Positions 1 to 64,000 of a stretch of 64,000 nt of DNA are shown here, in pieces. The number at the start of each line of letters is the position of its first letter. Position 1 is the first letter of the stretch. The stretch covers positions 2,016,001-2,080,000 of the forward strand of contig OZ242351.1 in assembly GCA_965208675.1 (NCBI GenBank), in the 5' to 3' direction. A model generated the notes under the pieces. It had not been told where the DNA came from. It did no database searches and saw nothing but the letters and a program-made list of their open reading frames with translations. The DNA comes from Candidatus Poribacteria bacterium (GTDB lineage Bacteria > Poribacteria > WGA-4E > PCPOR2b). The position numbers and the translations under genes were made by a program.

Positions 1-30
1 TTGACATGCACACGATGCGTATGGTACAAT
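1..30 (+). promoter_or_regulatory. Putative sigma70 promoter of the HTH-SNF2 gene
   Basis: TTGACA (1-6), 18-nt spacer, TGnTACAAT (22-30); TTGAC...GTCAA (35-39) inverted pair. Confidence 0.5.
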
Positions 31-58
31 AGGCGTCAACTATTTACTTACAAGAATC

Positions 59-3000
59 GTGAACTACATGTCAACCATTTTACCAGCAGACTATCCCCAA
101 AAAATTAGAGACCTCCGCGAGACAAAAGGTTTAACGCAGACGCAATTTGCGGAGCTCGTCGGCGTCTCCTTCGCCACCGTTAACCGGTGGGAAAATGCGC
201 AATCTCGCCCAAACAACTTGGCTTGGAAACGCATCGTTGAGTTGGCGGCGTCGAGTGACGGGGGCCAAGCGGCACAACCGCTTCCCGACGACGCGCCAAG
301 CATGGACTTCGCCGCCGATCCTAACGCCGTTTCAGCGGTTGCAGAGGCGCACCGCCTGGCTTACGGCCACCTATTTAACCCGGCGTTCGCCACGGAAACC
401 TCGCTAATCGACCCGCTCCCGCACCAGCGCATCGCGGTTTACGAAAAAATGCTGGGGCAGAACCCGCTGCGTTTCTTGCTGGCGGACGACGCGGGCGCCG
501 GCAAGACCATCATGACCGGCTTGTACATCCGCGAGATGCTGTCCCGCCGTCTCATCCGCCGCGTGCTTATCATTCCGCCCGCCGGTCTCGTGGGAAACTG
601 GGTACAGGAGATGCGCAAGCTGTTTCGGTTGTCGTTCCGAATCATCAGGGGCGATGACGCGCGAGACGGCAACCCTTTCAGCGGCGCCGAGAGCGATCAG
701 GTCATCGTCAGCGTGGACACCTTGGTCACAGCGCGGGTTTTTGACCGCCTTAGAGACCCTCGAACGGATCCCTACGACCTTGCCGTCTTCGACGAGGCGC
801 ACAAGCTGTCCGCGAATCGACGGCCGGATTTACGAGTGCGCAAGACGAATCGGTACAGGCTGGCGGAAGCTATCGCCGGGGTTGAGGTAGACAGCGACGA
901 CTGGAAATTACCGCAACCCGCCCAGCACCTGCTGCTGCTAACTGCGACACCGCACATGGGCAAGGACTTTCCCTACTATTTCCTGTGGCGCCTGCTGCTG
1001 CCGGAGGTGCTCTCCACCTATGACGCTTTCGATAGATTTCCCCGCGAACTTCGAGATCGGCATTTCATCCGCCGCACCAAGGAGGAGATGCTGCACTACA
1101 ACGAGAAACCGTTGTATCCGCAGCGTAACTGCGACACGTTGAGCTACAATCTCTCGGACGGTCCTGAAGGCGAGCAGGAGCTCTACGACGAGACGACAGA
1201 ATACATCCGCGACTACTACAACCGCGCGAAAGAATTGAACCGATCAGCCGCACAATTGGCGATGAGCGTCTTCCAACGGCGTCTCGCCAGTTCCACCTAT
1301 GCACTCATGCGATCATTCGAGCGCCGGAGAGAGAAGTTGGAAGGGATGATTGACGACATCATGAGCGGACGGGTCAATGAAAAACAGTTCGCCAGCCAGC
1401 AACAGCGTCTCGATGTCCCTAACGACGTATTCGACGCATCGACCGCAGATGAGACCGAGGACGACCAGAACGAAGCGCATGAAAATCAAGCGCTCGGCGG
1501 CACGACGGCTTTCAGCCTTACGGAGTTAATGGTGGAGAAAGGTAAGGTCGAAGAGTTGTTGGATAAGTCTCGAAAATTGTTGGACGCGGGCGAGGAATCC
1601 AAATTTGAGAAACTGCGAGAAGTTCTGCGTCATCCGAAATACAACGACGAGAAATTCATCATCTTCACCGAACACCGCGATACCGCGGAGTTTCTGGTGC
1701 GCCGGTTGGAAGGTCTGGGGTTCACAGATCAGGTTGTGCTTATCCATGGTGGGCTAGACTACCGCGAACGCGAGGAGCAGGTCGAGTTTTTCCGCCGTTC
1801 TGCGGAGAAAGGCGGGGCAAACTACCTTGTAGCGACCGACGCGGCTGGGGAGGGAATCAACCTCCAATTCTGTTGGTTAATGGTCAACTACGATATCCCG
1901 TGGAATCCGGCGCGGCTTGAGCAGCGCATGGGGCGTATCCATCGTTACGGCCAAAAGCACGACCCCGTGGTGATTGTTAATCTCGTTGCGGGCGGCACAC
2001 GCGAAGGGCGTGTATTGAAAACGCTGCTTGATAAACTTGAGATTATCCGAGAGCAGCTTCAATCCGATAAAGTGTTCGATGTGGTTGGGCGTCTGTTTGA
2101 GAGCGTGTCCATGACCGATTATCTGCGGCAAACGCTTACCGACGATGTTGAGGAAGTCGCCGCGTGGTTGGAGGGCAACTTAACGGAAGACCAAGTTCGG
2201 GCACTAGAGCGAAAAGAGCAGGTGCTGTACGGCGGGGGCGGCGACGTGCGCCGTAGACTGCCGCAACTCAACGAGGAGACGGAGCAGGAAATCTATCGTC
2301 ACCTGCTGCCGGGTTATGTCCGCCGTTTCGTGGAGCGTGCGGCGCCGCTTCTTGATTTACGCATTGAAGGCGACGCTGACACCGCCTTCAGCTTGATACC
2401 GAACCGACCGCGTGCGTCTGATTCCTTGCTCACGTCGCTTGAGCGGTATTCCGAGGGTGCACGCCAGCTACTAACGGTGTACAAACCGGTGAGCCGGGAA
2501 GATGCCGTCTGGATGCACCCCGGCGAGCCCGTGTTCGATTGCCTTTCAGACGCCATCCTAGAGCGGTTTGGACGCGCCGGACGACAGGGCGCCGTGTACA
2601 CCGATCCCTATGCCGCCGAGGCGTATCTGTTCCACATTGCGCTGGTTTCTGTTGAACAGCGCGGCAGAGAAGACGAGATGACCGACCTGTTTGATGACCG
2701 TTCTGAGCGTGAAAACGAGCGTAAGCCGCTAGAATCACGATTGGTCGGGCTACGCCAATCCAGCGACGGTAGCGTCACTGAACTTCCAGTCGAACACCTA
2801 CTGCTGCTCAGGGGTGCGGGGGGCTTCGCGCCGAGTCGTGTGCCGCTCGCAACCTTGGCACGCGGTATGGTGCCCGATGCTTTGGAGTTTGCGCGGGAAG
2901 AGATAAGTGAGCGACTGGCGCAGCACCATCGACAGCGACGATTCGACGACCTTCCCTCACGTATGGAGTCCGTCAACCGCGGCTTCGATTTTCAGGCGGC

Positions 3001-3667
3001 CGAACTTGCGGCTGCCCGATCCCGCCTCAACCAACTGGCACGCGAAGGAGATCGGGACGCGGAGAAGGAACTTGGGGTGGTCAGGGAACGACAGCGCGGC
3101 TTAACCGCCGCCCGAAATCGGCGTATGGCTGAACTGCGAGCCGAACCGGAGTTGATTCAGTCCGGGGATGCCGTGATTTTGGTGCACGCCCTCGTCGTGC
3201 CCGTTCAGGACACTGAGGCGGTTGAGCGTTACGACGCCGGCGTTGAAGCTGTCGCCGTGGAGGTTGCAACCGCTTACGAGGAGCACCAAGGGGCAGTAGT
3301 AACGGATGTCTCGAAGCCCGAACTCGCGCGGCGTGCCGGACTGATGGATTGGCCCGGCTTCGATCTCAAGTCCCGCCGCCCAGCAGGCGCCGACGGTTCT
3401 GTTGAGGAACGTGCCATTGAGGTTAAGGGGCGCGCTGGTTCCGGGGATGTGCAGATGTCCGAAAACGAATGGGCGCGGGCTTGCAACTTGCGTGAAGATT
3501 ATTGGCTTTACGTGGTCTTCGACTGCGCGACGCCGCGGCCGCGGCTCGTGCGTGTTCAGGACCCGTTCGCTAAATTGCTCGTCCGCAGCCGCGAATCTCT
3601 GGCGTTCACAATAACCGAGGGGGCGTTGAACGAGGCGTCGGCGCCTGTTGAGGAAACAATGAGATGA
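59..3667 (+). CDS. XRE-HTH + SNF2/SWI2 helicase + C-terminal DUF3883 (PD-(D/E)XK-like) protein of a DUF1156/DUF499 restriction-like system
   Basis: N-terminal GLTQTQFAELVGVSFATVNRWE HTH; LLADDAGAGKT, DEAH, LTATPH, EGINLQ, WNPARLEQRMGRIHRYGQ; C-terminal GFDLKS..IEVKGR..MSENEW. Confidence 0.9.
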   Translation: MNYMSTILPADYPQKIRDLRETKGLTQTQFAELVGVSFATVNRWENAQSRPNNLAWKRIVELAASSDGGQAAQPLPDDAPSMDFAADPNAVSAVAEAHRLAYGHLFNPAFATETSLIDPLPHQRIAVYEKMLGQNPLRFLLADDAGAGKTIMTGLYIREMLSRRLIRRVLIIPPAGLVGNWVQEMRKLFRLSFRIIRGDDARDGNPFSGAESDQVIVSVDTLVTARVFDRLRDPRTDPYDLAVFDEAHKLSANRRPDLRVRKTNRYRLAEAIAGVEVDSDDWKLPQPAQHLLLLTATPHMGKDFPYYFLWRLLLPEVLSTYDAFDRFPRELRDRHFIRRTKEEMLHYNEKPLYPQRNCDTLSYNLSDGPEGEQELYDETTEYIRDYYNRAKELNRSAAQLAMSVFQRRLASSTYALMRSFERRREKLEGMIDDIMSGRVNEKQFASQQQRLDVPNDVFDASTADETEDDQNEAHENQALGGTTAFSLTELMVEKGKVEELLDKSRKLLDAGEESKFEKLREVLRHPKYNDEKFIIFTEHRDTAEFLVRRLEGLGFTDQVVLIHGGLDYREREEQVEFFRRSAEKGGANYLVATDAAGEGINLQFCWLMVNYDIPWNPARLEQRMGRIHRYGQKHDPVVIVNLVAGGTREGRVLKTLLDKLEIIREQLQSDKVFDVVGRLFESVSMTDYLRQTLTDDVEEVAAWLEGNLTEDQVRALERKEQVLYGGGGDVRRRLPQLNEETEQEIYRHLLPGYVRRFVERAAPLLDLRIEGDADTAFSLIPNRPRASDSLLTSLERYSEGARQLLTVYKPVSREDAVWMHPGEPVFDCLSDAILERFGRAGRQGAVYTDPYAAEAYLFHIALVSVEQRGREDEMTDLFDDRSERENERKPLESRLVGLRQSSDGSVTELPVEHLLLLRGAGGFAPSRVPLATLARGMVPDALEFAREEISERLAQHHRQRRFDDLPSRMESVNRGFDFQAAELAAARSRLNQLAREGDRDAEKELGVVRERQRGLTAARNRRMAELRAEPELIQSGDAVILVHALVVPVQDTEAVERYDAGVEAVAVEVATAYEEHQGAVVTDVSKPELARRAGLMDWPGFDLKSRRPAGADGSVEERAIEVKGRAGSGDVQMSENEWARACNLREDYWLYVVFDCATPRPRLVRVQDPFAKLLVRSRESLAFTITEGALNEASAPVEETMR

Positions 3668-3715
3668 CGGGTTCTGAAGGCTTCAAAACTTCAAACCGAA
3701 CCAGATCGGTTTCGA

Positions 3716-3745
3716 TTGACTAACCATGGAGTCGTGGGGTATAGT
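3716..3745 (+). promoter_or_regulatory. Putative sigma70 promoter for the nested cargo genes
   Basis: TTGACT (3716-3721), 18-nt spacer, TATAGT (3740-3745). Confidence 0.4.
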
Positions 3746-3957
3746 GAACACATGAAGAAAACTAAATTCTAGGTTTGAATTGGCGATGGTCAAACCACTG
3801 GCATTCAACATAGTTGAAATTTTTGAAATAACCGAAACGACACGCTCTAATCTTGTGAAACTAACAGTTGAAAAATTCGGAGATTATTCCATTCGCGCGA
3901 GACCAAAGACTATCTTTCAAATGACTACGCAGGTGCGTGGGAAGGGACAACGGGACA

Positions 3958-5433
3958 ATGTTTGAGTATTATGATGGGTACCTTGGACGTCGAAATTCCA
4001 TCCCCGTCAATCCAGATGACCTTATACGGTTACGGCTTCAGGGGCTGCGGTGGTTGCAAGTTGCCAAACAGGTACCACGCATTGACGGTAGAGTCGGCAT
4101 CAGCCATAACGTATTATCTCAGGCAAACCGAGTTCGCGAATCGGACGAATGGCGGGCTGCACTTGAAGACTACTGGCGGCGCCATCACAATGAAGCGTCG
4201 CTTCCGCAAGAGATGAAAAAAGTCCTGAGCTATCCGTCAATAATGAATTCAGAAACGCCCCTATCAGAAGTTTCTAACTCGGGGGCCGAACCACAGATCG
4301 AAAATACTGCCAATAAATCTAAAACCGCCGCAGCCTCTAAGCAAGACCCAGCCACCGGTTTGGAGGTCGAAATTGAAGACCCGCAAATTGAACGTCCGTT
4401 TAATCCTGAGAAAATAAGGGTGCGGACGACCAACATCACGGTCGAATTGCTAGTTTCACGAATCAAGTATAACGAGGTTGATTTAGAACCCGATTTCCAG
4501 CGATCATTTGTGTGGAAAGCCGAACGTCAATCCCGGCTGATTGAATCGCTGCTTCTACGAATTCCTATCCCAGTGTTTTATGTGGCGGCGGATGAGAACG
4601 AAAATTGGCTGGTTGTCGACGGCGTCCAACGCATGTTTACCATTTACAACTATGTTACAGACCAGTTTCCCTTGAACCATCTGGAATATCTCGAAAAATA
4701 CAATAAAAAGAAGTACTGCGACCTTCCGAGGCAAATGCAGCGGCGAATTGGCGAAAGCGAACTAGTAGTTAATGTCATCGATCATGGGACACCTGAGGAC
4801 GTAATGTTCAATATTTTCCACCGAATCAACACTGGCGGTATGACGCTGAACGGTCAGGAAATACGCAATGCTTTACACCCAGGTCCCGTGCGAGACTATC
4901 TGAAACAACTGGCCGACACTGAGGCATTCCGCAAAGCAACGGACTACTCAATTAGGCAAGACCGAATGGCTGACAGGGAATGTGTTTTGCGCTTCATCGC
5001 CTTTTATGCAAATGCTTGGGAAAAATATAACGACAACGACCTTAACGGCTACCTTAGTCGAGTTATGAACAAAATAAATGATACGGCGCCAGAGGATCTT
5101 GGGTTGCTTGCCAAAGACTTCGAGAAGGCAATGGAAGCGGCTTACCGCATATTTGGCAGCGAGGCTTTTCGTAAGCGATACAACTTGGACGATTCTCATC
5201 GCCGACCTGTCAGTAAAGCGCTGTTTGACGCGTGGAGCGTCGAACTTGCGCGCCGCAGTTCCGACGAAATAAACAGACTCGTGGAAAAACGAGAAGATGT
5301 CATAAATCGCTTCATTGCGTTGATGAATGACGATAGTGAATTCGACAGGGCAATCTCTTATTCCACGGGCGATCCGCACCGAGTGAAGAAAAGATTTGAG
5401 GCAATTTCACTGTTGGTTACAGAGGTGCTGTGA
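3958..5433 (+). CDS. DUF262 (ParB/GmrS-like) protein, Menshen NsnA-like
   Basis: PDFQRSFVW, LIESLLLRIPIP, VVDGVQR, IFHRINTGG motifs; start uncertain (3937/3958/4213/4243). Confidence 0.85.
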   Translation: MFEYYDGYLGRRNSIPVNPDDLIRLRLQGLRWLQVAKQVPRIDGRVGISHNVLSQANRVRESDEWRAALEDYWRRHHNEASLPQEMKKVLSYPSIMNSETPLSEVSNSGAEPQIENTANKSKTAAASKQDPATGLEVEIEDPQIERPFNPEKIRVRTTNITVELLVSRIKYNEVDLEPDFQRSFVWKAERQSRLIESLLLRIPIPVFYVAADENENWLVVDGVQRMFTIYNYVTDQFPLNHLEYLEKYNKKKYCDLPRQMQRRIGESELVVNVIDHGTPEDVMFNIFHRINTGGMTLNGQEIRNALHPGPVRDYLKQLADTEAFRKATDYSIRQDRMADRECVLRFIAFYANAWEKYNDNDLNGYLSRVMNKINDTAPEDLGLLAKDFEKAMEAAYRIFGSEAFRKRYNLDDSHRRPVSKALFDAWSVELARRSSDEINRLVEKREDVINRFIALMNDDSEFDRAISYSTGDPHRVKKRFEAISLLVTEVL

Positions 5434-6560
5434 TGATAAGGAAAATCAGGTTATCGAATTTCAAGTGCTTCGAAAATCTGGATTTAAACTGCGCGCCGCT
5501 CACCCTGTTATGCGGTTTGAACGGCATGGGGAAAAGCAGTGTGATACAGGCGCTGCTCCTCCTACGGCAGTCGTTTGAGTCAGAAGATTTGCTTGACGGA
5601 AGGCTGGTGCTGGGCGGCGAACTTGCCGATCTCGGTACTGGCAGGGATGTACTTTTTGAAGGTGCAGAAAATGATGTGGTAGGTTTCGAAATCGAGTCTG
5701 ACGAAACCAATTCACCGTGGAAACTGTCGTTCGGGTATTCACAAACGAGCGATCAATTGACTGTCGAAGGGTGTGATTCGAACCCATCTTTTCCCCTAGT
5801 GCCACCAGATTGGCAGAATGTCCGTCCATTTGGACAAAATCTCCTGTATATTGATGCCGAGCGAGTCGGTCCGCAAAAGTCCTATCCGTTGTCCGAAACC
5901 ATGGCGCAGCGAGCCGAATTCGGTTTGGGAAGTGAATACGCATTGAACTACTTAAATATGAAAAAGGATGAATTGCTGGCGGAAGACGATTTGCGCTGCG
6001 TAGAATCCCATAGCCGTCGCATGATCGATGTCGTTGACGAATGGCTGCAAGAGATTTCCCCCGGCGCTCATCTTCAGCTAGAGACTGTTCGCGCTGCGGA
6101 TGCGCTTATCGCAGGTTTCTCATTCGACCGGCCGGGAGACGTTGCTTCGCGGCGTTTTCGTGCGACAAACGTCGGATTTGGCCTGTCGTACGCGTTGCCG
6201 GTAATTATCGCGTTGCTGTCTGATTCCGGTACGTTGTGTTTGATAGAAAATCCAGAAGCACACCTTCACCCGCGAGGGCAGACGAAGCTGGCGGAACTCG
6301 CGGTGCGCGCATCGTTGGCGGACGTGCAGGTAATTGTGGAAACGCACAGCGACCACTTCATGGACGGTGTGCGTATCGCTGTGCGGGACGGGTTAATCTC
6401 TCCCGATAAAACGGCAATCCATTACTTTGAACGCCCCGAAGGCGAGACCGTTGTGACTTCACCGCAAATTGATGAGGACGGACGGCTTTCAACATGGCCC
6501 GCCGGCTTTTTTGACCAACACGAAGAAAACTTGGAGAAACTTCTTGCGCCCAAATACTAA
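5430..6560 (+). CDS. AAA_15/AAA_21-type ATPase with DUF3696, Menshen NsnB-like
   Basis: Walker A GLNGMGKS, NVGFGLS signature, IENPEAHLHP, ETHSDH, C-terminal WPAGFFDQ; overlaps previous stop. Confidence 0.85.
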   Translation: MMIRKIRLSNFKCFENLDLNCAPLTLLCGLNGMGKSSVIQALLLLRQSFESEDLLDGRLVLGGELADLGTGRDVLFEGAENDVVGFEIESDETNSPWKLSFGYSQTSDQLTVEGCDSNPSFPLVPPDWQNVRPFGQNLLYIDAERVGPQKSYPLSETMAQRAEFGLGSEYALNYLNMKKDELLAEDDLRCVESHSRRMIDVVDEWLQEISPGAHLQLETVRAADALIAGFSFDRPGDVASRRFRATNVGFGLSYALPVIIALLSDSGTLCLIENPEAHLHPRGQTKLAELAVRASLADVQVIVETHSDHFMDGVRIAVRDGLISPDKTAIHYFERPEGETVVTSPQIDEDGRLSTWPAGFFDQHEENLEKLLAPKY

Positions 6561-6561
6561 T

Positions 6562-7479
6562 ATGCGAGAAATGGTACTGAATCACGCGAGCCTTACGGCG
6601 CCCGATTACGATACTGCGCTTCGCTGGCTGAAGGACCTGGCTATCGGGATGATTCAGATTCGGAAAATTGCGCAATCAAGCCTACGAATGAGGCTTTCTG
6701 TGCACGAAATCGTGATCCTACCCAACCTCTCACTATTTGATGCATTTAAATCTTTAAAGAGAATCGGAGCACGGGAAGAGTCGGTGTTCCTCATGAGTCT
6801 AAGTTCAAAATACCCGCTTCTGCGCGACGTCGAGTCGAATGTAAGGGCTCGATTCTTTGCGTGTGAAGGCAGACAACTTCCACCGGAAGACTGCGAACCG
6901 CTCATCTTATGTGCTATTGCTAATTGGATTACCGTTGGTTTTCCGTCAGACTCTTTATGGGACAGTGACCAGCTCACAGTCAGGTTCAACGAGTTGCTAG
7001 CTGACGAGAGTATTGAAGAAGCAAGCGAAACGATAGATAACCTCGCCCGATCGACTCATGCCAACTCTATCTGTGAGCGCCGTCACACGTCATATTTTGA
7101 GCAGCAAACCCCTTCGGCAGCATGGGAACAGAGGAACGAAGCGTTCCCAAATCTAGTATTTGGTCCGGATGTTAAAGCACCGCGGCAATTTCTCGGAAGC
7201 GGCATTAGAAGGCTCACCGAGCTTGACAAATCGGCTGCCGAATGGCGGGTTGTTGGAGGGCCGGCTCCTCCTTGGGCATGCAAAGTCACTCCCGAAAGCC
7301 AGAGCGTTAGAAACAACCCGGCGTTATTAAACGCGCGCCGATTTAGGTCAAGACGCGGGACACGGGAATTGTATGAATGGCACGCCCGGATAGGTAGTGG
7401 ATTCCGAATTCACCTCCGTTTCGACGCCACGACACGAGAAGTCGAAATTGGATATATGGGGCCTCATTTGCCACTGTGA
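6562..7479 (+). CDS. Hypothetical protein, Menshen NsnC-like, with a possible RelE-like C-terminal nuclease
   Basis: ATG 1 nt after the ATPase stop; C-terminal WHARIGSGFRIHLRF..IGYMGPHL pattern; third gene of a DUF262-DUF3696 trio. Confidence 0.65.
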   Translation: MREMVLNHASLTAPDYDTALRWLKDLAIGMIQIRKIAQSSLRMRLSVHEIVILPNLSLFDAFKSLKRIGAREESVFLMSLSSKYPLLRDVESNVRARFFACEGRQLPPEDCEPLILCAIANWITVGFPSDSLWDSDQLTVRFNELLADESIEEASETIDNLARSTHANSICERRHTSYFEQQTPSAAWEQRNEAFPNLVFGPDVKAPRQFLGSGIRRLTELDKSAAEWRVVGGPAPPWACKVTPESQSVRNNPALLNARRFRSRRGTRELYEWHARIGSGFRIHLRFDATTREVEIGYMGPHLPL

Positions 7480-7681
7480 TTACGTTGAGTTCAAAGCGAT
7501 CAGGCAACAAATGAAGTAGTTGTCCGTTGAGTGGCTCAATTGTGTTTCTGCCTACCACCTCCACGGATTTGGGCAAAAAAATCACCGGAAGGGCGGTAGT
7601 AATCCATGGTAATTGGTAAATACGCGACTACAAATATACAGCGATTGCATAACCAAGCATGTTAAGATAATCTTACCGAAT

Positions 7682-8755
7682 ATGAAAAATACTAATGGTG
7701 GGAGTCTAGCACCCGCCCAGCAACTAGTCGGAAAAGAGTTACCGAATGGTTGGAAGGTCGTGGAATTGATTGAACGACCCAAGAACGCGACCGGAGGTCA
7801 TTTCTCTTCCTCATATATTGTCCGGTCAGTAAATGGTGAAAAGGCATTCCTCAAGGCGATGGATTACAGAAAAGCCCTAGAATCGCCGGATCCAGCCGGA
7901 ACACTGAATGCCATGACCGCGGGATTTATCTTCGAGCGGGACACTTTAGAAAAATGTAGATCCAGAGGTTTATCTCGCATCGTGAGGGCACTCGACTCTG
8001 GAAAAATCGAACCTCAGAATGAGGATCCAAGTGGTGTAGTCGAGTATCTAATATTCGAGTGCGCAAAAGGCGATATTCGGTCATTTGTAGCTTTCGACAC
8101 AGCATTTGACAAGGCTTGGGCGTTAAGGACAATGCATCAGGCTACAGCGGCACTACAACAACTCCACTCTGTAGAGATTGCGCATCAAGATCTGAAACCG
8201 TCAAATGTGCTAATTTTTGACGACGACTATTCAAAGTTGGCCGATTTGGGAAGAGCATTCGATCATAATAACGCCTCACCTTACGATAAACTTTCCTGCG
8301 TAGGTGACCCAACCTATGCACCTCCGGAATTATTATACGGACACACTCCTGAAGATTGGCGGATACGTCGTTTTGGATGTGATTTGTATCTATTGGGAAG
8401 TCTACTTGTATTCTTCTACACAGGAACTTCTATGACGCATTTGCTTTTCACGCGACTCGATGAGAACCATTCCTTCAATAAATGGAAAGGTAATACGTAC
8501 AGCGAGCTGTTGCCATATCTTGAAAGGGTATTTTCGGAAATCATTCGGGAGTTTCAGGTCGATTTAAGCGAGGAAATTGCAAAATTGGTGAAACAACTTT
8601 GTAATCCTAATCCTCGGCGACGTGGACATCCGAGGAACATTGATACGGATGGAAACAAATATTCTCTTGAGCGGTATGTCTCTATTTTTGACCGTCTTGC
8701 AAGAAAGGCTGAGTGGACGCTAAATCGAGGAGGGGCTATCAGACGAGCTAAATAA
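7682..8755 (+). CDS. Hanks-type serine/threonine protein kinase
   Basis: Gly-loop TGGHFS, AFLK, HQDLKPSN, DLG, YAPPE, D in CDLYLLG; no TM or sensor domain. Confidence 0.9.
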   Translation: MKNTNGGSLAPAQQLVGKELPNGWKVVELIERPKNATGGHFSSSYIVRSVNGEKAFLKAMDYRKALESPDPAGTLNAMTAGFIFERDTLEKCRSRGLSRIVRALDSGKIEPQNEDPSGVVEYLIFECAKGDIRSFVAFDTAFDKAWALRTMHQATAALQQLHSVEIAHQDLKPSNVLIFDDDYSKLADLGRAFDHNNASPYDKLSCVGDPTYAPPELLYGHTPEDWRIRRFGCDLYLLGSLLVFFYTGTSMTHLLFTRLDENHSFNKWKGNTYSELLPYLERVFSEIIREFQVDLSEEIAKLVKQLCNPNPRRRGHPRNIDTDGNKYSLERYVSIFDRLARKAEWTLNRGGAIRRAK

Positions 8756-8757
8756 CC

Positions 8758-10278
8758 ATGGCAGGATTTAGTATAGACAAAAAACGTAGAGTGATTCCTC
8801 GATGGAGAACGCTTAACGAAGCTCTTACACTCCAAGAACTTGACTCCGTCGTACCTCGAGGAAACCATCAAATGCTTCAATTCGATTTTTTAGCTCAGAA
8901 AATTGTAGACTGGCGACGTCATCAGACTATTGGTCATGCATCCGACCTTGTAGGCGCAGCTTTGACACTTGGAAGAAGGAGGGAAGCAATTGGGGCAGCA
9001 AAATTCCTACTCCAAGATAACCTTAATGTTTCTCCCTGGGCGAGAGAACTTGCAGAACAAATCCTGAAAACTTCAGACCACGTTGAGACTAGATTGCCGA
9101 AACCTGTGGAGGTAAAGGATTCGACTCTACATGCCCAAGTGAGAGCCTTTCGGGGAATGTTGCGCATCGAACCTCAGGATCCAATCACATGGGTGGAACT
9201 ATCGCGGGTCTATGTAATTCTAGGACTTGAAAAACAGGCCAAACGATGTATGGATGTTGCATTACAGCTTGCTATCGACAACAGGTTTGTCCTTCGTTCA
9301 GCTAGCCGTCTTTGGATGCATTTTGACAATCCAGAACGAGCCCACCACATAATTGTTACTTCGGACCGAACCCAATATGAACCCTGGCTTTTGGCCGCAG
9401 AGATTGCCATTAGTAGTGCTGCTGGCAGAAAACCAAGATTCATTAAATCCGCTCGGCGGATACTAACCGAAAGAGGCTTTTCGTCTATTCATCTTAGTGA
9501 ACTTGCAGCGGCAGTGGCTACCTTGGAGTTGGACACTGGCAGTGTAAAAAAATCGAAAAAATTTTTCCGAATATCTTTAGAAGATCCAACGGAAAACAGC
9601 ATCGCGCAGATGGCTTGGGCGTCCAGACAGTCTAACACCATCCATTTTAAAGATCAATATGTCACACTTCCCAATGCGTATGAGGCAAAATCGTGGGTTC
9701 ACTATCAGAAAGAAGAATGGAGAGAGGCACTTGAACAGGCTGAATTATGGAAGTCCGACCAACCGTTTTCAAGCAGGCCCAGCGCCCTCGCTTCCTTCGT
9801 GGCCGCGGTTGCATTGGAAGAATTTCAAACAAGCGCACGGTTAGCCGAACTTGGTCACAGAGCGAATCCCACAGATTTCACGCTGTTGAATAATTTAGCG
9901 TTTGCACGAATCAATCTCGGAGAAATTGATAATGCGAGAAACGATATTTTAAAAGCTAATCGCCTGTCATTAAACGCACGTGAAAAGGTCGTCCTACAAG
10001 CCACTAAAGGATTCCTGGAGTTTCGAACTGGAAATCTGGAGCATGGCCGGCAATTGTATTTAGATGCCCGATTGATGGCGCAAAGAATCCAGGACGACAG
10101 ACTGTATGCACTAGCGTCTGCGTTTTACGCCATTGAAGAAGTGTCACGTCAAAGTTCAAATAGTGTTACTATTTCATCAAAGGTGCTTAAGATTTTAGGG
10201 CGGGAAAAGGATCCGATTTTTAGGGTTCTTGAAACAAGGCTAAAGGAAATGACGGTTGAGCCGCCGACGAGAGCATAG
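8758..10278 (+). CDS. Tetratricopeptide repeat-like protein
   Basis: Helical repeats (PQDPITWVELSRVYVILG, NPTDFTLLNNLAFARINLG, TKGFLEFRTGN..GRQLY); starts 2 nt after the kinase stop. Confidence 0.75.
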   Translation: MAGFSIDKKRRVIPRWRTLNEALTLQELDSVVPRGNHQMLQFDFLAQKIVDWRRHQTIGHASDLVGAALTLGRRREAIGAAKFLLQDNLNVSPWARELAEQILKTSDHVETRLPKPVEVKDSTLHAQVRAFRGMLRIEPQDPITWVELSRVYVILGLEKQAKRCMDVALQLAIDNRFVLRSASRLWMHFDNPERAHHIIVTSDRTQYEPWLLAAEIAISSAAGRKPRFIKSARRILTERGFSSIHLSELAAAVATLELDTGSVKKSKKFFRISLEDPTENSIAQMAWASRQSNTIHFKDQYVTLPNAYEAKSWVHYQKEEWREALEQAELWKSDQPFSSRPSALASFVAAVALEEFQTSARLAELGHRANPTDFTLLNNLAFARINLGEIDNARNDILKANRLSLNAREKVVLQATKGFLEFRTGNLEHGRQLYLDARLMAQRIQDDRLYALASAFYAIEEVSRQSSNSVTISSKVLKILGREKDPIFRVLETRLKEMTVEPPTRA

Positions 10279-10432
10279 CTTGTCCATTTGGCTTCCCGGG
10301 CCTGACCAAACTCAATTATGCCTGTGATAGAATTACGCGAGATCCTCGTAAATATCCCAATTGTAACCGAACGGCAAGCTACGTTCAGGTATTACATTTA
10401 AGAGCACGGCAAGACGTTTGCAACTTAAGAAG

Positions 10433-13400
10433 ATGACTAAAAACAAACGCCTCATAGAAGTTGCTTTTCCGTTGAAGGAGGTTTCGCTGGATTCAGTGCA
10501 TGAGAAGAATGTACGGCATGGGCATATCTCGACGCTGCACATTTGGCCCGCGCGGAGACCGCTGGCAGCCGCCCGGGCCGCGCTCATCACTACGCTGCTT
10601 CCCGATCCCGGCAATGCCGACGAACGAAAAACCATCTTGAAACGCATGGCGGGTAAGGTTGTCGAGAAGACGGAACGCAAACGGCTAAACGGACGCATCG
10701 TTGAAAAGACCAAAGAGGTGACGGAGGGCGGCATCCTTCATTGGGGTAGAGAGAACGGCGAGGCGCTGCAGTGGTTTCGCGACGAGATTCGCAAGGCTTA
10801 CGGCGGGCGGGCGCCCAAAGTGCTAGACCCGTTTGCCGGCGGCGGCGCCATTCCGCTGGAAGCCATGCGCCTCGGCTGCGAGGTCACGGCTATGGACATC
10901 AACCCGGTGGCGTGGTTCATCCTAAAATGCACGCTCGAATACCCCCAGAAACTCGCAGGCCAGACGCGAGCGCTGCCCGAATTCGCCGTAGCTGACCGCG
11001 AATTCATGACATCCTACCTGAAAGCCAAGGGGTACAAGAGCAGTAGGCTGCGTACTGCACTTCATCGCCTCGGTCACGGCGACGGGAATGAAACCCAATT
11101 AGAACATCTCCCGCACGACGATTCGCTGCTTAAAGCAGACCTGGCGTGGCACGTCCGCGCCTGGGGGAAATGGGTGCTGGATAAGGCGCGAGCGGAGTTG
11201 GCACCCTACTATCCTACCTACGCAGAACGTGAGCCGATTGACCCCGACGCCGACTTTGAGCCACAGCCCCTAGAACTCTTAGCGGTTAATAAGAACGGTG
11301 TGCCTCAAATCGAGTCACTCAACGCCGAGTTCGACGACGACTACCTCAATGACGCGCGAAACCCGCGCTGGATTGCCAAGCCGACGGTCGCCTACCTGTG
11401 GGCGCGCACTGTCACCTGCAAACGATGCCGTGCCATGCTGCCCCTGCTCAAAACGCGCTGGCTGTGCAAGAAAGAAGGGAAGCGAATACTATTGACGATG
11501 GAACCAAACGCTGACGAGACCGGTGTTGTTTTTGGCGTACAGACCGACGTGCCCCAGAACGGCGGGAACAGCGCGCAGCGGCGGGAGCACGACAAGCGAA
11601 TCGGCACAGGCACCATGTCCCGCACCGGCGCCACCTGCCCATGCTGCGAGGCGATTATGACCATGGAGGATATCCGCCTTGAAGGGCGCGCCGGGCGATT
11701 GGACGCTGTGACGACGGTTGTCGTCGTGGAAGGGCAGAAAGGTAAGGAGTACCGTCTGCCAACCGACCACGAACGCGCTGCTGCAGAAGTTTCTGAAGAA
11801 CAACTTCGATCCCTCTATGCCGACATCCCCTTCGGCTTACCAGAAGAACCGACGCCTAAAGCCGGAATCGGCGCGTCACGGGCATTTTCGGTAGACGGGT
11901 ACGGATTTGATTCGTGGCGGAAGTTGTTCACAAATCGACAACTTGTGTGCCTTGGACAGTTCGTTAGCAAAATTCGCGAAGCGGATTTTGCTGTTCACCA
12001 ACACTGTGACAATCAATACTGGCGCCAAGCAATATTAGGAATTCTTTCATGTGGCTTTGACCGAATGCTCGACTTCAACTCGACGATACTATCTTGGATC
12101 ACGAGCGTCGAGGCAATCGGACACGTTTTCGTGCGATACGCGTTGCCGATGACTTGGGACTATTCCGAGGCTGTCCCGTATAATGATGTTCGCGGCGGGT
12201 GGATGATGTGTATTGCTGCAGTTTGTAAGGCTTTAGAAACAGCCGCGAATGCTACAAACGACCACGCTCCGGTTCCAAGAGTTAAAGTCGGGAGCGCGTC
12301 ATCTGCAAAGCACTCTGATACCTTTGACATAATAATAACTGACCCTCCTTACTATGACGCAATTGCATACTCCGATTTAATGGATTATTTCTATGTTTGG
12401 AACAGGAGGACTATTGGAAACACGAACAACGGTTTCGCCGACGTTTTTTCCAAGAGCACCGGACCAAAGTGGAATCATGACGTTTCTGACGGGGAACTAA
12501 TTGATGATGCAGGTCGATTCAACGGAGATTGCGCCGTTTCGAAGGAGAACTACGAACGGGGTATGGCGGAGTCATTTCGGCGCTGTTGGGAACATTTAAG
12601 CGAGACCGGTCGTTTGGTTATCGTATTCGCCAACAAAAGACCTCAGGCGTGGGAAACACTGGTTGGTGCGGTCATTCGTTCTGGCTTTGTCGTTGATGGA
12701 AGTTGGCCCGTTCAAACGGAACAATCTGCGCGAATGCGCGCTCAGAAATCGGCAGCCCTTGCATCCTCAATCTGGATTGTATGCAAGAAACGACCTCCTG
12801 CGCGCCCGGGCTGGGATCACACCGTCCTCGACGAGATGCGGAGTAATATTACCCAACAACTGCACGACTTTTGGGACGCCGGTATTCGGGGACCCGACTT
12901 TGTGTGGGCGGCGACAGGTCCAGCACTGGAAGCCTACAGCAAGTACCCGGTCGTTAAGAAGGCAACCGCTGATGGCGACCTGATGTCCGTCTCCGAGTTC
13001 CTGCGCGAGGTGCGTCGCATGGTCGTGGATTTTGTTGTCCATCGCGTCCTGCCCCATGACGGCGAGGCAGAAGCTACGACTGAACTGGATGATGTGACGA
13101 CGTACTATCTACTGCATCGTAACGACTTCAAGATGAAGGACGCCCCCGTCGGTGCTTGCATCCTCTACGCCTTGTCGTGCAATCTCTCCGACACCGCGCT
13201 AGTCAACCAGCACGATCTCCTAACCCAATCGGGAGCAAGAAATGCGGATGAGACGCCTGAATCAGAGGATGATGAGGAAGCGGAAAGCGGGGGCGGCGCC
13301 AAGATCAAACTCAAACCGTGGCACCGGCGGGGACGGCGCAGCCTCGGCCTTGAAGCCCCAAGCGGGCAACCGGTGCCGCTCATCGACCGCGTGCACAAGC

Positions 13401-13621
13401 TGATGCACCTCTGGCGCGCCGGCGATCAGGTTAAGGTGGACAACTACCTCAACGACCAAGGATTGCAACGAAACACTCTATTCAACCAGATTCTTCAGGC
13501 GCTCATCGAGTTGGCGGACGAAGGTTCCGAGGAACGATCGATTCTTGAATCGTTGAGCAACCACCTCGCCACGCAGGGTGAACTCAGCGAGTCGGGTCAA
13601 GGGTTGTTGTTTGAGGATTAG
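10433..13621 (+). CDS. DUF1156 adenine-specific DNA methyltransferase
   Basis: RLIEVAFP, LHIWPARRPL, SAM-binding DPFAGGG, catalytic TDPPYY, CKRC/CPCC Zn ribbon. Confidence 0.9.
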   Translation: MTKNKRLIEVAFPLKEVSLDSVHEKNVRHGHISTLHIWPARRPLAAARAALITTLLPDPGNADERKTILKRMAGKVVEKTERKRLNGRIVEKTKEVTEGGILHWGRENGEALQWFRDEIRKAYGGRAPKVLDPFAGGGAIPLEAMRLGCEVTAMDINPVAWFILKCTLEYPQKLAGQTRALPEFAVADREFMTSYLKAKGYKSSRLRTALHRLGHGDGNETQLEHLPHDDSLLKADLAWHVRAWGKWVLDKARAELAPYYPTYAEREPIDPDADFEPQPLELLAVNKNGVPQIESLNAEFDDDYLNDARNPRWIAKPTVAYLWARTVTCKRCRAMLPLLKTRWLCKKEGKRILLTMEPNADETGVVFGVQTDVPQNGGNSAQRREHDKRIGTGTMSRTGATCPCCEAIMTMEDIRLEGRAGRLDAVTTVVVVEGQKGKEYRLPTDHERAAAEVSEEQLRSLYADIPFGLPEEPTPKAGIGASRAFSVDGYGFDSWRKLFTNRQLVCLGQFVSKIREADFAVHQHCDNQYWRQAILGILSCGFDRMLDFNSTILSWITSVEAIGHVFVRYALPMTWDYSEAVPYNDVRGGWMMCIAAVCKALETAANATNDHAPVPRVKVGSASSAKHSDTFDIIITDPPYYDAIAYSDLMDYFYVWNRRTIGNTNNGFADVFSKSTGPKWNHDVSDGELIDDAGRFNGDCAVSKENYERGMAESFRRCWEHLSETGRLVIVFANKRPQAWETLVGAVIRSGFVVDGSWPVQTEQSARMRAQKSAALASSIWIVCKKRPPARPGWDHTVLDEMRSNITQQLHDFWDAGIRGPDFVWAATGPALEAYSKYPVVKKATADGDLMSVSEFLREVRRMVVDFVVHRVLPHDGEAEATTELDDVTTYYLLHRNDFKMKDAPVGACILYALSCNLSDTALVNQHDLLTQSGARNADETPESEDDEEAESGGGAKIKLKPWHRRGRRSLGLEAPSGQPVPLIDRVHKLMHLWRAGDQVKVDNYLNDQGLQRNTLFNQILQALIELADEGSEERSILESLSNHLATQGELSESGQGLLFED

Positions 13622-13658
13622 GCGACAGAAACGACTTTCGAACGTTTGGGTTGCCATT

Positions 13659-14855
13659 ACCTGTCGAACCGCTGGGGCTTAGATGTTGGTTGAATCGATG
13701 TTACTATATACCTTTCGCGCCGCTGGCGCTTAGGTGCGTGGAGTTTTTGGCGTTTCTGGAAGCCCCGGCGGGGCGTTAGGAGTATAAAATATCGGAGGCG
13801 TCATATGCCAAAGCCCCAGCGGGGCGATAGGTGGACGGTTGCGCGAAGGAAGCTACCATGGCTGACACGTATTCTCAAATTTACCTACACATTGTTTTTG
13901 CCGTCAAAGGTAGACAAAGCCTCATTCCAAAACAACACAAAGAAGCATTACACCAGTATATTACCCGGATTATCACCAACAAAAAGCAAACGGTAATTCG
14001 GATTAATTCAATGCCAGATCACATTCATATTCTCGTCGGTATGACTCCAAACATCGCGCTCTCCGATTTGGTGAGAGACATCAAAGCAAATTCGTCAAAA
14101 TTTATCAACACAAAGAGTTGGATAGCGGGAAGATTTGAATGGCAAACGGGATTTGGGGCGTTTTCGTATTCACATTCACAACTGAATGATGATGTCAATT
14201 ATATCAAGAATCAAGAAGAGCATCATACACGTCATACTTTTAGAGAGGAATATCTTTCGTTTTTGAAGCGTTTTGATGTTCCCTATAATCCGAAATATGT
14301 TTTTGATTTGGATGACGCATCCGAGAAATGATTTACCTGTCGCCCCGCTGGGGCTTTGATGTCGGGCGAATCAACGATGCTATATACCTGTCGCGCCGCT
14401 GGCGCTTAGTTGCGTGGAGATTTGCCGTTTCTGGATGCCCCGGTCAGACGTTAAGAGTACAAAAAATCATACGGCAATATGTCAAAGCCCCAGAAGGGAG
14501 ACAGGTGCACAGAAAGGGCATGGCCAACAATCATAGGCCTCAGCGTAAGATATACAGATCTCAAATCGAAAAAAACTTCAATATAGGTGAAAATTCCATC
14601 AACCTGATTGAATAATGCGAGACAAGGCACCACCTGTCGCCTCTCTGGGGCTTTGATGTCAGGTGAATCAACGCTGCTGTATACCTGTCGCGCCGCTGGC
14701 GCTTAATTGCGTGGAGATTTGCCGTTTCTGGATGCCCCGGCCGGGCGTTAGGAGTATAAAATATCGGAGGCGCCATATACCAAAGCCCCAGCGGGGCGAC
14801 AGGTATATAGAAATTCGGAGGTCCTACCTATTAAAGCCCCAGAGGGGCGACAGGT
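13659..14855. repeat. REP/REPIN-like array flanking tnpA: three ~175-bp units (13659-13832, 14335-14506, 14632-14804) plus an extra REP (14833-14855)
   Basis: Each unit is bounded by inverted ACCTGTCGCCCCGCTGGGGCTT / AAGCCCCAGCGGGGCGACAGGT, with homologous interiors containing further degenerate REPs. Confidence 0.85.
13858..14331 (+). CDS. tnpA: IS200/IS605-family Y1 (HUH) transposase, REP-associated
   Basis: HIVFAVKGR, HUH motif DHIHIL, FEWQTGFGAFS, catalytic Tyr YIKNQ; no tnpB. Confidence 0.9.
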   Translation: MADTYSQIYLHIVFAVKGRQSLIPKQHKEALHQYITRIITNKKQTVIRINSMPDHIHILVGMTPNIALSDLVRDIKANSSKFINTKSWIAGRFEWQTGFGAFSYSHSQLNDDVNYIKNQEEHHTRHTFREEYLSFLKRFDVPYNPKYVFDLDDASEK

Positions 14856-15220
14856 GTATAGGATCGTGGTACACCATACGCCAAAACCACAGCATGGGAT
14901 TAAGTAACCGATTAAAAAGTTTTTAGAGCTTGTTTGCACAATACGGTGACAAAATCGATTTTTAGACAATTGGCGTACCATTTCATGTGAAATCTCTATC
15001 GCACTCTCTATTCGGTAGCTTGATCCCACGCCGGGGCTTAGATGCATGGGATCCCGTCTTCGAGTGATGATTGAAGATTGAGTTTAAGGCAAATTGTGCG
15101 ATTAAGGATGGGTTTCCAAACGGGTTCACATCTGCGACAATCCGTTTTTTTAGACATTTGTGAAAAACTCAACACGCTGACACGCGAAGTAATCCTTCAC
15201 CAAACGAGGATGACATAAAT

Positions 15221-18200
15221 ATGAAATCGACACCGAAACCGTGGCATGAAGTTGTGCAGCTGCGCGACGATGTAAGAACCCGCGATCTTTCACTCGCGGT
15301 GTTTGCCGCTGACCTTTACGATGTGGTGATGCAAAAGGGTAAGCGCCCTGCTTACGAGAATCCTGACGAGTTCTTTGCCCTCACCTATCCCACGTACAAC
15401 CTGCGCGAACTGGTCAAGGACGTTGTCCTGCGGTTGGCACGCCGGAGCGACAAGGCGTATCGGACACTCTCCGTCAACTACGGCGGCGGAAAGACGCATA
15501 CGCTCATCACGCTCAAGCATCTGGTGGAAGACCCTACGGCGCTGCCGGAACTTCCCGCAATTGATGAGTTTGAAGCACACATTGGACAGAAGCCTCCATC
15601 GACTCGGTGCGCGGCGTTGTGTTTTGACAAGTTTGATTTGGAGAAGGGCGTCGAAACGCGCGGTCCCGACGGCTCGGTCGCCCAACTCAAACGTCCGTGG
15701 AGCGTGCTCGCCTATCAGATTGCTGGTTCGGACGGTCTACGGCTGCTTCATGCCGATGGCAAAGATATTGAGCGCGACACGCCGCCCGCAGAACCTGTAT
15801 TATCCGATCTGCTGTCAAAGCCGCAGAGAGACAATCTCTCGACTTTGGTTCTCTTGGACGAGGTGCTGATGTACCTGCGCGATATGGTCGAAACCGACAA
15901 GAGTTGGCGTGGGCGTCTCATCAATTTCTTCCAACACCTCACGAGCGCCGTGGTTAGGGTTGACCGCTGCGCCATGGTGGCGTCGCTGCGCGCCTCGGAT
16001 CCCAAGAAGCACGACAGTGTGGGAAATGAACTCCTTGGCGATGTGTCTGATGTCTTTGGCAGACAGATGGAGGAGGCAGCCAGCCCCGTGAGCAAAGAGG
16101 ACGTGGCGGAGGTGCTCCGGCGGCGTTTTTTCAAACCGGAGTCCATACAAGACAAGGACTCTTTTCGGCCTCAAGTGACCGCTGTCATCCGCAGCGTCTC
16201 CGCGCTTGATGAAGAGACGAAGAAGGCGCAGAAGGCGGAGGAGGAGCGATATTTGAACAGTTATCCGTTCCACCCGGACCTCACCGAAACCTTCTACAGC
16301 CGCTGGACGCAGCTTGAAAGATTTCAACGCACACGAGGTATTCTACGCACTTTCGCTACGGCGTTGCGCGACGCCGAAAAGTGGGACAAGGCGCCTTTAG
16401 TGGGCCCCAATGTGTTCCTTGCTGAACCGGGAAAGTCCGGTTTGACTGAAGCTGCGGGCGAACTCGCCTCCTTTGCCAGCGTTGATGCGACATCGGGTCA
16501 ACATCAAGAATGGGCGCCTATCCTTGAGGGCGAGTTAAAAAAGGCGGCTATCATCCAGTCTGAAACCACCGGTTTAAGCGGTAGAGAGATAGAGCAGGCG
16601 GTCATGACTGTGTTCTTGAGTTCCCAGCCAACCGGTCAAAAAGCGTTGACGCCGGAGCTGATGGTATTGATTGGCACAGCCAACCCGGATAAAATTGGGT
16701 TGGAAAAAGCGCTGCGCCGCTGGACGGAATTGTCTTGGTTTTTGGACGAACAGGAGGTTGCCACCGGAGAATCCGATGCCGGCGGCGCCACAGCATTGCC
16801 TAAGGCTTGGCGGCTAGGCAACCGCCCCAACCTGCGACAGATGCATCACGCGGCATGTACGACTCGTGTTCCCCCAAGTCTTATCGATTCAAAGATTATT
16901 GAGGCGATTGAGAAACAGAAAGAACTGGTTTCAGGCGCCTCCGCTGCTGGCGCCAAGGTGCACAAGTTGCCTGAACAACCCCGCCATATCGCAGATGACG
17001 GCGATTTCCACTATGCGATTCTTCGTCCGAGTGCAGTCTCGGAATCCGGCAAACCGAGTGCCGAAGCCAAGCGGTTCATTAATGAAACAACGACGCCCGA
17101 CCGTCCGCGGGTGTATCGCAATGCGGTCGTATTGGCGGTGCCTTCTAAGGATGGGTTAGAAGTGGCGCGGTTGCGAGTCCGAGAGTACCTCGGCTGGGAG
17201 GAGGTTCGGGATCAACTGAAAGACCAACAGATAGATGCTATCCGAGACCGGATGCTCGTTAACGAGATGGACCGGGCGCGCAGACGCATTCCCGATGCAA
17301 TTAAGCAGGCGTATTCTATCGTGGTGACGGTCAACGAGGGCAATGAGATTCACGCTTTCAAAGTAGTTGTGGCCGACGAACCGCTGTTTACGACTATCAA
17401 GGCGGACAAGCGAGCCCGAATCCAAGAGACGGCGATCAGCGCTGAAGCCATGATGCCGGGAGGGCCTTACGACCTGTGGCGCAACGACGAGCAGTCGCGC
17501 CGCGTGAAGGATTTGGTCGGGGCTTTCGCACAATTCGCGAAACTGCCCAAGATGCTGCGGCCTAAGGGAATTTTAGACACTGTAGTTGGCGGCGTCCGGC
17601 AGGGCATCTGGGCGGCACAATACACGCGTCCGAATAAGACGACGAAGACCTTTTGGCGCACGGCTATTGATGAACCCGCCCTCAAAGATCCAAGTCTTGA
17701 AGTGCTGCTGCCGGAATCGGCAACTTTGAGCGAACTTCCGTCCAACCTGCTCAAGCACCAAGAGTTGCCGGGGCTTTGGCCGTCCGATGAGTTTACGGTT
17801 CAAAGCTTGTACGACTACTTCGCAGGGGGTTATGTCGTGAACATTCAAAAGGACGGTTATGAAGAGCCGCTCACCATCCCCAAATGCGATCCTGCGGTCG
17901 TTGATGCGGCAGTATTGGAAGCTGTCGAACTGGGGACGCTCTGGTTGACCAGCGGACCGGCTTCAATTCTTAATGAACCCGTGCCTGCCGGCGTGCTTAA
18001 CCCCGAGGCGACCCTACGACCGCCGCCTGCCCCGATTCCTGTGAATGAGTTGATGGAGGAGGCAACCCCCCAGGCGTGGGAGGATGGCAAAACTACGGCG
18101 CTCGCCCTAGTTACTGCGCTCTCGCAAAAACGGGGTGCGACGCTGCCGTGGCAGACGGTGCGTTCGGCGATAGATGACGCTATTCGTGCGAAATGGCTGG

Positions 18201-18514
18201 CACTACGTAACGACAGCGCGTACTGGCCGTGCGACTTGACGAGCGCTCAACACGTGGTGCTTCAAATCCCACAAATTAAGGATCCCGATCCGCCGATTCC
18301 CCCGGGTGTCCTTGTAGCCACGGCGGATTTAGAAGCCCACGGCATTCAAGACTTAGCGGATCAGATTCCGGGTATTACAGACGCGGCGATCGGCGAGGAC
18401 TTAAAATTTAACATCCGCGTTGAGCTCGGGGGCGAAACACCGCCCGACCCAGAGACGGTTGAAAAAATCAACAGGCTGCTCGCCGAGGTGTCCGAGGACA
18501 TGAAACTGGAGTGA
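15221..18514 (+). CDS. DUF499 AAA+ ATPase of the restriction-like system
   Basis: KPWHEVV N-terminus, FFALTYPT, Walker A YGGGKTH, LLDE, YPFHP, FQRTRGILR. Confidence 0.9.
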   Translation: MKSTPKPWHEVVQLRDDVRTRDLSLAVFAADLYDVVMQKGKRPAYENPDEFFALTYPTYNLRELVKDVVLRLARRSDKAYRTLSVNYGGGKTHTLITLKHLVEDPTALPELPAIDEFEAHIGQKPPSTRCAALCFDKFDLEKGVETRGPDGSVAQLKRPWSVLAYQIAGSDGLRLLHADGKDIERDTPPAEPVLSDLLSKPQRDNLSTLVLLDEVLMYLRDMVETDKSWRGRLINFFQHLTSAVVRVDRCAMVASLRASDPKKHDSVGNELLGDVSDVFGRQMEEAASPVSKEDVAEVLRRRFFKPESIQDKDSFRPQVTAVIRSVSALDEETKKAQKAEEERYLNSYPFHPDLTETFYSRWTQLERFQRTRGILRTFATALRDAEKWDKAPLVGPNVFLAEPGKSGLTEAAGELASFASVDATSGQHQEWAPILEGELKKAAIIQSETTGLSGREIEQAVMTVFLSSQPTGQKALTPELMVLIGTANPDKIGLEKALRRWTELSWFLDEQEVATGESDAGGATALPKAWRLGNRPNLRQMHHAACTTRVPPSLIDSKIIEAIEKQKELVSGASAAGAKVHKLPEQPRHIADDGDFHYAILRPSAVSESGKPSAEAKRFINETTTPDRPRVYRNAVVLAVPSKDGLEVARLRVREYLGWEEVRDQLKDQQIDAIRDRMLVNEMDRARRRIPDAIKQAYSIVVTVNEGNEIHAFKVVVADEPLFTTIKADKRARIQETAISAEAMMPGGPYDLWRNDEQSRRVKDLVGAFAQFAKLPKMLRPKGILDTVVGGVRQGIWAAQYTRPNKTTKTFWRTAIDEPALKDPSLEVLLPESATLSELPSNLLKHQELPGLWPSDEFTVQSLYDYFAGGYVVNIQKDGYEEPLTIPKCDPAVVDAAVLEAVELGTLWLTSGPASILNEPVPAGVLNPEATLRPPPAPIPVNELMEEATPQAWEDGKTTALALVTALSQKRGATLPWQTVRSAIDDAIRAKWLALRNDSAYWPCDLTSAQHVVLQIPQIKDPDPPIPPGVLVATADLEAHGIQDLADQIPGITDAAIGEDLKFNIRVELGGETPPDPETVEKINRLLAEVSEDMKLE

Positions 18515-18515
18515 T

Positions 18516-21500
18516 ATGCACACGTATGAGGGTGGGATTCGGCTTAGTGCTTCTGATTTAGTTAATCATCTGAGTTGCCGGCATCTGACGCGGTTGAATA
18601 CGGCAGCGGCGCTGGGGGAAATGGTTGCGCCGTCACCCCACGATCCCTTCTTGGAGTTGCTGCAGCAGCGGGGTGCAGAACACGAGGAGAATTATATCCG
18701 GCACCTGAAGGACCGCGGGTTGGAAATTGTTCGCATTGGCGGCGACTCCGTTCAGGACATGAACGTAAATCAGACGGAGGCAGCCATGCGCCGCGGGGCG
18801 GAGGTCATCGTTCAGGGTGCGCTCGCGCACGGACGGTGGTGCGGACGCGCCGATATCCTGCGGCGCGTAGAGGCGCCCAGCCGGCTCGGTAGATGGTCTT
18901 ACGAGGTCTACGACACCAAGCTCTCCCGCGAGACCAAAGGCGCAACCATTCTGCAGTTGTCCCTGTATACCGACCTAGTTGAGCAGATTCAAGGGGAACG
19001 CCCGAAACAGATGTACGTGGTCGTCCCATGGACGGAATTTCAGGAAGAACCGTACCGTACCGATGACTACGCGGCCTACTACCGGTTGGTTCGGCGCAGC
19101 CTAGAGCAGGCGTTGGACGAAGATGTGCCCGCCGATACCTACCCGGATCCCAAACCGCATTGCGATATCTGCCGCTGGCAGCGCCCATGCGAACAGCGCC
19201 GTCGTAATGACGATCATCTTTGTTTGGTGGCGGGAATTTCGAACTCGCAGATTCGAGAACTTCAGTCACGAGACGTTAGCACGACCGCAACCCTGGCGGA
19301 AGAGCCGCTTCCGCTGGCTTGGCAACCGAAACGCGGCGCGAAGTGGAGTTACGAACGGGCGCGAGAGCAGGCGCGAGTGCAGGTAGCGGGGCGGACACAG
19401 AATAGGCTGATCTTCGAAACGCTGGAATTAGCGCCGGACCGCGGCCTCTCCATGCTACCCGAGCCGTCGCCGGGGGACATGTTCTTCGATTTCGAGGGCG
19501 ACCCGTTCGTCGGTGAGGGCGGACTGGATTATCTGTTTGGTTATATTGTCACCGGCGCAGATGGGGTGCACCGGCACTCCGCACTTTGGGCGTTCACTCG
19601 TGCGGACGAGAAAGACAGTTTTGAGCGCTTCGTCGACCTCGTGATTGCGCGCTGGGCGGAGTATCCAGGCATGCACATCTACCACTTCGGCGGCTACGCG
19701 CCGGGGGCGATGAAGCGGTTGATGGGGCGCTACGCCACCCGCGAGGAAGAGGTTGACCGGATGCTGCGGGCAGGTCTTTTTATCGATCTCTACCGCGTAA
19801 TGCGCGAAGGGATTCGTGCCAGCGTGGAGAGTTATTCACTCAAGAATATGGAGGCGTTCTATGGCTTCCAGCGCAGCGTGCCGCATAGGGAAGCTTACCT
19901 GTCCAACTTCAGTATCCAGTCGGCTCTGGAGTTAGGCGATGCACTTAGTATCAGCGATTTTGACAAGGCAACCGTGGCGCGCGCTAACCGGGACCGCTGC
20001 GTCTCCGCATCACGGTTGCGCGATTGGCTGGAACAGGAACGGGAAAAGCTCATCGAGTCCGGCGAGGACATTGAAAGACCTGCAGCGGGAGACGGGGAGG
20101 CGTCGGAGTCGATTAGTGAACGCCAAGAACGGGTCGCGACGTTATCCGAAGCCATCGCTGGGGATGTCCCAGCGGATTCGGAGGAACGGACCGCAGAGCA
20201 ACAGGCGAGGTGGGTGCTGGCAAACCTGTTGGACTGGCACCGACGCGAGGAGAAGGCGACGTGGTGGGAGTTCTTCAGGTTGGCCGATTTGTCCGCAGAG
20301 GACTTGAGCGAGGAGCGGTCTGCACTCTCCGGACTCGCGTTCATAGGTACTGTTGGCGGAACGGATGAAAGACCCGTGCACCGATACCAGTTTGAACCTC
20401 AACAGACCGAACTGAAGGGCGGCGAGTCTCTGCGCGGTGTTGGAGGGGAATGGTACGGGACGTTGGATCAAATTAATTTAGAGGATCGCACCGTAGACAT
20501 AAAGAAAGGCGGCGACAATGCCAATGTACATCATCCTGCGGTCTACGCTCAAAACTACGTTCGCACTCATGTGCTTGCGGATGCCCTCTTGCGCATCGGC
20601 GAACACGTTGCTGAGAACGGCATTACCGTCGGCGGCGACAATAACGCTGCCCAGGATCTCTTGCTGCGGCAGCCGCCTCGCTTGGAAGGAAATCCTATCC
20701 GCCGGGGAGGAGAAACCGCTTTGCAGGCGGCTACCCGTATCGCGCCCTTGCTAGACGCGGGCGTGTTGCCGGTCCAAGGGCCGCCGGGCGCGGGCAAGAC
20801 TTACACCGGTGCGCGGATGATTGTTGAGCTTATCAAAAGCGGCAAACAGGTCGGTATCACCGCCAACAGCCACAAGGTTATACGAAATCTTTTGGACGAG
20901 GTGATGCGCGCGGCTCAAGGACAGGACATCCCGGTCGAGGCGATCCAGAAATGTTCTGAGGAGGACTTTGAGGAAAGCGCGTACGGCATTGCGCGGGCAA
21001 CGAGCAATGCCGGCTTGTTCTCTGCGCTAGCTTTTGGGACAGAGGTTGCCGGCGGCTCAGCTTGGTTATGGAGCCGTCCGGAGGCGCATGGCGTAGTAGA
21101 CGTGCTATTTATTGATGAGGCGGCACAGATGTCTCTCGCTAACGTTCTCGCGGTGTCGCATGCCGCCGACAGCCTAGTTCTGTTGGGCGACCCGCAGCAG
21201 TTAGACCAACCGACTAAGGGTACGCACCCCGACGGCACCGGCGTCTCAGCTCTGGCTCATCTGTTGGGCGGCCGACAGACGATTGCGGAGCATCAGGGGT
21301 TGTTCCTAGAGGAGACCTGGCGGTTGCATCCCAAAGTATGCGAGTTCACGTCCGACGCCTTTTACCAAGGTAGGTTGAAATCACGCCAGGGCATGGAGAT
21401 TCAAAAGCTCAACTCTAGCAGTCCCGTATCGGGCACGGGGCTGCGCTTAATGCCGGTGCACCATGAAGGGAATCGAAATTCGTCGGTTGAAGAGGCGGAG

Positions 21501-21929
21501 CGGGTTGCGGAGCTGTTTCGGCGGCTGACTGACGGCACGTCCGTCTGGACAAACGACAAGGGTGAAACGCTGCCGGTGACGGAGCGCGACGTGCTGATTA
21601 TTACGCCTTACAACGCCCAGGTGTCGGAGTTGATGAATCGGCTGCCGGATGCCAGGATTGGGACAGTGGACAAGTTCCAGGGGCAAGAAGCCCCGGTGGT
21701 GATTTACTCGATGGCGACATCGTCGCCGGAGGATGCGCCGCGCGGCATGGAATTTCTGTATAGCCTCAACCGGCTCAACGTCGCCACTTCGCGGGCGCGC
21801 TGCGTCTGCGTGTTGGCGGCATCTCCGAAACTGTTCGAACCGGAGTGCCACACGCCGCGCCAAATGAAGCTCGCCAACGCATTCTGCCGCTACCGGGAGT
21901 TGGCAACAGAGATAGCGGCGTCGGATTAG
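18516..21929 (+). CDS. TM0106-family RecB/Cas4-like nuclease + RNase H-like domain + SF1 (DNA2/NAM7-like) helicase
   Basis: LSASDL, GRADIL..DTK, CDICRWQRPC, FFDFEGDP, GPPGAGKT, DEAAQ, LGDPQQL, TVDKFQGQE, NRLNVATSRAR. Confidence 0.9.
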   Translation: MHTYEGGIRLSASDLVNHLSCRHLTRLNTAAALGEMVAPSPHDPFLELLQQRGAEHEENYIRHLKDRGLEIVRIGGDSVQDMNVNQTEAAMRRGAEVIVQGALAHGRWCGRADILRRVEAPSRLGRWSYEVYDTKLSRETKGATILQLSLYTDLVEQIQGERPKQMYVVVPWTEFQEEPYRTDDYAAYYRLVRRSLEQALDEDVPADTYPDPKPHCDICRWQRPCEQRRRNDDHLCLVAGISNSQIRELQSRDVSTTATLAEEPLPLAWQPKRGAKWSYERAREQARVQVAGRTQNRLIFETLELAPDRGLSMLPEPSPGDMFFDFEGDPFVGEGGLDYLFGYIVTGADGVHRHSALWAFTRADEKDSFERFVDLVIARWAEYPGMHIYHFGGYAPGAMKRLMGRYATREEEVDRMLRAGLFIDLYRVMREGIRASVESYSLKNMEAFYGFQRSVPHREAYLSNFSIQSALELGDALSISDFDKATVARANRDRCVSASRLRDWLEQEREKLIESGEDIERPAAGDGEASESISERQERVATLSEAIAGDVPADSEERTAEQQARWVLANLLDWHRREEKATWWEFFRLADLSAEDLSEERSALSGLAFIGTVGGTDERPVHRYQFEPQQTELKGGESLRGVGGEWYGTLDQINLEDRTVDIKKGGDNANVHHPAVYAQNYVRTHVLADALLRIGEHVAENGITVGGDNNAAQDLLLRQPPRLEGNPIRRGGETALQAATRIAPLLDAGVLPVQGPPGAGKTYTGARMIVELIKSGKQVGITANSHKVIRNLLDEVMRAAQGQDIPVEAIQKCSEEDFEESAYGIARATSNAGLFSALAFGTEVAGGSAWLWSRPEAHGVVDVLFIDEAAQMSLANVLAVSHAADSLVLLGDPQQLDQPTKGTHPDGTGVSALAHLLGGRQTIAEHQGLFLEETWRLHPKVCEFTSDAFYQGRLKSRQGMEIQKLNSSSPVSGTGLRLMPVHHEGNRNSSVEEAERVAELFRRLTDGTSVWTNDKGETLPVTERDVLIITPYNAQVSELMNRLPDARIGTVDKFQGQEAPVVIYSMATSSPEDAPRGMEFLYSLNRLNVATSRARCVCVLAASPKLFEPECHTPRQMKLANAFCRYRELATEIAASD

Positions 21930-22040
21930 GACGCAGCACCTTCGGCGAACCTGGCGCCGCGCATTCAACTTCTCGTGAATCCGCCGGACGAATTTCTGCG
22001 TTGAGATGATTGCCACCCACAACCAACAAAGGAGCTAATC

Positions 22041-22424
22041 ATGAAGATTCAACTGACGGGTGTAGTTGTTGACGACCAAGACAAAGCGCTTAAATTCTAT
22101 GTCGACGTGCTGGGGTTTGTTAAGAAACAGGATTTTCCGGTGGGTCAATTCAGGTGGATTACAGTTATTTCACCGGAAGGACACGATGATGTTGAATTGG
22201 TGCTTGAACCTAACGAAAACCCGGCGTCCAAGACTTTCCAAAAGTCGATCTACGAGCAGGGAATTCCGTACACGTCATTTGCGGTTGACGATATTCAAAA
22301 AGAGTACGAACGATTGACCGAACTGGGCGTCGAATTTAAGATGGCGCCGACGGAAACCGGAGATGTGATTACGGCCATATTTGATGATACGTGCGGCAAT
22401 CTCATACAGATCCATCAGGTCTAA
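22041..22424 (+). CDS. VOC/glyoxalase family protein
   Basis: VDDQDKALKFY..LGF, FDDTCGNLIQI; GGAG RBS. Confidence 0.9.
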   Translation: MKIQLTGVVVDDQDKALKFYVDVLGFVKKQDFPVGQFRWITVISPEGHDDVELVLEPNENPASKTFQKSIYEQGIPYTSFAVDDIQKEYERLTELGVEFKMAPTETGDVITAIFDDTCGNLIQIHQV

Positions 22425-22539
22425 CCGGTTATTTTTTTTACAGTCGGTCAATTTTTGGTAATTTCAACAATTGACCTCCGGCGTTCACTCGCGTCCGTTG
22501 AGGCGGCGGCGCCGTGAGGAAGAACTGGAGCGAATTAGG

Positions 22540-23658
22540 ATGAAACCCGATAAAGCACTTGCCACCGCAGCCGCGGCGGGCGACCTCAAAGCTATGCGTG
22601 CTATGCTCAATGAAGATAGCACGCTCGCCGCTAACTGGAAGCCGATAATGGATGCGTGTTACGCCGGACAGGCAGACGCGGCAGCCCTTCTGCTTGAGCA
22701 TGGGGCCGATCCGAACGTGAAATCCAAGTCCGCCCACCACTACCGCCCGCTGCACCGCACGGTGGAGTACAAGAAGACTGCACCCAAGCACGACGGCCAT
22801 CATCAGGTGGTTAAGTTGTTACTTGATGCGGGCGCCGACCCATTGATGCAGGGCAGTTATACGTTTATTAGCGCGATCGCCGTTTGCGCTACGGGCGAAT
22901 CGACTGAATTTTTGCCTGCGCTGCTGGACAGCGCGCCCCGGCGGTACGACATCTTCCACGCGGCTGTGCTTGGCGACGCTTCTCGCGTCAATGCTCTATT
23001 GAAGGATGACCCATCCCTGGCAAAGGCGCATCATGAGGGAACTAAAATTTGGACGAGCGACAAGGGCTGGACGCCGCTGACTTACTGCGTCAGTTCCCGC
23101 GTGGGAAACGACAGCGAGAAGAAGCGGAAGGCACTGGCGCGGATTGCGGGGAGTTTGATTGAACACGGCGCCGACCTGACCGGCTGCGTCGATCAAGCCA
23201 TCTACAGAAATAATTCGGAGGTTTTCGAGTTGCTGCTTAAATCCGGTGGTAGATGCGCCGACGACGACACGCTCAACCACGCGGCTTGCGACGGGCATTT
23301 TGACTCGCTTGAACTGCTACTAGAATACGGAGCAGCACTCGACGGCACCCGCGGGACGGATCATCACGGCGGTTACACGCCGCTGGGATGTACGGTGTCG
23401 TGCCGCAGCATCCAGGGCGCCCGATGGTTTTTGGAGAAGGGGCAGGATCCGAACAACATCAAGAGCAAGTATGGTGAAAACTGTTTGCATGTGGCGGTGC
23501 ATTTCGGCGCCAGCGACAAGATGCTGCAGTTGCTGCTTGATTACGGCGCCAAGCTTGACCAGAAGGATAAACAGGGACGTACACCGCTTGCGCGCGCACA
23601 TGAGAAGAAGCACAAGAAGGCGATAAGCTTTTTGGAATCTGCCGGTGCAGCGGCATGA
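22540..23658 (+). CDS. Ankyrin repeat protein
   Basis: Repeated LL.HGADPN, GWTPL, GYTPL, GENCLH, GRTPL; GGAG RBS before ATG 22540. Confidence 0.9.
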   Translation: MKPDKALATAAAAGDLKAMRAMLNEDSTLAANWKPIMDACYAGQADAAALLLEHGADPNVKSKSAHHYRPLHRTVEYKKTAPKHDGHHQVVKLLLDAGADPLMQGSYTFISAIAVCATGESTEFLPALLDSAPRRYDIFHAAVLGDASRVNALLKDDPSLAKAHHEGTKIWTSDKGWTPLTYCVSSRVGNDSEKKRKALARIAGSLIEHGADLTGCVDQAIYRNNSEVFELLLKSGGRCADDDTLNHAACDGHFDSLELLLEYGAALDGTRGTDHHGGYTPLGCTVSCRSIQGARWFLEKGQDPNNIKSKYGENCLHVAVHFGASDKMLQLLLDYGAKLDQKDKQGRTPLARAHEKKHKKAISFLESAGAAA

Positions 23659-23754
23659 GCAGCGGGGAATCATCGTTAACCATCAGCATGGCGCAATACC
23701 GTGGCGCGGTTGCAGGATTTTTGATGCAAATTCCCGCCGGTGAATACTTTTCAC

Positions 23755-23783
23755 TTGACAACTAAGTGTGCGTGTAGTATATT
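23755..23783 (+). promoter_or_regulatory. Putative sigma70 promoter, probably giving a leaderless mRNA
   Basis: TTGACA, 17-nt spacer, TATATT; ATG 7 nt downstream, no clear SD. Confidence 0.55.
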
Positions 23784-23790
23784 TTAGGTT

Positions 23791-24576
23791 ATGCCACACG
23801 CCCACTTAAACATAGAAGAACACGCGGCGCGTTCGGTGTTGATGCCGCAAGACGGAATCCCGGTCAAAGGATACACCCTCAATCCGTACATCGGCTGCGG
23901 CATGGGGTGCGCCTATTGCTATGTGATGAAGTACCACTATGCGCGCGAGCATCCTCTGCCTTGGGGAACTTGGGTCAAGCCGAAGGTGAACGCACCATTT
24001 CTGATTGGGAAGGCGCGCGCCAAAATGTGGGGGCGCCGGATATTCGTGGGTTCCGCCACGGATCCGTACCAATACATTGAACGGCAATACCGGCTCACGC
24101 GGCGTTGTTTGAAAATAGTGTTGGAAAGCAACCCGAAAAGTGTTGTCGTGCACACGCGCAGTCCGCTCATCTTGGACGACGTTGAGCTACTGCAGGCGTT
24201 TGGCAACCGCTTGCGGGTGGGCTTTTCTGTTCCTACCGACGACGATAGGGTGCGGCGCAAACTTGAGCCGCATGCGCCGCGGATTGGGGTTCGCTTGAGA
24301 ACAATGCGCCGCCTCAGAGCTGCAGGAATTTACGTCATGGCGTCCTTGACACCGCTGCTCCACTGCAGCAGCCCGACCCGCTTCGCCCAACTCCTCAAAG
24401 ATGCCGCAGACGGCGTCTATACCGGGGCAATCCGCTACCTAGACAAAACAGGCATACAGCAGATGGACCGCGCAAAAGCGTACTTCGGCAGCACCGAGTA
24501 CGAGGAACTGATTGAAGAGATGAACCGATGTTTGGCAGCGGTCGGGTTGCTGAAAGATTGTCACAGCGAAGAGTAG
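23791..24576 (+). CDS. Radical SAM protein, SplB/Rv2578c-like (DNA repair associated)
   Basis: LNPYIGCGMGCAYCY (CxxxCxxC), GSATDPYQ, TRSPLI. Confidence 0.85.
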   Translation: MPHAHLNIEEHAARSVLMPQDGIPVKGYTLNPYIGCGMGCAYCYVMKYHYAREHPLPWGTWVKPKVNAPFLIGKARAKMWGRRIFVGSATDPYQYIERQYRLTRRCLKIVLESNPKSVVVHTRSPLILDDVELLQAFGNRLRVGFSVPTDDDRVRRKLEPHAPRIGVRLRTMRRLRAAGIYVMASLTPLLHCSSPTRFAQLLKDAADGVYTGAIRYLDKTGIQQMDRAKAYFGSTEYEELIEEMNRCLAAVGLLKDCHSEE

Positions 24577-24598
24577 GACACAACGGTCTTTAGTCGTC

Positions 24599-24928
24599 TT
24601 AGTAACGGACGGCCCTCGCGTTGTTCGGAAACGTGTACTCGCGGGCTTGTGAGCGTCCGGGCCAAGCTTCTATACCTGTATGCGATAACCCGTAGTAGTC
24701 CACCATTGTTGTGGAGACACTCGCCGCGTCTCTTCTCAGATGATTCAAGATGTCCCTTCTTGCCACTGGCCATGCCCGAATCCCTCCACGCTGACTCCGC
24801 TGACGGGCATTACCTACCAATCGTGCACCAACCATTGAGAAACCACGGACGCACAGATGTGGCGCCAGGATTTGGTTGACGAAACTTTCTTCGGTTTGTC
24901 CCTCCACATGAACGAGCAATCTGGTCAT
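24599..24928 (-). pseudogene. DUF4276 (TOPRIM-like) protein, apparently 3'-truncated
   Basis: RLLVHVEGQTEESFV, TTMVDYYGL; only 109 aa against roughly twice that for the family; ATGA overlap with the ATPase. Confidence 0.65.
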
Positions 24929-26052
24929 TGCGCTGTACCCCGATTTGCGGACTCAGGTGCCGGACGTCCGCCAAACTCATTTTTCTCCCAGAGTTGACCG
25001 AGGCTATAATTCTCAAGCCGGTTTTTCAGTTTTTCTCCTTCTAGCCTCATGAATTGAGTTGCTCCTTCCACACGATTAGTTACAAGTAGGTCATCTGGTT
25101 CGAAATGGTCGAGCAATAGAGATGACTGTGTCGCGAGGACAATTTGGGTTTCCACGGACGCCTGTTTGATCAGAGAGGCGAGAATTGCGATTGCGGATGG
25201 ATTCAATCCTAGTTCGGGTTCGTCCAAAAGAATCACGGAAGGGCGCAGTCTTCTCGGTTGCAACAGCAAAGTCGCCAAAGCGATGAACCGCAGCGTTGCA
25301 TCGGACAGGGAATGTGCGTCAAAGTAATTGTCGAATTCATCATGCCGCCACTCAAGTCGGATTTTATCTCTCTTGAGCGTCAATAACTCAAGGACAAAAA
25401 ACGGGACAACCAGCCGCACTGTACAGAGTATCAAATCATAATAATTCTCGTGTTTTTCGCGCAGGCGATACAATAAAGACGCGAGATTCGAGCCGTCAGA
25501 CCGCAAGCAGCGATTATCGCTTTGATAGCTTATAGTCCTCAAGGGTGATGTGGAACTTGTGTCGTTAAAATGATACACTCGCCATCGCATAAGGTGGTTT
25601 CGAACGCCCGATATTGCTTGAGATCGCCGTTGCGGAATGCGGATCCCGGCTTCTCCAGCCCGTCCGATAAGCGACTGCTTGTAGGGTTGGCCGGGATATT
25701 TTGCCTTGTCCAAATACAAAACTTCTTCATCGGAAGGATACATACCATCAAAATCATCTGCCTCAAACTTTATTTCATACCGGTATTTTTCGTTCTCGAA
25801 TGATATGTGAATTGTCAGATGTTGTGTTATTCCCGCGCCGAAGTGCAAAATCCTGTCTGCTCCGCCAGACCGTGAGATGTAGTTTTGAAATTGCCCATCG
25901 CTGATGGCATTCAGCAAGGAGAAGACATGGAGGAGGTTGGACTTCCCTGCGCCGTTCGGACCGATTAGTACGTTGATTGGGCGGAGCTCCAATTTTTCCA
26001 TGGAATTGATACTCTTGAAACCCCTTACTGTTATCCAATCAAGTGCAGGCAT
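24925..26052 (-). CDS. AAA_21/ABC-type ATPase
   Basis: GPNGAGKS, YHFND, LSDAT(LR), LLDEPELGL, ATQS, LGQLWEKN. Confidence 0.85.
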   Translation of the reverse strand: MPALDWITVRGFKSINSMEKLELRPINVLIGPNGAGKSNLLHVFSLLNAISDGQFQNYISRSGGADRILHFGAGITQHLTIHISFENEKYRYEIKFEADDFDGMYPSDEEVLYLDKAKYPGQPYKQSLIGRAGEAGIRIPQRRSQAISGVRNHLMRWRVYHFNDTSSTSPLRTISYQSDNRCLRSDGSNLASLLYRLREKHENYYDLILCTVRLVVPFFVLELLTLKRDKIRLEWRHDEFDNYFDAHSLSDATLRFIALATLLLQPRRLRPSVILLDEPELGLNPSAIAILASLIKQASVETQIVLATQSSLLLDHFEPDDLLVTNRVEGATQFMRLEGEKLKNRLENYSLGQLWEKNEFGGRPAPESANRGTAQ

Positions 26053-26163
26053 GGGAACCTCTCTGTGCGTGGAAAACGTTCAACGATGTGCGCTGCAGAC
26101 TGTAGCTAGCGGGAAGGTTTCTATTTATCTGAAAAAACTATCTTCGATTTGATGATTGAAGAT

Positions 26164-26280
26164 CCCCGCTAGGGTTTTGGCTTTATAGTGAATTGAAGTT
26201 TCTATATATCTGCCGCCCCGCTGGGGCTAAATGTTGATATGTTACTATGAATTCTATATACCTGTCGCCCCTCTGGGGCT
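26164..26280. repeat. Tandem REP copies, same family as 13659-14855
   Basis: CCCCGCTAGGGTT, CTGCCGCCCCGCTGGGGCT and CCTGTCGCCCCTCTGGGGCT spaced about 51 nt apart. Confidence 0.75.
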
Positions 26281-26314
26281 ATCGGGCGGTGGAATAACTT
26301 TGGAAAGATGTCTA

Positions 26315-27712
26315 TTATTTTGCGACAATTACAGTGCCGGTTTTGAAGCTTTCGCCGACCTGCATTTGGTAAACGTAAACGCCGCTTTCGACGAGATTGC
26401 CATCCTCGTCTTCGCCGTTCCATTCTAGCTCGCGTGCGCCCGCATCTCCTATCAACTCTTTGACAAGTACGCCGTTGATGTTGAAAATTAGGACGGTGAA
26501 TTCTCCTTCAGCATCTTCAATTGCCCGCGCGGGAAACACAACACGGTTGTAATCGGCATTGCTGGAAAGCGGGGTAAAGGGATTGGGAAAGGGTTCGCCG
26601 AGAATTCGAAGCGTTTGAGCGGTTTGTTCCGACCTGTTGCCGGTTTCGTCAATTGCTTCGACAGCGTAAATAAAAACGCCCACGCCGAGTGCGCGCCGGT
26701 CGATAAATTCCAACGGCTGATCGGCGGGGATTTTTCCATCGCCACCGGTCTCATCAAGTATAGGGGTCAACTGATCGCCTAACCGCCCAAAAAAGAGTCC
26801 GTATTCCGCAACATCGCGAGTGGGACTACTCTCCCACGTCACCTCAATCCTGCCGCCGACCGTATTTATTGCGACGCCGGCGGGCGGTTGCGGCGCGGCA
26901 GTATCCGGGTGAACGTCAACGAAGATTGGCTCAGAACGTGTGGATTGCAATAGCGGTGTCTTGTAGGCTGTAATTGAGTAACTGTGCGTTCCCGGAGGAA
27001 CATTCACATCTTGAAAAACGGTCGCAGACGGCGTTTCGACATTGATTGGCGGATCTGCGTCACGATAAATGAAATAGCCGTTGACATCCGAGTCAGTCGA
27101 CTTGTGCCATTTAATAATTACGTCGTTTTCGCCAGTGGGCTCCGTCTCTACAGTAAACCCTTGTACTGGTGCCGGGGGTACGTTGGGAATAACCAGTAGG
27201 GAAAAGTCATTATTGTTTGATTTGCCGTCTACATTTCCTGGTTTGATAGCTTCGCCGATTGGGCGGTCTTCCTTATTTCTGAGCCGCACGTTAAAATTTG
27301 CCGCGCCCGTGGTTTCAGGGGTTCTACTGTCGAAAACAATTTCGTAGTATGCGTTACTCAGATCCGCAATTGGATTGGTGAGAACAATTCGCAGGATATT
27401 CCCTGTGACTTCCGGTTCAGCTGCAATTGGCTCGCCGTCTCGCGCCACGAATCGAAAATTCGTCTGCCAGAACATCTGCGCTTGTGCCAACCTGATTTCC
27501 ATGGTTCTGATGTCCTCCGTGCCGGGTTCTGCGAGCGACCGATCGATGGTAAGGGCTACAATTAACGTCACCGTGGAACTAGCGGGTGCACGCCCTTGAT
27601 TGTCTCCTTCGACGTTTATTTCTCCTCTGGAGTCTACGGCAGCGTTAGCGTTAAACGCCGCACACAGAAGTAAAAAGGTAATTATTCCGATGGTGAAATG
27701 GCGTTTTGTCAC
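26315..27712 (-). CDS. Secreted FN3/Ig-like protein with a C-terminal FlgD-Ig (T9SS-CTD-like) domain
   Basis: Signal peptide (..NANA); two FN3-like repeats; PFPNPFTP..IFNING.LVK..WNGEDE.GNLVESGVYVY. Confidence 0.75.
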   Translation of the reverse strand: MTKRHFTIGIITFLLLCAAFNANAAVDSRGEINVEGDNQGRAPASSTVTLIVALTIDRSLAEPGTEDIRTMEIRLAQAQMFWQTNFRFVARDGEPIAAEPEVTGNILRIVLTNPIADLSNAYYEIVFDSRTPETTGAANFNVRLRNKEDRPIGEAIKPGNVDGKSNNNDFSLLVIPNVPPAPVQGFTVETEPTGENDVIIKWHKSTDSDVNGYFIYRDADPPINVETPSATVFQDVNVPPGTHSYSITAYKTPLLQSTRSEPIFVDVHPDTAAPQPPAGVAINTVGGRIEVTWESSPTRDVAEYGLFFGRLGDQLTPILDETGGDGKIPADQPLEFIDRRALGVGVFIYAVEAIDETGNRSEQTAQTLRILGEPFPNPFTPLSSNADYNRVVFPARAIEDAEGEFTVLIFNINGVLVKELIGDAGARELEWNGEDEDGNLVESGVYVYQMQVGESFKTGTVIVAK

Positions 27713-27728
27713 GTTTTCCTCCTTTTAC

Positions 27729-28682
27729 CTAAAACATCACATTTAGTGAAATGCGCTGCGTCGTGTTGTTCTCAAGATTACCAGTGAGAATCTGGAAAGC
27801 GTAGTCCAGTTGGAGGTTGAACTCTGAAATGGGAATTCTCGCGCTCCCGCCGACTACGACAGCGCCCGCGCCATTCACTCCGCTTGATACCGCATAGCCG
27901 CCGCGAACGCCTATGGATTGATTGAACCACACTTCCGCACCGGCGTGAATCTGGCGATTTCCATCTCGAAAACTAACGTCGAGGAGCCCGACGCTGGATT
28001 TTAGTGCTTCACGCAGGGACTCCTGCGCAATGGTCTCTGCAATCGCCTCAAGGCTGTACGCAAATCCGGTGCGCATATTGACAGGAATTTTATCCTCATT
28101 TGCCTCAGAGACACTAATATCCGCCGGAAGCAGGTTTTCCACCGAAAGCCCCCAACTAAATCCTGGCACCGGTTTTGCTAGCAAACCGACATCAAATGAA
28201 AACGCGGAAGCAGCGGTTTTCTCGGCAAAATACGGATTGGCGCGAACGGATTCATTTTCTTCATCGTAGCGCGTCCCCAGGGATTTGAGGTTTACGCCAA
28301 ACGCAAATTTCTGTAAGAACGATTTGCCGTAAGAGAGTTTTATAGTCTGTTCATCATAAATTTCAGATTCTTCGCTGAGAATACCGATGCTTAATCCTAG
28401 TGTGCCAGCGGCTGCGAGCGGCAATATGCCGCCGATGTAGTCGTAACGGATAAGTCCTTGGAACCGCTGTGCATACGTCGCACTTAACTGGTATTTATCA
28501 ATAAAACCGAGACCCGCAGCGTTATAATGTGCGGCATTGCCATCGTCCGCTATGGCGACGAAAGCGCCGCCCAACCCCAGCGGGCGTGCTCCCACGCCGA
28601 TATCGTTGAATGCAGCGAAGACTAAACCGCCAGGTACAAATAAAACCGCAATTGCAGAGATGACGATTTTCAATTTTATCAT
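27729..28682 (-). CDS. PorV/PorQ-like outer-membrane beta-barrel protein
   Basis: Signal peptide; GVGARPLGLGGAFVAIADD..A.HYN.AGL; terminal beta strand ending in F. Confidence 0.75.
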   Translation of the reverse strand: MIKLKIVISAIAVLFVPGGLVFAAFNDIGVGARPLGLGGAFVAIADDGNAAHYNAAGLGFIDKYQLSATYAQRFQGLIRYDYIGGILPLAAAGTLGLSIGILSEESEIYDEQTIKLSYGKSFLQKFAFGVNLKSLGTRYDEENESVRANPYFAEKTAASAFSFDVGLLAKPVPGFSWGLSVENLLPADISVSEANEDKIPVNMRTGFAYSLEAIAETIAQESLREALKSSVGLLDVSFRDGNRQIHAGAEVWFNQSIGVRGGYAVSSGVNGAGAVVVGGSARIPISEFNLQLDYAFQILTGNLENNTTQRISLNVMF

Positions 28683-28955
28683 ATTTTCTCACCTTTCAAT
28701 GTCTTTTGTGTAAAGCCGAAACCCGATAAAATAGTATCAAATGACCTGATGATAGTTGGAATGCGCGTGGTTACTGACTTCGAGCCATCATCAAATGAGC
28801 GAGTTAGGTTGGCTTAACTAGCCTATCCTTCAAGAAATTCATTGGGTTTGGCTAGAAGCATGACAAAGTATATCAAAAAGGCTATCGCGTGCCAAGCCGA
28901 TGCCAAAGAAAGAGACGTTGTTTTCCCAAGTCTAAGCAATAATAGGCGTATTCTG

Positions 28956-29849
28956 TCATTGCAAGTCTCCTGTAGGTTTGGAACTGGACGGCACGTTGTT
29001 ATCTTTGTCGTCGTCCAAGTTTGCGTTGATGTCATTGAGCGAATGTTGAGGAATAAGGTCGAGATATTGAGAAATGACGCGCTTGGAAAGTTTGGTAATC
29101 TGAGAGATTTTGTCAATATCATCAGTAGCGGTGCGAACAATCTTAACCGACTCATAATCACGGATGTATCGGTCAACAGCTTCTTTGGAGTGCTTGGTCT
29201 CAGCCGCAATGGTTGGCGTCAGATACCCTTGTAGATAAAGGGTGATAATCTCTTTCTTGTGGGTAATTGCTGCTGACAAATCGTGAATGTTGCCGCGGGT
29301 GGGCAAGATTTTTCCACTGGTGCTTTGCCACTCATTGACATACGCACTGACCACCGGGTCTCGGACGTTGAGCAACACAGCCAGGTCTAGTTGAGTCAAC
29401 AATGCCCCTTGGTCATAGGCTTGATAACACCATCGCACCAATCGATGAATTCTGAGTTCACGAGAGCTGAAGCCGCTGTAATAGTGTTCAATGTCCTCGG
29501 GGGCGAGAAAGCTTAAAACCACAGGTTTCATGCGGGTTTTAACGATTGACTTGGCTTTCTGTGGATATTCGTCAATCGGTACAGCCATCCAAACCAGTTG
29601 ACCATAGCTAAGCAGTCGTTCGTTAGGGAGTTGTTCGCCGGAGGCTAGTTTATCAAGTGGCAAGCGAATCAGGAAATAGTCCTCAATGGTTTTGACGATG
29701 TCATCGACAATGGCTTTGGCAGTCACTTCGCCTTTGTCATACCCATAGGAATTGATAAAGCGATGAATCAGCAACTGCCGCAACGATTTATCATTGATAC
29801 GTCTGATTTTCTTCTCGTTGATTTGGGTTCGCGTCAATGATTTACTCAT
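28956..29849 (-). CDS. DUF1670 domain-containing protein (second copy)
   Basis: QAYDQGALLTQLDLAVLL, PTRGNIHD, THKKEII, HSKEAVDRY; ATGA overlap with the upstream paralogue. Confidence 0.8.
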   Translation of the reverse strand: MSKSLTRTQINEKKIRRINDKSLRQLLIHRFINSYGYDKGEVTAKAIVDDIVKTIEDYFLIRLPLDKLASGEQLPNERLLSYGQLVWMAVPIDEYPQKAKSIVKTRMKPVVLSFLAPEDIEHYYSGFSSRELRIHRLVRWCYQAYDQGALLTQLDLAVLLNVRDPVVSAYVNEWQSTSGKILPTRGNIHDLSAAITHKKEIITLYLQGYLTPTIAAETKHSKEAVDRYIRDYESVKIVRTATDDIDKISQITKLSKRVISQYLDLIPQHSLNDINANLDDDKDNNVPSSSKPTGDLQ

Positions 29850-30646
29850 GAGTGCTCCCCCTTTTTTTCATCAACGGGTTCAGGACGAAGTAAAGTCGTC
29901 ATTCGCTCTGTATGTTTGTATTCATCATACAGGGCTAGGTACTCACGAATCAATCGGTCAGAGAGATGGGTGATGAGCCGTATCTGTTCCTTTGGAAAGT
30001 CTTGATGATGGAGCGTTGCTACCTGAGTGAAATTACGCAAGTATCGCAACACGGCGCGTTCGGTATGGTTCGTCTTTCGCTCAATGTCAGTGAATTGATA
30101 GCCTTTAAAGTACAGTTCTAGGATTTGGGTTTTATGAGAAATGCCGGGGCCCATGTCGTGCTTGGCGCCGCGAGTCATTACAAAGAACCCTTGCTGTTTC
30201 AACTGTCGGATATCGCGTTTGACGGTCGCCGGGCTGGAGGTTAATAGCACGGCTAAATCTTCATAGCTGAGCAAAGCGTCTTGTTCATAGGCTTGTTTGG
30301 TTAACCGTAAGATTCGATGTCGTCTGAGTGCTGCAAGTCCATTGTTGGCTAACACCTCAAGGTCGGTGTGCACATCATTGAGGGTGAGTTGGCAGGAGAC
30401 CTTTTTGGCTAAGGCGATGTGTTTACCTGCGGGTTCGTCGGCGGCTACGGCTTCATAGCAGATTTGGCCTGATGTGAGTTTGATATCGGCGTGTTGGGCA
30501 AAGTAGGAAGAAATCTGATTATAGTAGGCTTCGGCAAGAATAGGCATCAGATTGAAGTCTGACGCAATCTTCTGAATAATTGCCGCTCTCGCCGTCTTTG
30601 ATTCCAGACGATTGATACCGTAGTTTGAATGACGTTGTGGTTTCAT
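29846..30646 (-). CDS. DUF1670 domain-containing protein (first copy)
   Basis: QAYEQDALLSYEDLAVLL, TRGAKHDMGPGISHK, HTERAVLRY; GGAGG RBS before ATG 30646 (ORF open from 30658). Confidence 0.8.
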   Translation of the reverse strand: MKPQRHSNYGINRLESKTARAAIIQKIASDFNLMPILAEAYYNQISSYFAQHADIKLTSGQICYEAVAADEPAGKHIALAKKVSCQLTLNDVHTDLEVLANNGLAALRRHRILRLTKQAYEQDALLSYEDLAVLLTSSPATVKRDIRQLKQQGFFVMTRGAKHDMGPGISHKTQILELYFKGYQFTDIERKTNHTERAVLRYLRNFTQVATLHHQDFPKEQIRLITHLSDRLIREYLALYDEYKHTERMTTLLRPEPVDEKKGEHS

Positions 30647-30819
30647 AATGACCTCCATGGATTCATGGTGATTGATGGAAATACCATCTGTTATCAGTTT
30701 AGCTCATGGGGTCATTTGATACAAACTATAAACGCGTTGGAAACGTATATGACGCTTTTAAAGTATATATTTTGTTGCACGATTGGGACTGTCCTTTCGT
30801 TTCAGAAATCGAAAAAATG

Positions 30820-30849
30820 TTGACATGTACCGCAGGAGGTTTATAAAAT
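30820..30849 (+). promoter_or_regulatory. Putative sigma70 promoter
   Basis: TTGACA (30820-30825) with TATAAA or TAAAAT 16-18 nt downstream. Confidence 0.4.
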
Positions 30850-30958
30850 AACGGCAGTTGCCGGTCTGGAATCCTCAATCTTAAATTTTATATGCAAACC
30901 GATTGTCCTTTCAGCAGGTCAGCATAGCAAGGTTGTTGTCGACAAAAAAGGATTTCGC

Positions 30959-31924
30959 ATGATATTAATCAGCACACAAAACGGTATTTACGGCTGGGAT
31001 GAATCCAGCCAAACTCTTAGCCGCTACGCCTTGGAAGGCAAGGACATCCGCCAAGTTGCCGCTACGCTCGACGGAACGTTATTTGCTTACAATGCCGAGG
31101 GAGCGATCTGGACTAGCAGCAACCGGGGAAAATCCTGGGATTGGATTGCGAACTCCCCTATAAACGAGGAGATTACCCTACTCTTCGTTCATCCGATTGA
31201 CGACGACATTTATTTTGGTACCGAACCGCCCAAGATCTACCGTTACAACTGTACCGATCAAGACTGGGAATTAGTAACAGATTTACGCACGCTCGAAACT
31301 TCTAAATCTTGGTACACCCCTTGGGGCGGTCCGCCCGCCGTGCGGAGCGCCGCGCCAGCTTACAGGGATGGACTCTACCTAAATATTCACGTTGGCGGTG
31401 TTTTGCGAACTCTGGACCGCGGTGCAACGTGGCAACCGACAAATAATGGGCTCGAATTAGACGTTCATGAAGTTGCTACGTGCCGTGAACGCGAGCATGC
31501 ACTATACACGGCGACTGCAGACGGCTTTTATCTGAGCGAGGATGGCGGCGCATCGTGGAAAGCACGTAATAATGGATTAGCAATCCGCTATTCACGCGGC
31601 ATAGCCATCCATCCAGACCAACCGGAGACCATCCTCATTAGCGGCTCGCCAACATCTCCGTGGGGTTGGCGCACCCATGGAAAACGGTTTTCCCTTTTCC
31701 GTACTACTGATGACGGCGCGCGATGGAAGCAAGTGTCCCACGGGTTTCCCGAAGAGTGCGCTTCGGAAATCGACACGCACGGCATCGCATTCTCCCGAGA
31801 AATTTCCGACCATGTTCTGTGCGGTGTACGCTCGGGCGAACTCTATGCCAGCAGCGACGCAGGTGAGTCTTGGTCCACTGTAGCTGCCAACCTGCCGTCC
31901 ATACGCAGTTTAGCCGCCCTTTAA
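30959..31924 (+). CDS. BNR/Asp-box beta-propeller protein (WD40/YVTN, glycosidase-like)
   Basis: Repeated S/T-x-D-x-G-x-(S/T)-W boxes (SSNRGKSW, TLDRGATW, SEDGGASW, TTDDGARW, SSDAGESW). Confidence 0.8.
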   Translation: MILISTQNGIYGWDESSQTLSRYALEGKDIRQVAATLDGTLFAYNAEGAIWTSSNRGKSWDWIANSPINEEITLLFVHPIDDDIYFGTEPPKIYRYNCTDQDWELVTDLRTLETSKSWYTPWGGPPAVRSAAPAYRDGLYLNIHVGGVLRTLDRGATWQPTNNGLELDVHEVATCREREHALYTATADGFYLSEDGGASWKARNNGLAIRYSRGIAIHPDQPETILISGSPTSPWGWRTHGKRFSLFRTTDDGARWKQVSHGFPEECASEIDTHGIAFSREISDHVLCGVRSGELYASSDAGESWSTVAANLPSIRSLAAL

Positions 31925-33084
31925 GAAAAAACCTCATTTCCATCGCGCAATTTCAATCCTACGGCGACCATTCGCCCGGCGCGTTCGGCTGCGTCGGCAA
32001 TTAGCGCTGCGGCGTTTTTGATTGCATCATCCAAAGGCATTGGTTCAGGTACAATGTCAATCACCGCATCAATGCCTGCACGGTAAATTCCATCAGCGTC
32101 AGTGGAAATGCTGCCGGCAATTGCAATGACGGGGATGTTGCGCTTCTTCGCAAGTGCTGCGACGCCAACCGGAGTCTTGCCAAAAACCGTTTGAAAGTTA
32201 ATCTGCCCTTCCCCGGTTATGACGAGATTAGCACCTTCGATAATTTGCTCAAGATTAGTTGCATCCATGACTATCTCAACACCGGATTTTAACTTACCAT
32301 TAAGGAAAGCGAGCAATCCTGCGCCTAAGCCGCCGGCTGCCCCGGCGCCGGGGATGTTCCCGACTGATTTTCCGAGGCCGCGCTGCAGAATCTTATCGAA
32401 ATGCGCTAGGTTTGTATCTAACAGTTCAATCATTTCATGGGTTGCGCCTTTCTGGTGCCCATAAACACGAGACGCACCCTGTACGCCCGTTAAAGGGTTG
32501 TTAACGTCACAAGCGACGATAGTTTCTGTTTCAGCGAGGCGTGGATCCAATCCAGAAATATCTATTGTTGCGAGATTGCCTAAACCGCCGCCTCCCCATT
32601 CTACCTGTTTTCCGCTAGCCGCCAGCAGTTTGGCGCCAAGCGCTTGAGCCATACCGGCACCACCATCGTTCGTGGCACTTCCGCCGATTCCGATAATCAG
32701 GTTGCGGCATCCCCGATTCAAAGCTGCTTGGATGAGTTGTCCCGTGCCGTACGTCGTTGTAACGAGGGGATTGCGTTTATCAGGCGGTACGAGTGTTAAA
32801 CCGGAGGCTGCCGCCATTTCGATGACGGCAGTAATTCCGTCGCCAAGGGCGCCGTAACCTGCGTCAATTTCTACTCCGAGCGGATTGAGCACCTGCTCAG
32901 TGATGATTTCACCTCCCGTTGCGTCAACGAGAGATTGTACTGTGCCTTCACCGCCATCCGCCATGGGTATTTTTTCAATCTCGACGTTAGGGAAGACGCG
33001 GCGCAGTCCAATTTCCATTGCGTCCGCGGCGCGCAGCGCAGTCATGCTCCCCTTGAATGAGTCGGGCGCGATGACGATTTTCAT
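31921..33084 (-). CDS. glxK: Glycerate kinase (GlxK/GarK family)
   Basis: MKIVIAPDSFKGS, PMADGGEGT, GIGGSATNDGG, GAAGGLG, VITGEG. Confidence 0.92.
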   Translation of the reverse strand: MKIVIAPDSFKGSMTALRAADAMEIGLRRVFPNVEIEKIPMADGGEGTVQSLVDATGGEIITEQVLNPLGVEIDAGYGALGDGITAVIEMAAASGLTLVPPDKRNPLVTTTYGTGQLIQAALNRGCRNLIIGIGGSATNDGGAGMAQALGAKLLAASGKQVEWGGGGLGNLATIDISGLDPRLAETETIVACDVNNPLTGVQGASRVYGHQKGATHEMIELLDTNLAHFDKILQRGLGKSVGNIPGAGAAGGLGAGLLAFLNGKLKSGVEIVMDATNLEQIIEGANLVITGEGQINFQTVFGKTPVGVAALAKKRNIPVIAIAGSISTDADGIYRAGIDAVIDIVPEPMPLDDAIKNAAALIADAAERAGRMVAVGLKLRDGNEVFS

Positions 33085-33105
33085 CGATTTTCTCCAATTG
33101 GCAGT

Positions 33106-33171
33106 GGGCGGGGAAAGATGCCACCCCCACAACGTGTGGTGCCACACGCGCGGCAAGATGCCGCGCCTACG
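33106..33171. repeat. REP-like family GCGGGGCAAGATGCCCCGCCTAC; other copies near 35194, 37549, 38857, 55444
   Basis: Recurrent imperfect palindrome GGGGCAAGATGCCCC followed by CTAC in intergenic regions. Confidence 0.65.
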
Positions 33172-33175
33172 AGGT

Positions 33176-35035
33176 TCATTTTAGTAAGACCATCCGCCGG
33201 GTTTGTTGGAATCCCTCTGTCTTTAATTGAACGAAATAGACACCGGTAGGTACGGGTACGCCAGCTTGATTGAAACCGTCCCAGTAAGCAGCGCGATTTT
33301 GTGTTCGATAGACTCCTTTCGGTTGATTAGCTAATTCTATCCGCTTGACAACGTTTCCGAGCATGTCATAGATTGTGATTGTGATTGAGGCTGCCTCGCC
33401 GAGTTGGTAGGGTATCCATGTTTCCGGATTGAATGGGTTCGGGTAATTTGGGAACAACGCCGTCTTTTCAGGGGCAACGCGCGTTAAGAGACGCTCTAAA
33501 AACGCAATTCCACGCTGAAAACCTGCCGATCCGCCGTGTGCTGCGTCCGCATCAACTAACCAATCGGCAACTGGAATTGGCTGCCGAATAGCCAGCAGAC
33601 TCGGCGCGGTTAATGCTTCTGCCTGAATACGCTTTGCCACTGCCACCAAATCGAAAGCATCCACCAACCGGTCACCATTCACGTCAGCGGGAATGCCTAA
33701 ACCTGCCGATCCAAGGGCGTTCCCGACGAGTACGAGGTCGGATGTGTCTACGACGCCATCCCGGTTCACATCCGCCGGTGTGCTTTTCGGCGCAGCCACG
33801 ACAAACGGAGGCGTTTCTTCGACTACATTTCTGAACAGATTAGCCGTTTTTACGCAGCGGAAACCGACGTATACATCGGTGTATGTTGGCCGGGCGGCAA
33901 CGCGGAGCGAAGTGCGCATGTGGCGCGTATGACCGTCGAAACTTCCACCGCGCAGCGATCGAGGCTTTTTAATGCGTGCGAAATCGTCATCAACGAAATT
34001 GAAAACTTCGCCAGCTAGCGGGTTATTCATTGGGCTAATGACGTAGAACAGCGCAATGAACTCGTCCATGCACCAATTCCAGACGTTTCCCGCCATGTCA
34101 TACAATCCATGGCCGTTCGGCGGGAAACTGCCCACCGGAGACGCTCCGTTCCACTGGTCTCGACCGCCTACACCCGTAAAATTCGCTTCGTCGTGTGTGA
34201 TGGTGTTCCCGTTTGGGTAGCGTTTGCCGACCATGCCCCCGCGGGCAGCTTTCTCCCACTCCGCTTCGGTTGGAAGCCGTTTTTTCACCCACTGCGCATA
34301 AGCGGCAGCAGCGTACCAACTGACCCACGCAGCAGGATAGTCAGCTTGCCCTATCGGGTAGTTGTTTCCGTCCCAATCCTTCAGGTAGTCTCGGTCATGA
34401 AATTTGGGTGGGATTAAATCTTTGCTCCACTCCGGATTAGCATGGACGAATTTTTTGAATTGCGCATTGGTTACATCGAAAGCATCCATGTAGAAATCGT
34501 CAACGTAGACCGTATGAACAGGACGCTCAGGCAGGGTGTCTTCATTGAACGGATCCCCCATCTCAAAATCGCCCGAGGGAATTAACCTCATCACGGCGCC
34601 ATCAATATCGGAAATAGTTTCTTTGGGTAGGCGGCGGCTATCGCTTACAATTAGACGGATTTTTAGCCTTGGGTTTTTCACCCCTTGAAGGTCAACTCCC
34701 ACGTCCCAGACGATTCGTTTGCGCTCGCCGGGGTGAATTCCTTCGCCAACGTCGCCGCTGAGGGTACGCGGGGTTATCGAATATGAATCGCCGCCATCTT
34801 CCGATGCAGTAAGTTTGATAGAGAGCGGTTCTTCATCAGGGTCACGGAGATCGAACGTGATGTCAACTAGGCGAGTTCCGAAGCGCTGTTGTGCGTGGAC
34901 ATTGCTAATTTCAGGCGGGTGACCATTGTCTTGAGCAATCGCCTTGGACGTTCCCATAAACAGGAGAAGCGTTAAAATGGTTAGAGCGGCAATTCTGCGA
35001 GTACGACCGAGGTGTACCCGATAGGTTAGCGGCAT
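33176..35035 (-). CDS. Secreted FGE/SUMF1-like domain protein with dockerin-like and FlgD-Ig/T9SS-CTD-like domains
   Basis: RLPTEAEWEKAARGG, GLYDMAGNVW, GFRC; DVNRDGVVD..DL repeats; LFPNYPNPFNPETWIPYQL. Confidence 0.85.
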   Translation of the reverse strand: MPLTYRVHLGRTRRIAALTILTLLLFMGTSKAIAQDNGHPPEISNVHAQQRFGTRLVDITFDLRDPDEEPLSIKLTASEDGGDSYSITPRTLSGDVGEGIHPGERKRIVWDVGVDLQGVKNPRLKIRLIVSDSRRLPKETISDIDGAVMRLIPSGDFEMGDPFNEDTLPERPVHTVYVDDFYMDAFDVTNAQFKKFVHANPEWSKDLIPPKFHDRDYLKDWDGNNYPIGQADYPAAWVSWYAAAAYAQWVKKRLPTEAEWEKAARGGMVGKRYPNGNTITHDEANFTGVGGRDQWNGASPVGSFPPNGHGLYDMAGNVWNWCMDEFIALFYVISPMNNPLAGEVFNFVDDDFARIKKPRSLRGGSFDGHTRHMRTSLRVAARPTYTDVYVGFRCVKTANLFRNVVEETPPFVVAAPKSTPADVNRDGVVDTSDLVLVGNALGSAGLGIPADVNGDRLVDAFDLVAVAKRIQAEALTAPSLLAIRQPIPVADWLVDADAAHGGSAGFQRGIAFLERLLTRVAPEKTALFPNYPNPFNPETWIPYQLGEAASITITIYDMLGNVVKRIELANQPKGVYRTQNRAAYWDGFNQAGVPVPTGVYFVQLKTEGFQQTRRMVLLK

Positions 35036-35377
35036 GTGTCGCTCCCGTCTGCTAATTAGGAAACAACATCGAAGCAATTAAAGGCTCTCTAATTGAAGTG
35101 GAATGGCGGCGGAGAGAGTTGCCATACCGATCTGCTAGTGGGTTATTGTAGGTTTCCGGCAAATAATGAAAATCTCCTCTAGATTTAAGCAATGCGCGGG
35201 GCAAGATGCCCGCGTATAGGACGTGGTGCCGCGCCTACGAAGGGTGGTGGCGTAGGCAGCGCACGATGCCCTGCCTGCAGGGCGTCGTAACGCTGATAAT
35301 ATCTCGAAAATACCTTAGCAAACGAACGTTCAGATGTCAAGAAAATTGCGTGTGAATTTCTCGCGGCAGCTATTGGG

Positions 35378-37303
35378 TTAAATGACCGAATACACGGCTG
35401 ATCGCAGGATGAGGCTGAGGATTGGCCAGAAACACCCCATTAGCGCTTCGCCCAGTACCAAACCCACAAAGAATGGAATTGCGCGGCGATAGGCTCTAAT
35501 GCCGCCGTGCTTAAGTATGAACCATTTGACAATCATGGCGATCATTAAGGGAAGCCATAGGGAGTCTGTTATGCCGGGGGCGATGCCAATAACATAACCT
35601 GCGGGGTGGAGCGGACACCAGACATACCGCGCGCGAAGGACCATTATACCGAGATTCAAAACGAACGTAAAACCGAAGACAATCATTGCCACCCAGTCTG
35701 TGGGTTTGGGATTGATTAACCATGAGTTGAGGAAATTGTAGGTATCCGCGCCCCCTGCGTGAATCTGCTCTGAACCGGCGGCGACCCCTTCCTTGTAAAT
35801 GGTATATGGATAGAGAATGAGACTTGATTCAATCCCAACGATGCAGGCAATAAGCAGGACAATGAGCATTGTTCGATTTCTAATGCCGGTCTGATCGGCT
35901 AGTTTGAAGGATTCGAGCTGATCGGCTAAAGGATGCGTTCGAAATGAGGCATAGCTCGCCCCACTGAGCCAGTTCATCAAGGAAAGCATCGTCAAATTTC
36001 CCGTCCTGAGACGCCGTGTGCCAAGCATTGAGACAAGCAAGTATTGCGGCGTGAGATAACCGATTGCATGCAGCGGCGGCCCCAATTCGGCTCGAATGCG
36101 CGCCAAGCCTATGACGATGGCTAGATATACGCCAATGAAAAGCACATAAGCCCAGATTGACATTCCGCCTTTAGTGCAGAAGATTAGCAACAGTACAAGA
36201 CAGACGCACAACGTGATCACTGCCCATCGATACGGGACGGGTTCATCTGCTTCTTCTACTTGATTTGGCCGGACGATTCGAGCCATGACACGAGCAAAAT
36301 GCTTTCTGCTATTCCAACACACGACGGCAAGTAATGCGAGCAGCGCACCTGCGCCTTGTTCGCCAAAGAAGGGGTAGCCGGGCAAAATTGCGACACCAGC
36401 CATGCCGCCGTACAGAAGTTGCGCCTTTTGGAGGAGATAGAAAAATGCGCAAGAGAAGGAGAGATCTAAGGGGAGGATAAATGCGAGACCGATTAAATAT
36501 GGGGTGAAATGGAGCGGCGTGTTGCCGATGGCGTTCCAAGGTTTTTGCGTAAAGAAAACCGCTAAGTTGTATTTCTTGACCGGAAAACTTGGCAGAACCG
36601 GAAAGAAGTATTCTAACCCGTTTATCAAGTCAATCGTTGCGGCAACCGAGAACCCAATCCACAGCAAGCGGTTTTTGAATATTGCTCCCGAACGCCCAGT
36701 AATTTCAAGGGGAATCTGGATAATCGGATACGCCAATTTTTCATGCGCCACCCATTGCCGCCGGATAATTATCGTCATGCACAGGAAAACTACCATCAAT
36801 AAGAATATGACGATCGACCACGATAAAATGGGCTTTATCCAATGCTGCAGGTAGCCGCCGGTAAAAAAATTGACCTCACCCTCAAAGAAATCTGTTACGG
36901 TTTTTGGATGGGAGATTACCAGCCAGTCAGGTAAATGGTGAAACAACAGGGCTTCCCAGTCGTTTTCAGGGGTTGCGAACCGGGCGGCATACGGCATCAA
37001 ACCCATTAAACGCGGGATAGAATCGTGTCCGGTAAACGCGCTCCCTACCGCCAGCATGGCATAGATAACGAGAAGGTCTTGTTGACTCAGTGCGGCTTTC
37101 GGGAAAGACCGCCGCACAGCCAAATTCAGCCAGGTTATCAGCAGAAGGGCAAACACGACATTGACCGACAACGCAACAATGGTAAGGTGTGCGGTATGCC
37201 AAATCATCTCGACATAGGCGAGCCAGTAACTATTGGCAGTAATTAAAATTGCGCCCACTACCACAGCGCGCTTGCTGATAATTGGAAAGGATTCACGCTT
37301 CAT
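35378..37303 (-). CDS. Polytopic membrane protein (DUF6785/DUF6784-type, putative peptide transporter)
   Basis: Many TM segments; RRQW..HEKLAYPI.QIP, WCPLHPAGY, PFFVGLVLGE. Confidence 0.7.
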   Translation of the reverse strand: MKRESFPIISKRAVVVGAILITANSYWLAYVEMIWHTAHLTIVALSVNVVFALLLITWLNLAVRRSFPKAALSQQDLLVIYAMLAVGSAFTGHDSIPRLMGLMPYAARFATPENDWEALLFHHLPDWLVISHPKTVTDFFEGEVNFFTGGYLQHWIKPILSWSIVIFLLMVVFLCMTIIIRRQWVAHEKLAYPIIQIPLEITGRSGAIFKNRLLWIGFSVAATIDLINGLEYFFPVLPSFPVKKYNLAVFFTQKPWNAIGNTPLHFTPYLIGLAFILPLDLSFSCAFFYLLQKAQLLYGGMAGVAILPGYPFFGEQGAGALLALLAVVCWNSRKHFARVMARIVRPNQVEEADEPVPYRWAVITLCVCLVLLLIFCTKGGMSIWAYVLFIGVYLAIVIGLARIRAELGPPLHAIGYLTPQYLLVSMLGTRRLRTGNLTMLSLMNWLSGASYASFRTHPLADQLESFKLADQTGIRNRTMLIVLLIACIVGIESSLILYPYTIYKEGVAAGSEQIHAGGADTYNFLNSWLINPKPTDWVAMIVFGFTFVLNLGIMVLRARYVWCPLHPAGYVIGIAPGITDSLWLPLMIAMIVKWFILKHGGIRAYRRAIPFFVGLVLGEALMGCFWPILSLILRSAVYSVI

Positions 37304-37707
37304 AGGGTTAAATTTATTGACGCTATACTCGAAGTGAAGATGTTGCCGACGCCGGAATGCGCTTTAGCCGCCAAGCAACTGGATTATAAATTCGAAAAAC
37401 AAACGGTGAGGTGCGGCGGGACGGAAAACTTGCTTGAAAAATGGGTGACAAAGCCATTCTTGGACGTTTGAGTTGCTAAAAGTTGAGGAACGTTAATCGC
37501 GCTCTCTACTCAGTCGCTTGATCCCCGACTACAGGACACGGCGGCGCACGCGGGGCAAGATGACCCGCCTAAAAGGCGTCGTGATGTATTAAAGAATATA
37601 CGCTCTCGATTACGAAACAACTTCGCGGATAAAGTTTCGGGTTGGGCAAATGACGGGGCGGGCGAGTGTAGATTTTGCGGCCTTCACCAAGCTAGGTGAT
37701 TTAGTGT

Positions 37708-38628
37708 TCACCGATTGCCAAAGCCCAGTAGTTTAACTTCCATTTGTAGGTTGACACCCTTCTCCTTCTTGACATGGGTTTGGATGCGGCGTGCTAGATT
37801 GAGTACATCCTGTGCGGTTGCGGCACCGGTATTGATGATGAAGTTTCCGTGAATTCTGGATACCTCCGCGCCTCCAATTCGATAACCCTTCAAGCCGCAT
37901 TCGTCGATTAGCTTGCCTGCGGAAGAACCGGGCGGGTTTACGAACATACATCCTGCGTTCTCTTCTACAAACGGCTGGCTTTCGATTTTCTGTTTGTAGA
38001 GTTTTTGCATGCGGGCAGTAATGGTTTCTGAATTGCCGGGAGTGAGGATTAGCGCGGCGCCCGTAGTGCAGAAGTAGGCTTGTAAGCGGCTCTGCCGGTA
38101 GCCAAATCGTGCCTCATCACGGCTGATGTCAATCAATTCGCCGTCATGCGACATCACTTGTATCTGTTCCACGAGGTCCGCGAAGCAACTTCCCCACGCG
38201 CCGGCGTTCATTATCAAAGCTCCGCCGACCGAACCGGGGATGCCAAGCGCGAATTCGGCACCGCTCAAACTGCGGCGTGCGGTAGTTTTGGACAGTTTGG
38301 GCAATGAAACACCCGCACCGGCGCGGAGGCGGCTCCCGTTAAACTCGATTTGGTCGAATTCACCGGTCAGTCGAATGACAATCCCATCATACCCAGCATC
38401 ATTGATTAACAGATTTGAACCGCGGCCGATGAATGCGACCGGAATTTGACAACGCTTACTCAAACCAGCAACGGCGGCAAGTTCTTGGACTGCGGCGACT
38501 TCAACGTAAGCAGATGCCCGCCCGCCAATTCCAAAGTAGGTGTGTTTGCTCATCGGCTCGCCGAAACGCAGCTTCGAAGCATTGGAGGGAGTTTGAAAAA
38601 TTGAGGCGAGTTCCGTTTTCCAATCCAT
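37708..38628 (-). CDS. murB: UDP-N-acetylmuramate dehydrogenase
   Basis: HTYFGIGG, IGRGSNLL, GIPGSVGGA.IMNAGA, FGYRQS, AGCMF.NP, HGNFIIN. Confidence 0.95.
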   Translation of the reverse strand: MDWKTELASIFQTPSNASKLRFGEPMSKHTYFGIGGRASAYVEVAAVQELAAVAGLSKRCQIPVAFIGRGSNLLINDAGYDGIVIRLTGEFDQIEFNGSRLRAGAGVSLPKLSKTTARRSLSGAEFALGIPGSVGGALIMNAGAWGSCFADLVEQIQVMSHDGELIDISRDEARFGYRQSRLQAYFCTTGAALILTPGNSETITARMQKLYKQKIESQPFVEENAGCMFVNPPGSSAGKLIDECGLKGYRIGGAEVSRIHGNFIINTGAATAQDVLNLARRIQTHVKKEKGVNLQMEVKLLGFGNR

Positions 38629-38960
38629 TTCCGCCTTTATGGAATTGAACTATGCCGTGCACCGTGCATTAAGATGCGGCAACGAATTTTAGTGTCCAGA
38701 GCCTTTTTGAAAAATAGGCGGCAAGCCCATTCTTGGGCGTTTGAGCCGCAATAATCTGTGGAATTTCTATCGCACGGGATTTACTAACGCCATCGAATTT
38801 CGCTCAGTTGATTCTTAGCGGTCGCTCGATCCGGCCAAATGCCATACTTCAGCATTGGGCGAGGCAAGATGCCCCGCCTACGGAGGGTGGTGGCGTAATT
38901 TATGGTATAGACCTATGCCGCTCATAGTGATGGTGGCAGCCAATCGTCCGTTACCATTTA

Positions 38961-39812
38961 TTACGCCTCATCAATATACTTCCGCATCATCTTGAGAGAT
39001 TGAGTAGCAGTTTTAACAGGTGTGACTGAGTCGAAAGGTATTGCGCTCACAAAACCGCCGTATCCAACTTTTTTTAGCGCGCGGAATATACTTTCAAAGT
39101 CGACTTCGCCATCGCCGGGAACGAGGTGCATATGTGCAGTCAACCCCTTGTAGTCTGGAAGTCCCACCATACTGACGTATCCCTTGGAGGCGTCGCTGAC
39201 GATGATTCGCTCTTGCTTGTAAGTGTCGGCGATGTGAACCCATTTCAAGATATCTGCGGCATATTCGATCATGTCGGCGGCATCGTCGCCCAAGATAAAT
39301 GTGTGCGGACCGCAATACATGTATCCGATATTGTCGTGCCCGATCTCCTTGAGAATATCCACCGCTGTATTATTGTCCTCAACGAAGTCGCCGGGATGCG
39401 CTTCGAACGCTGCGTGTACACCCGCTCGTTCCAACACCGGCGCCAATTCTTCTGCGGACACCTTGAACGCCTGAATACACTCATCTCGTTGGCCTGACGT
39501 GCCGCCACTCATCTCGCAGGTAATTACGCCGCAATCCAACATTCGTGCGACGTTAATCTGGCGCTCGACATTTTCTACGGCTTGACGGCGGGTTTCTTCA
39601 TTAAGTGAGGCAATCGGTCCTCCGCCGCCTATAGCGGCAGGCTTTATGCAATTTTGGTGCATTATACGCCCGTGTTCCTCGATTTCATCCTTCGGTGCGT
39701 GCGGGTTAATGCCGGTCTCTACGTACTCATATCCGATTTTGTGAATTTCTTCCATGCGTGCTTCAAACGAATACTTTGAGAATAGAAATCCTTCACCAAG
39801 ACAGGGTTTCAT
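38961..39812 (-). CDS. Sugar phosphate isomerase/epimerase (IolH/AP-endonuclease-2 TIM barrel)
   Basis: FEAHPGDFVE, PHTF, VHIADT, HLVPGDGEVDF. Confidence 0.85.
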   Translation of the reverse strand: MKPCLGEGFLFSKYSFEARMEEIHKIGYEYVETGINPHAPKDEIEEHGRIMHQNCIKPAAIGGGGPIASLNEETRRQAVENVERQINVARMLDCGVITCEMSGGTSGQRDECIQAFKVSAEELAPVLERAGVHAAFEAHPGDFVEDNNTAVDILKEIGHDNIGYMYCGPHTFILGDDAADMIEYAADILKWVHIADTYKQERIIVSDASKGYVSMVGLPDYKGLTAHMHLVPGDGEVDFESIFRALKKVGYGGFVSAIPFDSVTPVKTATQSLKMMRKYIDEA

Positions 39813-39971
39813 ATTGCGACCTTCCTTTTCTTGTGATGTAGATGCCGTCAAGTTGGCGAGTGGGCAATTATGCGCCGAAGAATTTCCTGCAAAAGCTGGC
39901 ATCTGCGGTAGTTGCGGCACGAACCGCGAACGACTTAACTTCGGATGCAACACTAGCGCGACGTTTCCCCT

Positions 39972-40838
39972 TTAGGACTCTGAAATGTACTTTTGAATCA
40001 TTTTTAGGGATTGTGTCACAGCTTCCACCGGAGTTATTGAGTCGAAAGGTATTGCGCTGACAAATCCGCCATATCCAATCTTCTTCAAGGTGCGGAAGAT
40101 GGATGCGAAATCAACTTCACCCTCGCCGGGAACGAGATGCAAATGCCCCCTTGTGTCCTTGAATTCCGGGGTTCCTCCCACAGTTGCGTATCCCATGGGG
40201 GCAAAGCTAATGATGATGCGCTCTTCTCGATAGGAATCAGCGATGTGGACCCAATTCAATACATCAGCGGCATACTCAATCATGGCGGCGGGGTCCTCGC
40301 CTAAAATGAATGTGTGCGGGCCACAATACAGGTATCCGATACTCTTGTGCCCAATTTCCTTGATTATATCCACACCCAGATTATTGTCTTCAACAAAATC
40401 GCCGGGATGGGCTTCAAACGAAGCCTGTACACCTTCACCTTCGAGCACTGGAGCCACCTCGCGCATAGATGCCTTAAACGCGTCTATACAGTCATTGAGC
40501 TGCAGCGAAGTACCGCCGTTCATCTCGCTGGTGATATAGTCACACCCTAGTAGACGTGCAACAACTATTTGGCGATTGAAACCCTTAACCGCCTGGCGAC
40601 GGGTTTCCGAGTCGAGTGAAGCGAGAGGCCCGCCCCCCAAAACAGCCGCTGGTTTGATGCCGTAATGATCCATGACCTTCGCCTTCTCCTTAATCTGATC
40701 GTCAGGTGCATTTGGATCTAGATGGGCGCCTCCGTTGAGAAGTTCTACATGGTCATAACCGATTCTGCTGATGGCATCCATTGCGTCTTCAAAGGTGTAT
40801 TGTCCAAATTGAAATCCTTCACCAAGACAGATTTTCAT
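39972..40838 (-). CDS. Sugar phosphate isomerase/epimerase, tandem paralogue
   Basis: Same motifs: FEAHPGDFVE, VHIADS, HLVPGEGEVDF. Confidence 0.85.
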   Translation of the reverse strand: MKICLGEGFQFGQYTFEDAMDAISRIGYDHVELLNGGAHLDPNAPDDQIKEKAKVMDHYGIKPAAVLGGGPLASLDSETRRQAVKGFNRQIVVARLLGCDYITSEMNGGTSLQLNDCIDAFKASMREVAPVLEGEGVQASFEAHPGDFVEDNNLGVDIIKEIGHKSIGYLYCGPHTFILGEDPAAMIEYAADVLNWVHIADSYREERIIISFAPMGYATVGGTPEFKDTRGHLHLVPGEGEVDFASIFRTLKKIGYGGFVSAIPFDSITPVEAVTQSLKMIQKYISES

Positions 40839-41089
40839 TTTTTGATTTCTCCGTTGTGATGAATTGAAGACTTGTACAGATTCGTTAGCGGTTCTGCGAT
40901 TTTCGCAGCATGATTTAAAATAACATTTCGGCAGGACCGTAGAAAAATGTATGTCAAAATATTTTTCAAAATGCCCGACAACGTTAGGATATTAGCGCAC
41001 TTAGTAGGCGTAATGCTCATTATATCAAATATGCATTTGAGCGTCGAGAAAAATATTGCGGCGTTTGTGTGTTGAAATAATGATGGGAT

Positions 41090-41222
41090 GTGATTGAAAA
41101 TCGAGGCTGGGAAGCCTCTCCCACACACCGGTGAGTCAATGCATAATTTTTGAAAATAGAGCTTGATAGGGGCGCAGGAGGTTTTTAAGACTGAAGACTA
41201 TCCCTATTCGTTCAGTTGATCG
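41090..41222. repeat. Dispersed repeat with GAGGCTGGGAAGCCTC core; copies at ~43496-43645 and ~50420-50460
   Basis: GTGATTGAAAATCGAGGCTGGGAAGCCTCTC near-identical in three places; downstream ~90 nt shared by the 41.1-kb and 43.5-kb copies. Confidence 0.8.
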
Positions 41223-41387
41223 TTGGGTTTCAAATAGGGGTGGCGATTCGGAGATCAATCCTACGGGGGATGGCGGGGTACTGGCGATGTAATAAATGAA
41301 AATTCTAACAGGCTCTTAGGTTTACGCTGCGAACCATCCCCAATGGTGAGCTAGGAATAAAATGTCCCGGCAGGAAAGAATTTATGC

Positions 41388-41416
41388 TTGACAGAAATGT
41401 CAATTTTTTGTAAACT
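41388..41416 (+). promoter_or_regulatory. Putative sigma70 promoter with an overlapping palindromic operator
   Basis: TTGACA-gaaa-TGTCAA (41388-41403); TAAACT at 17-nt spacing. Confidence 0.5.
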
Positions 41417-41664
41417 AAGCAAACTGTTCAGATTTGCCGTTTCTGTCATCCTTGTGAGAAGGCTCAGATAGCTAGGTCAGTTTGGCTAATTTTGCGGAAC
41501 ACTCATCATCCTGAACGTTGGCTTTATCAGAATGCAAGATTCATTTTCCCATTAGAACTTAGCGGCGAATCGGCGCTACATCTTGAATTACTTCCATTCT
41601 GTGTCACACTTGACTAAAAGTAGCAGATTATCAAAAAATTCTGAATAGGAGAGAAAAACAGAAC

Positions 41665-42885
41665 ATGAAGAGGTTATTAAAGATACTCATGATTCTTGTG
41701 TTGGTTGCCGGTGCCGGGTGTAACCAACAGGTGATTACGCAACTGGAAGTTGGTCGAGACAAGCTGCTCGACGCAGGTCTGGAAATCGAGGCGATTGAGC
41801 ACCTAACATTGGCTGAAAATAAAGAAGCTAAGTCTGAAATCGAAAAAGTGGAACCGCGGGCATTATTGTTGATTGCCTATACGACGGCGCTTTCAAGCGG
41901 CGATGCTAAGACCTTGAAGGCAAATCTTGTTGATGATTATAAAGAAGAGCGGCAGAGGAGACTTGCCGCGTTGAACACGGCGGAAATGAGGAAAATTTTA
42001 GATGTGCTTAATGAACGGCACCGCATCCAAAAAGATGCAATGCAAGTGTTAATTGATAAAGGGGCCGACGCCGTACCTTTATTGATTGAAAGCCTTGGGC
42101 GGGCTTGGAAGTATGCGCAGATAAAGGGTGAAATTACCGATATGTTATATGAGATTGGTTCGCAAGGCCTAGACCACGTAATCGTTGCGCTCAAATCGCC
42201 GGATACTTCGGCTGATGCGAAGTCTACGCTTGTGCAGATAGTTGGGAAGATTAACGATACTCGCGTACTTTCGGAATTGGAATCAATTCGAGACGGGCTG
42301 AGCGCCGCGGATGCAGGGTTGATAATGGAACTTAACGTTGCGCTCTATAAACTAGGCAAGAAATCAATTTATAAACCGAAAATTATTGCAGGCTTAAGTG
42401 ATAGTGAGGTTTCCGTGCGCCGTGCCGCATCGAAGGCACTGTCGGAGTTGAACGATTCGCCCGCGGCTCAAATCGTCAGTGTTCTACAAGACTCTGACGC
42501 TGAAGTGCGTATGTATGGTGCACGAGCGCTTCAAAAATTTCCGACGGAGACTGCGGTCGTCCCGTTAATTAAAGTCCTCAAGTCGGATTCAGATGCGGAC
42601 ACCAAAAAAGCGGCAACGAGAGCGCTGATTGTGCACGCCAAAAAGGGGTTGGGGAAAAACATGGCGGTGCGTTTAATCAATGAATTGGATCAGTTAGATG
42701 ACCCAAACGACCGTCTGCGGGTTGTCCAGATTCTCAAAACCGAAGAGCTTGTAAAACAGATTAAAGCCCATCCGTCAGAGGACAATCTTGAATACAATCT
42801 CTGGAAATATTATAACGACGAAGAAAAGAATGACATGGTGAAAGAAGAGCTAAATCTCTTGCTGCTTATGTTAGAATCGGATTAA
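41665..42885 (+). CDS. HEAT/PBS-lyase repeat lipoprotein
   Basis: Lipobox VAGAGC; repeats LSDSEVSVRRAASKAL, LQDSDAEVRMYGARAL. Confidence 0.8.
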   Translation: MKRLLKILMILVLVAGAGCNQQVITQLEVGRDKLLDAGLEIEAIEHLTLAENKEAKSEIEKVEPRALLLIAYTTALSSGDAKTLKANLVDDYKEERQRRLAALNTAEMRKILDVLNERHRIQKDAMQVLIDKGADAVPLLIESLGRAWKYAQIKGEITDMLYEIGSQGLDHVIVALKSPDTSADAKSTLVQIVGKINDTRVLSELESIRDGLSAADAGLIMELNVALYKLGKKSIYKPKIIAGLSDSEVSVRRAASKALSELNDSPAAQIVSVLQDSDAEVRMYGARALQKFPTETAVVPLIKVLKSDSDADTKKAATRALIVHAKKGLGKNMAVRLINELDQLDDPNDRLRVVQILKTEELVKQIKAHPSEDNLEYNLWKYYNDEEKNDMVKEELNLLLLMLESD

Positions 42886-43367
42886 ATGTTAGAAAATACG
42901 TAAAATTTCCTGTACTGCGACGCACACTGACGTGCTGCTGGACAATTTTTCAGAATAATCCCCATCGCGACACGCCTACCGGAATTTTGAAGTTATTCTG
43001 CTTCCATGCGAGAAAGTTGAAAATATTGCCGAGAGCGTAATCGGCACCGGAAAGCAGTTTTCCCCCGAGTCCGTGCAAACCCGTCCGCACGCTTCTTATC
43101 CCCTACGGCATTTCATGTCCTACCTGAAACGCCAACCCGATGAATAGATTAAAGATAATCTTCGCTTATGCATCCGGAAACCGGATGTCCACTGTGTAAT
43201 TTCGGAATTGCACAGTCTCCGAGGCATACGCATTCTTGGTCGTTTGAGTCGCAATCATGGGCGGTTATTGAATGAATCCGCTCTACCCAACCTACAGGCA
43301 TTCGCTTTCAAATAAGGGTCGCGATTCGGAGATTGCTACTATGGCGGGTGAAGGATTATTAGAAAAT

Positions 43368-43645
43368 TGGAAGGTTGGCGATGATGGGTTCGTGAGGTCG
43401 AGACAAAGTACAAACATTGTCTGAACTGTGATTTTCGTGATTAAATGATGGACCATGATCAATTTGCGTCATTTGGGAACATAGATACGCACGGAGTGAT
43501 TGAAAATCGAGGCTGGGAAGCCTCTCCCACACACCGGCGAGTCAATGCATAATTTTTGATAATCGAGCTTGATAGGGGCGCGGGAGGTTTTTAAGGCAGA
43601 AAACTGTAGGAAAACTATCGCCCTCCCTATTCGGTCGGTCGATCC
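43368..43645. repeat. Composite repeat; 5' part shared with 50294-50460, 3' part with 41090-41222
   Basis: GCGATGATGGGTT..GGTCGAG..GTACAAA..GTCTGAACTGTGATTT..GATGGAC..GTCATTTGG present in both 43.4-kb and 50.3-kb copies. Confidence 0.75.
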
Positions 43646-44079
43646 TACAAGAGGATGGGCGAAATGAGTATTCGATGATTGATGTCGGCTTTCTGGTTTT
43701 TTTACCCTCCTCAATCCCCCCTTGGTAAGGGGGGAGATTGACTGTGGTGCGTTGGGGTAGGCTAGTTTAACTCAAATATTTTGGTGAGGTTTCTCCTGCA
43801 AGTGCAATGATTTAGATTGACGCGTACCTGCCTATTTGATATGCTATAATTTTAGGTGAACACGTGAAAACCGGTGCATGCCACATCATTCGCATCGCAC
43901 CGTGGAAGCGGTTCAACAGTTGCAGCCGCGTTCCGGGCGAAGATGGCAAACTGGGAATTTAGAACCCAAGAAAGATATTGTCCGCCAGCGGCGGCATCTC
44001 AATTACATTTGTCAATTCAGGATGCCGCGACAAGGTTTAGAACTGAAAGGGGAAGTTCTGATTTTCAGGTGCATTGCGC

Positions 44080-44838
44080 TTAAAACTGTTCATAGACATC
44101 TTCGCGGTTATGGCCCCTACGACCGGGGCACAATCGCTGCATTTCCGGCGGCATACGTTCATACGTCTCGGGCCAGAGCGGTTGGTGGCCGCCTTCGTTC
44201 CAGTTGTTGAACCAGCGCGGATAGTAAGCGATATTTAGTCCGACGCGAATTTCGTCGGTAGTTGAATTGGCGCGAGCCATGTGATATAAGCCACTGTGCC
44301 ACATCATAACGGAACCTGGCCGGCCCGTGACCGCCTTGATTAGCGGGCTATCGTGCGTTATACTTGCCGGAGGCCCCTTAAGCCGCGAGCGGTGACTCAT
44401 CGGTACAATTCCCGTTGCACCGTTTTCAATAGTGAAGTCTGTAAGCATCCAGATAGAATTAACCATCCACGGCACGTCCGGCACTTCAGCGAAATGTGCG
44501 GCAGAATCGACGTGAAGTCCTTGAGGGCCTGCCCCGGGCCATGTTGGTTTGGAACAAGCCTCGACAACACGACAGGTTTCTCCAAGAAAATGTCTGACTA
44601 CGGCAACAACATCTGGATGGCTGGCGCAGGTCCAGACCCTGTCATCAAGGTTTAACATGCCAAACAGTGTCTGATAGTATTTGTCGCCGGTGTTATAGCG
44701 CTCGTATTGGGGATCAGCGTGAATTTCCAAGAATCGCTCTGCCATGCTACCAGCCATGTCTTCGGAAATGCGATCTTCTAGGACGCAGTACCCGCAATCG
44801 CTCATTGAGTCAATTGCTGCTTTGATATCATCGTTCAT
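44080..44838 (-). CDS. Phytanoyl-CoA dioxygenase (PhyH) family Fe(II)/2OG oxygenase
   Basis: LHVD, WMLTDFTIENGAT..VP.SH, LYH..R.N....R. Confidence 0.9.
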   Translation of the reverse strand: MNDDIKAAIDSMSDCGYCVLEDRISEDMAGSMAERFLEIHADPQYERYNTGDKYYQTLFGMLNLDDRVWTCASHPDVVAVVRHFLGETCRVVEACSKPTWPGAGPQGLHVDSAAHFAEVPDVPWMVNSIWMLTDFTIENGATGIVPMSHRSRLKGPPASITHDSPLIKAVTGRPGSVMMWHSGLYHMARANSTTDEIRVGLNIAYYPRWFNNWNEGGHQPLWPETYERMPPEMQRLCPGRRGHNREDVYEQF

Positions 44839-45363
44839 GGAATTTGCGTTGCGCCTCCTAATGTAGTTGACGATGTAAAATTATTTTAAGGTCATGCGGA
44901 AGAATTTACTACATTTAGTATCATATTCTCTGCAGAATGATAAGCAATGCGGTAACTTCAGCAAAAACTCTTCCGTGAATTATGTTGCAATTATAGCAAT
45001 TTGGTGACAATTTTGCAACAAAAAAGGAGGCTAGTTTTCGCTATGTCTGTCGCCCGCCTGGGCTATGGTGTAGGTTTTTGCTGTGTGAGGGTGACTGGTT
45101 GCCGGACGGAGTGAATTTTGCGATTGGAATGGATAAAACAAGAGGGTTGTTGGGGATTAGCCGTGGTGTTGGTGATTGGTAATTCATTTGGGCTGGGCGA
45201 GGCTTTAAGGGAGGTGGGTTTCGCTACGTTCATCAGAAATTGTACGCGGTTAGGATGGTCGTGCGATACGTTTTGATGGGCGGTTTTTTGAATGAGTCCG
45301 CTCTATCCAACCGATAAGAGCTGCCGCCCCTACGGGGTTTTGGCTGTATGAGGGATTTGAATT

Positions 45364-46203
45364 ATGACTTATTCTATGACTGACGAGCAGCGTTTTACCT
45401 TCGATTTGAAGGGTTGGCTGATGATTCCGTCCGTGTTGCAACCGGGCGAAATTAGAGAAATTAAGGAATTTCTGAATGCCTTAGAGTCCAACCCGGAGAC
45501 GCTTCCTGAGCGGGATAGGCATGTTTGCGGGGGCGCATGTTCCCAACTGCTAGATCATCCCGTGGTAGTGGGTGTGTTAAACGAGATTATCCTTTCACCG
45601 GGTTCGCTGCGGGAAGGAGACGTACCCAGAGAGGTAGACGACGAGGCAAAAACTTACGGTTTCCGCTGCGACGGTTGGCATCTCGCTCGCCGAACCTACA
45701 ATCCGAACCGCAGCGCTTCGGATGCACCGCCATCACCGCCGCATAACGGCGGCGTGGAGATGTATCCAACTCACAGTTTCAATGTCTTTAACGGGCGCAT
45801 CTCGTCGCCGGTGACCCGGGTGGTGTGGGAGGTGAACCCTGTGAAGAAATGGATGGGTGGCACGCTGTTTATGTCTGGGAGCCACAAAAGTAACTTTCCT
45901 ATCCCACCGGAACACCGCCAGATTGACAGCCCGTTGTATGAAACCTATGAATGCCCGGCGGGTTCGGTGCTGTTTTTTTCCGAATCGGTTTGCCATGGCG
46001 GTCCACATTGGCTGGATCCTGATCATGACCGTATGGCGCTGTTTTTTCACTATATGCACGCCTCAGCAAAGTGGCATTTCGGGGCGCCGCCTCACGAAAC
46101 TGTCATGGCGATGCCGCCGAAGCGGCGGAGCCTATTTCGCGGGGTATGGATGGGCGTCGGACAGACGAATGACGAGTATTCGAAGGAGAACCGTGCAATT
46201 TGA
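45364..46203 (+). CDS. PhyH-family Fe(II)/2OG oxygenase, HxG variant
   Basis: F.FDLKGW, LLDHP, PHNGG, GSHKSNF, PAGSVLFFSE..CHG..W....R. Confidence 0.85.
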   Translation: MTYSMTDEQRFTFDLKGWLMIPSVLQPGEIREIKEFLNALESNPETLPERDRHVCGGACSQLLDHPVVVGVLNEIILSPGSLREGDVPREVDDEAKTYGFRCDGWHLARRTYNPNRSASDAPPSPPHNGGVEMYPTHSFNVFNGRISSPVTRVVWEVNPVKKWMGGTLFMSGSHKSNFPIPPEHRQIDSPLYETYECPAGSVLFFSESVCHGGPHWLDPDHDRMALFFHYMHASAKWHFGAPPHETVMAMPPKRRSLFRGVWMGVGQTNDEYSKENRAI

Positions 46204-46332
46204 CAACGCATGAACGATTCAGCCGTGAACACACACAACACACAGATGTGTTGCCCGTGCGTTTATCTGCACAATTTGGTTGGGCACAATTTTTTTAGTT
46301 CAGCGTAACACGAAGCACTTCTTGAGGAGGCT

Positions 46333-47676
46333 ATGAAAAAAATTCGAATTGGCGGCGGCGCGGGTTTTTCGGGCGACAGAATTTCACCCGCCGTTGAGTT
46401 GGTGGAATCCGGTGATATTGATTACATCGTATTCGAGTGCCTCGCTGAACGAACCATAATGCTAGCCCAGCAACGGAAACGCCTTGACGCGTCGAAGGGA
46501 TATGATCCTTTATTTGAAAGGCGTATGCGCGCCATACTGGAATCGTGCGCGAAGAAGAACATAAAGATTATAACGAATATGGGAGCAGCAAACCCAAAAG
46601 CAGCGGGCAATTTAGTGGTGCGTTTGATGCAAGAGATGGGGATTGGGACCCTCGCGGCGGCGGTTGTCACCGGCGACGATATACTTGACGAGGTGAAACG
46701 CGGGCAGGTGCAACTTCATGATTTGGGCCTCAACCCACAGGATATTGAAGAACATGTTGTGTCGGCAAACATCTATCTCGGATCAGCCCCCATTTTGGAG
46801 GCGTTGCGACAGGGGGCAGATGTAGTGATTACCGGACGCGTCGCGGATCCGTCGCTTTTCGTAGCTCCCTTACTGTATGAATTTGGTTGGCCGAGCGATG
46901 ATTGGAACCGGGTGGGGCGCGCGGTCATGTTAGGCCATCTGATGGAGTGCGGCTGCCAAATCAGCGGCGGCTACTATGCGGATCCAGGCTACAAGGATGT
47001 TGAAGATCTCGTGCGCTTGGGCTATCCTATCCTTGAGGTTCATGAGGACGAACGCGCTTACATTACAAAGGTGCCCGGCAGCGGAGGAGAGGTCAGCGTA
47101 GGCACATGCAAAGAACAACTGCTATATGAAGTCCGCGACCCCTCACGCCTAATCACGCCGGACGCAGTTTCGGATCTGACCGATGTACGGTTTGAACAGT
47201 CGGCGCCTAACCGCGTGCAGGTCTTCGGCGGAAGCGGGCGACTGCAACCGAACAAACTTCGGGTGCTGCTTTGTGTTCAAGAGGGCTACATCGGCGAAGG
47301 TGAAATCTCCTATGGAGGCCCCGGCGCGTACGAACGCGCCCAACTCGCTGCGTCATGTGTGCGCGAATGGCTAGAATCTGAATGCGTCGAACTCAGTGAA
47401 CTGCGGGTGGATTTAATTGGCGTTAATCATCTGTATCAGAGTGCTTCCCTACCGTTGCAAAGTCCGCCGCCGGAAGTTAGATTGCGCGTCAGCGGGCGCG
47501 CAGGCACACGGCGTCACGCAGAAAGCGTGGGGGAAGAGGTGGAAAGCCTATTTCTCAACGGACCTGCCGGCGGCGGCGGGGCGCGAAAATTTGTTCGCGA
47601 AGTTACTCCAATGTATACAGCCTTTATCGATCGGGCTGCTGTTCAAACACAGATTGAAATACTCACGCCGAATTAA
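46333..47676 (+). CDS. Acyclic terpene utilization AtuA (DUF1446) family protein
   Basis: IRIGGGAGFSGDR, FECLAERT, VITGRVAD, GHLMECG, EQLLYE, NGPAGGGG. Confidence 0.88.
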   Translation: MKKIRIGGGAGFSGDRISPAVELVESGDIDYIVFECLAERTIMLAQQRKRLDASKGYDPLFERRMRAILESCAKKNIKIITNMGAANPKAAGNLVVRLMQEMGIGTLAAAVVTGDDILDEVKRGQVQLHDLGLNPQDIEEHVVSANIYLGSAPILEALRQGADVVITGRVADPSLFVAPLLYEFGWPSDDWNRVGRAVMLGHLMECGCQISGGYYADPGYKDVEDLVRLGYPILEVHEDERAYITKVPGSGGEVSVGTCKEQLLYEVRDPSRLITPDAVSDLTDVRFEQSAPNRVQVFGGSGRLQPNKLRVLLCVQEGYIGEGEISYGGPGAYERAQLAASCVREWLESECVELSELRVDLIGVNHLYQSASLPLQSPPPEVRLRVSGRAGTRRHAESVGEEVESLFLNGPAGGGGARKFVREVTPMYTAFIDRAAVQTQIEILTPN

Positions 47677-47841
47677 TTTCACTCCGACAGACACGGACGT
47701 GTAGTCAGTTGCAAACCGCCAGAACAGCACTTGCCGGTTGCATACGTGAAATATGCGCGAGGATTGGGTGGGTTGAATTCAACACCCTGGTGCGGCACAT
47801 GGACCGATGCATCACACGACTAAAAGGAGGAACAATAATAG

Positions 47842-48999
47842 ATGGAGACTCTAGGCGTAGCAATGGTTGGCTATAAGTTTATGGGAAAGGTCCACTCGCG
47901 GGCGTACCGTGATGCTATCGTGCTATTTGAACCGAAAACCAGTCCTGAACTCCGGGTAATTTGCGGGCGCGACGAATCGGGAGTCCGGGACGCCGCGGAC
48001 CGCTACGGATGGCCGGAATACAGCACCAACTGGGAGGAGGTTGTGGGGCGGGATGACATTCAAATCGTCGACATTTCGGTGCCGGGAGATATACACCGCC
48101 CGATCGCGCTAGCGGCGGCACAGCAGGGCAAACATATCTTGTGCGAGAAGCCGTTGGCGAATTCACTGTCAGACGCGCAAGAAATGGCGCAAGCGGTTGA
48201 AGCGGCGGGCATAGTCAATATGGTCAGTTTTAACTACCGCCGAGTGCCCGCGGTTGTATTGGCGCGCGAACTGATTGAAGCGGGCGAAATTGGCGAAATC
48301 TATCACTGGCGAGCGTGTTGGTTGTCAGACTGGGCGACAAGCCCGTACATTCCCATTACTTGGCGATTCCAACGCGAACGGGCCGGCAGCGGTTCGCTCG
48401 GCGATCTCGGATCTCACCTGATAGATTTGGCGCATTACCTAATTGGGCCGATTGAGAAAGCAATTGGATTAACCGAAACTTTCATTAAGGAACGGCCCTT
48501 GCTTCCTTCTGAGTGTAAACCGAGTGTCACTACAGGTACGGTAAACGTGGATGACGGCGCGCTATTTCTTGCGCGATTTGAAAACGGTGCAATCGGCAGC
48601 TTTGAGGCGACCCGAGTGGCGGGCGGCAGCCGCGAACGGTTCATTTTCGAGATTAACGGCAGCCGCGGCAGCGTGTATTTTGACTTTGAACGGCTGAATG
48701 AGCTGCGATATTTTTCCTGGCGTGAACACGCACGCACACAAGGCTATCGTACCATCTTCGTTGGCCAGAGCGAACACCCTTATGGAAGACGTTGGTGGCC
48801 GCCCGGACTGGGAATAGGCTACGATGCTTCATTTGTGCACACGGTTTACGACTTCCTCAACGGCGTAGCCGACGGAGAGTCGCCATCGCCCGATTTCCGT
48901 GAAGCTGTTGGGGTGCAAGCTGTCCTTGAGGCGGTCGGACACTCGATTGAAGAAGAGCGTTGGGTGAGGGTCTCGGATGTTCTCAACGGGACGCAGTGA
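47842..48999 (+). CDS. Gfo/Idh/MocA family oxidoreductase
   Basis: VGYKFMG, GKHILCEKPLA, FNYRR, GSLGDLGSH. Confidence 0.92.
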   Translation: METLGVAMVGYKFMGKVHSRAYRDAIVLFEPKTSPELRVICGRDESGVRDAADRYGWPEYSTNWEEVVGRDDIQIVDISVPGDIHRPIALAAAQQGKHILCEKPLANSLSDAQEMAQAVEAAGIVNMVSFNYRRVPAVVLARELIEAGEIGEIYHWRACWLSDWATSPYIPITWRFQRERAGSGSLGDLGSHLIDLAHYLIGPIEKAIGLTETFIKERPLLPSECKPSVTTGTVNVDDGALFLARFENGAIGSFEATRVAGGSRERFIFEINGSRGSVYFDFERLNELRYFSWREHARTQGYRTIFVGQSEHPYGRRWWPPGLGIGYDASFVHTVYDFLNGVADGESPSPDFREAVGVQAVLEAVGHSIEEERWVRVSDVLNGTQ

Positions 49000-49204
49000 A
49001 CCGACAGATTCGTTTAGAAACGGCTGCATTATTCGATTGAAAGCCGCCGGCCCGCCTTCCGCCATGGATAAAAGGTAAACGGTTTTTGAGTTTTGGCGTC
49101 CTAAATTAAGGGTATTCGACGGACAATACCTGAACTCACGGCGTGTTCTACGCATAAGCATATATGCCATTCAGATACTCTTTTTCTAAACGAGGTGAAA
49201 AGCA

Positions 49205-49651
49205 ATGAAGGAATTAAGTTCCAAAACTATATGTATTGGAGCCGTTCTAGTGTGTATTCTGGGAATAGGAATTTCGGTAATGGCAATAGGTCAACAAGAT
49301 GCTTCCCCTAAGTACACTATCCTTGTACTCGGCAGGTTGCACCTGACCCCGAAAGGAAACGCGGAGATTGCCGAAAAACTCATGGTAGAGAAACTGCTGC
49401 CTGCTGCCAAAGGGATTGAGGGTTTAAAAATTACGGCGCTGAAACGGATGCAGATGCCGGGGCCATCAAGTCAAATGCGGACCAAACAGCCCGATTTCAT
49501 AATGATGGCTGAGGTTTCGGATTTGACCGTTCTTGCCAAACTGTGGGCGGCACCGACAGATGGTTTGGAAGAGTATGGGAAACAGATGAAGATACAAGCT
49601 GGCACACCGAAATTTGAAGTGTATCAAATCTTGGAAGGGTCAGCAGACTGA
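49205..49651 (+). CDS. Hypothetical exported protein
   Basis: GAGG RBS; N-terminal hydrophobic signal-like segment. Confidence 0.6.
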   Translation: MKELSSKTICIGAVLVCILGIGISVMAIGQQDASPKYTILVLGRLHLTPKGNAEIAEKLMVEKLLPAAKGIEGLKITALKRMQMPGPSSQMRTKQPDFIMMAEVSDLTVLAKLWAAPTDGLEEYGKQMKIQAGTPKFEVYQILEGSAD

Positions 49652-49666
49652 GTAGAGAAAAAGATT

Positions 49667-50281
49667 GTGACATCGAATGAAAATAAGTTTGCTGCACCGA
49701 CGTATGACACAGAAAAGCAGATAACAGATCTTTTTTTCGCGCAATGTGAAAAACCTGACGGCTTGGAGGAGATAAATCTAAGTCGATTAACACCGTTTCA
49801 ACGTGCGCTGTTGGTCACGGACGGGACAGTTACGCGGTTCCTCGAAGCTTACACACTTTCTCCGGTCAAGATTGTGCTGTTCGAGCAGGAGATGCAAACC
49901 CTACCTGCCAATCACGAGTGGCTCAAAGCAAAAAAGGGCACAGAGGTAATTCGACGTCAGGTTTCGCTGCAAACACTGAATTGCACAGCCCACCTGCCGA
50001 CTATCCATACCTATGCGACGTCCCTCATTGTACTGAGCCGAACTCCGACGATTATCAGAGAAGGTTTAGAACTTAAGAGCGATGGGTTAGGGACGCTGCT
50101 GCAGCGAAGCGGCTTGGAAACGCGCCGAGATTTACTATGGTGCGGGGTTGAACGCCCGGAAGATCTACCGGCAGGTCTCGCTAATTTGGAGGAAACAGCG
50201 TTTCTTACCCGCACCTATCGCATTGTAGCTGATGGGAAACCGATAATGTTGATTAACGAACGATTTCCCATGTGTTCCTAA
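49667..50281 (+). CDS. Chorismate pyruvate-lyase-like (DUF98/UbiC fold) protein
   Basis: QRALLVTDGTVTRFLEA, RRQVSL, RTYRIV..GKPIMLINERFP. Confidence 0.8.
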   Translation: MTSNENKFAAPTYDTEKQITDLFFAQCEKPDGLEEINLSRLTPFQRALLVTDGTVTRFLEAYTLSPVKIVLFEQEMQTLPANHEWLKAKKGTEVIRRQVSLQTLNCTAHLPTIHTYATSLIVLSRTPTIIREGLELKSDGLGTLLQRSGLETRRDLLWCGVERPEDLPAGLANLEETAFLTRTYRIVADGKPIMLINERFPMCS

Positions 50282-50293
50282 GGATGGAAGGGT

Positions 50294-50460
50294 TGAAGGG
50301 TAGCGATGATGGGTTTGTGTGGTCGAGGCAACGTACAAAAATAGTCTGAACTGTGATTTGTGTGATGGGACGATGGACTACGATTGACTTTTGTCATTTG
50401 GTACATATATACACAAAGAGTGATTGAAAATCGAGGCTGGGAAGCCTCTCTCACACACCC
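50294..50460. repeat. Copy of the composite intergenic repeat
   Basis: Aligns by eye with 43368-43538. Confidence 0.7.
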
Positions 50461-50721
50461 TTGGACGTCGTTAGTCTTCCGTAGCACAATGTAAAATTGT
50501 ACGTTATTTGGCGAAATCCGCTCAACCCAACCTACAAGAGCTTTCAAACAGATTCTAAATATTCAATCTCGTTCGTGCTTCATTATGACCGATAATAACA
50601 CAGCGAAATTTTCAATATCAAAGAAATTTCGACACTCGTGTGAACTAATGCATGAGTTTCTGCTATCCAATACCAAATTTTTAGGGTTGACTTTGTTATT
50701 GTATGCAGCAGGAGGATATTG

Positions 50722-53700
50722 ATGAAACTAGGAATTAAGCCCGTCTGGCAAGGCTTGACAATCACTTTCGCGATGCTCGTAATATTGAATGGCTGTCAAG
50801 AGGAGGTCACCCGCAAGGCTGATTGGGAAACTCATTTTACAGATCTCCATTTCTCCAGCCCCAAACACGGCTGGATTGTGGGCGAAAAGGGGTTTATCAT
50901 TCACACTGGGGACGGCGGCAAGACATGGCACCGCCAGGAGGTTGGGACCGGGGAAGATTTCAAGGCTGTCTACTTTACCAACCGAAAATACGGTTGGGCT
51001 GTCGGCGACAACGGCGTGATTGCCGCGACCGATGATGGCGGCAGACACTGGCACCTGCAGGAAAGCAATACCTCCGGTATGCTGAGAGACGTTGTCTTTG
51101 CGGATTCCAATAAGGGATGGGTTGTGGGAGAAGACAATTACGTGATTGCCACAAAGAACGGCGGAAAAACGTGGGCGCGCCAACAGTATGTGAGCGATTT
51201 TACGCTGAATGGCGTCTGGTTTGTTGACAATCGCCGGGGATGGGCAGTCGGCGAATATGAGAGCGTGCTCCGCACAGACGACGGCGGAAATACTTGGCGT
51301 GAACAAACTACGCGCGAAGGCATCGTACGGAATCGATTGGTCAACGACAACCGGCGTGTGTTTTTCATCAGCGACAACGTCGGCTGGATGGGCGGCAGCG
51401 ATGGTTCAATTTACCATACACAGAACGGGGGCGCACGATGGCAAGGTCAGGACAGCCGCATTCCGAGCATTAACGGCCACGTAAGGGAGACGGTTAACGG
51501 CGTTCACTTTTTGGACAAAAAGCGCGGTTTGGCGGTCGCGGATATCGGGTTTATTTCGTTCACCGAAGACGGCGGCGACAACTGGCGCCTGCTAGAGAGC
51601 GGCACGGAAAACAACCTGATGGCGGTACAGTTCACGAGCCGGAACGAAGCGTGGTCAGTCGGCTGGCACGGGACAATCATGCACTCAAAGGACGGCGGAA
51701 CTACGTGGACGATGAAAAGCGGAACCACATCGAACGACCTGGAAAACATCCAATTTGCGTCGGAGAACCGCGCGGTTGCCGTCGGCAAACGAGGAACCAT
51801 CGCAATCACTGAAGACGGCGGGCAAACATGGGAGGAGGTCGATACAGATATCTGGGACAATATCCGCAACATCTTCTTCATATCCGATCAAGAAGGTTGG
51901 TTGATTGGAGAACGGAACATGATTGCCCATACGACCGACGGCGGACGGACGTGGGCGCGCCAGTACGCGGGCCAGGGCCACATGCTTAACGGCGTGTATT
52001 TTGTTACACGGCAGAAGGGATGGGTCGTCGGCGAACTCGGCACAGTTCTTTACACCGCCGATGGCGGCGCGTCCTGGGTTTCCCAAACAGCGACGGAATT
52101 TCAGTCGCTCAAAGGCGTCTTCTTTCTCAATGGAAAAGAGGGATGGGTTGTCGGATGGCCAGGGATTATCCAACACACGACTAACGGCGGGATGTCATGG
52201 ACGCCGCAGACTTCCGGCACCTTTAACGAATTGTACGCGGTCCACTTTGCTGACAGCCAAAACGGTTGGGTGGTGGGACAGTTCGGGGAAATTCTGCACA
52301 CCAAGGATGGCGGGCAAACTTGGAGATTTCAGCGGAGCGGGGTCAAGGTGAATCTCAACAAAATCTACCTCGCTGACACTATGCACGGCATCATCGTCGG
52401 CGACAATGGAATCATTCTGACTACGACGGACGGCGGCGAGAATTGGATGAAACAGGTGAGCGGTACAGAGAACGACCTTATGGGATTCTCAATTTCGCCA
52501 GAAGGTATGGTCGTAGTCGGCAGAGGCGGTATCGCAATGCGGTATTCGATTGATCCGGCGGAACTCCCGGTGACGCTGCCGTCTGTAGCCAAAGTTGAAG
52601 AACCTCAACCTTCCGAGGATGCCGTAACAGTCGAAGAGGTGATTTACCATTGGGACATTATCCGCCGTGCCGCATGGCAGACCGATTTTACAGACGCCTT
52701 CTTCCTCAATGAGCATACCGGATGGGCTGTCGGTAAAGGCGGGGTTATTGCTCACATAACTGACAGCGGAAAAACTTGGATGCCACAACATAGCGGCGTT
52801 GAGGCGGACCTTAATCAGGTGGCATTTGTTGACCCCCTGCACGGATGGATTACGGGCCGCCGCATGTTGCTGCGGACTGATGACGGCGGCGGCACTTGGC
52901 AGGTGGTCAGAGGTGTTTTGCAGAACCTACAGGGCATCAATACGATGCAATTCATCACGCCTACAGAGGGGTGGCTTGGGGTTGATACCGCACAAATTCT
53001 GCACACAACCGACGGCGGGTTGACGTGGCAGCGCCAACATACCGGCACCTCCGACCAGCCTATAACAGATCTGCATTTTATCAATTCTAGTGAGGGCTGG
53101 GCGGTTTTGAGAGATCGCCGGGAGGGCGGACTGGTCCTTCACACTACAGATGGCGGCGGTTACTGGAAGATACTCGACAAGACAAATTTAGCGGGAATTG
53201 GGGTTTATTTCGCCGATTCGAATTTGGGCTGGGTTGTGCAGGCAAATGGTTCATCGATTGTCACGCACGACGGCGGCTCCACCTGGAAACGGGTCAATTC
53301 GGAATTAGGCTCGTCAACGGGCACGCTTGAGCGGGTAACATTCCGAAACCAAAAAGAGGCATGGGCTTTAAATAGAGATGGCATCCTATACCTCACCAGC
53401 AGCGGCGGTCAAACGTGGGAAGCGGCGAAAGTTCCGCAACATGAGGGTTCATCCGCACACCGGAATGCCGGCGGAGACGAGATCGATTTGTTTTCGCTCT
53501 GGACTGGCGGCGACGGAGAATCCGGCGCTGCTGACGACCCGCCAAGTAACACTGACGATTCGATTTTGGATGCGGATTTCGCAGAGCAGTTTCAAGCGCA
53601 AATTAGCGACCAGCGTCAGCGCACCGGTAGATTCACGCCGGAAGGCGACCTGGTAGGAGATAGCGATGCATCCGCCGACGAATCGCAGACACAGCGGACG

Positions 53701-54762
53701 GATTCCCAACCGGAGCGAATGCGCCGCACGGTCACCAGAATACGCGGCAACCCGTCACTGAACAGGGTTTATTTCTTAAACGACCAGATAGCGTGGGCAG
53801 TTGGCGACGCCGGACATATCTTTCACACTGCGGACGGTGGCGAATCGTGGGAACGACAACTCGGCGAAAGACTTGATGACGCAAGGGATGTCCTTTTTCT
53901 CAACGACCTTCAGGGTTGGATTGCAGGCGACAACGGGCAGTTACTAGAGACGCAAGACGGCGGGCTGACCTGGAAGGACCTGCACATCGACACTCGGCAA
54001 CCGCTTGTCGGCGTACATTTTCCCAGCCTCGATCCAAAATGGGGATGGGCCATGCAACGGGATGGCACGGTTTACTACACGACGGACGGCACAAAATGGA
54101 CTGCGGGTTCAACACCCACACGACCGGGTTTATTCGAAGAGGATCCACCACGGTCGTTTGCCATCAACGATGTTGCGTTTGGCGAATTTTCGCAAGGTTG
54201 GGCGGCTGGCAACGAAGGGCAGATAATTCACAATCAAGACGGCGGGCCCATCTGGACGCAACAACGAACATCTACTGCGAATGACCTTTTAGGCATTAAT
54301 ATCAATTATGCGCCGCTTGGATGGGCGGTCGGACGGGACGGCATCGTGCAAAGGACAATTAACGGCGGCGGCTACTGGAAATATCATGAAACGGATACAG
54401 GCTACGATTTGCACGATGTGTCGTTCATCACCAAACGGAAGGGTTGGGCTGTCGGACGCTACGGCATCATTCTGCGAACGACCGGCGGCGGCTTTAGTTG
54501 GGAGCCCTTGTCGAGCGGGGTCACAACAGATTTATACAGTGTGATTGCACTGAATGAGCAGCGGATTTATGCCGTGGGCGCCAAAGGTACGATCCTCCAC
54601 TCGACCGACGGCGGAGACACATGGAAACAGGAGCATACCGACATCAGCAACGACCTGTACCGAATCGCCCAATCGAAGAAAGGGAACACCCTCTGGGTCG
54701 TTGGACAGTGGGGCGTCGTGCTACGGCGAACGATTGAGCATCCGAAGATGTCAATGCGGTAG
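50722..54762 (+). CDS. Large YCF48-related multi-beta-propeller lipoprotein
   Basis: Lipobox ILNGC; many GW.VG..G.I.HT.DGG.TW repeats; GGAGG RBS. Confidence 0.88.
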   Translation: MKLGIKPVWQGLTITFAMLVILNGCQEEVTRKADWETHFTDLHFSSPKHGWIVGEKGFIIHTGDGGKTWHRQEVGTGEDFKAVYFTNRKYGWAVGDNGVIAATDDGGRHWHLQESNTSGMLRDVVFADSNKGWVVGEDNYVIATKNGGKTWARQQYVSDFTLNGVWFVDNRRGWAVGEYESVLRTDDGGNTWREQTTREGIVRNRLVNDNRRVFFISDNVGWMGGSDGSIYHTQNGGARWQGQDSRIPSINGHVRETVNGVHFLDKKRGLAVADIGFISFTEDGGDNWRLLESGTENNLMAVQFTSRNEAWSVGWHGTIMHSKDGGTTWTMKSGTTSNDLENIQFASENRAVAVGKRGTIAITEDGGQTWEEVDTDIWDNIRNIFFISDQEGWLIGERNMIAHTTDGGRTWARQYAGQGHMLNGVYFVTRQKGWVVGELGTVLYTADGGASWVSQTATEFQSLKGVFFLNGKEGWVVGWPGIIQHTTNGGMSWTPQTSGTFNELYAVHFADSQNGWVVGQFGEILHTKDGGQTWRFQRSGVKVNLNKIYLADTMHGIIVGDNGIILTTTDGGENWMKQVSGTENDLMGFSISPEGMVVVGRGGIAMRYSIDPAELPVTLPSVAKVEEPQPSEDAVTVEEVIYHWDIIRRAAWQTDFTDAFFLNEHTGWAVGKGGVIAHITDSGKTWMPQHSGVEADLNQVAFVDPLHGWITGRRMLLRTDDGGGTWQVVRGVLQNLQGINTMQFITPTEGWLGVDTAQILHTTDGGLTWQRQHTGTSDQPITDLHFINSSEGWAVLRDRREGGLVLHTTDGGGYWKILDKTNLAGIGVYFADSNLGWVVQANGSSIVTHDGGSTWKRVNSELGSSTGTLERVTFRNQKEAWALNRDGILYLTSSGGQTWEAAKVPQHEGSSAHRNAGGDEIDLFSLWTGGDGESGAADDPPSNTDDSILDADFAEQFQAQISDQRQRTGRFTPEGDLVGDSDASADESQTQRTDSQPERMRRTVTRIRGNPSLNRVYFLNDQIAWAVGDAGHIFHTADGGESWERQLGERLDDARDVLFLNDLQGWIAGDNGQLLETQDGGLTWKDLHIDTRQPLVGVHFPSLDPKWGWAMQRDGTVYYTTDGTKWTAGSTPTRPGLFEEDPPRSFAINDVAFGEFSQGWAAGNEGQIIHNQDGGPIWTQQRTSTANDLLGININYAPLGWAVGRDGIVQRTINGGGYWKYHETDTGYDLHDVSFITKRKGWAVGRYGIILRTTGGGFSWEPLSSGVTTDLYSVIALNEQRIYAVGAKGTILHSTDGGDTWKQEHTDISNDLYRIAQSKKGNTLWVVGQWGVVLRRTIEHPKMSMR

Positions 54763-54937
54763 TCCCATGCTTTTCGGGGCAGTAAGGTTCAAGGACACAT
54801 CCGATTACGGATAGAGTGATTCAGAGGGGTAAAAACCGCTAAAAGGACGAACTTTATCTATAGATGCTTGTCTAAAGAAAGAAGTTGAAGGCAAAGAATT
54901 TGAATTCCCAAAACGTGAACCCAAAGGAGAGTTTTCC

Positions 54938-55441
54938 ATGATAAACGGAATGAACACAGAAGAATCCCGATTCTCGAAATGGTTTTTGTTAGTTGCCATG
55001 TTAGCAGTTACGACGGTTATCGTGTTTATGACAAACCAGATCACACAAGCCCAGCGACCTGATCGGAGCGAAATGCGCGATAGACGCGGCGGCGGTATGC
55101 GGGGTGCAAGAGGCGGCGGCGGATTTTCCCCGACTTCTTTGATTGACAGTTCGTGGTCTGATTTGACGTTTGTCGTCAAAGTTGACAATGAGACGCTAAT
55201 CAAAGCCCGCCCGGTGTATCAGAAATCTCGAGACTCGCTTGAGAAAGCCATGAAAGCAGCGCGTGAGACTGGTGACCGCGGTGCGATGCGAACCGCCATG
55301 ATGGAAGTTCGGGAGTCGTTTGAGTCCGAGCTGAATGATGTTTTGACTGAAGAGCAGTCCGCAAAACTTGATGCGTTGCAGCAGAAACGAATGGAGCGGA
55401 TGAGAGGCGGACGGCCCGGCGGAAGGGGACGGGGTCAGTAA
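54938..55441 (+). CDS. Exported Spy/CpxP-like helical protein with RGG-rich segments
   Basis: Signal or TM segment; VLTEEQ motif; RRGGGMRGARGGGG and RGGRPGGRGRGQ. Confidence 0.65.
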   Translation: MINGMNTEESRFSKWFLLVAMLAVTTVIVFMTNQITQAQRPDRSEMRDRRGGGMRGARGGGGFSPTSLIDSSWSDLTFVVKVDNETLIKARPVYQKSRDSLEKAMKAARETGDRGAMRTAMMEVRESFESELNDVLTEEQSAKLDALQQKRMERMRGGRPGGRGRGQ

Positions 55442-55498
55442 ATCGCGGGGCAAGATGCCAGGCCTACAGTAGGTGGGTGCGGTAGATGAAGAAGGGAT

Positions 55499-56276
55499 AC
55501 GGCACACGGAGTGTGAATGCTACTTTAAAACCGTGTTTAAACTTTTTGATTCCAATAGCGATGTCCGCATTCTAGCAGGTGCAAACCTTCCACATTGGTT
55601 TCAACCGCAAGCTACCTACTTTATTACGTATCGGACTGCGGATTCGCTTCCCGGGCATATAGTCAAGCAGTGGCACTCGGATCGGTCAGCGTGGCTTGCA
55701 CAACACGGGATTTCCACGTCAATGCCCAACTGGAAAAATAAACTGGCAGAACTTCCCGAAACTCTTCGAACACGTTTTCATGAAACTTTTACAAGGCAAT
55801 ATTTGGAAAACCTTGACAAGTGTCATGGTGCTTGCGTTTTGATGCAACCGCGACTCTCAAAAATTGTCGCGGACAGTCTTTTACATTTCGACGGGGACCG
55901 CTATCACATGGGCGATTTCGTGGTGATGCCGAATCATGTTCACTTACTGGTTGGTTTGATTGGCGACACAGAGATTTTGAAGCAGTGTCGCTCTTGGAAG
56001 AAGTTCGCTGTCGGCAAGATAAATGAAGTGCTTGGAAAAACCGGACGGTTTTGGCAGGAAGAAAGTTTCGACCATCTCGTCCGTTCGCCGGAACAGTTCA
56101 GTGCCATTCAGCAATATATTAGGAAGAACCCAAGGCATCTTCGGGAGGGTGAATACTTTTTGCATCAGATTTAAAAGTAGTAGGCACACGGAGTGTGCCG
56201 TTGATGTATAATAACTACGGAATGTGGCGGGTGAATATTACGTAAAAGATTACGGCACACGGAGTGTGCCTACTAC
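55499..56276. repeat. REP palindromes ACGGCACACGGAGTGTGCCTACTAC flanking the RAYT (55499-55523, 56177-56201 inverted, 56252-56276)
   Basis: GGCACAC-GGA-GTGTGCC hairpin with GTAG/CTAC foot on both sides of the transposase. Confidence 0.8.
55533..56174 (+). CDS. REP-associated tyrosine transposase (RAYT, Y1_Tnp)
   Basis: LPHW, YFITYRTADSLP, VVMPNHVH, FWQEESFDH, YIRKNP; start GTG 55533 likely. Confidence 0.88.
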   Translation: MFKLFDSNSDVRILAGANLPHWFQPQATYFITYRTADSLPGHIVKQWHSDRSAWLAQHGISTSMPNWKNKLAELPETLRTRFHETFTRQYLENLDKCHGACVLMQPRLSKIVADSLLHFDGDRYHMGDFVVMPNHVHLLVGLIGDTEILKQCRSWKKFAVGKINEVLGKTGRFWQEESFDHLVRSPEQFSAIQQYIRKNPRHLREGEYFLHQI

Positions 56277-56329
56277 TATATGCGGGGTGCGATGCCGCGG
56301 TTACACGGCAGGTGGGCGCAGATTTTGTA

Positions 56330-58330
56330 ATGAGAAAAAAGACGGTAATAATTTGTATTATCGGAGTGGGTGTTATCGGAGTTGGCGGGTTTGTGCTTTA
56401 CGATACGCTATTCTCGTCCACCAAAGAAGAGTCGAACAATTCCGGAATGTCTGACTTAAGAACCGCTACGGTTGAACGCGGCGATATTGATGTCGTGATT
56501 GATGCCACCGGAACAATTGAACCACTGAATATTGTCGAGGTGAGTTCTAAGGCGAGCGGCAAAATTCTTTCTCTGTCTGTAGAGGAAGGAGACGCCGTTG
56601 AAAAAGACGACGTGATTGCGCGTATCGAAACCACCTATGTTGCGGTTGACCTTGAGCAGGCGGAAGCCGACCTTCGCGCTTCACAGGCAAGACTGAAGCA
56701 AGCCGAAATCAATATCCAACTGCAGAAAGACCAGTCGGAAATTCAGATTAAACAGGCTGAAGAAAAGCTCGCCGAATCCAAAAAGCAGCTAGAGCAGCTC
56801 AGCGAGCAGATTCGCATCGAAAAAGAGAAGACGAACAAGCGTCAGGTGGCTGATGCGGAAAACAACCTCAAGATTGCCTCCTTGCGGTTCAAACTGTTGA
56901 CCTCAGAGACTGTTCGTGCTGAAGAGATAAACCGGGCAAACGCGGCGGTTAACCAGGCGGAGGCGAGCCGGGACCTGGCAAAGAAAGAGTACGAACGGAA
57001 GAAAGGGCTATTTGAAAAGAATCTCATCTCCCAATCAGAGCTGGACACCGCCGAAACTCAACTGCAATCCGCTGAGGCGCAACATCAGTCTGCCGTTGAG
57101 CAAGCGAAATTAGTCAAGCAACCTGCCAGCGAAGCGGAGCTAAAGCTAGCGCAGGCAGAGATAGACAAAGCAAAGTTCGCCCTAGATGCGGCGTTGGAGC
57201 AGATTGAAAAACAGCCTTACCGCGACATGGAGATTGAAATTCAAAGCAACCGCGTCGAACAGGCGAAGGAATCGTTGAACCTCGCTGTCGCAAACAAAGC
57301 TCAAATTAGCGTCAAGGAAAAGGAGCTTGAGAACGCCCAAGCGCAGGTCAAACGCAGCGAAGGGCAGTTACAACTCGCGCGGGAGCAGATGCGCGACACG
57401 GAAATCAGAGCGCCGATTTCCGGAACCGTTCTGGAAAAAAGGGTTGAGGAGGGCCAAATTATCTTCTCTAGCTTCGGGGGCGGCAGCCGATCTTCGTTCG
57501 GCACGTCTGAAGGGCAGGTGATTGTAACCATGGCAGACCTGTCACGGGTTTACGTGGTCACGGAAGTCGACGAGACCGACATCGGCAAGGTGAAGGTTGG
57601 GCAGCCGGCGACGATTACCGTGGAAGCCTATCCCGATCAGCCGTTTGAAGGCGAGATACTTCGGATTTCGCCGCAAGGGCAGGTGGTGCAAAATGTGACC
57701 ACCTTTAACGTGATAAGCGAAATAAAAAATACCAGGGCTCAGCAGCGCGGAAGATTCCGACGCGGCGCCGGCGGATTTAACCCGGAACGACGTGAGCAAA
57801 TTCGACAGATGCGAGGGCAGCGCGACGAAACCGATGCCGCCGAGGATTCCCGCACCGAAAACAGAGGTGCGGATAGTTCCGATGATGTAGATCCGTGGAT
57901 GGCGATGATGGATAGTTTTATGGGCGACCAGCCCTCCCCGACAGGCGCGGCTGAACAAGATGTTCAGGTCGAAGCGCCGTTCTTGAAACCCGGTATGAAC
58001 GCGACAGTGCAGATTTCTGCGGCAAGCAGGCGAGCCGTATTGGTATTACCGAATGAGGCTATTCTTACATTTGGCAACCGTAAGATGATACGTCCCATCA
58101 GCGAAGATGGGCAACCGGGGCGCCCGCAACCAATCGTTACCGGTGCCGCGAGTTTTGACACAACTGAAGTCGTCTCCGGCGCGGAAGAGGGGCAGCGTGT
58201 CGCCATCGGGGGCGGACGCCCTAGCGGTAGTGACGCAGATATGCAGCGATTCCGCAGGATGATGCAGAATCCCGCGTCCACGATGCGCCGTATGGGCGGC
58301 GGATTTGGCGGACGAGGGAGAGGGCGGTGA
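56330..58330 (+). CDS. Efflux periplasmic adaptor (HlyD/MacA-like)
   Basis: N-terminal TM; ATGTIEP..VEVSSKASG, long coiled coil, IRAPISGTV, VDETDIGKVKVGQ, LKPGMNA. Confidence 0.88.
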   Translation: MRKKTVIICIIGVGVIGVGGFVLYDTLFSSTKEESNNSGMSDLRTATVERGDIDVVIDATGTIEPLNIVEVSSKASGKILSLSVEEGDAVEKDDVIARIETTYVAVDLEQAEADLRASQARLKQAEINIQLQKDQSEIQIKQAEEKLAESKKQLEQLSEQIRIEKEKTNKRQVADAENNLKIASLRFKLLTSETVRAEEINRANAAVNQAEASRDLAKKEYERKKGLFEKNLISQSELDTAETQLQSAEAQHQSAVEQAKLVKQPASEAELKLAQAEIDKAKFALDAALEQIEKQPYRDMEIEIQSNRVEQAKESLNLAVANKAQISVKEKELENAQAQVKRSEGQLQLAREQMRDTEIRAPISGTVLEKRVEEGQIIFSSFGGGSRSSFGTSEGQVIVTMADLSRVYVVTEVDETDIGKVKVGQPATITVEAYPDQPFEGEILRISPQGQVVQNVTTFNVISEIKNTRAQQRGRFRRGAGGFNPERREQIRQMRGQRDETDAAEDSRTENRGADSSDDVDPWMAMMDSFMGDQPSPTGAAEQDVQVEAPFLKPGMNATVQISAASRRAVLVLPNEAILTFGNRKMIRPISEDGQPGRPQPIVTGAASFDTTEVVSGAEEGQRVAIGGGRPSGSDADMQRFRRMMQNPASTMRRMGGGFGGRGRGR

Positions 58331-58473
58331 GTGCACCGTGCGGGACAAGGATTTTCAAGGACGAAAGGCTCGCGCCGAAACTTAGAGCGGAAATCTTATC
58401 AGACAATACGAAACATTGCGTGATTCGAATGACCGGCGAATTTCACACATTCCAACACTCATAGAGAAAAAAA

Positions 58474-59688
58474 GTGGGACTTCTTGAAGGCTTAAGCAAC
58501 GCAGTGCGCAGTTTGTTCGCCAACAAACTCAGGTCTGCGCTGACCATGCTCGGGGTCATCATCGGTGTGGCTGCGATTATGACAACCACCGCGATTGGCG
58601 AGGGCGCAAAAGCCGACATCACGGAACGGATTCAAACATTGGGTGCGAATATTCTCAGCATTCGGCCCGGACAGACCCGGTTCCGCGGACGCAGCTTCGG
58701 CGAAAGCCAGCGAACGTTGACGTACAAAGATGTTGAGGTGCTGGAACGCCGCATGACAAATGCGCTCCATGTTTCGCCCCGGTTGAACCAACGCACACAA
58801 GCAAAATACTTGAACCGCAACACGAACACAACCGTAGTCGGGTCAACACCCGCGTTTCAGTATACCGAAAATTTTCCCGTTGCGAGCGGCTCGTTTTTCA
58901 CCGATAACGATGTTCGCCGGCGGCAGCGGGTGTGCGTGCTCGGAAAATCGGTCGCCGATGAACTATTTGCTGAAAACGCCGATCCGATTGGGAAAACCGT
59001 TAAAATCAAGGGGCACAACTTCTATGTGCTCGGTGTGTTGAAGGAGAAAGGTGCGTCCGGGTTCCGCAATCCGGACGACCAGATAATTATACCCGTGAGC
59101 ACGGCAATGAAACGGGTCTTCGGAACCGAGTACCTGTCGAGCATCAGTGTGCAAGCCGCTAGCAGCGAAGCCATGGATCCGGCACAGGCTGAAATCGAAA
59201 ATTTGCTGCGGAAACAACACAAGCTGTCCGCCAATAAACCGCTTGACTTTCACGTGCGCAACCAAGCCATGTTCTTGGAGACGCTGGAGGAATCCGGGCA
59301 GACCTTCACCTATATGATTCTCGGTATAGCCATAGTCTCGCTGGTTGTGGGAGGCATCGGGATTATGAATATCATGTTGGTCTCCGTAACGGAGCGTACA
59401 AAGGAAATTGGTTTGCGGAAAGCAGTGGGCGCTAAACGCCGGGATATCTTGGGCCAGTTCTTAATAGAGTCCACCGCGCTCTCGGTAATCGGCGGGTTGA
59501 TTGGGATTGGCGTCGGCGTGTTTTGCGCCAAGATGGTGCCTTCCTTATGGGAATGGCGAACGATTATTTCGCCGATTTTCACGGGGTTGGCGTTCTTCGT
59601 TGCGGGTTGGATCGGAATTTTTTTCGGCGCTTATCCGGCATGGAAAGCCGCGAAGCTGTCTCCGATTGATGCGTTGAGGCACGAGTGA
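58474..59688 (+). CDS. ABC transporter permease (MacB/FtsX family)
   Basis: NKLRSALTMLGVIIGVA, VGGIGIMNIMLVSVTERTKEIGLRKAVGA, PIDALRHE. Confidence 0.92.
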   Translation: MGLLEGLSNAVRSLFANKLRSALTMLGVIIGVAAIMTTTAIGEGAKADITERIQTLGANILSIRPGQTRFRGRSFGESQRTLTYKDVEVLERRMTNALHVSPRLNQRTQAKYLNRNTNTTVVGSTPAFQYTENFPVASGSFFTDNDVRRRQRVCVLGKSVADELFAENADPIGKTVKIKGHNFYVLGVLKEKGASGFRNPDDQIIIPVSTAMKRVFGTEYLSSISVQAASSEAMDPAQAEIENLLRKQHKLSANKPLDFHVRNQAMFLETLEESGQTFTYMILGIAIVSLVVGGIGIMNIMLVSVTERTKEIGLRKAVGAKRRDILGQFLIESTALSVIGGLIGIGVGVFCAKMVPSLWEWRTIISPIFTGLAFFVAGWIGIFFGAYPAWKAAKLSPIDALRHE

Positions 59689-59699
59689 GGAGAAAGGAC

Positions 59700-59741
59700 T
59701 AATGAGTAATGCGTAATCAGTAATGCGTAAGGAGTAAGGAG
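59700..59741 (+). repeat. Heptamer tandem repeat, 6 units (STRR-like)
   Basis: TAATGAG TAATGCG TAATCAG TAATGCG TAAGGAG TAAGGAG. Confidence 0.8.
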
Positions 59742-59827
59742 AAATGTAGGGGCAGGTATTGAGTTTGCCCATTAATTTTTTCTGGTGGGTGGGTTTGCAC
59801 GGACGCGCTCGGCTTGGAGGCAAAAAA

Positions 59828-60958
59828 ATGGGATTGAATTTAGAACTCGAAACGCCTCACATTTTGTTGGATTATGAGCGGCTGCAGGCAAACATCCGGC
59901 TGATTCAGAACATAGCCGATGCGCACGGCGTCAGTCTCCGCCCGCATATCAAAACCCATAAGTGCCTTGAAATCGCGCAGCGACAGATTAATGCAGGCGC
60001 GGTCGGCATTACGGCTTCAAAGGTAGACGAGGCGCTTGTATTTATTAAAAACGGCATCAGTTCCGTCACTGTGGCGTATCCACTCGCAGTGACTTCAAAG
60101 CTAGACCGCCTGATTGCCGCTGCACACGCGCATGACGCCGATCTTCGACTCATCGTTGACAGCCCTGCAGGGGTAAATGCGATCGCTTGTGCGGCGGAGA
60201 AACACCAAAAACAGATTGATGTCTTCTTGAAAATTGATGTGGGGCTGCACCGATGCGGACTCACGGAAGGCGATCCGCATATGGTCGGGCTGGTGCAAAG
60301 CATTATCCAAAAATCCGCTCTGAATTTTGTAGGGCTTTTATCCCATGCGGGACACACGTACGGGGCAGAAGACATGGAGGCGGCACGGAATATCGCCCAA
60401 GAAGAGTGCGAGATTATGAAGCGCGTGCGTGCGAAGCTGGAAGGCACCGGTATTGACGTCGCGGAAGTGTCCGTTGGATCCACACCCGGCACGCTTGCGA
60501 GCGATAGCTACGACGGCATCACGGAAATTCGACCCGGCAATTACGTGTTTATGGATAGGATGCCGCTGCGCCTCAAGCTCATCGAGCCAAACCAGATTGC
60601 GCTCTCCGTGCTGGCAACGGTCGTGAGCCAAAACGCCGACTACTATATTATTGACGCCGGATCGAAAACCTTGAGTTCCGACCAAGGCGCACACGGCATG
60701 ACGGGGATGGAAGGATTCGGACTCGCGTATCCCGCGGATCAGTTTGAAGACAAAGATTACGAAATGATTGTCGCCAAACTATCGGAAGAACATGGATTCG
60801 TAACCAGGAAGGGTTTCGATTTGGAGATTGGCGCACTACTTCGAATCGTGCCAAACCACGCATGTGTCGTAGCAAACCTATTAGACACTTATGCGGTGCT
60901 AAAAGACGGACACATCACCGAGCAGTGGGACATCGCAGCGCGCGGTTGTGTGCATTAG
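59828..60958 (+). CDS. PLP-dependent fold-type III enzyme (D-threonine aldolase/DSD1 D-serine dehydratase family)
   Basis: LRPHIKTHK, SHAGH, GSTP, EIRPGNYVF.D, IDAGSK, SEEHG, PNHAC. Confidence 0.88.
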   Translation: MGLNLELETPHILLDYERLQANIRLIQNIADAHGVSLRPHIKTHKCLEIAQRQINAGAVGITASKVDEALVFIKNGISSVTVAYPLAVTSKLDRLIAAAHAHDADLRLIVDSPAGVNAIACAAEKHQKQIDVFLKIDVGLHRCGLTEGDPHMVGLVQSIIQKSALNFVGLLSHAGHTYGAEDMEAARNIAQEECEIMKRVRAKLEGTGIDVAEVSVGSTPGTLASDSYDGITEIRPGNYVFMDRMPLRLKLIEPNQIALSVLATVVSQNADYYIIDAGSKTLSSDQGAHGMTGMEGFGLAYPADQFEDKDYEMIVAKLSEEHGFVTRKGFDLEIGALLRIVPNHACVVANLLDTYAVLKDGHITEQWDIAARGCVH

Positions 60959-61217
60959 CAAAGGGTGACAGTGGACGGTACGATTCTGTACGGCGCGTCA
61001 AATATCTACGTGAAGGGTGGATTTGATCTCCTTGGCGGGAATTACAACCTCAAGGTTAATTATCTAGTCACGGGTGCAATACGCGCAAGAACCGCTGAGA
61101 GCGATTTGTTTTAGCTAGAGCCAATCATGTTTTTTTCGCAAATCTGCGTACGCCATTGATGATGGGGCTAGCCCGTTCCTGATTGCCGCAGGATACGATA
61201 GCGATGGGGAATCTTCA

Positions 61218-62660
61218 GTGCAGCTTGAGTTGATAGATCCCAAGAAATACCGCCAGCTATTTCTGGATGACTTTGCCGTGGAGAGTATGAAAGGCGTTAC
61301 GCGTACACTGCATTCCCCGAAGAAATGGGGGCCTGTCCTCCACGGCGGGGGGATTCAGAGCCGTTCTTGTCCGCAATGGAATTCTGAGAAGAATTTGTGG
61401 GAATGGTGGTATTTCGGCCAGCATTCGTACTATGCGGTCTCCGATGACGGGGAGCATTGGAAAAAGCCCGCCTTGGGGTTGTACGAATTCGGCGGTTCAA
61501 GGGACAACAACATCGCCTTGGACCCGGTAAATATGGGGCAGGGAATCCCTTTGCACGTTGTGCGCGATGAATCCGATCCGGATCCGCGGCGCCGTTACAA
61601 AGCGTTGTTCAACGCCAACGGCCGCCTTGCGGTGTCCCCGGACGGATCTGACTGGACGCTCCACGATGCACCGCCCATCCCCAGCCAAGACGAGTCCCAG
61701 TTTACGCACGACCATCAGTCGAACCAGTTTCTGGCGATGGTCAAGTTGAGTTCGGAATGGGGACGTTCCGTATGGCTTTCCACGAGTTCCGATTTTAATA
61801 CCTTCACCGAACCCCTGCTAATCTTCCACACCGACGAAATTGACCAGGAGAACGGACGCCGGCGTGTCCGAAAAATAATCGAAGACCCGGCATATATCAC
61901 GCCGCCTCTTGTTGACGACGAGGATTACATTACCGAGTGCTACAACATGGCTGTGCTGCCGTACGAAGGGATTTATATCGGTTTCCCGACCATATTCAAT
62001 CCCGTCGGCGCCATTCCGCCACCGGAAACAAACCATACCCGCATAAACCAGATTGAGTTGACGGTCTCACGCGACCTATATCATTGGGAACGCGCCGCTG
62101 ACCGTGCTTTGTTCATTGCACTTGAACCGTTTGACGGCGAAAATTACGGGTGTAACCAACTCCTGATGGCGGGGCATCCCATTGTGCGTGCGGACGGTGA
62201 AATTTGGTGCTACTACAATGCACTGCGTGCGCCTGCCAGCATCGCACAGTATCAAAAGTTCAATTCCGCAAAGGAATTGTTCCGTCTCAATGTGAAACCA
62301 GAACACTTTGAAGATGCGGCTGCGTTGATGCTCGCCAAGCTGCGGCCTGACGGATTCGTGTCGATTGACGGCGATGCATGCGGTACTATTGTTACCAAGC
62401 CGTTCGAGTTGAAGGGCGAGGATGTCTACATCAACGCCGATGCAACCTGGGGCGAGATTTACAGCGAGATCATTGATGCAGAGACGCAGAAACCGCACGA
62501 AGGATTCTGGGTGCCGGGAGAGGAACCGCCGCCGTTTACCGGGGATAGCACCAAAGCCAAGGTAGGCTGGAAATACCCTCACGACTTGGTGTTTGAGAAG
62601 CCGGTACGGCTGAAGTTTTATCTACACCAGGCGCGTCTTTTCTCCTTCTGGATTGAGTAA
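61218..62660 (+). CDS. Putative five-bladed beta-propeller glycoside hydrolase-like protein
   Basis: QLFLDD, YAVSDDG.HW.KP.LG, SRDL.HW.R, LRPDGFVS, ARLFSFW. Confidence 0.7.
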   Translation: MQLELIDPKKYRQLFLDDFAVESMKGVTRTLHSPKKWGPVLHGGGIQSRSCPQWNSEKNLWEWWYFGQHSYYAVSDDGEHWKKPALGLYEFGGSRDNNIALDPVNMGQGIPLHVVRDESDPDPRRRYKALFNANGRLAVSPDGSDWTLHDAPPIPSQDESQFTHDHQSNQFLAMVKLSSEWGRSVWLSTSSDFNTFTEPLLIFHTDEIDQENGRRRVRKIIEDPAYITPPLVDDEDYITECYNMAVLPYEGIYIGFPTIFNPVGAIPPPETNHTRINQIELTVSRDLYHWERAADRALFIALEPFDGENYGCNQLLMAGHPIVRADGEIWCYYNALRAPASIAQYQKFNSAKELFRLNVKPEHFEDAAALMLAKLRPDGFVSIDGDACGTIVTKPFELKGEDVYINADATWGEIYSEIIDAETQKPHEGFWVPGEEPPPFTGDSTKAKVGWKYPHDLVFEKPVRLKFYLHQARLFSFWIE

Positions 62661-62808
62661 TTAATAGAGATTCTAGTGAAACCCAACCCCTCAACCAAAC
62701 CGATGTTTTTACGTCTAAGATTGATTGAGTTTCCCGTCGTAAGCACATCGTGGAAATGTCGATTAGTCGTAGCCACCGGCTCTATATTTGGAACTCAAGA
62801 GGAAAAAA

Positions 62809-64000
62809 GTGTTCATCCTAAAAAATTTGAAGCGTTATCGCGATGGAAGAGTTTCACCCGTAGGGCATTTTCATATTGTTCTGCGTCTATCTGTTCTCCT
62901 TCTTTTGCTTCATCTACACTTACCCTTTGCCCCGGTACAGCCGCTAGCTTGGGCGCTCGGTTTTGAATCAGGTCCTCAGGTAATTGATGACGCAGGCGAA
63001 GATACCGTTTTTAGCCCAAACGGTGACGGTGTTCAGGACAAGCTGCTTATCAGTTTCGTGACGGATGGTACTCGAGGGGATTTTCGGATTATTATTGACG
63101 TGCACGGTGCAGGCGGGATTGGTCCTCCCGATGGAGAATTCAATCCCGACGATGATTGGCTGGTCGGAGGCGCCATAGGCTCCGGAGCGACCGAATTCGA
63201 CGCACCTAAAATCATTCGTCAGGAATGGGATGGCAAAGATCGGTCTCCAGAACAAGAATCGCCGCCCACAGCTCGTGCTGTGCGGGACGGGACCTACAAC
63301 ATTCGCGTTGAAATTGACGCCTTCCAAGACGGTAGAGTTGACGAAATATTTCGATACCTCGCCGATACACTTACTGCCACCATTGACAGCGCCTCACCCG
63401 AGTCGTCCGTACAAGTTTCCCAAAGCGAGTTCTCACCGAATAGGGACGGTGTCAAAGACTCAACAGACATCAGCTTTATTCTCTCTGAAAACGTCGCAAC
63501 ATTGCAGTTAAGATTTGACGAATCGAACCGACCCGCGATTCCTTTGAGCGGGCGCTCACAGGGAAACCACACCTTCACATGGAACGGGAATGACAGTTTT
63601 GGCTCACGGTTGAGTGACGGTATCTATAATCTGCAACTACGAGGAAGTGATTATGGGGGCAACATAGGTGAGTTCACTGTTGGCGCAATAACTATTGATA
63701 CTACTTCGCCATCCATCTCGGAGGTTACGCCGAGCGGCAACTCCTTTCAAAACACACCAATCTCCGTTATCGAAGCGATAATCAATCCGGAGGGCGGATC
63801 CGCCATTGATTTCGCTCCGACATCGACAAATATTGCCTTGAAAGATGAAAACGGCAATTCAGTCGCAGGAAATCTAAAGGGCTACGAGAGCGAAAACCGA
63901 CTCACGCTGACTCTCAATACGCGATTGGACGACATTGACGAGAACGGAATTTACACGGTCTCCGTCGATGCGTTGGACCTAGCAGGAAACAGCGTTCAGG
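62809..64000 (+). CDS. Partial secreted Ig-like/FlgD-Ig repeat protein running off the window (absent from the ORF track)
   Basis: Frame open from GTG 62809 (GAGG upstream) to the end; hydrophobic stretch, FSPNGDGVQD, FSPNRDGVKD, WDGKD/WNGND..DG.Y, D.AGN. Confidence 0.75.
   Translation, partial: MFILKNLKRYRDGRVSPVGHFHIVLRLSVLLLLLHLHLPFAPVQPLAWALGFESGPQVIDDAGEDTVFSPNGDGVQDKLLISFVTDGTRGDFRIIIDVHGAGGIGPPDGEFNPDDDWLVGGAIGSGATEFDAPKIIRQEWDGKDRSPEQESPPTARAVRDGTYNIRVEIDAFQDGRVDEIFRYLADTLTATIDSASPESSVQVSQSEFSPNRDGVKDSTDISFILSENVATLQLRFDESNRPAIPLSGRSQGNHTFTWNGNDSFGSRLSDGIYNLQLRGSDYGGNIGEFTVGAITIDTTSPSISEVTPSGNSFQNTPISVIEAIINPEGGSAIDFAPTSTNIALKDENGNSVAGNLKGYESENRLTLTLNTRLDDIDENGIYTVSVDALDLAGNSVQ

Follow-up and report, generated by a model that had tools for sequence, protein, structure and literature searches.

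The locus considered here raises two questions: whether a pair of overlapping DUF1670 genes enclosed by inverted repeats constitutes a mobile element, and, if so, what breaks and joins its DNA. The window, which is the whole 64-kb stretch of Poribacteria DNA that was analysed, had previously been read from its letters without database searches. This sequence-only reading described 19-bp imperfect terminal repeats that bracket two paralogous DUF1670 ORFs joined by an ATGA overlap, in a segment that is AT-richer than its flanks and lies between two divergent host genes, and all of these points were borne out. A repeat search returned the 19-nt inverted repeat (89% complementary, 17/19) as the longest among five inverted pairs found in 28000-31500, and the 13-nt core of the repeat, GTATCAAATGACC, occurs twice in the window, where 0.05 occurrences are expected and none of 100 shuffles reached two. 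The ORFs overlap at 29846-29849, and the encoded proteins A and B are paralogues with 34% identity over 186 aa (E 1e-26), which score 212 and 205 bits, respectively, against PF07900 (DUF1670; gathering cut-off 25). The GC content of the element is 45.7%, compared with 49.2% for the genome and 50.7% and 52.3% for the 5-kb flanks. Of the two divergent neighbors, the PorP/SprF-like gene lies on the minus strand and the BNR/Sortilin-like gene on the plus strand. The limits that had been proposed, 28734 to 30722, hold for the repeats, whereas the element itself is slightly longer, as shown in Table 1.

The element is almost certainly mobile. Its own genome contains a second copy at 4875830-4877833 with 3 mismatches in 2004 bp (99.85% identical), and a miniature derivative of approximately 170 bp that retains both ends at 2221177-2221354. 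Four related genome records contain 16 further full copies, all of which align to exactly 28729-30732; the terminal repeat is conserved throughout the resulting set of 18 full copies, two from the own genome and 16 from relatives. Exact empty alleles were found at three places. The same-genus genome G002 has CCGATAAAACGCGTTGG where the window has CCGATAAAA-TAG...CTAT-AAACGCGTTGG; a metagenome contig of run X5 joins 28728 to 30730, omitting exactly 2001 bp; and the hairpin at 80865-80897 of the own genome is empty, where L035/L061 carry 2001 bp more. The window copy is younger than the split from G002. The family is present in 37 of the 151 Poribacteria genomes, with up to 18 matches, or nine pairs, per genome. 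These results show that the 2001-bp unit moved recently and precisely, that it is multi-copy, and that it is patchily distributed. The earlier suggestion of a mobile element whose sole genes are the DUF1670 pair, with copies and empty sites to be expected elsewhere, agrees with the copies, the empty sites and the distant loci described below. A circle or abutted-end junction, searched for as an exact pattern, occurs in none of the 151 genomes, and no 'goes back' joint was seen in the metagenome contigs examined; since contigs drop rare forms, these negatives carry little weight.

Table 1. Features of the DUF1670 element in window coordinates.
Feature	Position	Strand	Detail
Left AA copy, 0-2 bp target duplication or crossover core	28729..28730	.	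A-run counts in occupied and empty sites
Element proper	28731..30729	-	1999 bp; termini ATAG...CTAT
Inverted repeat, ORF B end (GTATCAAATGACCTGATGA)	28734..28752	+	Repeat search; core counted against shuffles
Non-coding 3' region, approximately 200 nt	28753..28955	-	Without conserved ORF
Subterminal copy of the end motif (CCATCATCAAATGAG)	28785..28799	+	Read in sequence
ORF B, paralogous DUF1670 protein	28956..29849	-	297 aa; Pfam E 1.3e-60
ORF A, DUF1670 protein	29846..30658	-	270 aa; Pfam E 9.1e-63
Leader	30640..30732	-	Folding energy -23.5 kcal/mol, z -2.95
Inverted repeat, ORF A end (GTATCAAATGACCCCATGA on the minus strand)	30704..30722	-	Outward: then AAACTAT
Right AA copy, duplication or core	30730..30731	.	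A-run counts in occupied and empty sites

The insert of 2001 bp consists of the element proper and one flanking AA. The A-run at the junctions makes the exact cut position ambiguous by 0-3 nt and permits a target duplication of 0, 1 or 2 bp; its length is 6 in the occupied state versus 4 in the empty state at the window site, and the T/A run at hairpin sites is 8-9 versus 6-7. The repeat at the ORF B end contains the imperfect palindromic core TCAAATGA, which is the proposed binding site of the DUF1670 proteins. The subterminal copy of the end motif, some 50 nt inward from the ORF B end, is paired with the terminal repeat in the predicted fold and is a possible additional binding site for protein. 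The 3' non-coding region shows no unusual degree of structure (fold z -0.16), no Rfam family was found above threshold within the element, and a comparison of six lineage representatives gave no conserved antisense or additional ORF. A target-like hairpin inside the element was also considered; the best local match is just 12 nt, and the idea was dropped for the window lineage. At the other end, only 3 of 200 shuffles fold as well as the leader, and in its predicted fold both the ribosome-binding site of ORF A and its start codon can be engaged in base pairing by the inverted-repeat sequence, which makes this pairing a candidate translation block for read-through transcripts. For ORF A, the second ATG (30646; 266 aa) is the probable start, because most homologues are 266 aa long and GGAGG lies just upstream. 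The ATGA overlap couples the translation of ORF B to that of ORF A.

The insertion is site- and orientation-specific and adds at most a 2-bp AA duplication. In 15 of the 18 full copies, the element lies in the loop of a terminator-like hairpin, always in the same orientation, where the target with its insertion point (^) is GAAACCGAGTTTTGAAG^AAAAAACTCGGTTTC; the own genome contains approximately 70 such hairpins. The other target is found in genes with a type-A sorting domain of type IX secretion (T9SS), at their last Lys codon (...AA^GTAA); one such tail end reads ...ATACGGAAGTAA. The ATAG terminus of the element restores Lys and the stop codon at these sites, so that the host T9SS protein is unchanged. 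The ORF B end is visible at 28 loci of the phylum: a T9SS-like gene end of the form ...K-stop adjoins it at 24 of them, a hairpin at two and something else at two, and TIGR04183 matched all four flanks tested. Eleven paralogous T9SS ends were compared, of which three are occupied (GAA|ATAGTATC) and eight are empty, mostly as GAA|GTAA. The window copy occupies an off-consensus intergenic site. The word TTGATAC, common to some T9SS ends and the element terminus, is absent in other lineages and was set aside as coincidental or lineage-specific.

The AlphaFold2 model of protein A (mean pLDDT 90.6) is all-alpha except for one beta-hairpin. Two N-terminal helices and the hairpin are followed by a winged HTH (107-168) and two HTH-like units (172-260), and a conserved loop, PTRGxxxDxGxxxSHK, includes R163, D168, H175 and K176. 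Fold searches with this model retrieved HTH regulators alone (best Z 6.8), Foldseek gave no match at E <= 1e-3, and the best match of a sequence-profile search against the PDB had an E of 0.0024. The best ESM Atlas score, 0.80, was to unnamed archaeal HTH clusters and is uninformative. The sole resemblance of the N-terminal part is a weak one to HU/IHF (E 0.2-0.5 and Z 4.2 for a model with pLDDT 68.9). In these models, the recognizable parts of the proteins are those of DNA binding or bending, namely HTH arrays and a weakly HU/IHF-like arm. None of the 18 full copies has a disrupted ORF A or ORF B, and dN/dS values of 0.08-0.15 for ORF A and 0.045-0.10 for ORF B (nine lineage pairs, overall 0.045-0.154) indicate strong purifying selection on both genes. 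Fused DUF1670 proteins with two and with 3-4 modules exist, which argues for modules acting together. Among 12 long representatives and three 'longer' hits, no fusion to a known enzyme domain was found, only DUF1670 and HTH; one EamA-fused DUF1670 protein is an oddity and the exception among the long proteins. Contigs of the X18 RNA library cover parts of both ORFs at a depth of 3-11, where DNA carry-over is possible.

No recognizable DDE, HUH, serine or tyrosine recombinase had been seen in the sequence-only reading, and the profile searches agree. Pfam and NCBIfam assign only DUF1670 and HTH families to the two proteins, and no NCBIfam model exceeds its cut-off for either ORF. In the same two collections, no DDE/rve-type profile matched at E <= 0.1 except for an HTH stretch of IS1 (E 0.012, 15.5 bits against a cut-off of 100), and the resolvase-type (serine recombinase/IS607), Y1_Tnp (IS200/IS605), DEDD_Tnp_IS110 and Phage_integrase-type (tyrosine recombinase) profiles gave no match. 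Neither an RNase-H-like alpha/beta chain nor a tyrosine recombinase is among the fold matches listed for the protein A model. Reading the conserved R/K/H/Y residues as those of a tyrosine recombinase was rejected as unsupported, since they differ in order and spacing and H198/Y206 are compatible with an ordinary HTH core; we likewise take the conserved H-S..[AV].RY motif to be an ordinary HTH core motif. The sequence-only reading had suggested that the two proteins may form a heteromeric transposase or recombinase; these profile and fold searches yielded no catalytic fold or motif that would bear this out. The analogy with RIT elements that had been drawn from the paired layout was not supported, as no tyrosine-recombinase profile matched. 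PHROGs and PADLOC gave weak HTH or CARF-like matches and nothing more, and a tblastn search of a plasmid collection gave no match.

The distant relatives show the same organization. In metagenome lineages with 31-45% identity, the overlapping A-then-B pair is kept in 22 of 24 loci, and 18 of 21 loci have their own lineage-specific inverted repeats with palindromic cores (for example, GGTCATATGACC, GGACATTTGTCC and GGAAGTACTTCC), spanning 1.66-1.84 kb with no room for a further gene. The ends therefore change together with the proteins. DUF1670, a domain of unknown function, comprises approximately 1250 representative clusters at E <= 0.001 and, besides bacteria, is found in Methanosarcina acetivorans. 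The longest contig is approximately 1.5-2.7 kb in more than 40 of 120 homologue clusters, among the matches listed; longest contigs in this size range are the mark of a collapsed repeat, and DUF1670 units explain many collapsed metagenome contigs of about 2 kb. In their sources, the proteins are named 'hypothetical', 'biotin operon repressor' or 'DUF1670 domain-containing protein', and never transposase. A full-text literature search returned nothing on DUF1670 or PF07900, and nothing on DUF1670 insertion sequences appeared in titles and abstracts. Judging from their sizes, IS892 and ISA1214 are presumably not DUF1670 elements.

On the whole, it is somewhat probable that the window contains an active copy of an undescribed IS family, whose whole coding content is the coupled paralogous DUF1670 pair. 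That this pair is the essential end-binding and targeting machinery of the element is considered highly likely, while whether it is itself the catalyst is nearly an even question, to which we lean slightly toward no. The imperfect palindromic cores of the two terminal repeats would serve as binding sites for proteins A and B, probably with one A-B pair at each end, which fits the fused proteins with two and with 3-4 modules. Proteins A and B would then pair the element ends and choose the target, and, by elimination, they may perform or directly organize DNA breakage and joining. The 2-nt non-palindromic AA core is consistent with an exchange like that of site-specific recombinases, and exchange at such a core would explain the strict orientation. 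It is possible, though somewhat less likely than not, that the A/B pair is a hitherto unrecognized class of transposase or site-specific recombinase, built from HTH modules and an HU/IHF-like arm alone and with no relationship to enzymes of the DDE, DEDD, HUH, serine or tyrosine type. In such an enzyme, an A2B2-type assembly on palindromic end sites would exchange strands at the 2-nt AA core, and the element would thereby enter terminator loops or the last codon of T9SS cargo genes base-exactly and in one orientation.

A less likely but serious explanation is that the element depends on its host. In this case, A and B would act only as sequence-specific DNA-binding and architectural proteins that bring the ends together, choose the target and regulate, and a ubiquitous host enzyme would cut and join the DNA, much like XerCD in its use by IMEX elements. 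The absence of any nuclease or recombinase fold among the protein parts found, every recognizable one of which is HTH or weakly HU/IHF-like, is in line with this explanation, as are the 0-2 bp duplication and the strict orientation, which are compatible with a short core exchanged by a site-specific recombinase. However, bacteria as well as Methanosarcina acetivorans carry the family, with lineage-specific ends, and its targets, T9SS gene ends and terminator loops, are unrelated to any known host recombination site. With such broad hosts, ends and targets, only a universal host enzyme that A and B redirect completely would suffice.

It had also been considered that the element might be a non-autonomous derivative. 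The pair would then serve as cargo or as a regulator, and a conventional transposase recognizing these ends would come from elsewhere, either from a larger relative of the element or from an unrelated IS. Non-autonomous elements with intact ends are common, and the miniature copy shows that the ends alone can persist. Nevertheless, this explanation is very improbable: the 18 full copies and the 18 bounded distant loci contain the pair alone within 1.66-2.0 kb, both genes are under strong purifying selection, and the ends co-vary with the proteins. In the complete single-contig 4.89-Mb genome, moreover, the two copies and the miniature copy account for every occurrence of the ends, which never lie beside another gene, and the 11 one-mismatch 13-mers found there have neither extended shared similarity nor a flanking transposase.

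That the locus is no transposon but a regulatory gene pair spread by duplication, or by homologous recombination between repeated flanks, is the least probable explanation and is largely refuted by the exact, flank-independent junctions. The targets are indeed repeats (T9SS tails are 85-88% identical over approximately 120 nt between paralogues, and there are some 70 hairpin copies). Against this explanation, the site of the window copy is unique, is no repeat and has an empty allele that is exact to the base, the T9SS sites have one flank conserved and the other variable, the insert is constant at 2001 bp with fixed termini, and the hairpin arms of 12-13 nt are below the homology that RecA-type recombination requires.

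The preferred reading, an IS family that encodes only the DUF1670 pair, can be compared with several known systems. IS1397/ISKpn1 of the IS3 family and IS110/IS1111 members in REP sequences insert into repeated palindromes and resemble the DUF1670 element in oriented insertion into the loop or center of the palindrome, with many targets left empty. However, they encode DDE or DEDD transposases, whose profiles the DUF1670 element does not match, and IS110-type elements lack the terminal inverted repeats that are clear here. Tn7, which has five genes (TnsABCDE), uses attTn7 downstream of glmS via TnsD; both elements exploit a conserved gene 3' end as a safe, oriented landing site that leaves the host protein intact. 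Tn7 inserts downstream of the gene with a 5-bp duplication, whereas the DUF1670 element inserts inside the last codon with 0-2 bp and has two HTH proteins. IS630/Tc1-mariner elements are similarly small and have inverted repeats, and their dinucleotide-scale duplication and paired HTH end recognition have possible counterparts in the DUF1670 element. For the latter, a TA duplication is contradicted by the observed empty sites, since that model predicts CCGATAAAATAAACGCG where G002 has CCGATAAAACGCG, and the TA that it predicts is likewise missing from the common hairpin loops; in addition, the DUF1670 pair has no DDE/D domain. IS21 shares the layout of two overlapping, co-transcribed genes between inverted repeats, but its istA and istB encode a DDE transposase and an AAA+ helper, whereas the DUF1670 genes are paralogues of each other without an enzyme domain. 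Finally, IMEX elements, which carry dif-like sites and exploit the host XerCD for integration at dif, are likewise mobile and site-specific without a recognizable recombinase of their own; the DUF1670 elements differ from them in being multi-copy, in having inverted repeats, and in targeting T9SS ends and terminator-like hairpins.

To our knowledge, all well-characterized prokaryotic transposons use a handful of enzyme classes. Base-exact mobility with two DNA-binding paralogues as the only genes would mean either a new DNA-moving chemistry or a new way to hijack a host enzyme, and either outcome gives DUF1670 a function. The targeting is unusual and potentially useful: insertion in one orientation within a 2-nt window, where a codon and a stop are rebuilt, amounts to a natural 'harmless landing' system. 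The family spreads over bacterial phyla and at least one archaeon, and the host of the window copy is a sponge symbiont (Poribacteria). In genome annotation, DUF1670 units should be labelled as mobile elements rather than as regulators.

The unit in the window consists of two DUF1670 genes, ORF A and ORF B, placed between imperfect inverted repeats (see the table). The window contains two occurrences of the 13-nt core of the repeat, where chance would predict 0.05. Both proteins gave full-length matches to the Pfam DUF1670 model (E = 9.1e-63 for A and 1.3e-60 for B), with no NCBIfam model above cut-off for either, and they are paralogues with 34% identity over 186 aa. The GC content is 45.7% compared with 49.2% for the genome, a modest difference, and the neighbours, a PorP/SprF-like gene on one side and a BNR/Sortilin-like gene on the other, both diverge from the element. 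These data indicate that the sequence-only reading was correct in describing repeats that bracket two paralogous, overlapping DUF1670 genes in an AT-richer unit between two divergent host genes.

Features of the element, its miniature derivative and the structural model of the ORF A protein
Feature	Location	Description
Inverted repeat	28734-28752 / 30704-30722	19 nt, 17 matching positions
ORF A	29846-30658 (-)	270 aa, between the inverted repeats
ORF B	28956-29849 (-)	297 aa, between the inverted repeats, ATGA overlap with ORF A
Miniature derivative	own genome G000:C1:2221177-2221354 (L003:1481-1658)	about 170 bp, both ends present
ORF A model, N to C	winged HTH at residues 107-168	two N-terminal helices, beta-hairpin (invariant G78 at tip), winged HTH
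ORF A model, after winged HTH		highly conserved loop PTRGxxxDxGxxxSHK, two further HTH-like units

The same reading had proposed a mobile element, for which copies at other loci and empty-site alleles were to be sought, and both were found. The window's genome, a single 4.89-Mb contig, contains the miniature derivative and, at 4875830-4877833, another full copy identical to the first at all but 3 of 2004 positions, and 16 more full copies with identical limits (window 28729-30732) are present in four related genome records. In G002, a genome of the same genus with flanks 92-94% identical, the site is uninterrupted and reads CCGATAAAACGCGTTGG, the occupied counterpart in the window being CCGATAAAA-TAG...CTAT-AAACGCGTTGG. 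A sponge-metagenome contig from an independent study joins 28728 to 30730, skipping exactly 2001 bp, and a hairpin at 80865-80897 of the own genome is empty, where G002 and a second record are occupied and 2001 bp longer. All three comparisons are base-exact. Taken with the target sites described below, the data show that a fixed unit of 2001 bp inserts precisely, in a specific orientation and at defined sites; the element is mobile and has been active recently.

The insert is most economically described, from the junction sequences, as 1999 bp of element (28731-30729), whose 4-bp termini ATAG...CTAT are perfect, plus a duplicated flanking AA; an A-run precedes the left terminus, so that target duplications of 0, 1 or 2 bp all fit equally. 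An IS630-type TA duplication is contradicted by the empty sites observed. G002 also has an insertion of ~0.8 kb (L042 ~2363-3190, orthologous to window ~30765), located some 35 bp rightward of its empty site. This insertion is flanked by a ~35-bp duplication and GCGCGGCAAGATGCCGCGCCTAC-type repeats, carries a reverse-strand ORF and, from its appearance, may be a REP/RAYT-type unit.

The family is patchy in Candidatus Poribacteria, a phylum of sponge symbionts, occurring in 37 of 151 genomes with at most 18 DUF1670 matches (9 pairs) per genome and with none in two of the three other genomes of the genus. Among the 120 clusters of ORF A homologues listed, more than 40 lie on contigs of ~1.5-2.7 kb, as expected of repeated DNA at which assemblies break. 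In four metagenome runs, the summed contig depth over the terminal ~36-40 nt (28729-28764 and 30692-30731) reached up to 1383 against ~33 in the flanks, and numerous contigs diverge just inside these segments; the sponges concerned harbour many related elements with identical termini.

In the window's genus, the main landing site is the loop of a palindrome with a 13-bp stem, GAAACCGAGTTTT-GAAG^AA-AAAACTCGGTTTC. In the initial set of 18 full copies, 15 lie there, as do all four truncated copies, and their orientation with respect to the asymmetric loop never varies. The own genome has about 70 such hairpins (e.g., G000:C1:718727-718758 and 80865-80897), many of them with longer conserved flanks in common, and the way they are oriented with respect to the ends of upstream ORFs (12 vs 6 and 11 vs 3) suggests that they are intrinsic terminators.

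A different target predominates in the other Poribacteria genera. Where the ORF B end was visible (28 loci), 24 insertions were at a gene 3' end encoding ...[RK][KR]M-x-x-x-K-stop, two at a hairpin and two elsewhere, and loose ends at the ORF B terminus in metagenome contigs also read ...RKMLIL. All four flanks tested matched TIGR04183 (34-55 bits; cut-off 23), which identifies the tested tails as type IX secretion (T9SS) type-A sorting domains. Among 11 paralogous tail ends in one genus, three are occupied (...GAA|ATAGTATC...) and eight are empty (five ...GAA|GTAA, one ...GAA|GTAG, one ...AGA|GTAA and one natural ...GAA|ATAG), which indicates insertion into the final Lys codon, with Lys and stop restored by the ATAG terminus of the element. 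The window copy is at neither target type, lying at an intergenic site with a vague resemblance to both.

The miniature copy occupies the stop codon of a gene for a T9SS-tailed WD40 protein (open frame of at least 893 aa). At this site the element is longer in G002, and at least its end persists in the genome G001; the insertion is shared with two other genomes of the genus and is therefore old. A second T9SS-tail gene in the own genome (G000:C1 ~4222454-4222473, minus strand) ends in ...RKMLILK-TAG; the sequence after it, TGTCAATTGACCAG, agrees with the miniature-copy end at 18 of 20 positions and is possibly a solo-end remnant. In G018 (L089:311-2320), AA and a solo ORF B terminus of 17 nt come directly after a full element that sits at a T9SS gene end, which suggests repeated use of one site, through a second insertion or the footprint of an earlier copy. 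In genus g14 (L123-L133), T9SS tail genes share 85-88% DNA identity over their terminal ~120 nt, both between paralogues and between genomes, providing dozens of near-identical landing sites per cell. One element-bearing T9SS gene (L078:2386-2687), interrupted by stop codons in the final 100 codons, may be a pseudogene.

Among metagenome contigs recovered with a 45%-identical representative as bait, 24 of the 31 returned loci were analysed. In 22 of these, an A-like gene precedes a B-like gene that overlaps it, and inverted repeats of 12-21 matching nt lie just outside the pair in 18 of the 21 loci tested (span 1.66-1.84 kb). The repeats are lineage-specific, each with a short palindrome (GCTCAAATGAGC, GGTCATATGACC, GGACATTTGTCC, GGAAGTACTTCC or GTGACACTTGTCAC). 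The termini likewise start AT(A/T)(A/G), and several of these elements sit in T9SS tail genes, on the final Lys codon. The ends thus co-vary with the proteins, as would be expected of end-binding proteins.

Both ORFs are intact in all 18 full copies, and the dN/dS values for the nine lineage pairs computed (A, 0.084-0.154; B, 0.045-0.098) indicate strong purifying selection on both genes. AlphaFold2 gave a confident model of A (mean pLDDT 90.6), for which Foldseek had no match at E <= 1e-3. Only HTH regulators emerged when structures were scanned exhaustively (best Z 6.8, none at Z >= 8), and a sequence-profile search of the PDB gave no meaningful match. The N-terminal 108 residues modelled alone (pLDDT 68.9) weakly resembled HU/IHF, the best match in both searches (E 0.2-0.5; Z 4.2 over 38 residues). 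Natural fusions of two modules (~20 proteins, ~500-570 aa) and of three to four modules (P0130, P0133, P0135 and P0141; 930-952 aa) contain no other Pfam domain and argue for multimeric action of the modules; on our reading, one module may serve each half-site. In most two-module fusions, the PTRG...SHK loop is lost from the N-terminal module.

The behaviour of the element is similar to that of REP-targeting insertion sequences and of Tn7 at attTn7, and its layout to that of two-gene elements such as IS21; it failed all Pfam and NCBIfam profile tests for their families. Neither DUF1670 nor PF07900 was mentioned in the literature searched, and database names call these proteins hypothetical or repressors. 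As the sequence-only reading had held, there is no recognisable recombinase gene: sequence profiles and fold searches on the A model detected no known transposase or recombinase class. By elimination, we tentatively favour the DUF1670 pair itself as performing the chemistry. The same elimination ranks a recruited host enzyme lower, as rather unlikely, and makes an unseen helper element supplying the chemistry highly improbable. A and B probably bind the palindromic cores of both ends, pair the two ends and choose the target, and the non-palindromic AA core probably sets the orientation. In a predicted fold of the leader (z -2.95), the ribosome-binding site of A can be paired with the terminal repeat, an arrangement that would silence read-through from a host gene whose terminator is split.
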